The notes below the pieces were generated by a model. The model was not told the DNA's origin, made no database searches, and saw only the letters and a list, made by a program, of their open reading frames with translations. Made by a program: the position numbers and the translations under genes. From the NCBI GenBank assembly GCA_044345075.1, contig JBIJBU010000003.1, forward strand, positions 1 through 43,503: a stretch of 43,503 bases of DNA, read 5' to 3'. Shown here in pieces: positions 1 to 43,503 of the stretch. The first letter of the stretch is position 1. Each line of letters opens with the position of its first letter. The DNA is from Candidatus Nanopelagicales bacterium (lineage in GTDB: Bacteria; Actinomycetota; Actinomycetes; S36-B12).

Positions 1-1274
1 ATCCAGCCACGCAGCTTGTTGCGCAACTCGCGCTCGAAGGTACGACCCGCAATGAGTGACTTGTCGTGAATATCGGGTGCCTGTTGCGGCAAGAACTCGG
101 CGTACTTCGTCGTCTGGGCCGCGCGATGGAGTGCCTGGCGACGCGTGCGGATCTCGCGCATCTGCTCCTTCAGGCCGAAGATGCCATTGCGTGTGTAAAG
201 CACCGAGAGCAAAGCCAGTGCGCCGGCCAGCACGATGCGCCAGGGTCCCCAGTCGGTGAACCACTGGGTAATGCCGACGACGATCACGGTGCCGATAACC
301 GCACCCTCGGCCCGTCCGAGACCGCCGATGACAATCATCGCGAGCATCAGCAGCAGAAGATCAAGGCTGAAGATCTGCAGCGAGGTGCCGCCAATGTAGG
401 TCGAGTAGAAGGCGCCGAGGGCGCCGAGCACGCCCGAGGCGACCATGAACACGATCATGCGTGCGCGCTGCCAGTCGATGCCGATGGCCGACGCGAAGGA
501 TTCGTCTTCCTTGGACGTCGATGCGGTCTTCAGCAGCAGGCCGATGCGGCCGCCGTTGATCCACCGGAATACCGCGAGAGCGAAGAGCAGGGCGAGGAAG
601 GTGGTGAAGAAGGCGAGGGTTTGGCCCAGACGCGTGGTCAGCATGTCCGACGGCACGATGCGCCCAGCACCGAAGAGCGCGCCGTTGAACTTTCCGCCGA
701 GTGCTTCGTTCTGCGTCACGAAGTTCCGGCAGAACTCAGAGAGGCCGAGGGTGAGCAGTGCGTAGTAGAGACCGTCGAGTCGTCGAGCGGGCAGGCTGAT
801 GAGGAAGCCCATCGTGATGCCGAGCACAAGGCCGACGAGCAGCATCAGTGGCCAGGGAAGGCCGAAGGTGATCGAGAGATAGGCAGCGCCGTACGAGCCG
901 ACGCCCACCGTGGCCAAGGTTGCGAACGACTGCAGGCCGGCGGTTCCCATGATCAGGGTCCACATCACGTTGATCGCTGCGTAGATGCAGATGATGCCGA
1001 AGAGGGAGAGGAAGCGCTCGGAGCCCACTGCCGTCGGAATGGCGACGAGCAGGAAGAGGCCGAAGACCCAGAACAGTGGCTTCTTGTCAGTGAGAACTAC
1101 TTCGCGCTTGAGGGTCTTCGGGTTGAACTGACCGGAGAGCTTGAGAACTGAGCGCTTCGAGCCGAAGTAGCGCCTACGGTGCAGCACGCGATCAGGGCGA
1201 GCCGGCCAGGCGGGCCGCCACGAACGGCGACCAACCAGGTTCTTGTTCTTCGGAGTGCTCGCTGACTTACTCAC
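1..1274 (-). CDS. Branched-chain amino acid-type ABC transporter permease (LivM-like) with soluble C-terminal extension; 3' end outside the window
   Basis: Not in the ORF track because it runs off the edge. Hand translation from GTG 1274 (overlapping the upstream gene's end) gives MSKSASTPKNKNLVGRRSW...IICIYAAINVMWTLIMGTAGLQSFATLATVGVGSYGAAY...VIGTVIVVGITQWFTDWGPWRIVLAGALALLSVLYTRNGIFGLKEQMREIR...ERELRNKLRGW. Multiple TM segments; last gene of a liv-like operon. Confidence 0.85.
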   Translation of the reverse strand, partial: MSKSASTPKNKNLVGRRSWRPAWPARPDRVLHRRRYFGSKRSVLKLSGQFNPKTLKREVVLTDKKPLFWVFGLFLLVAIPTAVGSERFLSLFGIICIYAAINVMWTLIMGTAGLQSFATLATVGVGSYGAAYLSITFGLPWPLMLLVGLVLGITMGFLISLPARRLDGLYYALLTLGLSEFCRNFVTQNEALGGKFNGALFGAGRIVPSDMLTTRLGQTLAFFTTFLALLFALAVFRWINGGRIGLLLKTASTSKEDESFASAIGIDWQRARMIVFMVASGVLGALGAFYSTYIGGTSLQIFSLDLLLLMLAMIVIGGLGRAEGAVIGTVIVVGITQWFTDWGPWRIVLAGALALLSVLYTRNGIFGLKEQMREIRTRRQALHRAAQTTKYAEFLPQQAPDIHDKSLIAGRTFERELRNKLRGW

Positions 1275-2163
1275 GGACATCCTCCAGAAGGCCGCCGAGC
1301 CCGCGGGGGCGGAAGATCAGGATCAGCACGACGATGCCGAACAGGACGAAGGGCACCAGCGACTGCGCCAGGTAGCGCGCCGTGAGCGCCTCGGCCAAGC
1401 CGACGATTGCAGCGGCGATCACGGTGCCCGGGATCGAGCCGAGGCCACCGGCCAGCGAGATGATCAGGCCGACAGTCAGGGGCTGCACGCCCGAGGTGGG
1501 GCTGACAAAAAAGGTCTGCGCGAGCATCACCGATGCAAGACCGGTGAGTGCTCCGGAGATAGCGAGCACGCGCATGCCCGTCACTCGCACGGAAACACCG
1601 ACAACTGCAGCGCCCAGCGGGTTCATCATCATTGCGCGCATCTGAAGACCGGCGCGGCTGCTGCGCATCCACATGATCACGGCAGTGAGCATCAGCGTTG
1701 CCACGATGATCGCACCGAGTTGACCGTAGGAGACACCTCCGGATCCAATCTCAATACGCCCGGTACCGAAGATCGGTGGCAGCGGCTTGCTCTGCGGCCC
1801 GAAGAAGATCAGCCACAACTGGGTGCCGATAAGGCTGATGGCAAGGGTCGCAATAAGACCACGCGTGCGGAAGTTCGCGCGATCCTGCAGTGGCAGGAAG
1901 GCGATGGAACCAACAAACAGACCAGCAATCGCCGAACCAGCCATGCCTGAGACAAGCAGACCGATCGACATCACGGGGCCCTCGCTTATGCCGAGGTTCG
2001 TGAGCGTCTGCGCGTACAAGTACGCGGCGTAACCACCCGCCGTGAAGATGAATCCCTGGGCAAGGTTCAACATGCCGATACTCGCCCAGGTGAACGAGAT
2101 ACCGATGGCAACAAGGCCATACATCGAGGCCAGCACAGCAGCGCTGATGATGAGTTCGATCAT
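1267..2163 (-). CDS. Branched-chain amino acid-type ABC transporter permease (LivH-like)
   Basis: YGLVAIGISFTWASIGMLNLAQG, GLQMRAM, GGLGSIPG and C-terminal RPRGLGG motifs; hydrophobic; coupled to neighbours. Confidence 0.9.
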   Translation of the reverse strand: MIELIISAAVLASMYGLVAIGISFTWASIGMLNLAQGFIFTAGGYAAYLYAQTLTNLGISEGPVMSIGLLVSGMAGSAIAGLFVGSIAFLPLQDRANFRTRGLIATLAISLIGTQLWLIFFGPQSKPLPPIFGTGRIEIGSGGVSYGQLGAIIVATLMLTAVIMWMRSSRAGLQMRAMMMNPLGAAVVGVSVRVTGMRVLAISGALTGLASVMLAQTFFVSPTSGVQPLTVGLIISLAGGLGSIPGTVIAAAIVGLAEALTARYLAQSLVPFVLFGIVVLILIFRPRGLGGLLEDVRE

Positions 2164-2885
2164 CAGTGCATACCTCCCGCTGAGGGAGGAACATCACCGA
2201 GTGCCTCGCCAACATCGAGCTTGATCTCGCCTGCATGCATACCGAGCATGCGATCAACGCGACCCTCAAGTAGCGGCAGATTCTGCTCGGCGATGATCAT
2301 CGCGCCCTCGCCGATGTCGATCTCGCACAAAGCGGCGACCAGGCCCATCGAGATCTTCGGCGCGAGGCCGAGTGATGGCTCGTCAACCAGGTAGAGCTTG
2401 GAGTCCGACATCAGCGCGCGCCCGACCGAGACCATGCGACGCTCGCCGCCCGACAGCGTGCCGGCTGTCTGCTTAAGCAAGTTACCCAGAGGAGGAAAGA
2501 CGTTGATGACGCTGTCACGCCGGCGCTTGCGCGAGCGCCACGAGGCGCTCGTGTACGCGCCGCTGTCGAGGTTGTCCTTGACCGAGAGCCCCGGGAAGAT
2601 CGCGTCGCCCTGCGGTGCGAGAGCGATACCGCTGCGCACGATGCCCGGTGTCTTGCGACCGACACCGTGGGTGCGACGTCCGCCGATCTCCTTGCCCTCG
2701 AAGATGATCGAGCCATCCTGCCAACCGGTGAGACCCACGATCGTGCTGAGCAAGGTGGTCTTGCCGTGACCGTTCAGGCCGACCAGGCCCAGACGCTCAC
2801 CGGGCTCAACAGTGAGATCGAGATCGTGAAGTACCCGCATCGGGCCGTAGCCGGCAGAGATGCCGGTGAGCTTCAAAATCGACAT
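2163..2885 (-). CDS. ABC transporter ATP-binding protein (LivF-like)
   Basis: Walker A GLNGHGKTT, signature LSGGE, Walker B LVDEPSLGLAP, AEQN. Confidence 0.92.
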   Translation of the reverse strand: MSILKLTGISAGYGPMRVLHDLDLTVEPGERLGLVGLNGHGKTTLLSTIVGLTGWQDGSIIFEGKEIGGRRTHGVGRKTPGIVRSGIALAPQGDAIFPGLSVKDNLDSGAYTSASWRSRKRRRDSVINVFPPLGNLLKQTAGTLSGGERRMVSVGRALMSDSKLYLVDEPSLGLAPKISMGLVAALCEIDIGEGAMIIAEQNLPLLEGRVDRMLGMHAGEIKLDVGEALGDVPPSAGGMH

Positions 2886-3631
2886 CAGCTGATCACCAGG
2901 TTCCCCTCGAGATCAGCATTGATCGGAACGTCGAAGTAGGCGGCACGTACTTCCGGTGACGTGAAGACCGTCTCGGGCGGGCCCTCGGCGATGATGTGAC
3001 CGACATCGAGAACGAGAACCTTGGACGCAACCATGGCGAGAAGCTCGAGGCGATGTTCGATCAGCAGCACGGCCACGCCGTATTCCTGCGAGAGCTTGCG
3101 CACGACAAGATCGATCTCGTCGATCTCAGAGCCCGTCAGGCCCGAGGCAGGTTCGTCGAGCAGGACTATCTGAGGGTCACGAAGTAGTAGGCAGGCAAGC
3201 ATGAGCTTGCGCCGCTCGAGGGTCTCGAGAAGTGCGGTGGGTGCATCAAGCGAGGTGCGCATGCGCACGAACTCCGCTGCCCATTCCACGGTTAGCCTCG
3301 CGGGGTAGGGCTTGTAGGCCTTACGTGCCGCCTTGAGAGTTTCGGCGACGGTGAGCGTGGCCGGAACGATCGGGCGCTGGTAACTGCGCACCAAACCGAG
3401 TTCGACGCGCTTGCGCATCGGAAGCTTGCGAATGGATGTGCCGTTCAAGAGTACGTCGCCACCGTGATTGAGCTGGCGGCCAGAGAGAACTTCGAAAAGG
3501 CTGGTCTTGCCGGCCCCATTGGGGCCGGCAAGACCGACAACCTCTGCCTTGCTTACATCAAGTGACACGCCTTCGAGAATTCGACGTCCGCCTAGTTCAA
3601 GCGTGATGTCGGTGCAGGAAAGAAGTGTCAT
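2885..3631 (-). CDS. ABC transporter ATP-binding protein (LivG-like)
   Basis: ATG 3631 (MTLLSCTDITLELGG); Walker A GPNGAGKTS, LLDEPASGL, IEH, C-terminal VRAAYF; the signature region is degenerate (LETLE). Confidence 0.9.
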   Translation of the reverse strand: MTLLSCTDITLELGGRRILEGVSLDVSKAEVVGLAGPNGAGKTSLFEVLSGRQLNHGGDVLLNGTSIRKLPMRKRVELGLVRSYQRPIVPATLTVAETLKAARKAYKPYPARLTVEWAAEFVRMRTSLDAPTALLETLERRKLMLACLLLRDPQIVLLDEPASGLTGSEIDEIDLVVRKLSQEYGVAVLLIEHRLELLAMVASKVLVLDVGHIIAEGPPETVFTSPEVRAAYFDVPINADLEGNLVIS

Positions 3632-3647
3632 GTGTTGGTGTGTCCTA

Positions 3648-4967
3648 CTACATCCAAGGCTGGGCGACGAAGTCTGCTTCGTTGTCGCCTGCCGGTGCGA
3701 TGGTGGTGTGCTTGCCACCTTGCACCTGGTAGAAGTAGTGAGTCACGCCTGCTGCGGGATCGCTGACCTGGTCGGGGTAGACCGGAGTCACACCGTTGGT
3801 GAAGTCCAGGAAGCCGGTGACACCGTTGGTCGGATTCGCGGCGATGAACTCGTTCACAGCCTTGAAGTCGGCCGGATCAACGTTCTTCCATGCGTTGGCA
3901 AGAACGTTCACCATGTCGTAGCACCATGCCGGGTACACCATGCCCATCGTGACGTCATCGACGCCGTATGCAGCCTGGTAGGCGGAGCGGAAGGCCTTGT
4001 CCTCTTCCGAGATGTTGCCCGTGCCGATAACGGTGCCCCACACGTAGCCCTCAGCTGCCGGGCCTGCAATCTGCAGGTACTCGGGCTGCGACGGGCCGTA
4101 CTGCAGGTACACCAGGGCGCCCTTGACGGGATCAGCGGCGAACTGCTGTGAGAACGAGGCCAGCTCTGCACCGATCCAGTGATCGACCATGATCACGCCG
4201 GGATCGGATGCCTTGAGCTTGGAGATGACCGGTGCCCAGTCCTTGGTACCTGCGGTGATGTCGATGACCTCACCGAGGGTCCACTTGCCGCCGGATGCCT
4301 CGATCGCTGCGATAGTGGCATCAGCAATGTTCTTGTTGTACGCCGTATCGCCACGAATGATGTCGACCTTGTTGTTCTTCGGGGTCCACTTGCCCGCGTC
4401 TGCGATCTCGGTCAAGAACAGCGGAAGACCGGTGCCGTAGTAGGTCTCGGCCGGATCGGAGAAGTAGTTGCCGTACTTCACCGGATCGCTCGCGCGCATC
4501 TTCTGCGCATCAATGTTGGTGTCGCCGCTCATGTACGGAGCGCCGTAGGCAGCAGCTGCGTCAAGTGCGGGCGGCGGAATGATGACGAAGGGGCTGAGCA
4601 GAGCGCTTACGCTGTCACCGGTCAGCTTCTGGAAGCCGGCGGTGATGCCCTCGGGCGACAGGATGTCAATGTCGGTGACATTGAGTGCCAGCGGACGGCC
4701 ATTGACGCCGCCTGCTGCGTTGACCTGCTCGACGGCAAGTTCCGCGCCATTGAGGCAGTCCTTGTGATCGGCAATGCCGGCCGGGCCGGACTGGGCGATC
4801 GCAGCGCCGATGACAATCGGCTCGCCGCTGGCGGCTGCAGCGGAAGCTGCGGCAGAGCCTTCGGGTGCTGCGGATGATTCGGACGAACTAGAGCTGCCAC
4901 CACACGCCGCAAGAAGCATTGCGGTCGTGGCGATGACACCTGCTGATGCAATCAGACGACGGTTCAC
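3648..4967 (-). CDS. ABC transporter substrate-binding lipoprotein (Leu/Ile/Val-binding family)
   Basis: GTG 4967 preceded by GGAGG; signal peptide with lipobox LAAC; Ser/Ala linker; GAELAVEQVNAAGGVNGRPL motif. Confidence 0.9.
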   Translation of the reverse strand: MNRRLIASAGVIATTAMLLAACGGSSSSSESSAAPEGSAAASAAAASGEPIVIGAAIAQSGPAGIADHKDCLNGAELAVEQVNAAGGVNGRPLALNVTDIDILSPEGITAGFQKLTGDSVSALLSPFVIIPPPALDAAAAYGAPYMSGDTNIDAQKMRASDPVKYGNYFSDPAETYYGTGLPLFLTEIADAGKWTPKNNKVDIIRGDTAYNKNIADATIAAIEASGGKWTLGEVIDITAGTKDWAPVISKLKASDPGVIMVDHWIGAELASFSQQFAADPVKGALVYLQYGPSQPEYLQIAGPAAEGYVWGTVIGTGNISEEDKAFRSAYQAAYGVDDVTMGMVYPAWCYDMVNVLANAWKNVDPADFKAVNEFIAANPTNGVTGFLDFTNGVTPVYPDQVSDPAAGVTHYFYQVQGGKHTTIAPAGDNEADFVAQPWM

Positions 4968-5044
4968 TGAGCCTCCACAAAAGGGACAAATGCGCACGAT
5001 GGCGCAGGGTGAGCCAAGGGTCGTCCTCATCGCAGCCGCTGACC

Positions 5045-5062
5045 ATACGTAGAAATACGCAT
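5045..5062. promoter_or_regulatory. Candidate operator of the divergent LuxR-type regulator
   Basis: ATACGTA-GAAA-TACGCAT, a degenerate inverted repeat (ATRCGTA-N4-TACGYAT) in the AT-rich divergent intergenic region. Confidence 0.4.
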
Positions 5063-5154
5063 ATTCCGGGATTTTTGATTTCTGTTCGGTTACGAATGAT
5101 TGATTCGACGTGAAATCCCTGCGGCTGTGTCTGCACCGCTGCCACGATGCGCTC

Positions 5155-6159
5155 GTGACCACCGTGACCGTCGCTGATGCCATGAGCACCGTCGCGAATG
5201 TCGGCGCCATCACCTCGGACTCAGGCAGTGTCAACGATCGGGCGACCGCCATCCTCGAAGAACTGCGCAAGCTCGTGCCGTTCGACGCAGCTGAAATCGT
5301 CTCCATCAACCCGATCACAGAAGAATCGGTGCAAATCGCCTCACAGGGGTACACCCAGCAGGTACTCGACGACCTTCATAGCCCGCAGTTCCACGACATC
5401 ATGCAAGCGCTCAACCTCCCAAATACCGGCAAGCCGGTCCGCATGCGGGACCTGCCTGGCGACCCGATGGACAACTGGGCCGTTGCCGACGTGCTCCTTC
5501 CGGCGGGCTATGCCGAGGGCATGACCATGTGCCTGCGCACCCCCGACGGTCGCTTCACCGGGGTCATCAACCTCTCAACCCTGAGCACTGAGCACCCCAG
5601 TGACATCGCTCGCGACGCGATCGCGCACCTGTGCGCCACCCTCGGCAATCTCGTCGACCCCATGCAGTCCGGCAAGTGGATCTCGATGCTGCTCGGCGCC
5701 GGCAGCATGGCCATCGGCCTCAATTCCACCGGCGAGACGGTGAGCATCCCCGGTCTCGCCGGTCATAAACTTCTACAAAGCGGTACTGATCTCGTGCAGG
5801 TGGCACAGAAGTCTGCCGTGCATAACTCGTGGGGTTCTTTCGTATGGCCCGACGAGGAGGACTGGTTCCGGGTACGCGTCGTGCCCTGCAAGGGTGAGCA
5901 GGCGATCAGCACTGTGGTCAGCCTCGACGCCATCGACATTGGTCCACTGACCCGTCGCGAACTCGAGGTACTCACGCTTGCGGCAGAAGGCCTCTCCAAT
6001 GGCGAGATCAGCGATGCCCTGGTGATCAGCGCTCGCACCGTGACCACGCATGTCGAGCACATCCTCGACAAGCTTGACGCACCTAACCGCGCTGCGGCTG
6101 CCTCGTATGCACTGCGCGAGGGGTACATCCTCGGCAAGGTCGACCGTCACGACCGCTAA
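5155..6159 (+). CDS. LuxR-family transcriptional regulator with N-terminal GAF-like sensor region
   Basis: C-terminal HTH LTRRELEVLTLAAEGLSNGEISDALVISARTVTTHVEHILDKL; no receiver domain evident. Start is GTG 5155 (leaderless, CACGAT-N6) or ATG 5182. Confidence 0.88.
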   Translation: MTTVTVADAMSTVANVGAITSDSGSVNDRATAILEELRKLVPFDAAEIVSINPITEESVQIASQGYTQQVLDDLHSPQFHDIMQALNLPNTGKPVRMRDLPGDPMDNWAVADVLLPAGYAEGMTMCLRTPDGRFTGVINLSTLSTEHPSDIARDAIAHLCATLGNLVDPMQSGKWISMLLGAGSMAIGLNSTGETVSIPGLAGHKLLQSGTDLVQVAQKSAVHNSWGSFVWPDEEDWFRVRVVPCKGEQAISTVVSLDAIDIGPLTRRELEVLTLAAEGLSNGEISDALVISARTVTTHVEHILDKLDAPNRAAAASYALREGYILGKVDRHDR

Positions 6160-6179
6160 CGCAAGGCCCTCGAAAAGCA

Positions 6180-6205
6180 GAAAGACCGCCCTCGGGCGGT
6201 CTTTC
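6180..6205. terminator. Intrinsic terminator, probably bidirectional, between the LuxR gene and tRNA-Ala
   Basis: Perfect 11-bp stem GAAAGACCGCC-CTCG-GGCGGTCTTTC with T-rich flanks on both strands. Confidence 0.8.
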
Positions 6206-6210
6206 CTTTG

Positions 6211-6283
6211 TGGAGCTTAGGAGACTCGAACTCCTGACATCTGCCTTGCAAAGGCAGCGCTCTACCAACTGAGCTAAAGCCCC
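6211..6283 (-). tRNA. tRNA-Ala(TGC)
   Basis: GGGGCTTTAGCTCAGTTGGTAGAGCGCTGCCTTTGCAAGGCAGATGTCAGGAGTTCGAGTCTCCTAAGCTCCA; G3:U70 pair; CCA not encoded. Confidence 0.97.
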
Positions 6284-6298
6284 GGGTGTGGAGACTGA

Positions 6299-6424
6299 CT
6301 AACGCAGATCAGGCTCGATGGTCGCTTCCGACCACAGATCCTGCTCTGCCTTATTGGCCGTGATTTGGCGGTATACGACATAGCCGATGCCAGCCAACAG
6401 GACGATAAGCAGCAGTTTCTTCAC
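6299..6424 (-). CDS. DLW-39 family small membrane protein (41 aa)
   Basis: MKKLLLIVLLAGIGYVVYRQITANKAEQDLWSEATIEPDLR; N-terminal TM helix plus DLW motif; position between tRNA-Ile and tRNA-Ala is typical for this family. Confidence 0.85.
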   Translation of the reverse strand: MKKLLLIVLLAGIGYVVYRQITANKAEQDLWSEATIEPDLR

Positions 6425-6425
6425 G

Positions 6426-6500
6426 TGGGCCCAGGAGGACTTGAACCTCCGACCTCTTCCTTATCAGGGAAGCGCTCTAACCAGGCTGAGCTATGGGCCC
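6426..6500 (-). tRNA. tRNA-Ile(GAT)
   Basis: GGGCCCATAGCTCAGCCTGGTTAGAGCGCTTCCCTGATAAGGAAGAGGTCGGAGGTTCAAGTCCTCCTGGGCCCA; CCA not encoded. Confidence 0.97.
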
Positions 6501-6613
6501 GAACGGGGTCAAACAATACCCAGTGCCCCATGGGGCCGTCCAACTGACCTGACTTCGGCGTCTCCACGCATACGACCTGCCCTAGTTCGGAGCCCCCTCG
6601 GGCGCCCAATCCC

Positions 6614-7000
6614 CTAGAAGTCGTCGCTCAGGACGACTTCAATGCCGCCGGTCAGCCCCACCGAGAGGTTGTACATCACGGCAAACAAGCCGGCGAAGAT
6701 CGAGATGAGGACGATTTCTACGGAAGCGATGACCACCGCGGCGCCGATCACCGTCGGGAAACTCAGCAGGCCGACGAGGTCGAAGGTGTTCGCTGAGTTG
6801 CCGATCACGTCATTGACGTTGCGGGTCAAAGTGTCAAAGACGCCGATGGAGTTGAGCAGTAACCACAGCACCGTGACCGCCACGACCAACACGATGCCAA
6901 TGGCCAAGGCGAGCAAGAATGCGGCCTTGGTGATCGACCAGGCGTTGACGTGGGTGACATACAGCCGTGCTCGCCGAGGAGTGCGGGCTGTGTCACTCAC
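6614..7000 (-). CDS. DUF3566-family membrane protein (Rv0007-like)
   Basis: RRARLYVTHVNAWSITKAAF and YNLSVGLTGGIEVVL motifs; two TM segments; lies downstream of gyrA. Confidence 0.85.
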   Translation of the reverse strand: MSDTARTPRRARLYVTHVNAWSITKAAFLLALAIGIVLVVAVTVLWLLLNSIGVFDTLTRNVNDVIGNSANTFDLVGLLSFPTVIGAAVVIASVEIVLISIFAGLFAVMYNLSVGLTGGIEVVLSDDF

Positions 7001-7026
7001 GTCTTACTCCTACCTTCGTTGATCGA

Positions 7027-9630
7027 TCAGGCCTCGTCTGCCGGTGCGCCTTCCGAGACCTCATCAGCAGACGCCTCAGCGTCAGCCGCCGTGGTGTCGC
7101 CCTCGACAGTGTCAGTGTCGTCAGACTCATCATCGTCGTCGGATTCACCGCCACGAGCGACCGCCACGACTGCATCGCCCTCAGAGAGGTTCATGAACTT
7201 CACGCCCATGGTGTCGCGGCCCGAGGGGCGAATGCCCTCGACGCTGGAGCGGATGACCACGCCATTAGACGCGATGGCGAACACCTGATCGGTGGCCTCG
7301 CAGATGAGGGCACCGACGAGCGAACCGCGCTCCTCGACCAGACGCATGGCACGCACGCCGAGGATGCCTCGACCCTTCGGTGCCCATTCGCCCACCGCGG
7401 TGCGCTTGGCGAAGCCGCCATCAGTAATCGTGACGACGAAGGTGTCATCGCGAACAACATCCATGGCGAGCAATGCATCGCCATCGCGGAAGCGCATGCC
7501 GATCACGCCACCGGTCGCACGACCCATTGGACGCAAGGTGTCATCGTCGGCCACGAACCTGGCCGACATGCCCTTACGGGAGAACAGCATCAGGTTGTCG
7601 CTTGCCGACACGAGCTTCGCGGAGATCAATTCATCCTCATCAGCGAGGTTGATCGCGATGATGCCGCCTTGGCGATTGGTGTCGTACTCGCCGAGCTTGG
7701 TCTTCTTGACCATGCCGCGACGGGTGGCGAGCACCAGGAAGTCGGCGTCCTCGTAATTCGGAATCGCGAGCACCGACGCGATGGTCTCGTCGCTCTGGAA
7801 TGCCAGGAGATTCGCGACGTGCTGACCACGAGCGTCACGGCCGGCCTCGGGAAGCTGGTAGCCCTTAGCGCGATACACGCGACCCTTGTTCGTGAAGAAC
7901 AGGAGCCAATGGTGAGTGGTCGTGACGAACATGTGCTCGACGACGTCATCTTGTCGAAGAGCTGCACCCTTAACGCCCTTGCCGCCGCGCTTCTGTGCAC
8001 GGTAGAGCTCGGACTTCGTGCGCTTGGCGTATCCACCCGAGGTGATCGTGACGACGATGTCGTCGACAGCGATGAGATCTTCGTCAGTCACATCGCCATC
8101 CCAGGCGACGATCTGCGAACGACGCTCGTCACCGAACTTCTCGGTGATCTCGGCGAGCTCCTCCGACACGATGGTGCGCTGGCGAAGTTCGCTGGCGAGG
8201 ATGTCGTTGAAGTCGGCGATCTTGGTCATCAGATCGTCGTATTCGTCCATGATCTTCTGGCGCTCGAGAGCAGCAAGACGACGCAACTGCATGTCGAGGA
8301 TCGCGGTGGCTTGCAACTCATCGAGCTCAAGCAGCGCCATGAGGCCGGAGCGGGCGTCTTCGACGGTGGCCGATGCGCGAATGAGCGCAATGACTTCATC
8401 GAGTGCATCGAGTGCCTTGAGGTAACCGCGCAGGATGTGAGCGCGCTCCTCGGCCTTGCGCAGGCGGTAACGGGTACGGCGCTGAATGACCTCGATCTGG
8501 TGAGTGATCCAGTGACGCACGAACTGCTCGAGGGTGAGCGTGCGCGGCACGCCATCAACAATCGCGAGCATGTTGCAGCCGAAGTTGTCCTGCAGCTGTG
8601 TGTGCTTGTACAGCTGGTTCAGCACAACCTGAGCGACAGCGTCGCGCTTAAGCTCGATGATGAGGCGCATACCGGTACGCGACGACGAATCATCACGAAC
8701 ATCGGCAATGCCGGTGAGCTTGCCTTCGCCAACAAGCTCGGCGATGCGCAGCAGCAGATTGTCAGGGTTGACCTGGTACGGCAGTTCGGTAACAACCAGC
8801 AGCTGGCGTCCGCGGGAATCCTCTTCGACGGTCACGACAGCGCGCATCGTGACGGAGCCGCGGCCGGTGCGCTGGGCATCCTCGATGCCCTTGCGTCCGA
8901 CAATCAGTGCGCCGGTCGGGAAATCCGGACCCTTAATGCGTTCCATGAGTGCCGCGAGGCGCTCCTCGCGCTCGGCCTCAGGATTTTCGAGCATCCACTG
9001 CGCACCGGCTGCGACCTCACGCAGGTTATGCGGCGGGATATTCGTGGCCATGCCGACAGCGATACCGGAGCTGCCGTTGACAAGCAGGTTCGGGAAGCGA
9101 CTCGGAAGAACCAGGGGTTCCTGGGTGCGACCGTCGTAGTTGGGGCCGAAGTCGACAGTCTCTTCGTCGATATCGCGCACCATTTCCATGGCAAGCGGTG
9201 CCATGCGGCACTCGGTGTAACGCTGAGCGGCGGCGGGATCGTTGCCGGGTGAGCCGAAGTTGCCTTGGCCCTGCACCAACGGGTAGCGCAGCGACCATGG
9301 CTGCGCGAGGCGCACGAGAGCGTCGTAGATCGCGCTGTCACCGTGGGGGTGGTAGTTGCCCATGACGTCGCCGACCACGCGGGCCGACTTCGAGAAGTTG
9401 CGATCGGGGCGGTAGCCGCCGTCGTACATCGCGTAGAGCACACGGCGATGCACGGGCTTGAGGCCGTCACGCACGTCAGGAAGTGCACGCGAGACGATGA
9501 CCGACATGGAGTAGTCGAGGTACGAACGCTGCATCTCGGTCTGCAGGTCAACGGCCTCGATGCGGCCGTGCACACCTGGGTGCTCCTCGGTGCCTGAGCC
9601 GATGGTGTCGAGCTTGTTGTCGTCAGACAT
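7027..9630 (-). CDS. gyrA: DNA gyrase subunit A
   Basis: [24 protein letters not shown], active-site AAQRYTE, GyrA-box QKRGGKG, acidic tail. Confidence 0.99.
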
Positions 9631-9651
9631 CAATTTCTCCGTTAGCCGAGC

Positions 9652-11616
9652 TTAGATATCGAGGAAGCGCACGTCGCGTGCGTTCTGCTGGATGAAGTTG
9701 CGGCGGGACTCGACGTCCTCGCCCATGAGCACACTGAACATCTCGTCAGCCTGCGCGGCATCGTCGAGAGTGACCTGCAGCAGTACGCGGCGCTGGGGAT
9801 CCATGGTGGTCTCCCAGAGTTCGTCGGCATTCATCTCACCGAGACCCTTGTAACGCTGCACTGCTTCTTCCTTCGGAAGACGGCGACCGGCGGCAACACC
9901 CGCCTCGATTACTGCGTCGCGCTCACGATCTGAGTAGACGTAGTCAGGTGCCTCGCGCGACCACTTGATCTTGTACAGCGGCGGCTGCGCGAGGAAGACG
10001 AATCCTTGCTCGACGAGTGGACGCATGAAGCGGAACAGCAACGTGAGCAGCAGTGTGCGAATGTGCTGACCGTCGACATCGGCATCGGCCATCAGCACGA
10101 TCTTGTGATAGCGCAGACGGTTGATATCGAATTCATCTTGCACGCCGGTGCCGAATGCAGAAACCAGTGCCTGCACCTCGGTGTTAGCCAGCACCTTGTC
10201 GATGCGCGCCTTTTCGACGTTGAGGATCTTTCCGCGAATCGGGAGGATCGCCTGGCGCTTGGGGTCGCGCCCTTGACGTGCGGAACCGCCCGCGGAGTCA
10301 CCCTCGACAATGAAGACCTCGCAGTCCTCGGGCTCACGGCTCGAGCAGTCAATGAGCTTGCCGGGCATGCCGGCGCCGCCAAGTAGACCCTTGCGGTTGC
10401 GGGCGAGATCGCGTGCCTTGCGTGCAGCCATGCGCGCGCTTGCAGCATTGACCGCCTTGCGTGCGATCTCCTTGCCCTCTGCAGGGTTCTTCTCGAACCA
10501 CTCACCCAGGCTCTCGTTGACGACCTTCTGAACAAAGGCCTTCATCTCGGTGTTGCCCAGCTTGGTCTTGGTCTGGCCCTCGAACTGCGGGTCCATGAGC
10601 TTGACGCTGATGATCGCGGTGAGGCCTTCGCGGACGTCGTCGCCGGAGAGGTTGGCTTCTTTCTCCTTGAGGATGTTCCACTCGCGTGCGAACTTGTTGA
10701 CCAATGTGGTTAGTGCTGCACGGAAGCCTTCCTCGTGCGTGCCACCTTCAGTGGTGTTGATGGTGTTGGCGAAGGTATACACCGACTCCGAGTACGTGGT
10801 GTTCCACTGCATGGCAACCTCGGCGCTCATGCGGCGATCGTCGGCCTCGGACTCCATGTAGATGATGGTGGGATTCGCGACACCCTTGCTGGCGTTGATG
10901 TGCGCGACGAAGTCGGCGATGCCACCTTCGTAGTGGTAACGCACGCGACGCACGGACTCGACCTCTTCGGTGCTGTCGATGTCGTCGCTGATGATCGGTG
11001 CGCGCTCATCGATGAGCTCAAGTGCCAGACCCTTGTTCAGGAAGGCCATCTCCTGGAAGCGACGTGAGAGCGTGCTGAAGTCATAGGTCGTGGTCTCGAA
11101 GATGTCGCCGTCGGCCCAGAAGGTGATGGTCGTGCCGGTGTGCTCGGAGGTACCGCTCTTCTCAAGCTTTGCCTGCGGGACACCGTGCTTGTAGCTCTGG
11201 CGGTAGATCGCCTGATCGCGCTTGACCTCAACATCGAGGCGGGTCGACAGCGCGTTCACGACAGAGACACCGACACCGTGCAGACCGCCCGAGACCGAGT
11301 AGCCGCTGCCGCCGAACTTTCCGCCGGCGTGCAGCACTGTGAGCACGACCTCGACGGCCGGCTTCTTCTCGACCGGGTGCTCATCGACCGGGATACCGCG
11401 GCCATCGTCGACGACACGGACGCCACCGTCGGCCAGCAAAGTCACGACAATGTTGGTGGCGTAGCCGGCCATGGCCTCATCGACGGAGTTGTCGACAACC
11501 TCGTAGACCAGGTGGTGCAGGCCGCGCTCGCCCGTGGAGCCGATGTACATGCCTGGGCGCTTGCGAACGGCGTCGAGGCCTTCGAGAACGGTAATCGCGC
11601 TGGCGTCATACGACAC
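9652..11616 (-). CDS. gyrB: DNA gyrase subunit B
   Basis: GTG 11616 after GGAGG; [54 protein letters not shown]. Confidence 0.99.
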
Positions 11617-11662
11617 TGGGGCGAGCCTCCTTGGTCGGGTCACGGGGACCTTCGTGCACGGC

Positions 11663-11742
11663 TGCCCGACCATCTCGATTCCGGAGGAACAACTCAGTCG
11701 GAATCGGGCGGTTCGGGCACTTCGGGGAAGGGCTCAAGTCTA
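11663..11742 (-). promoter_or_regulatory. gyrB promoter (-10 TAGACT at 11737-11742) and 5'-UTR hairpin
   Basis: Nested inverted repeats TGCCCGA/TCGGGCA and CGATTCCG/CGGAATCG (11663-11719) just downstream of a TAGACT hexamer. Confidence 0.55.
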
Positions 11743-11869
11743 CCTGGTTTTCGGGTAATTCCCCTCGCGCCACGGGCCTGTGCATGGCCCAACGGGATTT
11801 ACCCCCCCATTCACGTGGTGGTGTATTGACCAAGCCTGTTTGGGGCGACAGGGGCCCGTGATGCCTCGT

Positions 11870-12343
11870 TCAGCCGTATGTGTCGCGCGGGCCGCGACCC
11901 GGAACTGAACGGGGACCTGACTTCCACGAGGGGGCGGTTGGACCCTTGACCGTGACCTTGGTGACGACCCCTGCTCCGATGGCCTGGTCGATTGCCGTGC
12001 GTACCGTGCCCATGAGGAGGCGCACCTGGGTTGCCCAGGAGGTGGATTCGGCTCGAAGTACGAGCACTCCCTCCTCGAATGACTCAGGCTGGACGTGATC
12101 GGCGAGATCCGGGCCCACGATTTCGGCCCAGCGGGTGGTGAGGCTTGCCGCGGAGGCCTCCGCGGCCCAGCCACGATCGCGGATCAGTCGGTCAACTGCG
12201 GATCCGAGGAGCTCAGGATCCCGCCCAACACCCCTGGTCGGGCTCGGTGCCTGCTTCTTTCGGGGGGTGGTGGCCTTCTTGCCCGAGGAAGCTGCCCTGT
12301 TGAGGGCGCGGGCGGCGGCGTCGCTATCAGTGGGTTCAGCCAT
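11870..12343 (-). CDS. dciA: DUF721/DciA-family replicative helicase operator (Rv0004-like)
   Basis: RWAEIVGPDLADH, STSWATQVRL and C-terminal GRGPRDTYG; lies between recF and gyrB. Confidence 0.88.
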   Translation of the reverse strand: MAEPTDSDAAARALNRAASSGKKATTPRKKQAPSPTRGVGRDPELLGSAVDRLIRDRGWAAEASAASLTTRWAEIVGPDLADHVQPESFEEGVLVLRAESTSWATQVRLLMGTVRTAIDQAIGAGVVTKVTVKGPTAPSWKSGPRSVPGRGPRDTYG

Positions 12344-13469
12344 GACTCACCCCTCCCTTGACGACCTCGATGCGGGTGCCGGCAAGTTCTGCAGGGACAT
12401 CCTCGGCTACCGCGGCCGTGATGAAAGCCTGTTGCGCGGTTCCGACATGGGTCGCAAGGTGTGCGCGGCGCTGTGCATCCAACTCGGCAAAGACATCGTC
12501 AAGAATCAAAATCGGTGAATCCCCGTCGGCGGTCAGCAGGTCGAAGGCTCCGAGCCGCAGCGAGAGAGCAAGTGACCAGGACTCTCCGTGCGAGACGTAT
12601 CCCTTGGCCGGGAAGTCACCGAGCTGAAGTGCGATGTCGTCGCGATGTGGTCCCACGAGTGTGACACCGCGATCTAGTTCGTCTTTGCGTCGATCCGCTA
12701 TGGCGGAAAGAAGTTGAGCAGACCACTGCTCTCTATCTGTGGAGAGCTCCGCTTCATCACCCAGAGATGATTGGTACCTCGCATTAAGCACCATGTCGGT
12801 GTCACTGCCCGAAACCATCGCGTATTGCTGCTGCGCGAGAGGCATCAACTCGTTGAGAAGCGAGATGCGCGCCGCGATTAGTTCGCCGCCGTGAAGAGCT
12901 AACTGCTCATCCCACACTTCAAGAGTCTGCACGATTCTTTCTGTTCCGGCTTTGCGAGCAACGCTCGCTGACTTCAATAGTGCATTGCGTTGCTTCAGCA
13001 CTCGGTCGTAGTCAGCACGCGTTCCCGCTAGGCGCGGGATACGTTGAACGAGAAGTTCGTCGATAAATCGGCGACGCGCGCTGGGGTCGCCCTTGACTAA
13101 CTCGAGATCTTCCGGTGCAAAGACAACGGCCCGCACGATGCCGAGAATATCGCGTGTGCGTGGCACCGGTGACTTGTTGATCCGCGCCTTGTTCGCTTTA
13201 CCCGGTGTGATGGCAATCTCGACAAGTACATCCCTGTCGGCGGACGAGACATTTGCGCGAATGAAACCGCGGTCGCTTCCTTGCCGCACGAGCGGGAGAT
13301 CACTCGCCACGCGATGGCTGCTGAGGGTCGCCAGGTATCCAATGGCTTCAACGATGTTGGTCTTGCCCTGGCCATTGCGTCCGACGAAGGCAGTGATGCC
13401 CTGGCTGAACGGGCAGTCGAGCTGCTCATACGAGCGGATATCAGTCAGGCTGAGCGACTGAATCCACAT
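12336..13469 (-). CDS. recF: DNA replication/repair protein RecF
   Basis: GRNGQGKTN, RRRFID, GPHRDD, SHGE, LILDDVFAELD. Confidence 0.98.
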   Translation of the reverse strand: MWIQSLSLTDIRSYEQLDCPFSQGITAFVGRNGQGKTNIVEAIGYLATLSSHRVASDLPLVRQGSDRGFIRANVSSADRDVLVEIAITPGKANKARINKSPVPRTRDILGIVRAVVFAPEDLELVKGDPSARRRFIDELLVQRIPRLAGTRADYDRVLKQRNALLKSASVARKAGTERIVQTLEVWDEQLALHGGELIAARISLLNELMPLAQQQYAMVSGSDTDMVLNARYQSSLGDEAELSTDREQWSAQLLSAIADRRKDELDRGVTLVGPHRDDIALQLGDFPAKGYVSHGESWSLALSLRLGAFDLLTADGDSPILILDDVFAELDAQRRAHLATHVGTAQQAFITAAVAEDVPAELAGTRIEVVKGGVSHG

Positions 13470-13474
13470 GGTTG

Positions 13475-14605
13475 TCAGCCAGTAAGGCGAACAGGCATGA
13501 GCAGGTAGCGGTAGTCATCGACACCGGATGCGGCGTTGTTGTCTGCACCTGTGAGAACCGCCGGTCGGGTGGCCTGGGTGAAGGAGAACGTCGTTGTCAC
13601 AGAGTCAACTGCGCTGAGGCCATCAAGAAGGTACGTGGGGTTGAAAGCGATCTCAAGACCATCACCATCGACGCGGCACTCAACAACCTCGTTGGCCTGA
13701 GCATCCTCACCGGCACCCGCACGAAGCACTACCTCGGAACCATCGAATGCCAGGCGGACGGGAGTGTTGCGTTCCGCTACGAGAGCCACGCGCTTGACTG
13801 CGTCAGCGAGAGCCGCGGTGTCGACGGAGGCGACGGTTGCAGCTTCACTCGGCAACAGAGTGCGGTACTTGGGGAATTCGCCGTCAAGAAGACGTGTAGT
13901 GGTGCGTCGACCGGAACCCTCAAAACCGATGAGGCCCTCACCGGAACCACCGGCACTCAGTGCGATTGTCACGAGATCAGTTGTCGCCAATGACTTGGCG
14001 GTATCAGCAAGGGTCTTGGCAGGAATAAGTGCATTGACAGAAATTGACGAACTCTTCGGATTCCAGCTGAACTCACGAACCGCAAGTCGATAACGATCGG
14101 TAGCAGCCAGCACGATGTTGCCACCCTCGATCTCCATGCGAATACCGGTAAGAGTCGGAAGGGTGTCATCACGGCCGGCCGCCATAGCAACCTGTGCCAC
14201 AGCCGAGGCAAACAATGCGGCTTCGATATCACCGGATGAATCAGGCATAGCCGGGAGCGAGGGGTAGTCCTCAACCGGCAACGTGGGAAGCGTGAATGAC
14301 GAGCGACCACAGGTAATGACTACACGTGTTCCCTCATTCGATAACTGAACAGGGGCACCTGGGAGGGAGCGCGTGATATCGGCCAGAAGTCGACCTGACA
14401 CCAAACTGGTTCCGGGTGTTTGCACATCGGCGGCGATAGTCACTCGGGAGGAGACCTCGTAGTCGAAGCTGCTGAGGGTTACTGAATCCTCGTGAGCCTC
14501 GAGGACCAGGCCGGCGAGAACGGGCATGGAGGGTCGAGTCGGCAGCGTGCGCGCAGCCCAGGACACGGCATCAGCGAGCACATCGCGCTCAACCCGAAAC
14601 TTCAC
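13475..14605 (-). CDS. dnaN: DNA polymerase III beta sliding clamp
   Basis: MKFRVERDVLADAV, ATDRYRL, GEFPKY, IAFNPTYL, YLLMPVR. Confidence 0.98.
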   Translation of the reverse strand: MKFRVERDVLADAVSWAARTLPTRPSMPVLAGLVLEAHEDSVTLSSFDYEVSSRVTIAADVQTPGTSLVSGRLLADITRSLPGAPVQLSNEGTRVVITCGRSSFTLPTLPVEDYPSLPAMPDSSGDIEAALFASAVAQVAMAAGRDDTLPTLTGIRMEIEGGNIVLAATDRYRLAVREFSWNPKSSSISVNALIPAKTLADTAKSLATTDLVTIALSAGGSGEGLIGFEGSGRRTTTRLLDGEFPKYRTLLPSEAATVASVDTAALADAVKRVALVAERNTPVRLAFDGSEVVLRAGAGEDAQANEVVECRVDGDGLEIAFNPTYLLDGLSAVDSVTTTFSFTQATRPAVLTGADNNAASGVDDYRYLLMPVRLTG

Positions 14606-15096
14606 GACTTTCCTCCTGTGATCAATAAGAGAGTCAGTGTGTCAGGAGAATGGTCTACTCCACCAGCGGGGGCCACAATCCACAAAGGGTTGGTAGATGG
14701 TTGTTCTTTAACTCTTCTGACTAGATAAGTAGTCATCGTCATAGGTGTTGTGGATTGTGTGGATAACCCTCGTTTTTCCTGGTGAGGGTAGGTGTGTAGC
14801 TGTGTGGTCCATGTGGAGGGACATGACTGCATCTGTTGATACCTGTGGGGCAATTGCGGAATGAACAGTGATGTCCACCGGTGGGCCGCTCATTGTTCAC
14901 AGGTGGGGTCAAAAACCCGTGAGGAAGTATTTTTTTATCCACAAGGTTTCCACCACTGGGGATACATACATCACCTGGGATGAATGGGATTGATGTGACA
15001 CCAGGATTTCCTAGTATTTTTTCGAGTTACCCACAGGGTTATCAACAGAAGTTATCCACAGCTGTGTGCACAACTGGGGACAGAAGTGACGAATGG
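14606..15096. other. oriC: Chromosomal replication origin oriC (dnaA-dnaN intergenic region)
   Basis: AT-rich non-coding stretch. Perfect TTATCCACA boxes at 14758-14766 (minus), 14935-14943 and 15052-15060. Near-matches at 14749-14757, 14893-14901, 15027-15035 and 15039-15047. Tandem boxes plus NAN trinucleotide repeats on the dnaN side. Confidence 0.92.
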
Positions 15097-16536
15097 TTAC
15101 ACAGAGCGCGGCTGTGACTTGATTCGGCTCGTCAGATCAGTGACCTGGTTGAACAGGCTGCGCCGCTCAGCCATGAGCTGGCGAATCTTGCGATCAGCGT
15201 GCATGACCGTCGTGTGGTCGCGACCCCCGAAGGCCTGCCCGATTTTGGGAAGGCTGAGATCGGTGAGTTCCCGGCACAAGTACATAGCGATCTGACGTGC
15301 CGTGACCAGGACCCGCGAGCGACTCGATCCGCACAACTCCTCGACAGTGACTCCGAAGTAAGAGGCGGCCGCAGCCATGATTTGCGCTGCGGTGATCTCC
15401 GGACCACTCTCGGAGGGGAAGAGGTCCTTCAAGACGATCTCGGTAATGGCAAGGTCGACCGGCTGCCTATTGAGTGACGCGAAGGCGGTGACGCGAATGA
15501 GTGCACCCTCAAGCTCACGAATATTGCTGGAGATCTTGGAGGCAATGAACTCGAGAACTTCCGGCGGCGCTACCAGCCGCTCCTGAACGCTCTTCTTGCG
15601 CAGAATGGCGATACGGGTCTCGAGGTCGGGTGGTTGAACGTCGGTGATCAGGCCCCACTCGAAACGCGAGCGCATGCGATCCTCGAAATCCTGCAGCTGC
15701 TTCGGCGGAAGATCAGAGGTGACGACAATCTGCTTGTTTGCATTATGAAGAGTGTTGAAGGTATGAAAAAACTCTTCCTGCGTCTGGACTTTTCCGCTCA
15801 GGAACTGAATATCGTCGACAAGGAGAACATCGACATCACGGTAGCGGCGCTGGAAGACAGCCGCCTTATCGTCACGAATCGAGTTAATGAATTCATTCGT
15901 GAATTCCTCAGAGCTGACGTAACGAACACGCGTGCCCTTGTAGAGGGTGCGGGTGTAGTGACCGATGGCGTGAAGCAGGTGGGTCTTGCCGAGGCCAGAA
16001 CCTCCGTAGATGAAGAGCGGGTTGTAGGCGCGAGCCGGCTGCTCGGCGACAGCTACCGCCGCTGCATGGGCGAAGCGGTTACTAGAGCCGATGACGAAGG
16101 TGTCAAAGGTGTACTTGGCATTAAGCCGTCCGTCTTCAAGGCGAGTGCCGGGTGATCCGGTGCCCGGGCGTGAATCTTCAGTACGACCCTCGGATGCGAG
16201 GTCGGCGGTCTCGTCTGACGCGTCGGCGTACGTGGCGTCAGCCACCTCGTCTGTCGCTTCTTCGCCGATTGTGGGGGCGATGGTCGGGTCGACGGTGACA
16301 GCCAGTCGGATTTCACGACCAAGGGTCTGCGACAGGGCTTGTACGACCACCGGGCGAAGGCGGGCCTCAAGAACGTCTTTGGTGAATTCATTCGGGGCAG
16401 CCACCAGGGCGGTGTCCTCGACCAGGCCAAGGGGGCGAGTGAGGGCTACAAAGGCTCGTTGCTGGGGTGTGAGGATGCCATCGGAGAGGTTAGAAATCAC
16501 CTCTGTCCACACACTGGCGAGTGGATTGTCGTCCAC
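15097..16536 (-). CDS. dnaA: Chromosomal replication initiator DnaA
   Basis: GTG 16536 after GAAAGG; [47 protein letters not shown]. Confidence 0.99.
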
Positions 16537-16567
16537 GCAATACCTTTCCCACGACTGCATTCCCAGC

Positions 16568-16622
16568 TCATCCACAAGGTTTTCCACAGATGTGGACCCC
16601 GAGTTATGCGCCCTGTGGACAT
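16568..16622. promoter_or_regulatory. DnaA-box cluster upstream of dnaA (autoregulation or origin subregion)
   Basis: TCATCCACA 16568-16576, TTTTCCACA 16580-16588, TGTGGACCC 16591-16599, TGTGGACAT 16614-16622. Confidence 0.7.
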
Positions 16623-16696
16623 TAGTCATCACCAGGCGAAGTGACAAGTCGTCTGACCATATTTCTGGGGACGCTCACCCGGCGGGAACTGCCCAT

Positions 16697-16726
16697 TTGA
16701 CCGTCGATGGGTATTGTCCGTAGGCT
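16697..16726 (+). promoter_or_regulatory. Housekeeping-sigma promoter of the rpmH operon
   Basis: TTGACC-N18-TAGGCT about 60 nt upstream of rpmH. Confidence 0.65.
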
Positions 16727-16784
16727 CCCCTCACAAAATACGTTCTTCCCCGTCTGTCTTTGCACATCTCGTAGGAGTCCCGCC

Positions 16785-16919
16785 ATGAAGCGCACCTTCC
16801 AGCCCAACGTCCGTCGCCGGGCCAAGACCCACGGCTTCCGACTGCGGATGCGTACGCGCGCCGGCCGGGCCATCCTCGCCTCGCGCCGTTCCAAGGGCCG
16901 CACTCGCCTGTCTGCCTAA
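16785..16919 (+). CDS. rpmH: 50S ribosomal protein L34
   Basis: [39 protein letters not shown]; AGGAG RBS. Confidence 0.99.
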
Positions 16920-16922
16920 GAC

Positions 16923-17270
16923 ATGCTGCCGGCGGCTCATCGGCTGCGGGTATCGGGTGATTTCACCCTTGTTCAGCGTCGGGGTACCCGAATTTCCCGT
17001 CCCACTCTCATCCTGAGTGCTTTGTCGCGCCCTGATTTCCCCACGCGCTTGGGGCTGTCCGTGGGCAAATCCGTCGGAAACTCAGTTGTCCGTCACTCCG
17101 TGAGCCGGAAACTGCGTCATTTGGCCGGACCCCACATCGAGGGGCTCCCCGCCGGCACCCAGCTCGTGTTGCGCGCCCTTCCTTCGGCAGCGGAGGCCGA
17201 CTCCACTCAGTTGGGCGATGACCTCACTGAGGCGTTGCTGGAGCTCACTCGGGTGGGAATCAAGTCATGA
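16923..17270 (+). CDS. rnpA: Ribonuclease P protein component
   Basis: MLPAAHRLR, RLGLSVGKSVGNSVVRHSVSRKLRH; follows rpmH. Confidence 0.95.
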   Translation: MLPAAHRLRVSGDFTLVQRRGTRISRPTLILSALSRPDFPTRLGLSVGKSVGNSVVRHSVSRKLRHLAGPHIEGLPAGTQLVLRALPSAAEADSTQLGDDLTEALLELTRVGIKS

Positions 17271-17599
17271 CTGCACTGGGAAGACGCGCGCTGTGGGTGT
17301 GGGATCACACCCTGGGGTACCCACTGGCCTGGGCACTGATCGGCCTGGTGGGGCTCTATCGAGTCACGATCTCGCCGCTTCTCGGCCCCACCTGCAGGTA
17401 CTACCCCAGTTGCTCCGCGTATGCCCTCGGGTCATTGAGGCAGCATGGGTCTCTGAAAGGATCCGTCTTGGTGGGTTATCGCTTGCTGCGCTGCAATCCC
17501 TGGAGTGGGGGCGGTGTTGACCCTGTGCCGTCACGCGAGCGCTGGCGACCCGACATACTTCCTGATGGACGTCCGCGCGTGCCCATGGCTTCGAGTTAA
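17267..17599 (+). CDS. yidD: Membrane protein insertion efficiency factor YidD
   Basis: CRYYPSCSAYA and RLLRCNPWSGGGVDPVP. Confidence 0.96.
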   Translation: MTALGRRALWVWDHTLGYPLAWALIGLVGLYRVTISPLLGPTCRYYPSCSAYALGSLRQHGSLKGSVLVGYRLLRCNPWSGGGVDPVPSRERWRPDILPDGRPRVPMASS

Positions 17600-17613
17600 G
17601 GATCACCTGATTC

Positions 17614-18555
17614 ATGTTCATTTTTGATTGGTTGAAGACCGGCGTTAGCTGGGTCCTGGTGCAGTTCCATCAGTTCTTCAGCAACTTCATGGATCCGGCC
17701 AGTGGTTGGACCTGGACCTTGTCCATCGTCGGTCTCGTGATCGTCATTCGAATCCTGTTGATTCCGCTGTTCGTCAAGCAGATCAAGTCACAGCGCAATC
17801 TCCAATTGATTCAGCCGCAGATCAAGGAGATTCAAAAGAAGTACAAGGGCGACAAGGAAAAGCAGTCGCAGGAAATGATGAAGATCTACAAGGAGACGGG
17901 TACTAACCCGTTGGCCTCGTGCCTTCCCATCCTGTTGCAGGCACCTATCTTCTTCGCACTTTTCAGCGTTCTCCAGAGCATCGCGATGTACAACGCGAAC
18001 GATTCCACCTATACAGCGCAAGGTGTTTTCCTGTGGGACCAGTACAAGGATCTCCTGCCGCTCGCGCATAGCGCGGAAATCTTCGGCGTACCGCTGTACG
18101 CGACATTCATGGATGCTGGACAGACACCGAACGTCATGGCGACGCGCACACTTGCGATCGTCTTGATCATTGCGATGACTGTCACGACCTTCTTGACCCA
18201 GCGCCAGCTCATCGTCAAGAACAGTGCGCCTGACAATCCGATGGTCAAGCAGCAGAAGATCATGCTGTACGTGTTCCCGCTGGTCTTCGCCATCGGCGGT
18301 ATCAATTTCCCGATCGGCGTTCTGATCTACTGGTTCACCACCAACCTGTGGACCATGGGTCAGCAGTTCTACGTGATCCGCAACAACCCGCAGCCAGGTA
18401 CACCTGCGCATGACGCCAAGATGGCGCGCCAGGCAGCCAAGGCGGCCAGCAAGGCTGGCATCCCCGAACTCACCACTGATGAGACTCCGGACCCGACCCC
18501 GCGGGTTCAGCCCAAGAAGACATCGCGCAGTAAGCGCAAGGGCACGACTTCCTGA
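17614..18555 (+). CDS. yidC: Membrane protein insertase YidC
   Basis: IRILLIPLFVKQIKSQR, NPLASCLPILLQAPIF, GVLIYWFTTNLWTMGQQ. Confidence 0.97.
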   Translation: MFIFDWLKTGVSWVLVQFHQFFSNFMDPASGWTWTLSIVGLVIVIRILLIPLFVKQIKSQRNLQLIQPQIKEIQKKYKGDKEKQSQEMMKIYKETGTNPLASCLPILLQAPIFFALFSVLQSIAMYNANDSTYTAQGVFLWDQYKDLLPLAHSAEIFGVPLYATFMDAGQTPNVMATRTLAIVLIIAMTVTTFLTQRQLIVKNSAPDNPMVKQQKIMLYVFPLVFAIGGINFPIGVLIYWFTTNLWTMGQQFYVIRNNPQPGTPAHDAKMARQAAKAASKAGIPELTTDETPDPTPRVQPKKTSRSKRKGTTS

Positions 18556-18568
18556 ACGGAGAACGACC

Positions 18569-19069
18569 ATGAGCACCGAAGAGACCACTGAGGGCCTGAC
18601 CGGCGCAGCCCTGCTTGATCGTGAAGGCGATGTAGCGGCTGATTACCTCGAGGCACTGTTGGATATAACTGACCTTGATGGCGATATCGATATCGACGTC
18701 GAAGGTAACCGCGCCATGGTGTCGGTTGTTGAGGCGAATTCGGGTGATTTGCGTCATTTGGTAGGAAATGATGGAGAAGTGCTGGATGCACTCCAGGAGC
18801 TCACCCGCCTTGCCGCCGCCCGCGAGACCGGCGAGCGCTCACGTCTGATGCTCGATATCGCCGGCCACCGTGCCGCTCGACGCACCGCGCTCGAGGGGAT
18901 TGCGAAGGAGGCCATTGCTGAGGCTCAGCGCACGTCGGCCCCGGTTTCGCTTGATCCCATGACCCCGTTCGAGCGCAAGGTTGTGCACGACACCGTTGCC
19001 GCCGCCGGCCTGGTCAGTGAATCTGCCGGCGAGGAGCCCGCTCGCCGGGTCGTCATCCGCGTCAGCTAG
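18569..19069 (+). CDS. Jag/KhpB-like KH-R3H RNA-binding protein
   Basis: ATG 18569 after GGAG; EGDVAADYLEALLDI, LVGNDGEVLDALQELTR, R3H motif ERKVVH. Confidence 0.93.
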   Translation: MSTEETTEGLTGAALLDREGDVAADYLEALLDITDLDGDIDIDVEGNRAMVSVVEANSGDLRHLVGNDGEVLDALQELTRLAAARETGERSRLMLDIAGHRAARRTALEGIAKEAIAEAQRTSAPVSLDPMTPFERKVVHDTVAAAGLVSESAGEEPARRVVIRVS

Positions 19070-19076
19070 ATCGCGA

Positions 19077-19092
19077 CGTTTCACGTGAAACA
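19077..19092. promoter_or_regulatory. parS: parS site 1
   Basis: CGTTTCACGTGAAACA containing the perfect palindrome GTTTCACGTGAAAC. Confidence 0.95.
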
Positions 19093-19735
19093 TTCGCCAG
19101 CCCTCCCCGACTGGCTTCTTTCCACTGAGCCTGAACTGTCGGCTTATGTCGATCTCCTCAGCACGACCGGTGTGGAGCATGGCCTCATCGGTCCGCGCGA
19201 AGTCCCCCGCCTGTGGGAACGCCATGTTCTCAATTGCGCCGTCGTGGCTGACCCAGCGCTTGGGTTGGTGCCGATCGACGCTCGGGTCGCCGACGTGGGA
19301 TCGGGCGCCGGTCTGCCCGGGCTCGTCTGGGGCATTGCCCGACCCGATATCCGCGTCGTGTTGATCGAACCTCTGCTGCGCCGGGCCACCTTCCTCACCC
19401 AAGCTGTTGACGACCTGGGCCTTTCCGGTCGGGTCACTGTGCTGCGCGGTCGTGCTGAAGACACAGCCTCCTCCCCCGACTGGGTACCCGTCGATGTCGT
19501 CACTGCTCGGGCCGTTGCCCCATTGGAGAAGCTGCTGGGCTGGACGGTCCCGCTCTTGGTGAAGGGCGGACGACTAGCCCTGCTCAAGGGAAGCAGCGCT
19601 GGCGAGGAGATCACGGCTGCAGCACCAGCAGCGATATCCATGGGTGTGCGCGACCTGGGGATAACGACCTGTGGCTCCCCCTGGGTTGAACCGGAGACCA
19701 CTGTGGTGACGGGTACCCGAGGTACGGCACAATGA
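19085..19735 (+). CDS. rsmG: 16S rRNA m7G527 methyltransferase RsmG (GidB)
   Basis: HGLIGPREVPRLWERHVLN, DVGSGAGLPG, TARAVAPL; the GTG start lies inside parS 1. Confidence 0.96.
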   Translation: MKHSPALPDWLLSTEPELSAYVDLLSTTGVEHGLIGPREVPRLWERHVLNCAVVADPALGLVPIDARVADVGSGAGLPGLVWGIARPDIRVVLIEPLLRRATFLTQAVDDLGLSGRVTVLRGRAEDTASSPDWVPVDVVTARAVAPLEKLLGWTVPLLVKGGRLALLKGSSAGEEITAAAPAAISMGVRDLGITTCGSPWVEPETTVVTGTRGTAQ

Positions 19736-19860
19736 GCGGCGTGACAACGACCCCAGAACCCGCCGGCCTCGGCTGGCCGGAGACCTATCTGGAGCAGCAA
19801 GATCCAGCCGTTTCACGTGAAACATCTGGTGAACCCGCCGGCCTGGGATGGCCCGAATGA
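19732..19860 (+). CDS. Unannotated 42-aa micro-protein with two EPAGLGWPE repeats flanking parS-encoded VSRET
   Basis: MSGVTTTPEPAGLGWPETYLEQQDPAVSRETSGEPAGLGWPE; ATGA overlaps with both the rsmG stop and the parA start; the repeat copies differ only synonymously. Alternative start GTG 19741. Confidence 0.65.
   Translation: MSGVTTTPEPAGLGWPETYLEQQDPAVSRETSGEPAGLGWPE
19809..19824. promoter_or_regulatory. parS: parS site 2
   Basis: CGTTTCACGTGAAACA, identical to site 1. Confidence 0.95.
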
Positions 19861-20666
19861 CCCGCATCGTCACCGTTGCCAACCAAAAGGGTGGTGTCGG
19901 CAAGACCACGACCACGGTCAATATTGCCGCTGCGCTGGCCCAAAGTGGCGCCAAGGTCCTGGTCATTGACCTTGATCCACAGGGCAACGCATCCACGGCC
20001 CTCGGGGTCGATCACCATGAAGGCGTGCCCAGCATCTATGAGGTGCTCTCGGGGGAGCGCACCATAGCTGAGGTTGTTCAGCTCTGCCCGGATATCCCCA
20101 ACCTCATGACCGCACCGGCCACGATTGACCTGGCCGGCGCTGAGATCGAGCTGGTCTCCCAGGTGGCTCGCGAATACCGACTCAGTCGGGCTGTAGAGGC
20201 CTATCTCGAGCACGTTGTGCGCACGACGGGGGAGCCGCTCGACTATGTCTTCCTCGACTGCCCGCCGTCACTGGGCCTGCTCACCCTGAACGGCCTGGTC
20301 GCTGCCCGTGAGGTGCTGCTGCCGATTCAGTGCGAGTACTACGCCCTCGAAGGCCTCTCACAACTCCTGCGCACGGTCGAAATGGTGACCACCCACCTGA
20401 ACCCGAAGCTCCAGGTGAGCGCGATCTTGTTGACCATGTATGACGGACGCACCCGCCTGGCCTCCCAGGTAGCCGACGAAGTGCGCACCCATTTCGGCAC
20501 GAAGGTGCTCGAGACAGTGATTCCCCGCAATGTGCGGATCTCCGAGGCACCCTCGTATGCCCAGTCGGTCCTCACCTACGACCCCTCATCTCCGGGGGCC
20601 TTGACGTATCAGGAGGCAGCAGCGCAATTTGCCGCCATTGATCCACAGAACAATCCACAGACATAA
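19857..20666 (+). CDS. parA: Chromosome partitioning ATPase ParA/Soj
   Basis: ANQKGGVGKTTT, IDLDPQGNAS, DCPPSLG, PIQCEYYALEG, IPRNVRISEAPS. Confidence 0.97.
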   Translation: MTRIVTVANQKGGVGKTTTTVNIAAALAQSGAKVLVIDLDPQGNASTALGVDHHEGVPSIYEVLSGERTIAEVVQLCPDIPNLMTAPATIDLAGAEIELVSQVAREYRLSRAVEAYLEHVVRTTGEPLDYVFLDCPPSLGLLTLNGLVAAREVLLPIQCEYYALEGLSQLLRTVEMVTTHLNPKLQVSAILLTMYDGRTRLASQVADEVRTHFGTKVLETVIPRNVRISEAPSYAQSVLTYDPSSPGALTYQEAAAQFAAIDPQNNPQT

Positions 20667-20722
20667 CAGTGTAAATACGGACAATAACCCCATAATTGTC
20701 CCCAGCTTCGGAGGTTATCCCC

Positions 20723-21658
20723 ATGGCACCAGCACCTGCCAAGCGCGGATTGGGTAAGGGTCTCGGCGCCCTCATTCCCTCCACCCCCGAAGCCCAAGCC
20801 GCACAGGCCACAGATACCTTCGTACCCGCTGCGGTCCCTGGCGCCGTCTACGCCGAGCTTCCGATTGGCTCCATCGAGCCAAACCCCCGCCAGCCCCGCA
20901 GCGTTTTCGATCCCGACGCCCTGGCTGAACTCGTGCACTCGATCCGCGAGATCGGGCTCCTGCAGCCGGTCGTCGTACGCGAAGTCGGCAATCACTACGA
21001 ACTCATTGCGGGCGAACGACGACTGCGCGCATCCAAGGAAGCCGGCCTGACTCACATCCCGGCGATCATTCGTGCCACTGATGATGACGACCTTCTTCGC
21101 GATGCACTTCTTGAGAATCTGCACCGTTCGAATCTGAACGCACTCGAAGAAGCAGCCGCATACTCGCAGTTGCTGGCCGACTTCGGGTGCACGCAAGAAG
21201 AGCTTGCGCAGCGCATCGGACGATCACGGCCGCAGGTGACCAACACCCTTCGACTCTTGAAACTTCCGCCTGATGTTCAGCGTCGCGTTGCAGCGGGTGT
21301 ACTCAGTGCAGGGCACGCACGTGCACTGCTTTCCCTTGACGATCCTGATGCAATGAATGCACTCGCTCAGCGCATCGTCAATGAAGGATTGAGTGTTCGC
21401 AATGTCGAGGAGATCATTCTTCTCGGGCAGGGAAAGTCGAAAAAGAAGAGCAATAGCAACAAGAAATCGCGCTCTGACTCACTTCAGGATCTTGTCGAGG
21501 AAGTCCAGGAAAGAATGGGAGATGCACTCGACACACGCGTCACCATCTCTGGCTTGCCTCGCTCAAACTCACGCGGCACGATCGTCATCGAAGCGGCAGA
21601 TGCTGAAGATCTTCGCCGTATCGCCGACGCCATCGCTGGGCCTGCACCACGTCTGTGA
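20723..21658 (+). CDS. parB: Chromosome partitioning protein ParB/Spo0J
   Basis: ATG 20723 after GGAGG; KRGLGKGLGALIP, PNPRQPR, GERRLRA (CTPase), ENLHR, HTH, SAGHARALL. Confidence 0.97.
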   Translation: MAPAPAKRGLGKGLGALIPSTPEAQAAQATDTFVPAAVPGAVYAELPIGSIEPNPRQPRSVFDPDALAELVHSIREIGLLQPVVVREVGNHYELIAGERRLRASKEAGLTHIPAIIRATDDDDLLRDALLENLHRSNLNALEEAAAYSQLLADFGCTQEELAQRIGRSRPQVTNTLRLLKLPPDVQRRVAAGVLSAGHARALLSLDDPDAMNALAQRIVNEGLSVRNVEEIILLGQGKSKKKSNSNKKSRSDSLQDLVEEVQERMGDALDTRVTISGLPRSNSRGTIVIEAADAEDLRRIADAIAGPAPRL

Positions 21659-21667
21659 CGCCAGTGG

Positions 21668-22621
21668 TTAAGAGTTTCTGGCGATAGCGTTTAACACGAG
21701 ATCGCGAGCAAGTTCGCCGAGCCCGACACCCGCTTCTGACAGTGCCTGCGGGAACAACGAGGTCTCCGTCATTCCGGGCGCCACATTCAACTCGAGGAAC
21801 CACGGCGTGCCGGATGCATCGACGATGAGGTCAGTGCGCGACAAGTCGCGAAGGCCCAGGCCCGAATGCGCTTCAAGTGCCACGGCCGCGACAGCCTCGG
21901 CGATATCGGATTCCAGGCGCGCAGGGACAAAGAACTCCGTGGTGCCGGCGGTGTACCGCGCGTTGTAGTCATAGATGCCTGCTGGGGGAACGATTTCCAC
22001 GGGCGGCAAGGCGATCGGGCCATCAGGGGAGTCGTAGACGCATATGGAGACCTCCGTGCCTTCAACGAAGTGCTCCATCAGAGCCACCTCGCCGTAGGCG
22101 AAGGCACCCACCATGGCCGAGGGGAACTCTGCGGCGGTCCGAACAACCGAGGCACCGAGGGCCGAACCACCCTTGGTGGGCTTGACGATCAAGGGCAGAC
22201 CGATGCGCGAGATCACTGCATTGAGCACGGGCTGGGCGCCCAGCTCACGGAAGGTCGAGTGGGGGAGGGCGACCGAGACGGGGGTGTTGATTCCGAGCCC
22301 CGCGAGCAGGCTCTTGGCGATCGGCTTATCGAAGGCCAAGCGGCATGCATCTCCCATGGAACCCACGAACGGGATGCCCAGGGATTCCAGAACATCGCGC
22401 AGGGAGCCATCTTCACCAGCTGCGCCGTGCAGCAGCGGGATCACGCAGGCGGGTGGGTCAGCCCTGAACCCATCGAGTAGCGCCGAGTCGACGTCGGCTT
22501 CGGAGACCTCCAACTCCGGCGCGGCAACGCGAAGGGCCTCGGCTACGCGACGACCCGAGCGCAGTGAGACATCTCGCTCGGCAGACAGACCTCCGGCAAG
22601 TACGACAACGCGAGTGTTCAC
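21668..22621 (-). CDS. D-alanine--D-alanine ligase family ATP-grasp enzyme
   Basis: GGLSAERDVSLRSG, LHGAAGEDG, VKP, YDYNARY, RTD, ELNVAPGMT. Confidence 0.9.
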   Translation of the reverse strand: MNTRVVVLAGGLSAERDVSLRSGRRVAEALRVAAPELEVSEADVDSALLDGFRADPPACVIPLLHGAAGEDGSLRDVLESLGIPFVGSMGDACRLAFDKPIAKSLLAGLGINTPVSVALPHSTFRELGAQPVLNAVISRIGLPLIVKPTKGGSALGASVVRTAAEFPSAMVGAFAYGEVALMEHFVEGTEVSICVYDSPDGPIALPPVEIVPPAGIYDYNARYTAGTTEFFVPARLESDIAEAVAAVALEAHSGLGLRDLSRTDLIVDASGTPWFLELNVAPGMTETSLFPQALSEAGVGLGELARDLVLNAIARNS

Positions 22622-22639
22622 GTGTTTCCTTTCGAGAGA

Positions 22640-23932
22640 TCAGAGGATGTTGGGAGCGGGGTTGACCGAGCCCTCGGAGTCCAGCAGGACGGCACCGGTG
22701 CCGAAAGTCTGGGCGATCTCGAGCTCAGACTCGATCACGCCTGCGAGGCGACGCACGCCCTCGCGAATGCGATCAGGATCGGGGTAGCAGTACGACAGGC
22801 GAAGGTTTTGGCGACCCTGGCCGTCGACATAGAAACCGGTACCCGGCACGTAGGCGACGAGTGCGGCAACGGCGCGTGGCAGCATGGCCTTGGCGTCAAG
22901 ACCCTCAGGCAAGGTGATCCACGAGTAGAAGCCACCGGCTGGCACTGTCCAGGTGATGTCAGACGGGAACAGCGAGGTCATTGAGTCGAGGAGTGCGTCG
23001 CGCCGCTCACGGTAGAGGTCGCGGAAGGTACTGATCTGATCACGCCACGGCTGGGTCGCGAGGTACTCGGACACTGTGAGTTGTGCATAGTTCGACGGGC
23101 AGAGAACAGCAGATTCCGCTGCTAGTACTAGCTTTTCGCGCACTCCGTGCGGAGCGACGGCCCAGCCGACGCGCAGACCCGAGGCGATTGTCTTCGAGAA
23201 CGAGCCGAGATAAATGACGCCTTCGGCATCATCAGCGCGAATTGCGCGCGGCGGCTCGCCATCGAATCCGAGAAGCCCGTACGGATCATCCTCAAGCAGC
23301 AGGATTCCCTCGCGCTGCGCGATGCGCAAGATCTCTGCACGCCGCTGCGGGCCTTGAGTGACTCCGGCCGGGTTGTGGAAGGAGGGGATCGTGTAGATCA
23401 TCTTGATGCGTCGCCCGGATGCACGCACATCGCGAATTGCTTCCTCGAGAGCTGCAGGTGACAGCCCTTCATCGTCCATCGCTACATGCACGACGCCACA
23501 TTCGTAGGCGCGGAAAACACCGAGTGCACCGACATACGAGGGTGCTTCGACGAGCACGACATCCCCCGGATCACAGAAGACGCGAGTGACGAGATCAAGT
23601 GCCATCTGCGAACCGGTCGTGACGATGATGTCGTCAGGGTGCGCGGTGACCTTGACCTCTTCCATCACCTCGAGGATCTGCTCGCGCAAGGTGACATCGC
23701 CTTGGCCGGAGCCGTACTGAAGTGCCGTGGCACCGCGTTCGCGGATCAGCTTCGCGACCGTGTCGGCCATGACATCCATCGAGAGGGCCTGGACGAAGGG
23801 CATACCGCCGGCCAGGGATACCACCTCGGGGCGAGACGCCACCGCGAAGAGCGCCCGGATCTCCGAGGCCGTCATGCCTTGGGTGCGCTCCGCGTAGGAA
23901 TCAACCCACGGATCTAGACGACTGCCGCTCAT
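22640..23932 (-). CDS. PLP-dependent class I/II aminotransferase (LysN/MocR-like, no HTH)
   Basis: VVSLAGGMP, FHNPAG, EDDPYG, SFSKTIASGLRVGW. Confidence 0.93.
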   Translation of the reverse strand: MSGSRLDPWVDSYAERTQGMTASEIRALFAVASRPEVVSLAGGMPFVQALSMDVMADTVAKLIRERGATALQYGSGQGDVTLREQILEVMEEVKVTAHPDDIIVTTGSQMALDLVTRVFCDPGDVVLVEAPSYVGALGVFRAYECGVVHVAMDDEGLSPAALEEAIRDVRASGRRIKMIYTIPSFHNPAGVTQGPQRRAEILRIAQREGILLLEDDPYGLLGFDGEPPRAIRADDAEGVIYLGSFSKTIASGLRVGWAVAPHGVREKLVLAAESAVLCPSNYAQLTVSEYLATQPWRDQISTFRDLYRERRDALLDSMTSLFPSDITWTVPAGGFYSWITLPEGLDAKAMLPRAVAALVAYVPGTGFYVDGQGRQNLRLSYCYPDPDRIREGVRRLAGVIESELEIAQTFGTGAVLLDSEGSVNPAPNIL

Positions 23933-23999
23933 AGCGGACAACGATAGATGCTCACCGGAATGACTGGTAACTGGGCGCTGAGCGAGGGAGGATGGTCAC

Positions 24000-24125
24000 A
24001 TGCGAAAGGTCATCTTCTGGGGAGTCGTGCTGCTCGGCCTTGGCGTGGTTGCCGGCTTCGTCGGTCGACTCGTGTGGCCCAATGATGAATCGAGCTGGAA
24101 TGAGCTCGAGGGCTCCGCTGAGTAA
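24000..24125 (+). CDS. Unannotated 41-aa single-pass membrane protein
   Basis: GAGGGAGGA RBS, then MRKVIFWGVVLLGLGVVAGFVGRLVWPNDESSWNELEGSAE; its stop abuts the convergent cwlM stop. Confidence 0.7.
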   Translation: MRKVIFWGVVLLGLGVVAGFVGRLVWPNDESSWNELEGSAE

Positions 24126-25166
24126 TCAGCCAGGAGCGCAGAAGGCGGTTAACGCCCTTGCGATGCCCTCTGAGGCGGCGTCGATGAATGAAGCATCAGC
24201 ATGTTGGGCTGCATCTCCCGGATTCGTGGCGTAACCGAGATCAATGCGCACGGCAGGCATGCGAGTCATGCGCAAGAGATCCCAGGTGCGCGGATGCGAT
24301 CGACAATCGAGCAAGGTGGTCTGCGCGACCAGTTCCTCCTGGATGCGCTCAGCCAGGGCACGACCGCCGGTGGAATGCACGCCACCATGTGGATCACCGA
24401 AGTAGAAGGTTGCGAGTCCATTCGGACGATCACTGGGCGCGCTGTCGACATGAATGGCGATCACGAGATCGGCCTGGACTCGGTTGGCGAAGTCCGCGCG
24501 ATCATGTTCATTCTTCAGTGCTGACGCCACCGTTCCGTGAGTCAGCAAAACCTGGGTTCCGAGTGCAGCAAGCCTTCCTTCCACGCGCACTGCAACGGCA
24601 TGGCACAGCGCCCCTGACGGCTCAGTGCCCGGATCGATGACAATCACCTTGTCGGCAATACCGCTGCGCAGATCACTGAGGGAAACGTGCTCGCGCAGCG
24701 TTGCAGAGTTACCGCCACTTACAGCACGCACCAGCCGCTCGAACGCACGGAAGGTGTCCGGCCCGCAGATGCCATCGGGATTCACGCCGCAACCGCGCTG
24801 GAACTCGCGCAATGCTGAGTCGGTGTTCCGCCCGAACATGCCATCAGCACGACCGGAGTCGAAGCCGAGTTGATTCAAGCGTCGCTGTAATTCGGCAACA
24901 TCATCGCCACGCATCAAGGTGCCCGGTACGAATTGCAGTACCCGATCACCAAGCTGCCAGCGCGCCTCGTCGAGGCGGCGGATGGTGTCGGGTCCGACAA
25001 TGCCGTCAGCGCTCAGCCCACGCTCTTGCTGAAATGTGCGAACTGCGACATCGCAGTCGTCATCGAACACATCACTGTGATCGGTGTCGCTAAGGAGTCC
25101 TAGGTGCGCAAGCCGTGCGCGCACCTCCGCGACGGCCGCCCCGGTAGACCCAAGGCGGAGAAGCAC
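24126..25166 (-). CDS. cwlM: CwlM-like protein: two peptidoglycan-binding domains plus a degenerate Amidase_3 domain
   Basis: AVRTFQQERGL.ADGIVGPDT, GDDVAELQRRL, RTWDLLRMTRMPAVRIDLGY; follows trxA as Rv3915 does. Confidence 0.88.
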   Translation of the reverse strand: MLLRLGSTGAAVAEVRARLAHLGLLSDTDHSDVFDDDCDVAVRTFQQERGLSADGIVGPDTIRRLDEARWQLGDRVLQFVPGTLMRGDDVAELQRRLNQLGFDSGRADGMFGRNTDSALREFQRGCGVNPDGICGPDTFRAFERLVRAVSGGNSATLREHVSLSDLRSGIADKVIVIDPGTEPSGALCHAVAVRVEGRLAALGTQVLLTHGTVASALKNEHDRADFANRVQADLVIAIHVDSAPSDRPNGLATFYFGDPHGGVHSTGGRALAERIQEELVAQTTLLDCRSHPRTWDLLRMTRMPAVRIDLGYATNPGDAAQHADASFIDAASEGIARALTAFCAPG

Positions 25167-25486
25167 TACAGGTACGGAGCGAGATCCGCGAGGAGTGCAG
25201 CCTTCGGCTTGGCGCCGATGATCGACTTCACGATCTGACCGCCCTGGAAGATGTGCAGGGTTGGGATGCTCGTGATGCCGTAAGAGGCCGGGGTTGCCGG
25301 GTTCTCGTCGACATTCATCTTCGCGATGGTGATGCCGTCATTCTCGGCAGCGATCTCGTCGAGGATCGGGGCGACCATCTTGCACGGACCGCACCACTCG
25401 GCCCAGAAATCGACGACAACCGGCTTCGTGCTCATCAGGACGTCATCGGCGAAGCTCGCGTCGGTGACCTTCTTGGTTGCTCCCAT
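25166..25486 (-). CDS. trxA: Thioredoxin
   Basis: FWAEWCGPCK; ATG 25486 after AAGGAG. Confidence 0.98.
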   Translation of the reverse strand: MGATKKVTDASFADDVLMSTKPVVVDFWAEWCGPCKMVAPILDEIAAENDGITIAKMNVDENPATPASYGITSIPTLHIFQGGQIVKSIIGAKPKAALLADLAPYL

Positions 25487-25556
25487 GTCTTTCTCCTTCT
25501 GTGTGGTCTCGAGGGTACGGGTCAAACGAGGGAAAAGCTCAATTCAGCAGCGTGCG

Positions 25557-26489
25557 CTACTCGGTTGCGGCGAGGAAGCGCTCAGCGTCGAGGGCAGCGG
25601 CGCAGCCGGAGCCCGCGGCAGTGATCGCCTGGCGGTAGGAGTGGTCAATGAGGTCGCCGCATGCGAAGACGCCCTCGAGGTTGGTCAAGGAGGTGCGCTC
25701 CTTGACCAGCACGTAGCCCTCAGCGTCGACATCGATCTGGCCCTTGACGAGCTCTGAGCGCGGGTCGTGGCCGATGGCGATGAACAGGCCCGTTGCGGGC
25801 AGCTCGCGCCGTTCGCCGGTCACGGTGTCCTCGAGCACGAGGGCCGAGACCTTCTGATCACCGAGAACATCAACGACCTGTGAGTTCCAGGCGAACTTCA
25901 TCTTCTCGTTAGCAAGTGCGCGCTCCTGCATGATCTTGCTGCCACGCAGCTCGCCGCGACGATGCACGAGAGTGACCGACTTTGCGAAACGAGTGAGGAA
26001 GGTGGCCTCCTCGAGTGCGGAGTCGCCGCCACCGACGACTGCGATGTCCTGGTCACGGAAGAAGAAGCCATCGCAGGTTGCGCACCATGAGACACCGCGT
26101 CCGGAAAGTCGCTTCTCGTTCTCGAGGCCGAGCTCGCGGTAGCCGGAGCCCATCGCGAGAATCACGGCACGTGCCTGGTGCGTGTTGCCGGAGCCATCGG
26201 TGACCGTCTTGATCGGACCGGCGAGATCAACGCTGACGATGTCGTCGGTGACGATCTCGGCGCCGAAGCGCACGGCCTGCGCACGCATGTTCTCCATGAG
26301 TGCCGGGCCCATGATGCCCTCGGTGAAACCGGGGAAGTTCTCAACCTCGGTGGTGTTCATGAGTGCACCGCCTGCGGTGACCGAGCCCTCGAACAGCAGC
26401 GGAGCCAGCTGGGCACGCGCGGCGTAGACGCCAGCCGTGTAACCGGCGGGGCCGGAGCCGATGATGATGACGTTGCGGATCTCGCTCAC
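25557..26489 (-). CDS. trxB: Thioredoxin reductase
   Basis: [40 protein letters not shown]. Confidence 0.98.
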
Positions 26490-26546
26490 GGAATTCCTTA
26501 GTTCGCCTTCGGGCACGGATCAGTACTTCGAATCCGTAGTCGGTAA

Positions 26547-26572
26547 AACGATTCTAGGGCGTCGGCTATTCC
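26547..26572 (-). promoter_or_regulatory. SigR/SigH-type thiol-stress promoter for trxBA
   Basis: GGAAT-N18-GTT on the minus strand, matching the Streptomyces sigma-R consensus, upstream of a known sigma-R/SigH target operon. Confidence 0.75.
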
Positions 26573-26618
26573 GAGCCAACGACGAGGAGGACGCTCAGGA
26601 GTACGTGCCGAGAGCGAA

Positions 26619-27443
26619 CTACCAGTCGACAGCGACCGCGAACGGCTCGGAGCCCTCGGAGTTCATCACGGGCGTGCAGTCAGGATCCACGATCCAGACG
26701 GCGAGGTCACCCTTGGGAGTGGCCACCACGGCTGACGGTGTGTTCATCGAAGGCATCTGCTGATCCCAGGTCGAGATGACAATGAGCCCGGCCGGCTGCC
26801 CGGCGAAACTGCCCCGATCCACCACAAGCGCGCGTCCCTCGGGAGTGCCGGCGAGGGTCTGTACGCAGGTCTGCAGACTGCCCATATCGGACATGAAGTC
26901 ATTGCCGGCCAGGGGAGTGACGGGTTCTGCTGGCATCGCGTCGATATCAGTGGCCTTGGTGACCTTGAGGGTGTCGCGGAAAAGGGAGGTGATCTGCGAG
27001 CCGAGGGAAGTGGCGGAGTACTCAGTCCCACTGGCCAGCAGACGCGAGGTCGGCATCGGCGCACCGGACTTCACCACGGCGGAGTCTGAGATGGCCATCT
27101 CACTGCCGGCCAGTTCATTTCCGGCGACGGGCGCGGGAGCCTGAGAGGTATTCGAGACGAGCAGCCCGCCGACCACAACCGCGGCGGCAGCGGCAGCGAC
27201 GCCGGCAACCCAACGGCCGCGATGCGCGCTGGATGCTGCACGCGCGCGGCGCGAGCTCAGGGGAACCACGACTCTCTCAGCTTCGAGGGCGTTCTCCAGA
27301 CGGGTCCAGACCTCAGGGGGCATCGGCACGGAAGGAGTGTCAGCGAGCGATTCGGTGTTCTCGCGAAGGAGATTACTCACCCAGGCGTCATTTGCGTCGT
27401 CGCCGGAAGCATCGCTGGAGGCATCGTGCAGGTGCTCAGCCAT
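26619..27443 (-). CDS. Putative membrane-anchored anti-sigma factor for SigM
   Basis: Overlaps the sigM end; MPPEVWTRLENAL, VVPLSSRR, one TM segment (WVAGVAAAAAAVVVGGLLV), extracellular domain with two Cys. Confidence 0.75.
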   Translation of the reverse strand: MAEHLHDASSDASGDDANDAWVSNLLRENTESLADTPSVPMPPEVWTRLENALEAERVVVPLSSRRARAASSAHRGRWVAGVAAAAAAVVVGGLLVSNTSQAPAPVAGNELAGSEMAISDSAVVKSGAPMPTSRLLASGTEYSATSLGSQITSLFRDTLKVTKATDIDAMPAEPVTPLAGNDFMSDMGSLQTCVQTLAGTPEGRALVVDRGSFAGQPAGLIVISTWDQQMPSMNTPSAVVATPKGDLAVWIVDPDCTPVMNSEGSEPFAVAVDW

Positions 27444-28137
27444 CTGTGTCGTTCCCTCCCTTCGGGTGCCGGTCTGTCTCGAGTGGTTCTGCTTCGTGCT
27501 GGTCGGACTGGGCGGAGTGCGAGGTTTGGCCAGGCAGGGGTATGACGGGTGATTCCGGATCGGGGTTCCGCATATAGGAAAGTCGTTTAGCCAACTTTGC
27601 GCGCCCGCGCGAGCAGCGGCTCTTCACCGTGCCGGCGGGGCAGCCGAGCATCAGTGCGGCCTGGTCGACCGACCAGCCCTCGATATCGACAAGTGCCACG
27701 GCTTCGCGCTGATCTTCGGGTAGTTCAGCCAAGGCGGCGGCGATATCGAGTTGAAGTTCGCGTCTGCCGATGCGGTCCTCGGGGTCGGGCAGGGGAATTC
27801 CGGTCTCTTCCTCGACCGGCAGGGGCACGGTTGGACGCGTGCTGCGCTTGCGCAGGCGATCCAAGCTGGCGTTGACCACGATCCGGTGCAGCCAGGTGGT
27901 CACCTGGGAGTCGCCGCGAAACTGCGAAGCCCGGCGGTACGCCGAGATCAGCGCGTCCTGCAGTGCGTCTGCAGCATCCTCAGGATCACCAGTGGTCTTC
28001 AGCGCTACCGCCCACAAGCGGTCACGGTGCCTGCGAACGATTTCGGTGAAGGCATCAGGGTGTCCGGCGACGTGAGCGGCCAGCAGTTCGCTGTCGCTGG
28101 CGGAGTCGAGGATGAGCACCTCGGGGTCGCTGGACAC
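27436..28137 (-). CDS. sigM: ECF RNA polymerase sigma factor SigM
   Basis: DAADALQDAL, FRGDSQVTTWLHRIVVNASLDRLR, GTVKSRCSRGRAKL; conserved position upstream of trxB. Start is GTG 28137 (leaderless) or 28143. Confidence 0.9.
   Translation of the reverse strand: MSSDPEVLILDSASDSELLAAHVAGHPDAFTEIVRRHRDRLWAVALKTTGDPEDAADALQDALISAYRRASQFRGDSQVTTWLHRIVVNASLDRLRKRSTRPTVPLPVEEETGIPLPDPEDRIGRRELQLDIAAALAELPEDQREAVALVDIEGWSVDQAALMLGCPAGTVKSRCSRGRAKLAKRLSYMRNPDPESPVIPLPGQTSHSAQSDQHEAEPLETDRHPKGGNDTDG
27543..27569 (-). promoter_or_regulatory. SigM-type promoter inside the 3' end of sigM, pointing at the anti-sigma gene
   Basis: GGAAC-N17-CGTCA on the minus strand, about 100 nt upstream of the anti-sigma start. 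Confidence 0.6.
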
Positions 28138-28155
28138 GGTCACAATCTAGAGGTC

Positions 28156-29619
28156 TTAGGAACGGAAGGTGACTTCCTTGAGGCCGCCTTGATAACCGGA
28201 TCCGGCTGCAGGCAGATTCGTGAACCACACCAGCACGTATCGCCCGGTCACCGGCCTGGGGGACCGAATCTCGATTTGCTCACCCGCCCCGTCGACGCTG
28301 GCCACGGCCGACCACAGCGCAGGGTCGGGCTGGATGTCATTGGAGACACGGATCTGCGCACTCGTGCCCATGCCGTCGAAGCTCAACGTCGCAGATTGAA
28401 TCGGTCGCGGTTCGGCCAGGTCGAAGACAATGCCGACTCCGCCCTTGCCATCAAGATCGGCAGTTCGGTACTTAGCGGTCTGCCAGCCAGTCTCCGGATT
28501 TGCGTCAATGGCATTGACGGCATCGTCATCGTTCTCCTTGCCACGCCGCTTATCGGGACGACCATTGGAGTTGTCATCTCCAAACGGGTCGTAGCTGCGC
28601 ACGCTGGCAATCGGCCAGATCTGACCGGTTGCCGCTGAGATTGTGGTCGGCGCGATCGACTCGGTGAGAATTCCCGAATCGATCGTGAGGGAATCCTGGG
28701 AGACCGTTGATCCGCCGACGGACAGCAGCCTGAGTCCGACGAAACCGAGCGCGATGACGATGACGATGGCTGCGAGCACCGCGACGATCGGCTGCCAGAT
28801 TCGACGCTGCCGCTGCACGGCAGTCGTGCCGGGGGCAATCGGAGTGACCTGACCGCGCGCATTGCCCAGAATGGAGGCGAAGCCGTCGATGTCGGTCACG
28901 TTCAGCACGCCGCGAGGGCGTTGCACCGATTGCACCGATCGCGCGATGACATCGTCAATTGATCTCGGGACGCTGGCGCGCACGCGCGAGGGTGGGAGCA
29001 CATGTGCACCTGCGCGAGGTGCCGGCTCGATGTTGTCGAGAGGCGGCCCCGGCCACGTGCCCGTCACGAGCAGATACAGAAGCGAACCGGCGCCGTCGAC
29101 GTCAGCAGCCTGCTTGCTCACGCTGGGATCCAGGACTCCCCATAGCGCTGCATCGGTCGCAAGCCCGCGTACGCGAACCTCACCTGCATCAGTGACGAAG
29201 ACTGAGGTGGGCCGCAGTCGTCCATGGCTGACGTGCGTGGCCAGACCTGCGGAGACGCCAAGCGCGACCTCGGTGATGAGTTCAACTGCTTCATCAGCCT
29301 TCACCGGACCATTCGCAATGAGGTCGACTAGCGAGCGACCGGTGGCCCACTCGCTGATGACCGCGACATAGGCGCGTTCGTCGTGACTGGTCTGGAAGAT
29401 GTCGAGAACGCGAACGAGTCGACGATCCTCGACGCGCGCAGCTGCTTGGGCCGCTCCGAGAAACGCGGCAGCTCGCGGATCAGTGGCGTCGAGCAATCGC
29501 AGTGAGACAAGCCGATCCAGAACAGAGTCGTGCGCTCGCCACGTCGCGACCGCGCGATCGTCCACACCAGGTTCGAGTTGCTCGAGCAACTCGTAGCGAC
29601 CGATGAACAGACCCTTCAT
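28156..29619 (-). CDS. Membrane-anchored Ser/Thr pseudokinase with extracellular beta-sandwich domain (equivalent to the C-terminal half of mycobacterial MviN)
   Basis: GRYELLEQL, WRAHDSVLDRLVSLRLL, HGRLRP (no catalytic Asp), no DFG, one TM segment, C-terminal AIDANPETGWQT...RYVLVWFT; ATG 29619 overlaps the murJ stop. Confidence 0.82.
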   Translation of the reverse strand: MKGLFIGRYELLEQLEPGVDDRAVATWRAHDSVLDRLVSLRLLDATDPRAAAFLGAAQAAARVEDRRLVRVLDIFQTSHDERAYVAVISEWATGRSLVDLIANGPVKADEAVELITEVALGVSAGLATHVSHGRLRPTSVFVTDAGEVRVRGLATDAALWGVLDPSVSKQAADVDGAGSLLYLLVTGTWPGPPLDNIEPAPRAGAHVLPPSRVRASVPRSIDDVIARSVQSVQRPRGVLNVTDIDGFASILGNARGQVTPIAPGTTAVQRQRRIWQPIVAVLAAIVIVIALGFVGLRLLSVGGSTVSQDSLTIDSGILTESIAPTTISAATGQIWPIASVRSYDPFGDDNSNGRPDKRRGKENDDDAVNAIDANPETGWQTAKYRTADLDGKGGVGIVFDLAEPRPIQSATLSFDGMGTSAQIRVSNDIQPDPALWSAVASVDGAGEQIEIRSPRPVTGRYVLVWFTNLPAAGSGYQGGLKEVTFRS

Positions 29620-31271
29620 CGACGGATCTTCCTGTGTACAAGAGAAAGCGCCTGACCCACTTCGGGCACACGGAGAATCCATGCGCACAGGAGGTAGACC
29701 GCGAGCCCGAGTAGGGAGATCAACACGACCTCTTGGAGAACACCGAGCTTTGATTGCTCGTAGATCTTCGTACCCCGCTCGAAGACGAACGCAAAGGCCG
29801 CGAACATGGCTCCAAGCGATACGAGTCCGGCGCCAATGAGCTTGATCAAGGTGATGACAGTGCGCTTGGTGTCGAGCCCACCGAGGCGGCGGCCAAGAAT
29901 GATCCAGGAAACGATGAAGGCAATCCAGTAGGCGATGCCGTAGGACAGTGCGAGTGAGCCGACCTGAAAACCGCCGGCGCGAGAGGCGTTGAAGAGCGGC
30001 ACGGCAATCGCGAGAAGCACCACGTTGAATCCCACCGTGATCCAAAACGGTGTCTTCGTATCTTCAAGCGCGTAGTAGCCGCGAAGCATGACGTAGAACA
30101 AGGTGAAGGGCAGCAGTCCGATCATGAACACCGAGACGATCGCACCCATGATGCCGGCCTGCTCTGGTGTTGCGGCGCCGTAGCCAAACAGCAGGATTGC
30201 CACGCCGGTGCCGACGCACATCAAGATCGCTGCAATCGGCACGATAAGTGCGGCGACGAGTCGCATGGTGGAACCGACATCGTCGCCGACCTTGCGGAGA
30301 TTTCCGCCGTGAGCTACCCGGCTCAGAGCCGGGAGCATCGCCGTCACGATTGACACCGTGATGACGCTGTGCGGAAGCATGAAGACAAGATGCGCCTTCT
30401 GATACGTGGTGAGGCCTGCGGCAACGAGACCCGCAGCGGCAGCATCGACATTCGCCTTCGCGGCCAAACGCGTAATCACGATGTAGGCCGCTTGGTTCAC
30501 GAACACCAGGCCGATCGTCCAGAGTGCGAGCGTGCCCGTCTTGCCTAGCCCTGAACCCTTCCAGTCGAATCGCGGCTTCCATCGGTAACCGGAGCGAACG
30601 AGAACCGGGATCAGGATCAATGCCTGGACGATGACACCGAGGGTCGTGCCGATGCCGAGGATCAACACCTGTTGCGTAGTGAGTACCCCATCGGACGCCG
30701 CTGATGTGCCGGCGACGGCGATGAAGAGAAGGAAGGTACTGATGGCCACGATGTTGTTGGCGATCGGAGCGAACATGGGTGCACCAAAGCGGCCTCGAGC
30801 GTTCAGAACCTGACTGAGCATCGTGTAGATGCCGTAGAAGAGCACCTGCGGAAGACACAGTCGTGCGAATGCCACCGCGAGGTCGTACTCGTTCGCGGGG
30901 TAATTGTCAGGCGTGTACAGATCTACGATCAGTGGTGCGCAGAGCACGGCGAGAATCGAGAACACCAGCAGGATCGATCCCACGAGTGTGATCAGCCGAT
31001 CGGCATAGGCGCGACCATCGTCGGCGTCCTCTTTCATCCTTCGCACTAACTGCGGAACGAACACCGCATTGAGTGCGCCGCCGATCACCAGGATGTAGAT
31101 GACCGTCGGTAGTGAGTTGCCGAGAGAGAACGCGTCAGAGACCAAGAAGAAGCCGAGGGCGGCGGTCGCTGCGATATCGCGGAAGACACCGGTGACACGG
31201 GAGACAACAGTGCCGGCCGCCATCACTGCACTGGGCTTCATCAGCGAACGCGCTGATGCCGTATTGCTCAC
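29616..31271 (-). CDS. murJ: Lipid II flippase MurJ (MviN)
   Basis: MAAGTVVSRVTGVFRD, GGALNAVFVPQLV, LPQVLFYG, FMLPHSVITVS, RGYYALEDTKTP; many TM segments. Confidence 0.95.
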   Translation of the reverse strand: MSNTASARSLMKPSAVMAAGTVVSRVTGVFRDIAATAALGFFLVSDAFSLGNSLPTVIYILVIGGALNAVFVPQLVRRMKEDADDGRAYADRLITLVGSILLVFSILAVLCAPLIVDLYTPDNYPANEYDLAVAFARLCLPQVLFYGIYTMLSQVLNARGRFGAPMFAPIANNIVAISTFLLFIAVAGTSAASDGVLTTQQVLILGIGTTLGVIVQALILIPVLVRSGYRWKPRFDWKGSGLGKTGTLALWTIGLVFVNQAAYIVITRLAAKANVDAAAAGLVAAGLTTYQKAHLVFMLPHSVITVSIVTAMLPALSRVAHGGNLRKVGDDVGSTMRLVAALIVPIAAILMCVGTGVAILLFGYGAATPEQAGIMGAIVSVFMIGLLPFTLFYVMLRGYYALEDTKTPFWITVGFNVVLLAIAVPLFNASRAGGFQVGSLALSYGIAYWIAFIVSWIILGRRLGGLDTKRTVITLIKLIGAGLVSLGAMFAAFAFVFERGTKIYEQSKLGVLQEVVLISLLGLAVYLLCAWILRVPEVGQALSLVHRKIRR

Positions 31272-31801
31272 GTGGCCATGCTTCCCGATTCCGGGGACTT
31301 TCGGGTGGCATGAGCCTTGCGAATACGCCGTGTCACTCCGACCACGACGAACACGGCGAGCGCGATGAAGGCGACGAGAACTACCCAGCCGGCGACACGG
31401 GCATACGCAGCGGAAGCCAAGGTGACCGTGGCCGGTAGGGCCAGGCGCTTTCCGGTTTCAGAAGTAACGCGGACTCCCGCATTAAGGGGGCCGTCGCCGA
31501 TGATCCGTGCCTCGATCTCCACGCTGGTGCGCATGCCGGGATCGACGATGATTCCTTGGAGCGGATCGGAGTCCAGTCGCGACGATGGATACCCGACCAA
31601 TTCGATGGTCACGGTCACCGGCGAACTACTCGTGTTCTCGACAGTGATCGGAACTCCGCCGGAGTCACCCGAGAACGTGATGCGACCGCTCGAGAGCACG
31701 GTGACCGGGTAGTCGGCGCGGGCGGTGCTGGCTGCCTGAGCCGGTGCGACGACGACAACCATGAGGGCCACTGCTGCCAGCAGTGCGCGAAGCAGGCGCA
31801 T
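31268..31801 (-). CDS. Exported, membrane-anchored protein resembling the C-terminal module of DUF6049 (Rv3909-like)
   Basis: Signal peptide (APAQA), beta-rich segment ITFSGDSGGVPITVENTSSSPVTV, C-terminal TM plus basic tail; sits in the NUDIX-murJ slot. Confidence 0.65.
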   Translation of the reverse strand: MRLLRALLAAVALMVVVVAPAQAASTARADYPVTVLSSGRITFSGDSGGVPITVENTSSSPVTVTIELVGYPSSRLDSDPLQGIIVDPGMRTSVEIEARIIGDGPLNAGVRVTSETGKRLALPATVTLASAAYARVAGWVVLVAFIALAVFVVVGVTRRIRKAHATRKSPESGSMAT

Positions 31802-32238
31802 CAGTACTCGAGCAGCAGATCGGGAACGAGTGCGAGCAGCTTGCGCTCGTCGGCGTAGCGCAGCCGCGAGCTGACCTCGTTCAAGGGAACCCAGGCAACT
31901 TCGACGACCTCGACGTCGGCATCGGAGAGCTCGCCGCCTTCGGCCTCCATGAGGAAGTGATGGACGGTTTTGTGGATCTTGTGGTTGTCGGCCATGAACC
32001 AGAAGTCGATGGTGCCGAGCGGGGCCAGGACTTTCCCGCTGATGCCGGTCTCCTCGTGAACCTCGCGGACGGCGGCATCCTCTGCCGTTTCGCCCACTTC
32101 GAGGTGGCCCTTGGGCAAGGACCAGATCAGGCGCCCGCGGCGATCACGGCGGGCGATCAGCGCTGCCATGGGGCTACCGGAGCGATCGAGGATCAGGCCC
32201 CCGGCGGAGGTCTCCTCTACCGTCCGGGTGCTGGCCAT
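31801..32238 (-). CDS. NUDIX hydrolase (MutT4/Rv3908-like)
   Basis: ETSAGGL, WSLPKGHLEVGETAEDAAVREVHEETG (Nudix box), HKTVHHFL; ATG 32238. Confidence 0.93.
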   Translation of the reverse strand: MASTRTVEETSAGGLILDRSGSPMAALIARRDRRGRLIWSLPKGHLEVGETAEDAAVREVHEETGISGKVLAPLGTIDFWFMADNHKIHKTVHHFLMEAEGGELSDADVEVVEVAWVPLNEVSSRLRYADERKLLALVPDLLLEY

Positions 32239-32347
32239 GATTCGAGGATAACTGCCCAGGGCCGCCTCGCCCCGTGGCTCCGGGCGCGCCTCGAGGCATT
32301 CGCTACGCATTCGCCCGCATGGCCAGGTGCTGGCTACGCTGCACGGC

Positions 32348-33808
32348 GTGTCATCGATGAAGGCTGCCGAGACGGCGCTGGCCCCCCTGATGGGTCTGCT
32401 CACCCGTCTGGGCGAGCGATTCGACGAGGCCGGCTACGAGATCGCCCTGGTCGGCGGCCCCGTGCGTGATGCCCTCCTGGGCCGCAGTCTGATCAAGGGC
32501 ACCCTGCCCGGAGAACATGAGCAGATCGACCTCGATTTCACGACGAGTGCCCGCCCCGAGCAGATCCTGGAGCTCCTGGAGGGCTGGGCCGACACCACCT
32601 GGGATGTCGGCATTCGCTTCGGCACGGTGGGGGCGCGAGTTCTAGGTCGCGAGTGCGAGATCACCACCTACCGCTCCGAGACCTATGACCCGGAGTCACG
32701 CAAGCCCGAGATCGAGTTCGGCGACTCATTGGCCGGCGATCTCGGTCGACGCGATTTCACGGTCAATGCGATGGCGCTTCGACTTCCGTCCATGGAATTC
32801 GTCGATCTCTTCGGCGGACTCGGCGACCTCGACGCGCAGGTGCTGCGCACACCGGGCTCGCCCGAGATGTCGTTCAGTGATGATCCGCTGCGCATGATGC
32901 GGGCGGCGCGCTTTGCCTCGCAGCTGAGCTTCGAAGTCGCACCCGAGGTTCTGGTCGCGATGACGCAGATGTGCGATCGCATCGCGATCGTGAGTGCTGA
33001 GCGCACTCGCGAGGAGTTCATGAAGATCGTGATGTCACCTGATCCGCGCACCGGTCTCACGCTGCTGGTCGATACCGGGCTCGCTGCGCATGTGTTGCCC
33101 GAGCTGCCCTTGCTTCGACTGGAAGAGGACGAGCATCACCGTCACAAGGATGTCTACGAGCACACGCTGATCGTGCTCGAGCAGGCGATTGATCTGGAGA
33201 CTTCTCATGAGCCAAAGTCCGGGCCTGATCCGGTTCTGCGCCTTGCTGCATTGCTGCACGACATCGGTAAGCCGCGCACGCGCAAGTTCGAAGATGATGG
33301 TCGCGTCTCTTTTCACCACCACGAAGTAGTCGGCGGACGCATGACAAAGAAGCGAATGAAGGACATGCGCTTCTCCAACGACATGATTGACGATGTCTCG
33401 ACCCTCGTCGAACTTCATCTGCGCTTCCACGGGTACGGCACGGGCGAGTGGACCGACAGCGCAGTGAGACGTTATGTGCGCGATGCGGGGCCGCAGCTCA
33501 CTCGACTACATAAGCTCACTCGTGCTGACTCGACTACGCGCAATAAGCGTCGCGCCGATGCCCTGCAGCGTGCTTACGACTCGCTCGAGGTTCGAATTGC
33601 GGCACTCGCGGCGGATGAGGAGCTCGCCGCGATTCGTCCTGATCTCGATGGCGCAGCGATCATGCGCATTCTCGACATCCCGCCGGGTCGCGTGGTCGGC
33701 GAGGCATACGACTTCTTGCTGAATCTTCGGCTTGATCGTGGGCCGATGAGCGAGGAAACGGCGACAGAGGCACTTCTTGCATGGTGGGCGGCAAGGCCGG
33801 CGCAGTAA
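32348..33808 (+). CDS. CCA tRNA nucleotidyltransferase (PcnA-type, with HD domain)
   Basis: LVGGPVRD, DLDFTT, RRDFTVNAMA, DDPLRMMRAARF, LLHDIGK; consistent with the CCA-less tRNA genes in this window. Confidence 0.95.
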   Translation: MSSMKAAETALAPLMGLLTRLGERFDEAGYEIALVGGPVRDALLGRSLIKGTLPGEHEQIDLDFTTSARPEQILELLEGWADTTWDVGIRFGTVGARVLGRECEITTYRSETYDPESRKPEIEFGDSLAGDLGRRDFTVNAMALRLPSMEFVDLFGGLGDLDAQVLRTPGSPEMSFSDDPLRMMRAARFASQLSFEVAPEVLVAMTQMCDRIAIVSAERTREEFMKIVMSPDPRTGLTLLVDTGLAAHVLPELPLLRLEEDEHHRHKDVYEHTLIVLEQAIDLETSHEPKSGPDPVLRLAALLHDIGKPRTRKFEDDGRVSFHHHEVVGGRMTKKRMKDMRFSNDMIDDVSTLVELHLRFHGYGTGEWTDSAVRRYVRDAGPQLTRLHKLTRADSTTRNKRRADALQRAYDSLEVRIAALAADEELAAIRPDLDGAAIMRILDIPPGRVVGEAYDFLLNLRLDRGPMSEETATEALLAWWAARPAQ

Positions 33809-33817
33809 GTTCGAACC

Positions 33818-35251
33818 ATGGAATCGCTCGCACTGCCCACTGATGTTCGTCGCGCCACTCTTGCTGAACGGCAGGCCGTCGGAATTGCTGCGCGCAGTGT
33901 GAGGCCGCGTACCTCGTTAACCACCTGGACTACTCCTGAGGGCAGGCGCGACCCGATTGATCAGCTCGCTGATCAGGAGGGCACTCGTATCCAGGCATTG
34001 CTCCCCTTGCGTCACGAACGCATGTCTGTCAGCCCGTTTACCTTCTATCGCGGCTCGGCCGCCGTCATGGCCTCTGATCTCGGATCTATGCCGAACACCG
34101 GCCTGGTCGTGCAGTTGTGCGGTGATGCTCATCTGTCGAACTTCGGTCTCTTCGCCGGACAGGATCGTTCCGTTGTCTTCGACGTCAACGATTTCGACGA
34201 GACGAATCCGGGTCCGTTCGAATGGGATGTCATGCGCTTGGCGGCAAGTTTCATGCTTGCCGCGCAGGACAACTCCTTTACTGATCGTGAAGCCGATGAC
34301 ATCGCTCGACTTGCGGCATCGTCGTATCGCACGGCGATGGCGGAGTACGCGGGCATGTCGGACCTAGAGATCTGGTACGACCGCATCAGCACCGAAAGCC
34401 TTGAGCAGTGGGCCAATCAAGTCGGCGGCGAGAGAGGAACGAAGCAACTCAATAAGGCAATCGGCAAGGCCCAGTTGCGCGACGGGTGGTCAGCGATTGC
34501 GAAGATGACGGAGGTTGTCGACGGAAACCGTCAGTTCCTTGATCAGCCACCTGTTCTCGTGCGCATCACCGATGGGGATGACCTGCACCCCTGGCTCGAC
34601 ATGCTGGTGGACAGATATCGCCTAGCGCTGCAGAACGATCGTCGTGAACTTATCCGCCGTTATCGAGTGGTTGACTTCGGCCACAAGGTAGTGGGCGTCG
34701 GCAGTGTCGGTCTGCGCGCATTCGTACTCCTGCTGCAAGGCCGTGACGAGAATGACCTGCTGGTGCTTCAAGCGAAGGAGGCCGTGCAGAGCGTGCTTGA
34801 GCCCTACACGCAGTCATGTGTGTACGAACACCAAGGCGAGCGCGTCGTTGAGGGTCAGCGGCTCATGCAGGCGGCTTCTGATGCATTCTTGGGCTGGGTG
34901 CAGGCACCGAATGGCCGACAGTTCTATGTGCGCCAGTTGCGCGACATGAAGTGGTCGCCTGACATCGCGAAACTTCCGGTGGCACAGCTGTCGGCCTATG
35001 CATCTCTCTGTGGTCGCACGCTCGCTCATGGGCATGCACGGTCAGGCGACCCGGTCGCTATCGCGGCCTATCTCGGTCAAGGCACCAAGTTCGACGATGC
35101 GATCAGCACTTTCTCCCGCGCTTACGCAGAACAGGTCGACAGTGACTTCGCTGAGTACACGTCAGCGATTGCCGACGGCCGTGTGGTGAGCGGTGAGGCG
35201 ATCATCAGCGGTGACCACATCATCGAGAGTCGTCAGAACATCGACAACTAG
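33818..35251 (+). CDS. DUF2252-family protein (kinase-like fold)
   Basis: RMSVSPFTFYRGSA, CGDAHLSNFG, FDVNDFDE, KVVGVGSVG, FYVRQLRDMK, HARSGD. Confidence 0.9.
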   Translation: MESLALPTDVRRATLAERQAVGIAARSVRPRTSLTTWTTPEGRRDPIDQLADQEGTRIQALLPLRHERMSVSPFTFYRGSAAVMASDLGSMPNTGLVVQLCGDAHLSNFGLFAGQDRSVVFDVNDFDETNPGPFEWDVMRLAASFMLAAQDNSFTDREADDIARLAASSYRTAMAEYAGMSDLEIWYDRISTESLEQWANQVGGERGTKQLNKAIGKAQLRDGWSAIAKMTEVVDGNRQFLDQPPVLVRITDGDDLHPWLDMLVDRYRLALQNDRRELIRRYRVVDFGHKVVGVGSVGLRAFVLLLQGRDENDLLVLQAKEAVQSVLEPYTQSCVYEHQGERVVEGQRLMQAASDAFLGWVQAPNGRQFYVRQLRDMKWSPDIAKLPVAQLSAYASLCGRTLAHGHARSGDPVAIAAYLGQGTKFDDAISTFSRAYAEQVDSDFAEYTSAIADGRVVSGEAIISGDHIIESRQNIDN

Positions 35252-36480
35252 TCGACGATCACCACGATCTCATCAACCTCGACTGACTCCTTGGTTGAGC
35301 CGATGAGCACCTGAATGCCCGCGAAGAGACCTGCGGTGAGCAGGACTGTCCAGATGACGTGCCAGGTAGAGAGCACATCGCCGGTGACCAGGATGATCAC
35401 GCCGATCGCCGCGGCGAGTGCGCGCCAGAGATCGGCACGAGCGGCAATTGCTCGTGCGAAACCGGTGCTCCCGAGGTCGGCGCCGAAGCCCTCGAGCCCG
35501 GCCTTGAGCCAGCCGCGAACCTTGGCCGCAGTCGAAATTCGCGAGCCGAGCCAGCCGGCGATGGCGATGATGATGCCCAGCACGATCATCGAACGGATAC
35601 CGAGAATCAGGTACTTGAAGAAGGTGTCCCAGAATGCCTGTGAAGCTGGCGCGAAGATCGTGCCCGAGAGCTGATCGTCGAAGATCGTCTGCGCATAGTC
35701 GAGCAGGAACTTCGTGACACCTGTCATTGCAACGAGCGCGACACCAATGGCGAGCACCATGCGGCCCTTATGACGGGCGAGCCAGACAGCAAGGGCGAAG
35801 AGTGCTGCGAGCAGAAGTGGGAACCAGGCGAGCATGGGCGACGAGAGTGAGTAGATCGTCCGCAACTGGGCGAGGGCTGGTGATTGGAAGAGCACGATCT
35901 GCTTGTCGATCTCGGGAACAGGGAGGTTTGCGGCGATGCTGACGCCGCTGTCGACGAGACTCTGCTGAACCGCCGAAATCAGTGGCGAGATGTCGAGAAC
36001 GACATCCTCGCCCTGCAGCGAGACCGGCCCGCCCTCCTTGCCTTCAAGGATGAGCAGTGCGCTCTTCTGCACGGCGGTATTCACCGTGATCCAGATCTTC
36101 TCGAATGCATCGGAGGCTACGAATGATGAGACGGCCTGGCCGATGAGGCCGTTGATGCCGGCGGCGATGGGGCCGCTGAGCTTGTCCTGGATGGCGGGGT
36201 TCTCAACGATGTTTCCGAGAAGGCCGCCGACGAGCTCTTCGGTGTTGATTTGCGAGGTGATGGCGTTCGTCACGGCTTCGGAGACGGACTCCTGAACCGC
36301 CGGGTCCGCGGCCAATGGGCCGACGGTCTCCAGGTAGCGCGAGGTGTCGATCACGGTGCGATGGCCCCAGTGTCCGAGCAGGGCGACCGGAGTCAGGAGC
36401 AGCGCGATGATGAAGATGAGCAGAGCGGCGACTGAGCGCACGCCGATCTTCCGCTGCTTGGTGGCCACTGCTGTACCCAT
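35248..36480 (-). CDS. Integral membrane protein of unknown function
   Basis: 410 aa; N-terminal TM, DTSRYLETVGPLA extracellular segment and several C-terminal TM segments. Confidence 0.82.
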   Translation of the reverse strand: MGTAVATKQRKIGVRSVAALLIFIIALLLTPVALLGHWGHRTVIDTSRYLETVGPLAADPAVQESVSEAVTNAITSQINTEELVGGLLGNIVENPAIQDKLSGPIAAGINGLIGQAVSSFVASDAFEKIWITVNTAVQKSALLILEGKEGGPVSLQGEDVVLDISPLISAVQQSLVDSGVSIAANLPVPEIDKQIVLFQSPALAQLRTIYSLSSPMLAWFPLLLAALFALAVWLARHKGRMVLAIGVALVAMTGVTKFLLDYAQTIFDDQLSGTIFAPASQAFWDTFFKYLILGIRSMIVLGIIIAIAGWLGSRISTAAKVRGWLKAGLEGFGADLGSTGFARAIAARADLWRALAAAIGVIILVTGDVLSTWHVIWTVLLTAGLFAGIQVLIGSTKESVEVDEIVVIVD

Positions 36481-36582
36481 TGGATTCCCATCCGCCCGTA
36501 TCGATGTCTATCGGGGCGAGCCTAAGGCCCCACTCCCCTTGAATTCCACGACCCGAAGAACTTCACCCTGGCTTTGAGGACA

Positions 36583-36617
36583 GAAACGGCCTCCACCATG
36601 AGGGTGAAGGCCGTTTC
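36583..36617 (-). terminator. Intrinsic terminator downstream of ino1
   Basis: 15-bp stem GAAACGGCCTTCACC/GGTGGAGGCCGTTTC (one G.U on the minus strand), 12 nt after the ino1 stop. Confidence 0.75.
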
Positions 36618-36629
36618 CGAAGGGAAGAA

Positions 36630-37709
36630 TTAGCGCTCAATCGTTCCTGCGATGAAGTCCTCGACTGCCTGCTTCGCCTGGCTGTCGTTGTACTGCACAG
36701 GCGGTGACTTCATGAAGTAGCTGGAAGCCGACAGGATCGGACCGCCGATGCCGCGATCCTTGGCGATCTTGGCGGCACGTACGGCGTCGATGATCACGCC
36801 TGCGCTGTTGGGCGAATCCCACACCTCAAGCTTGTACTCAAGGCTCAGCGGTACGTCTCCGAATGCACGACCTTCGAGACGCACGAATGCCCACTTGCGA
36901 TCGTCGAGCCACGCAATGTAGTCCGACGGGCCGATGTGCACATTGCGCTCACCAAGATCATGTGACAGCTGCGAGGTGACCGACTGGGTCTTGGAGATCT
37001 TCTTCGACTCAAGACGATCGCGCTCAAGCATGTTCTTGAAGTCCATGTTGCCGCCGACATTGAGTTGGTACGTGCGATCGAGGATCACGCCACGGTCCTC
37101 GAAGAGCTTGGCGAGTACGCGGTGAGTGATGGTGGCACCGACCTGGCTCTTGATGTCGTCTCCCACGATCGGCAGGCCGGCGTCCTCGAACTTCTTCGCC
37201 CACTCAGGCGTACCGGCGATGAAGACGGGCAGTGCGTTGACGAAGCCGCAGCCTGCGTCAATGGCGCACTGGGCGTAGAACTTGGCGGCATCCTCCGAGC
37301 CGACGGGCAGGTAGCACACGACGATGTCGACCTTTGCTTCCTTAAGCGCGGCAACGACATCGACGGCGGGCGCATCGGATTCAGTGATGGTCTCGCGGTA
37401 GTACTTGCCGAGACCGTCGAGGGTCACGCCGCGCTGCACGGTGATGCCGGTCCTGGGTACATCGCAGATCTTGATGGTGTTGTTCTCGGAAGCGTTGATG
37501 GCGTCGGCGAGATCGAGACCGACTTTCTTCACATCGACATCGAATGCGGCGACGAACTTCACGTCGCGGACGTGGTATTCGCCGAACTGCACGTGCATGA
37601 GACCGGGGACTGCTGCTGACGGATCAGCGTCCTTGTAGTACTCGACACCTTGGACGAGCGAGGAAGCGCAGTTGCCTACGCCGACAATCGCTACGCGAAC
37701 TGAAGCCAT
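36630..37709 (-). CDS. ino1: myo-Inositol-1-phosphate synthase
   Basis: [48 protein letters not shown]; ATG 37709 after GAAAGG. Confidence 0.97.
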
Positions 37710-37767
37710 GGGGGAATGCCTTTCATATGGGGATGTGTGATGCGCGGACGCGCGTGAGTGGTGCTGA

Positions 37768-38373
37768 TTACTCGCTACCGACCAGTTGGCCGGCAGTGGG
37801 AAGTTCTTGTTTGTCACCGCTCTGTTCGAGGTGGATGAGTTCGGTGAGCCAGGCGACCTCGCGCTCGGTGCCGTCGAGGCCATGCTGTTGAAGTTGCAGG
37901 GTGTAGGTGTCCATGCGTTCTCGACCGAGTCGGATCGCATCGCGCATCGACTGCATGCGCTCTTCGAGCCGTGAGCGACGGCCTTCGAGAATTCGTAGAC
38001 GCACGCGTGCCTCTGTCTTGGCAAAGAAGGCCAGATGGGCCGCGAAGCCTTCGTCCTCCCAGGCCTCGGGGCCGGGCTGGGCGACCCACTCGCCGAATGC
38101 CGCGCGGCCGGCCGAAGTCAGGGCATAGACAACGCGGGCTCGCTTGGCGGCCAGAGGCGGCGCTGCTGACCCGAGTGCCGGGGTGGTGTCGACGTTCTCG
38201 ATGAGCCCGCGCTCCTCGAGGCGGCGCAAGGCCGGGTAGAGGGAGCCGAAGGAGAGGGCGCGGAAGGTGCCGAGGACGGCAGTCAGTCGCTTGCGGAGTT
38301 CGTAGCCGTGGAGGGGCCCATCAACGAGCATGCCGAGGACGGCGAACTCGAGGACATCTGCCCGGCGTGCCAT
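37768..38373 (-). CDS. PadR-family transcriptional regulator (Rv0047c-like)
   Basis: [48 protein letters not shown]; upstream of ino1. Confidence 0.93.
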
Positions 38374-38407
38374 GGATACCCCTTTAGGTCTCAATAACTC
38401 AGCAAAA

Positions 38408-38417
38408 CGATATATCG
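38408..38417. promoter_or_regulatory. Palindrome CGATATATCG, candidate PadR operator or promoter element
   Basis: Perfect 10-bp palindrome in the AT-rich divergent intergenic region upstream of padR. Confidence 0.5.
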
Positions 38418-38472
38418 AAAAAGCATAAATACAAAGTTCGCGGCGCTCCGAGTGGCGACGTAGGCTGATTTC

Positions 38473-38985
38473 ATGGCCGAGCCACGGGGACGCACCGCAC
38501 TGCGGGGCTCCATTCCCAAGGGAGCGCGGGGTTCCGCAAAACCGCGGCCGGAGCTCGCCGAGCCCGAGGTCGTCCGTGACCCTGCCGCCCCACGGCGGGT
38601 GGTCGACCACGTTCTGGCTCGCCAGCGGGCCCTGTATTCCCTGTTCAACGGGGGTGCCTTGAGCTCGGAGTTCTGTGACGCTGACCCGTACCTGCTCAAG
38701 GCGGCCAAGAATCACGGTGAACTGGCCCCAGGCCCATGCCCGGTCTGCAAGAGCCCTGACTTCGTCCACGTCACCTATGTCTATGGCGACGAGCTCGGCC
38801 CGTACTCCGGACGCATCCGGGCAACCGACGAACTCGCGCCGATGGCGACGAAGTTCGGATCCTTCAATGTGTACGTCGTCGAGGTCTGCGGACGTTGCTC
38901 GTGGAACTTCCTGATCACCACTTACGTCCTAGGTGACGGCGTGCCGCGCAAGGCGCTGCCCACGCCGCGTGATCTCCTTGACTAG
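38473..38985 (+). CDS. DUF5318-family protein (Rv0049-like, Cys-containing)
   Basis: CDADPYLLKAAKNHG, CPVC, YVVEVCGRCSWN; lies between padR and ponA1. Confidence 0.88.
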   Translation: MAEPRGRTALRGSIPKGARGSAKPRPELAEPEVVRDPAAPRRVVDHVLARQRALYSLFNGGALSSEFCDADPYLLKAAKNHGELAPGPCPVCKSPDFVHVTYVYGDELGPYSGRIRATDELAPMATKFGSFNVYVVEVCGRCSWNFLITTYVLGDGVPRKALPTPRDLLD

Positions 38986-39033
38986 CTGATCTAGTCAGCC
39001 ACTTCCCCATTGCCAGAAATACAGAGGATGCCC

Positions 39034-41181
39034 GTGAGCCAGCAGAAGCCGGCGAAGAAGAAAGCGAGCTCGCGCCCCGCGCGCAAGCGTCACTGGATCC
39101 GCAACACGATCCTGGCCTTGGGCGGCGTGATCGTTCTAGGAGTCCTCGCATTTATCGGCGTCGTTCTCCTGACACCGGTGCCCACCCCGAATGAACTTTC
39201 GACGAGCCAGGCCACGATCGTGTACTGGAACGACGGAACGACAGAACTCGGACGCCTCGGCGACTCGACACGACGCAGTGTCCCGCTCAGCGATATCCCT
39301 GACATGACTCAGAAGGCGGTGCTCGCCGCCGAGGACCGCACGTTCTACGAGCATGGCGGAATCTCACCGCTGGGCATCGGCCGCGCAGTGTTCAACAACC
39401 TCACGGGTGGATCAACGCAGGGCGGATCAACAATCACCCAGCAGTACGCGAAGAACGCCTTCCTCACGCAAGAGCGCGCAATCTCGCGCAAGGTCAAGGA
39501 GGCCGTGCTCGCCTTCAAGCTCGAGACTGTCGTGTCGAAGGACAAGATTCTTGAGGATTACCTCAACACCATCTACTTCGGTCGCGGTGCGTACGGCATC
39601 GATGCAGCCGCTCGCGCCTATTTCAATGTGCCCGCATCACAACTGACGCTGGCGCAAAGTGCCACGCTCGCGGCGATCATTAAATCGCCTGGCGGCTTGG
39701 CTCCTGAGGACAACCTCTCGGGTCTGAAGGCCAGATGGACGTACGTGCTCGACGGAATGGTGGAACAGGGCTGGATCACGGAGGCAGAGGCGAGCAGCGT
39801 CGTGTTCCCGGAGATCATCGAGGTCAAGGCCACCAACCGTCTCGGTGGACAGACCGGTTTCTTGCTGAACGCCGTTACCGATGAACTGCGCACGATCGGC
39901 TTCTCCGACGCTGAGATCCAAAGCGGTGGACTTCGCATTACCTCGACATTCAGCCAGGTAGCCGAGCGGGCAGCGATCAAGGCTGTGCGCAAGGCCGGCC
40001 CGCAATCAGAGACTGAAGGTCTGCGCATCGGTCTCGCAGCAGTGCAGCCCGGTACCGGTGAGGTCATCGCTATGTACGGCGGTCGCGACTACATCGAGGA
40101 TCAGATCAATAACGCGACTCAACAGTTTGCGCAGGCCGGCTCAACCTTCAAGCCCTTCGCCTTGGCAGCCGCAGCAGATCAGCAGGTTTCCCTTGCGTCG
40201 ACCTACGACGGATCTTCGCCGCAGACGATCAAGGGCTACACGCTGACGAACTACGGCGACAAGTCATATGGCTACATCAACTTGCTTACCGCCACCGAGA
40301 ACAGCGTCAACACCGCGTACGTCAATCTTGAAGATCAGATCGGCGTTGACTCGGTTGCCGACGCTGCACTTCGCGCAGGCATTCCGGAAGATACCCCTGG
40401 TCTGAACCTCGACAATCTTGATCTCACCTTTGTTCTCGGCACCGCATCTCCCTCGGGTCTAGACGTAGCGAATGCCTACGCGACATTCGCCGCTAGCGGC
40501 ATCCGCGCGACACCCACTGTCGTGAAGAAGGTCGTGGGTAGCAATGGCGGCGTTCTCTACGAGTACTCCCCTGATCTCACTTCGCAGTTCACTGCGGACA
40601 CCGCCAACACTGTTTCCTACGCGCTGGCGAAGGTAGTCACGAACGGAACGGCTTTCGCGGCCATGGCACTCGATCGTCCGGCGGCGGCAAAGACCGGAAC
40701 GACCGACGGAAACAAGAGCGCCTGGTTCGCGGGCTACACCCCTCAGCTCTCCACGGCCGTGCTGATGGCCAAGGAGATCGACGGAGTTCCCGTCTCGCTC
40801 TCGGGAACTGGCGGTCTGGGCACGGTTACCGGCGGCTCCTTCCCGGCGGCTATCTGGACAGCCTTCATGAAGGCAGCCCTCGAGGGCATGCCCGTTGCCG
40901 AGTTCCCCGCACCCCCTGAGGGCGTAGAGGTCGCCCAGATCTGTCCCGAGGTCATGCCACTCGACGGTTCCGATATCCCGGTGGGCTGCCCGACACCGGC
41001 GGCAATTGAATTCGAGCCGTCTGCAATCCCCTCGGACATTGCCTCGAGTGATCCGTTCCCGGTCGACAGCGCACCAGCGGTGCCGGGCGATCCAGCAGCG
41101 ACACCCGTTCCCGTCCCCACACCAACCCCGACGCCTTCTCCCACTCCACCGGGAATCGACGGGGCTCCGGCGCAACGATGA
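39034..41181 (+). CDS. ponA1: Class A penicillin-binding protein (transglycosylase/transpeptidase, PonA1-like)
   Basis: TG motifs EDRTFYEHGG, GGSTITQQYAKN, RKVKE, KDKILEDYLN; TP motifs STFK, SVN, KTG; Pro/Thr-rich tail. Start GTG 39034 or ATG 39028. Confidence 0.93.
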   Translation: MSQQKPAKKKASSRPARKRHWIRNTILALGGVIVLGVLAFIGVVLLTPVPTPNELSTSQATIVYWNDGTTELGRLGDSTRRSVPLSDIPDMTQKAVLAAEDRTFYEHGGISPLGIGRAVFNNLTGGSTQGGSTITQQYAKNAFLTQERAISRKVKEAVLAFKLETVVSKDKILEDYLNTIYFGRGAYGIDAAARAYFNVPASQLTLAQSATLAAIIKSPGGLAPEDNLSGLKARWTYVLDGMVEQGWITEAEASSVVFPEIIEVKATNRLGGQTGFLLNAVTDELRTIGFSDAEIQSGGLRITSTFSQVAERAAIKAVRKAGPQSETEGLRIGLAAVQPGTGEVIAMYGGRDYIEDQINNATQQFAQAGSTFKPFALAAAADQQVSLASTYDGSSPQTIKGYTLTNYGDKSYGYINLLTATENSVNTAYVNLEDQIGVDSVADAALRAGIPEDTPGLNLDNLDLTFVLGTASPSGLDVANAYATFAASGIRATPTVVKKVVGSNGGVLYEYSPDLTSQFTADTANTVSYALAKVVTNGTAFAAMALDRPAAAKTGTTDGNKSAWFAGYTPQLSTAVLMAKEIDGVPVSLSGTGGLGTVTGGSFPAAIWTAFMKAALEGMPVAEFPAPPEGVEVAQICPEVMPLDGSDIPVGCPTPAAIEFEPSAIPSDIASSDPFPVDSAPAVPGDPAATPVPVPTPTPTPSPTPPGIDGAPAQR

Positions 41182-41228
41182 CCGTTGGCAAGCGGCATTG
41201 ACCACGCCCCATCGACCATGATGAGCAC

Positions 41229-42641
41229 GTGAGCAGTTCCGTCTCCCCGATCGTGCATCCCAGTGATGAAGATCCGGTTGCCATCGGTGGATCCGAGGCG
41301 CTGGGCGGACCAATCGGCCGATTCGCACGCAACGTCGGTTGGTGGCTACCTGTTCGGGTTTTGATCGTCATCACCGCGATCACCTACGCACTCGGCTATC
41401 TGCTCGACTATTCGTGCCGGGCCACTGGCTGGGCAGCACCTGAGCGTTACGAGCACCTGTGCTACTCCGACATCCCGCCGCTCTACTCGCTGCGCGGCTT
41501 TGCCGACGGCTATCTGCCGTATCTGCAGACTCCACCGGGCGGTCAGCCGCTCGAGTATCCGGTACTCACCGGCATCTTCATGCAGATTTCTGCGGTGATT
41601 ACCAACATCATCACCAATGTTGCGACATCTCTCGACACCGCTCGCACGTTCTTCGATGTCAACGTGTTGCTGCTTTTCATCCCGTTGGTGATCACCGTCA
41701 TCGCAACATCGATGACGGTACGTCGGCGTCCGTGGGATGCACTCATGGTGGCTGCAGCACCGACCATGATCCTCGCCGCGACGATCAACTGGGATCTTCT
41801 TCCGCTTGCCTTCACCGGCGTTGCCTTCGTGCTCTGGTCGCGCAAGCATGAGTTTTCTGCTGGCCTACTGCTCGGCCTCGCGATCGCCGCGAAGTTCTAT
41901 CCACTGATCTTCCTCGCGGGATTCCTGCTGCTGACGATTCGCACGGGCAAGTGGACAGCGTTCGGGAAGCTGCTGGTGGGCAGCGTCATCGCGTGGCTCG
42001 TGGTGAACGTTCCCTTCATCATCGGCAACTTCGACGGCTGGTCGTACTTCTATACCTTCAGCAAGACCCGAGGCGAGGACTTCGGCTCCCCGTGGTTCGC
42101 GATAACCCAATGGGGCATCCCAGGCATCCCGGCTGACTCGCTGAACAACGTTGCAACAGGTGCATTCGTTGTTCTTGCTGCGGCGGTGGCAGTTCTCGTG
42201 CTCGCGGCGAAGCGTCGTCCGCGCCTGCCTCAGGTGCTCTTCCTGCTCATTGCAGCGTTCGTGCTCACCAACAAGGTGTACTCGCCGCAGTACGTTCTCT
42301 GGCTGATTCCACTAGCGGTTCTCGCTCGGCCGAAGTGGCGGGACTTCTTGATCTGGCAGGTAGGCGAGCTCATCTACTTTGCCGCAATCTGGTGGTTCTT
42401 GGTTGGCTACGGAGTCGAGGACACCAAGGGCTTGACCCCTCAGCTTTACGCGACAGCGGTGTTCATTCACATCGCGGCCACGATCTACTTCGCGATCATG
42501 GTGATCCGCGACATCGTGAAACCCGAGCATGATCCGATCCGCACAGATGGATTCGCCGAGGATATGGATGATCCTGCGGGCGGCGTGTACGACAAAGCGC
42601 CCGATGCATTCGTGCTGCGCGGCTCTAGCTCAGGCCGATAA
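41229..42641 (+). CDS. GT87-family integral membrane glycosyltransferase (Rv0051-like)
   Basis: CYSDIPPLY, EYPVLTG, INWDLL, AKFYP, NKVYSPQYVLWLIPLAVLARP. Confidence 0.92.
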   Translation: MSSSVSPIVHPSDEDPVAIGGSEALGGPIGRFARNVGWWLPVRVLIVITAITYALGYLLDYSCRATGWAAPERYEHLCYSDIPPLYSLRGFADGYLPYLQTPPGGQPLEYPVLTGIFMQISAVITNIITNVATSLDTARTFFDVNVLLLFIPLVITVIATSMTVRRRPWDALMVAAAPTMILAATINWDLLPLAFTGVAFVLWSRKHEFSAGLLLGLAIAAKFYPLIFLAGFLLLTIRTGKWTAFGKLLVGSVIAWLVVNVPFIIGNFDGWSYFYTFSKTRGEDFGSPWFAITQWGIPGIPADSLNNVATGAFVVLAAAVAVLVLAAKRRPRLPQVLFLLIAAFVLTNKVYSPQYVLWLIPLAVLARPKWRDFLIWQVGELIYFAAIWWFLVGYGVEDTKGLTPQLYATAVFIHIAATIYFAIMVIRDIVKPEHDPIRTDGFAEDMDDPAGGVYDKAPDAFVLRGSSSGR

Positions 42642-43503
42642 TCGCATCGAAGTGCGAGGTCGTGAACCGCACATCAGCGGTGAGTTGATCACCGACGGTG
42701 GGAATCACCGCGCCGCGCGGCAGCCAGATCATCGAAACCTGAGCGTGCGGTGCCTCAGCAAACCAGCGCTGCTTACCGTCACACGTGAAGGGTGACATTG
42801 CACGGCCAGCGGCATCGAGTGCGCCGGTACCCGCCGTGACAACCCGCTGGCGCACTGACGAAGCCGGTGAGGGCGCACTGAGGCCGATGCCGTGCGAGGT
42901 GCCGCCGGAGACCACGACCAAGGTGCCATCACGTGGGCCGCTGCGCTGGCGATAGCCCACATGCGTTCCGTTGGGCAGTGGGTGCACCGCGAGTACCGTG
43001 CCGCGTGCCTTAAGAGAAGTGCGGTCGAGCCACAGTCGTGTGCCGATGCGAGGGCGAACGGTCAATGTGCTGCATGAGCGAACGACAGCACCGAGCTCTG
43101 AGTCATCGAGATGCGAGACCCACAGGCATGCAGCTTCGGAGCCGCCGATGTGCTCGAGCTCCGCGGCCCAGCTACCGGCCCAGCGCAGTACCTCGCGCAC
43201 GCGAGCCGTGCCCGACTCGACGCCTCGCGGGCTGATCTCATCAGCGGGTTGCGCAATGGGAAGGTGCAAGGTAAGACCGCGAAGCAGGATGCGGCCTTCG
43301 ACGAGTGCCGCGCGCACGCGCGAGTCAGCGAGTGCCGCGAGAAGCTCGTCGTGCGTAAAGCCGAAGCGCTGCATTGACGTGCGACCTTCGAGAATCACGC
43401 GAACAGGGCCCGGGCCATCGGCTAGGGCGAGCAATGCCTCGGTTGAGGAGATCGTGCGAATCACGCGATGGCCGCGATCAGCCAGGAAGTGCCAGGCATC
43501 TGC
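42625..43503 (-). CDS. Alanine racemase-family protein; 5' end outside the window
   Basis: The frame stays open to the window end (ADAWHFLADRGHRVIRTISS...). TSMQRFG, LHLP, WVSHL, RPRIGTRLW, VGYRQR, VSGGTSHGIG; this position after GT87 is usual in actinomycetes. Confidence 0.78.
   Translation of the reverse strand, partial: ADAWHFLADRGHRVIRTISSTEALLALADGPGPVRVILEGRTSMQRFGFTHDELLAALADSRVRAALVEGRILLRGLTLHLPIAQPADEISPRGVESGTARVREVLRWAGSWAAELEHIGGSEAACLWVSHLDDSELGAVVRSCSTLTVRPRIGTRLWLDRTSLKARGTVLAVHPLPNGTHVGYRQRSGPRDGTLVVVSGGTSHGIGLSAPSPASSVRQRVVTAGTGALDAAGRAMSPFTCDGKQRWFAEAPHAQVSMIWLPRGAVIPTVGDQLTADVRFTTSHFDAIIGLS

What the first reader, a model, noticed from the sequence alone, without database searches (positions are those of the whole stretch)
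19732..19860. Hidden micro-protein built around parS, coupled between rsmG and parA, with a selected EPAGLGWPE repeat
Seen: a 42-codon ORF fills the rsmG-parA gap exactly, with ATGA overlaps at both ends (19732-19735 and 19857-19860). It holds two 27-nt copies, GAA CCC GCC GGC CTC GGC TGG CCG GAG (19756-19782) and GAA CCC GCC GGC CTG GGA TGG CCC GAA (19831-19857). All four differences are synonymous third positions, which points to selection on the peptide rather than the DNA. The copies flank parS 2, read as VSRET. From memory, many actinobacterial ParA proteins have N-terminal extensions that can include VSRET; here ParA starts directly at its ATPase core. Inference: this is a third, peptide component of the ParABS locus, a bivalent short linear motif possibly linking ParA to a polar anchor. 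Its GLG core echoes the ParB N-terminal GLGKGL motif. A frameshift-fused long ParA isoform is an alternative.
Basis: partly seen in the sequence, partly recalled or inferred. Interest (0 to 1): 0.8.

Follow-up and report, generated by a model that had tools for sequence, protein, structure and literature searches.

The report
ParA's tail split into a micro-protein
The 42-codon reading frame between rsmG and parA is a real, strongly conserved small gene: it is the front tail of the chromosome-partition ATPase ParA, which in this group of lake actinobacteria has become a separate, translationally coupled micro-protein whose function is still unknown.

Summary
The ORF 19732-19860 is a genuine gene. 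Among 7 species of the window's genus its dN/dS is 0.09, the same as rsmG, against 3.7-4.4 for the same columns read in the other two frames.

A micro-ORF with two GLGWP motifs lies just upstream of parA in 25 of 30 relatives chosen by ParA similarity alone. The motif pair occurs in 173 of 390 genomes of the order.

New here: in other orders of the class the same GLGWP pair sits in frame at the extreme N-terminus of a long ParA (21 of 30 loci). The micro-protein is therefore ParA's distal N-terminal tail, split off. Its stop overlaps the parA start as RTGA in 126 of 128 split loci.

There is no slippery site or stimulatory RNA structure, which argues against a frameshift fusion. parS is not an obligatory part: 23 of 42 split loci lack it. 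DivIVA was not found in the genus, so the proposed polar-anchor link has no support.

The peptide is acidic and predicted disordered. Its partner is unknown; ParA itself is my leading guess, and it is inference only. No paper in the library mentions the motif.

The parts
19085..19735 (+). rsmG (16S rRNA methyltransferase G); its TGA overlaps the micro-ORF ATG (ATGA 19732-19735)
   Evidence: Pfam GidB E 3e-42; ORF list
19732..19860 (+). micro-ORF, 42 codons plus stop: an acidic, predicted-disordered peptide with two GLGWP motifs; the split-off distal N-terminal tail of ParA
   Evidence: dN/dS 0.09; homologues in 25 of 30 relatives; in frame with ParA in other orders
19765..19779 (+). GLGWP motif 1 (residues 12-16), inside the 27-nt copy 19756-19782
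19810..19823 (.). parS 2 (GTTTCACGTGAAAC), read as VSRET; a DNA site for ParB that rides inside the ORF and is not an obligatory part of the peptide
19840..19854 (+). GLGWP motif 2 (residues 37-41), inside the 27-nt copy 19831-19857
19857..20666 (+). parA, short form that starts at the ATPase core (MTRIVTVANQKGGVGKT); its ATG overlaps the micro-ORF stop (ATGA 19857-19860)
   Evidence: Pfam AAA_31 E 2e-57. One species of the genus has a stop codon directly before this ATG in the parA frame (L005)
20696..21658 (+). parB (N-terminal GLGKGLGALI peptide, ParB_N and HTH domains)
19078..19091 (.). parS 1, between jag (R3H/KH) and rsmG; its central GTG is the first possible rsmG start

Best explanation
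The ORF 19732-19860 is a real protein-coding gene for a 42-residue, acidic, intrinsically disordered micro-protein with two invariant GLGWP motifs.

It is homologous to the extreme N-terminal tail of long ParA proteins found in other orders of the same class. Their layout is GLGWP - GLGWP - a linker that carries VSRET/parS - a DDTPIARAA helix - the ATPase. In the window's order the tail and the ATPase lie in different frames, with the tail's stop overlapping the parA start (RTGA). That is a gene fission, which parsimony places in this order because every other order sampled has the fused form.

Shown:
- coding selection on the peptide;
- homology of the motif architecture to the ParA tail;
- split versus fused distribution across lineages;
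- overlapping stop and start codons;
- absence of frameshift signals.

Inferred:
- Ribosomes ending rsmG restart on the micro-ORF, and ribosomes ending the micro-ORF restart on parA. The peptide and ParA would then be made from one message as two polypeptides in linked amounts.
- Because the tail survived being cut from ParA under the same selection as rsmG, its job does not need a covalent link to the ATPase.
- My best guess (about one in three) is that it still acts on the partition machinery in trans. The two Trp-Pro motifs would bind two equivalent sites of a dimer, most likely ParA-ATP, otherwise ParB. Its acidic chain may compete with DNA for a basic surface.
For: Coding selection:
- NG86 dN/dS over 21 pairs of 7 same-genus loci is 0.091 for the whole ORF. 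It is 0.093 without the overlaps and parS (dS 0.82).
- The same columns read in the parA frame give 3.7, and in the rsmG frame 4.4. The rsmG 3' end gives 0.089.
- Variable columns at codon positions 1/2/3 are 7/7/28 of 43.

Independent sample:
- Of 30 loci fetched by ParA similarity only, 25 have G[LVIM]GW[PA] upstream of parA, and 24 of those have two copies in one frame.
- All synonymous codons are used at G, L, G and P. TGG is used 49 of 49 times.

Spread:
- The exact motif pair is in 173 of 390 genomes of the order, nearly always once per genome. The backwards-pattern control gave 14 hits in 11 genomes.
- A profile search of 1.84 billion representatives gave 94 hits at E <= 0.001, of which 88 are 31-85 aa.

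Split versus fused:
- There are 128 split loci (108 distinct ORFs) in the order, with RTGA at the stop in 126.
- Of 30 loci from other orders, 21 are fused in frame through the whole ParA. A further 4 are in frame up to the locus end.

Against frameshifting:
- The parA frame is closed within 3 codons of the RTG in 8 of 104 distinct loci.
- The last 24 nt vary freely at third positions.
- The RNA fold of 19825-19960 has z +0.48.

Disorder and charge:
- An AlphaFold2 model of a natural fused ParA gives pLDDT < 50 for residues 1-33, which hold both motifs.
- 69 of 71 micro-proteins have a negative net charge, median -4.

No plus-strand terminator-like or promoter-like site was found between rsmG and parB.
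Against: - There is no direct evidence of translation. The one RNA run holds only a 138-nt contig inside parA.
- No partner is identified.
- The direction of the event (fission rather than fusion) rests on parsimony without a rooted tree.
- Motif invariance in alignment A1 is partly by construction, because loci L032-L141 were found with the motif pattern. The unbiased figures are those.
- Some lineages of the order have lost or changed the motif. Examples are ALGWP/DLGWP in L008, none in L010, and 0 of 93 genomes of family f7 and 0 of 16 of f5. The peptide is therefore dispensable in some backgrounds.
- In mycobacteria the native ParA starts at MDTP, downstream of the annotated start (PMC7379644). 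This warns that long in-frame N-termini are not always made, so the 'fused' forms also need protein-level proof.
- One locus of the window's own type is fused (L079) and one from another order is split (L157).
Confidence: 0.7

Rival explanations
1. Recoding: ribosomes shift by -1 at the end of the ORF (at or just before the TGA) and read on into parA. The cell would then make a long GLGWP-ParA isoform beside the short one.
For: The tail is in frame with ParA in other orders. The ORF is always one base ahead of the parA frame, and the parA RTG sits exactly at the stop. One locus of the window's type is fused outright (L079).
Against: - The +1 frame relation is an automatic consequence of an RTGA overlap, so it is not independent evidence.
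- There is no X XXY YYZ heptamer.
- The last sense codon varies (E, T, A, Q, K, R, S, G, V ...).
- The parA frame carries a stop within 3 codons of the RTG in 8 of 104 loci, and directly before it in 3.
- No RNA structure stands out downstream (z +0.48).
- A few loci (L019 and L023; 2 of the 29 split loci) have the ORF in the other frame.
- L079 comes from a single assembly and may be an indel error.
Confidence: 0.07
2. A coupling device only: the ORF exists to carry ribosomes from rsmG to parA (or to tune parA translation), and the peptide itself has no function.
For: Stop and start overlap at both ends. RTGA is present in 126 of 128 loci. No constant Shine-Dalgarno-like stretch is visible before the parA start, since third positions vary. 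In L010 an ORF with the ATGA overlap persists without the motif.
Against: - A mere ribosome shuttle would not keep dN/dS at 0.09, nor an invariant GLGWP pair encoded by all synonymous codons across many genera.
- It would also not share that motif pair with the N-terminus of fused ParA proteins, where no coupling is needed.
Confidence: 0.08
3. One reading: a bivalent linker that ties ParA to a polar anchor such as DivIVA.
For: There are two identical motifs. In mycobacteria ParA's N-terminal fragment binds DivIVA (PMC7379644 and PMC9298525, passages read).
Against: - The mycobacterial DivIVA contact is the MDTP segment (T3A). That is a different part of the extension, and it is absent from this ParA.
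- Pfam DivIVA was found in 0 of 9 genomes of the genus (76-98% complete), though in 13 of 16 genomes of other genera of the family.
- A DivIVA-like protein of a neighbour genus found nothing at E < 0.06 in 5 genomes that are 94-98% complete.
- Two identical motifs cannot by themselves tell ParA from an anchor.
- Another, unknown anchor is not excluded.
Confidence: 0.08
4. The conservation is at the DNA level (a binding site, promoter or parS-flanking element), or the ORF is an assembly artefact or a decaying remnant.
For: The region holds parS. The flanks of the two parS sites resemble each other (54 nt at 72%, D1).
Against: - Variation is concentrated at third codon positions of one frame only.
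- Motif codons use every synonym.
- The motif pair persists where parS is absent (23 of 42 loci).
- The same architecture is present in 128 loci from many assemblies.
- Three runs' contigs are identical over the stretch (not independent of the source).
Confidence: 0.03

Closest known systems
N-terminal extension of actinobacterial ParA (mycobacterial ParA-DivIVA/Wag31 contact; Pioro et al. 2019, PMC7379644; Front Microbiol 2022, PMC9298525; passages read)
   Same: It is sequence upstream of the ParA ATPase core, specific to Actinomycetota and disordered. In long ParA proteins of other orders, the GLGWP pair, the VSRET sites and the DTP(I/L)A helix lie in one reading frame.
   Different: The described extension is the 20-25 residues next to the core (native start MDTP, Thr3 needed for DivIVA). 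The GLGWP pair is a more distal element that these papers' passages do not mention, and that I found in no paper. Here it is a separate gene, and the DTP segment is missing.
Gene fission with translational coupling (ATGA/GTGA stop-start overlaps in operons; 'Rosetta stone' fused/split pairs); general knowledge, recalled
   Same: One lineage has a single ORF and another has two adjacent ORFs with overlapping stop and start. Both parts remain under selection.
   Different: The detached part is not a domain but a disordered tail of about 40-50 residues carrying short motifs. I know of no described case for a ParA-type ATPase (recalled; the searches showed none).
ParB N-terminal peptide (GLGKGLxALI with a basic residue) that activates ParA; and small partners with disordered activating tails such as ParG for ParF (recalled knowledge)
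   Same: A short disordered peptide encoded beside parA, with a Gly-Leu-Gly core, that could contact the ParA dimer.
   Different: Only GLG is shared. GLGWP has Trp-Pro and no Lys/Arg, and the peptide is acidic. No binding has been shown.
Leader peptides / upstream ORFs and ribosome arrest peptides (TnaC, SecM and others; recalled)
   Same: A short ORF directly upstream of and overlapping a regulated gene, with conserved Trp and Pro near the stop in this genus.
   Different: The motif occurs twice. In many relatives it lies 5-36 residues before the stop, and in fused ParA proteins it is far from any stop. A stalling role does not explain this.

Membership tests
Protein-coding gene (micro-protein) | Purifying selection in its own frame and not in the overlapping frames | tested here: met
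   dN/dS 0.09 against 3.7 and 4.4; third-position variation 28 of 43 columns against 7 and 7
Protein-coding gene (micro-protein) | Evidence of translation (Ribo-seq, mass spectrometry) | not testable with these tools
   Only contigs of one RNA run were available, and they cover part of parA only
ParA N-terminal extension of Actinomycetota | Sequence homologous to the N-terminal region of long ParA proteins | tested here: met
   The same layout of two GLGWP motifs 13-29 residues apart, followed by VSRET, stands at the extreme N-terminus of ParA in 21 (+4 incomplete) of 30 loci of other orders
ParA N-terminal extension of Actinomycetota | In frame and continuous with the ATPase | tested here: not met
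   Different frame with a stop at 19858-19860; the same in 128 loci of the order
ParA N-terminal extension of Actinomycetota | DTP(I/L)A/G segment that binds DivIVA in mycobacteria | tested here: not met
   Absent from the micro-ORF and from this ParA. Present in ParA of L016, L024, L025 and in the fused forms. The motif definition comes from PMC7379644
Programmed -1 ribosomal frameshift site | Conserved slippery heptamer, an open target frame upstream, and a downstream stimulatory structure | tested here: not met
   No heptamer; the parA frame is closed within 3 codons in 8 of 104 loci; fold z +0.48
Translationally coupled operon ORF | Stop codon overlapping the next start (RTGA) | tested here: met
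   ATGA at both ends in the window. RTGA at the parA junction in 126 of 128 loci. The start overlaps the upstream stop in 52 of 108 distinct ORFs; 37 could not be assigned by my rule
ParB-type ParA-activating peptide | GLG(K/R)GL-type motif with an essential basic residue (recalled definition) | tested here: not met
   The motif is GLGWP followed mostly by E/T/S/A/D; 69 of 71 peptides have a negative net charge
Any curated protein or RNA family | Match to Pfam, NCBIfam or Rfam models | tested here: not met
   0 families in Pfam and NCBIfam; 0 Rfam matches over 18500-21000 at E <= 1

The most novel reading that the evidence does not exclude
The GLGWP peptide is a working third protein of the ParABS system: a detachable ParA tail. 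Its two Trp-Pro motifs would clamp two equivalent sites of the ParA-ATP dimer (or of ParB), and its acidic chain would tune nucleoid binding or ATPase turnover. Translational coupling would fix its amount relative to ParA. The same module, still attached, would then be an unrecognised regulatory element of ParA in several other actinomycete families.
Probability: 0.3. Interest if true: 0.75.

Novelty: new variant of a known kind. Interest (0 to 1): 0.62.

Why it matters
ParA-type ATPases are among the best studied bacterial positioning machines, and their lineage-specific N-terminal tails are thought to plug them into cell-pole proteins. Two things appear not to be in print, judging from the searches and 59 of the held library. 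Supplements could not be read and subscription-only papers are not covered.

First, there is an invariant double GLGWP motif at the far N-terminus of ParA in several actinomycete families. Second, an abundant group of uncultured lake actinobacteria has kept this tail as a separate micro-protein for a long time, under selection as strong as on a housekeeping enzyme.

A tail that survives being cut off is a natural experiment. It says the tail's function does not require covalent attachment, which narrows the possible mechanisms and makes them testable with a synthetic 42-residue peptide.

It is also a clean example of how small genes are missed or left nameless by annotation. Where a source name is shown for its relatives, it is 'hypothetical protein', and the 94 cluster representatives come from a library that holds no names.

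Tried and rejected
- Complex prediction of two ParA copies with ATP and the micro-protein, using my own alignments A2 and A1: verdict 'no answer' (scores 0.00 and 0.01, mark 0.32). It counts neither for nor against binding.

- Protein Atlas look-ups of the micro-protein and of residues 1-60 of a fused ParA: no usable hit.

- Word-index search for longer (fused) relatives of the micro-protein: none. This is weak evidence, and it was superseded by the six-frame survey of genomes.

- RNA evidence. The only RNA run (X20) laid one identical 138-nt piece inside parA (19949-20086) and nothing on the micro-ORF. No conclusion on expression can be drawn, and the run may hold DNA.

- Rfam and the promoter/terminator scan gave nothing on the plus strand.

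- A search of the own genome for other GLGWP-bearing ORFs of 40 aa or more in six frames found only this ORF, so no second client of the motif was found.

- I considered a ribosome-arrest peptide (Trp-Pro near the stop). I rejected it because the motif is duplicated, is often far from the stop, and occurs at the N-terminus of fused ParA proteins.

- I considered gene conversion between the two 27-nt copies as the reason for their likeness. I rejected it because the copies differ at 3-7 bases in each species, and 35 of those 36 differences are at third positions.

- I did not build a rooted tree, so the direction (fission rather than fusion) is parsimony only.

- Rows dropped. For alignments A1 and A2, I kept 48 of the 65 distinct split loci that had an assigned start, an RTGA and a complete parA, namely those with ParA of 285 aa or less. 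L168 was left out of A3.
Full report
**1. The observation**

- rsmG (19085-19735, Pfam GidB) ends in TGA at 19733-19735.
- A 42-codon ORF starts at ATG 19732 and ends in TGA at 19858-19860.
- parA's ATG at 19857 overlaps that stop.

The ORF reads MSGVTTTPEPAGLGWPETYLEQQDPAVSRETSGEPAGLGWPE. Two 27-nt copies (19756-19782 and 19831-19857; family D2) both encode EPAGLGWPE. They differ at four bases, all synonymous third positions. The chance of all four falling on third positions is 0.007.

An exact parS (GTTTCACGTGAAAC) at 19810-19823 is read as VSRET. A second parS lies at 19078-19091. That is 2 matches against 0.10 expected.

No Pfam, NCBIfam or Rfam model matches the ORF or the region.

**2. 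It is a gene**

I fetched the parA loci of 40 relatives by ParA similarity alone and read the 480 nt upstream in three frames. In the 7 species of the window's genus (ParA 97-100% identical), the ORF's peptide is almost unchanged while the other two frames are scrambled.

Nei-Gojobori dN/dS over the 21 pairs:
- whole ORF: 0.091
- ORF without the two overlaps and parS: 0.093 (dS 0.82)
- the same columns in the parA frame: 3.7
- the same columns in the rsmG frame: 4.4
- the last 108 codons of rsmG: 0.089

Variable columns at codon positions 1, 2 and 3 number 7, 7 and 28 of 43. Between the two 27-nt copies within each of the 7 species, 35 of 36 differences are at third positions. Selection therefore acts on the peptide, not on the DNA, and not through copy homogenisation.

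**3. How widely**

Of the 30 ParA-selected loci, 25 have G[LVIM]GW[PA] in a short ORF just upstream of parA, and 24 of these have two copies in one frame.
- At the G, L, G and P codons all synonyms are used (for example GGC 28, GGA 8, GGT 7, GGG 6). Trp is TGG 49 of 49 times.
- The exact DNA pattern for two GLGWP within 160 nt occurs in 173 of 390 genomes of the order, almost always once per genome. The backwards control pattern gave 14 hits in 11 genomes.
- By family the counts are f1 125 of 172, f10 23 of 63, f4 22 of 39, f7 0 of 93 and f5 0 of 16.
All are uncultured or MAG records, and 21 are titled Candidatus Nanopelagicales. The lineage is therefore a group of uncultured freshwater actinobacteria. 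The window's stretch itself is held by 19 lake-water metagenome runs.
- A profile of 49 micro-proteins (A1) searched against 1.84 billion cluster representatives found 94 proteins at E <= 0.001. Of these, 88 are 31-85 residues long. That library holds no names.
- The close relatives found are unnamed or called 'hypothetical protein'.

**4. What it is**

The same pattern search over 301 genomes of the class (at least 90% complete) hit 51 genomes. Some are in families outside the order: f22 15 of 20, f24 4 of 8, f18 5 of 20.

In the 30 loci fetched from those other orders, the GLGWP pair is in the same frame as the ParA Walker A motif.
- In 21 loci the ORF runs through the whole ParA.
- In 4 more it is in frame until the locus ends.
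- One locus (L158) is in frame up to the last residues before Walker A.
- One (L156) ends in the linker.
- One (L157) is split.
- Two (L147, L148) are off-target.

These long ParA proteins begin, a few residues after a start codon that overlaps the rsmG stop, with this layout:
- GLGWP, then 8-25 residues, then GLGWP;
- a long Pro/Ala-rich linker that carries one to three VSRET (parS) sites;
- a DDTPIARAAE...LPRP segment;
- the ATPase.

By contrast, every motif-bearing locus of the window's order that I could classify is split. The counts are 22 of 22 (one search set), 29 of 29 (one search set) and 76 of 77 (one search set). Together that is 128 loci with 108 distinct ORFs. The ORF stop overlaps an ATG or GTG as RTGA in 126 of 128.

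Two split layouts exist. In f9 and f10 the cut lies before the DDTPLA segment, which stays on ParA (L016, L024, L025). In the window's family the linker and the DTP segment are gone, and ParA starts at its core.

The micro-protein is thus the distal N-terminal tail of ParA made into a gene of its own. One of the 21 fused loci (L168, genome G407) is flagged unpublished. Without it the count is 20 of 29.

**5. Separate polypeptide or frameshift fusion?**

Four points argue against recoding.
- The +1 frame relation follows automatically from an RTGA overlap, so it is not evidence for recoding.
- There is no slippery heptamer. The last sense codon varies widely, and the last 24 nt vary at third positions.
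- In 8 of 104 distinct loci the parA frame carries a stop within three codons of the start. In 3 loci the stop is directly before it, including one species of the window's own genus.
- The RNA from 19825 to 19960 folds no better than shuffles (z +0.48).

The parsimonious reading is termination-reinitiation, giving two polypeptides made from one message. This step is inferred, not shown.

No plus-strand promoter-like or terminator-like site separates rsmG, the ORF, parA and parB. The micro-ORF's own start overlaps the upstream stop in 52 of 108 distinct ORFs. In 19 others it lies 2-7 nt after that stop, and 37 could not be assigned by my rule.

**6. Properties and function**

- The peptides are 37-87 residues long (median 49), rich in P, G, T, S and A, and carry Trp almost only in the motifs.
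- 69 of 71 have a negative net charge (median -4; the window's is -6).
- The motifs start 13-29 residues apart.
- In 32 of 71 the peptide ends one residue after the second motif. In the others it ends up to 36 residues later.
- An AlphaFold2 model of a natural, compact fused ParA (L144, alignment A3 of 42 rows) has a confident ATPase core (mean pLDDT 84.9). Residues 1-33, which hold both motifs, have pLDDT below 50. The tail is a disordered region with short linear motifs.
- In the window's genome GLGWP occurs in no other six-frame ORF of 40 residues or more.

parS is a passenger. Of 42 distinct split loci not selected for parS, 23 have no VSRET-coding site in or beside the ORF, 15 have one and 4 have two.

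The polar-anchor idea finds no support here.
- Passages of PMC7379644 and PMC9298525 show that mycobacterial ParA binds DivIVA through its N-terminal fragment, whose native start is MDTP, and that T3A abolishes binding.
- That DTP segment is a different part of the extension and is missing from this ParA.
- Pfam DivIVA was found in 0 of 9 genomes of the window's genus (76-98% complete). It was found in 13 of 16 genomes of other genera of the family.
- A DivIVA-like protein of a neighbour genus found nothing better than E 0.06 in five genomes that are 94-98% complete.
- Yet it is within this genus that dN/dS is 0.09.

Because the tail stayed under selection after being cut from the ATPase, its role does not need covalent attachment. 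By the logic of fused and split pairs, ParA is the likeliest partner. Two identical motifs fit two equivalent sites of a dimer, and an acidic chain could compete with DNA. This is inference. I put it at about one in three.

**7. Comparison with what is known, and novelty**

The closest known thing is the actinobacterial ParA N-terminal extension. The part described in the passages I read is the 20-25 residues next to the core.

Full-text searches gave only irrelevant papers for 'GLGWP' (2 hits) and for 'LGWP' with 'ParA' (41 hits, 10 listed). Topic searches (listings only, apart from the two papers read in passages) showed no description of a micro-ORF between rsmG and parA. Supplements were not readable and subscription-only papers are not covered.

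I file it as a new variant of a known kind: a known tail, a new conserved motif, and a new gene arrangement.

**8. Verdict**

- Observation: confirmed.
- A real and widespread micro-protein gene that arose by splitting ParA's tail: confidence about 0.7 for gene, homology and separate translation together.
- Function: open.
- Interest: 0.62.

Noticed in passing
window 19078-19091 and 19085: The first possible start codon of rsmG (GTG 19085) is the central GTG of the upstream parS palindrome, so parS 1 straddles the jag-rsmG junction and would be read as ...VKH. The true rsmG start may lie further downstream, because the Pfam match begins at residue 17.
   Followed up: no
window 19040-19093 vs 19772-19825: The 54 nt around the two parS sites are 72% alike (D1), including AGATC...CGTTTCACGTGAAACAT. 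This may be an extended ParB site context or an old duplication.
   Followed up: no
loci: In relatives the site inside the ORF is often GTTTCCCGTGAAAC or its reverse complement GTTTCACGGGAAAC. That is one half-site change which keeps the reading VSRET. In 42 loci the counts are 12 perfect, 8 and 3.
   Followed up: partly
whole genome G000 and genus g1: No DivIVA-domain protein was found in any of 9 genomes of the genus, although most other genera of the family have a small one (108-154 aa in L172 and L173). An actinobacterial genus without DivIVA would be unusual.
   Followed up: partly
L079:3340-4302 (-): One MAG contig of the window's type has the GLGWP tail in frame with ParA (...GLGWPRPARTARMTRIITVANQ). 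This is either a secondary re-fusion or a one-base assembly error.
   Followed up: no
L010 (G014) and L008 (G018): Two genera of the family keep a short ORF with the ATGA overlap but have lost or changed the motif. L010 has none left. L008 has ALGWP and DLGWP, and its genus g11 scores 0 of 13 with the exact pattern.
   Followed up: no
P0041 (187 aa): In one public gene call, an RsmG N-terminal part runs by a frame change into the micro-protein sequence. This is probably a frameshifted contig or a gene-calling artefact.
   Followed up: no
L157 (G609): This is the one locus outside the order with the GLGWP ORF ending (GTGA) 397 nt before the ParA Walker A, in another frame. It may be a second, independent split or an assembly error.
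   Followed up: no
PMC7379644, methods passage: The authors state that native M. smegmatis ParA starts with MDTP, not at the database start. Long annotated ParA N-termini with VSRET in mycobacteria may therefore not be translated, which is a caution for all 'fused' forms.
   Followed up: no
window 19949-20086: A freshwater RNA-Seq run (X20) holds a 162-nt contig identical to this stretch of parA. This is compatible with expression of parA in situ but not proof of it.
   Followed up: no
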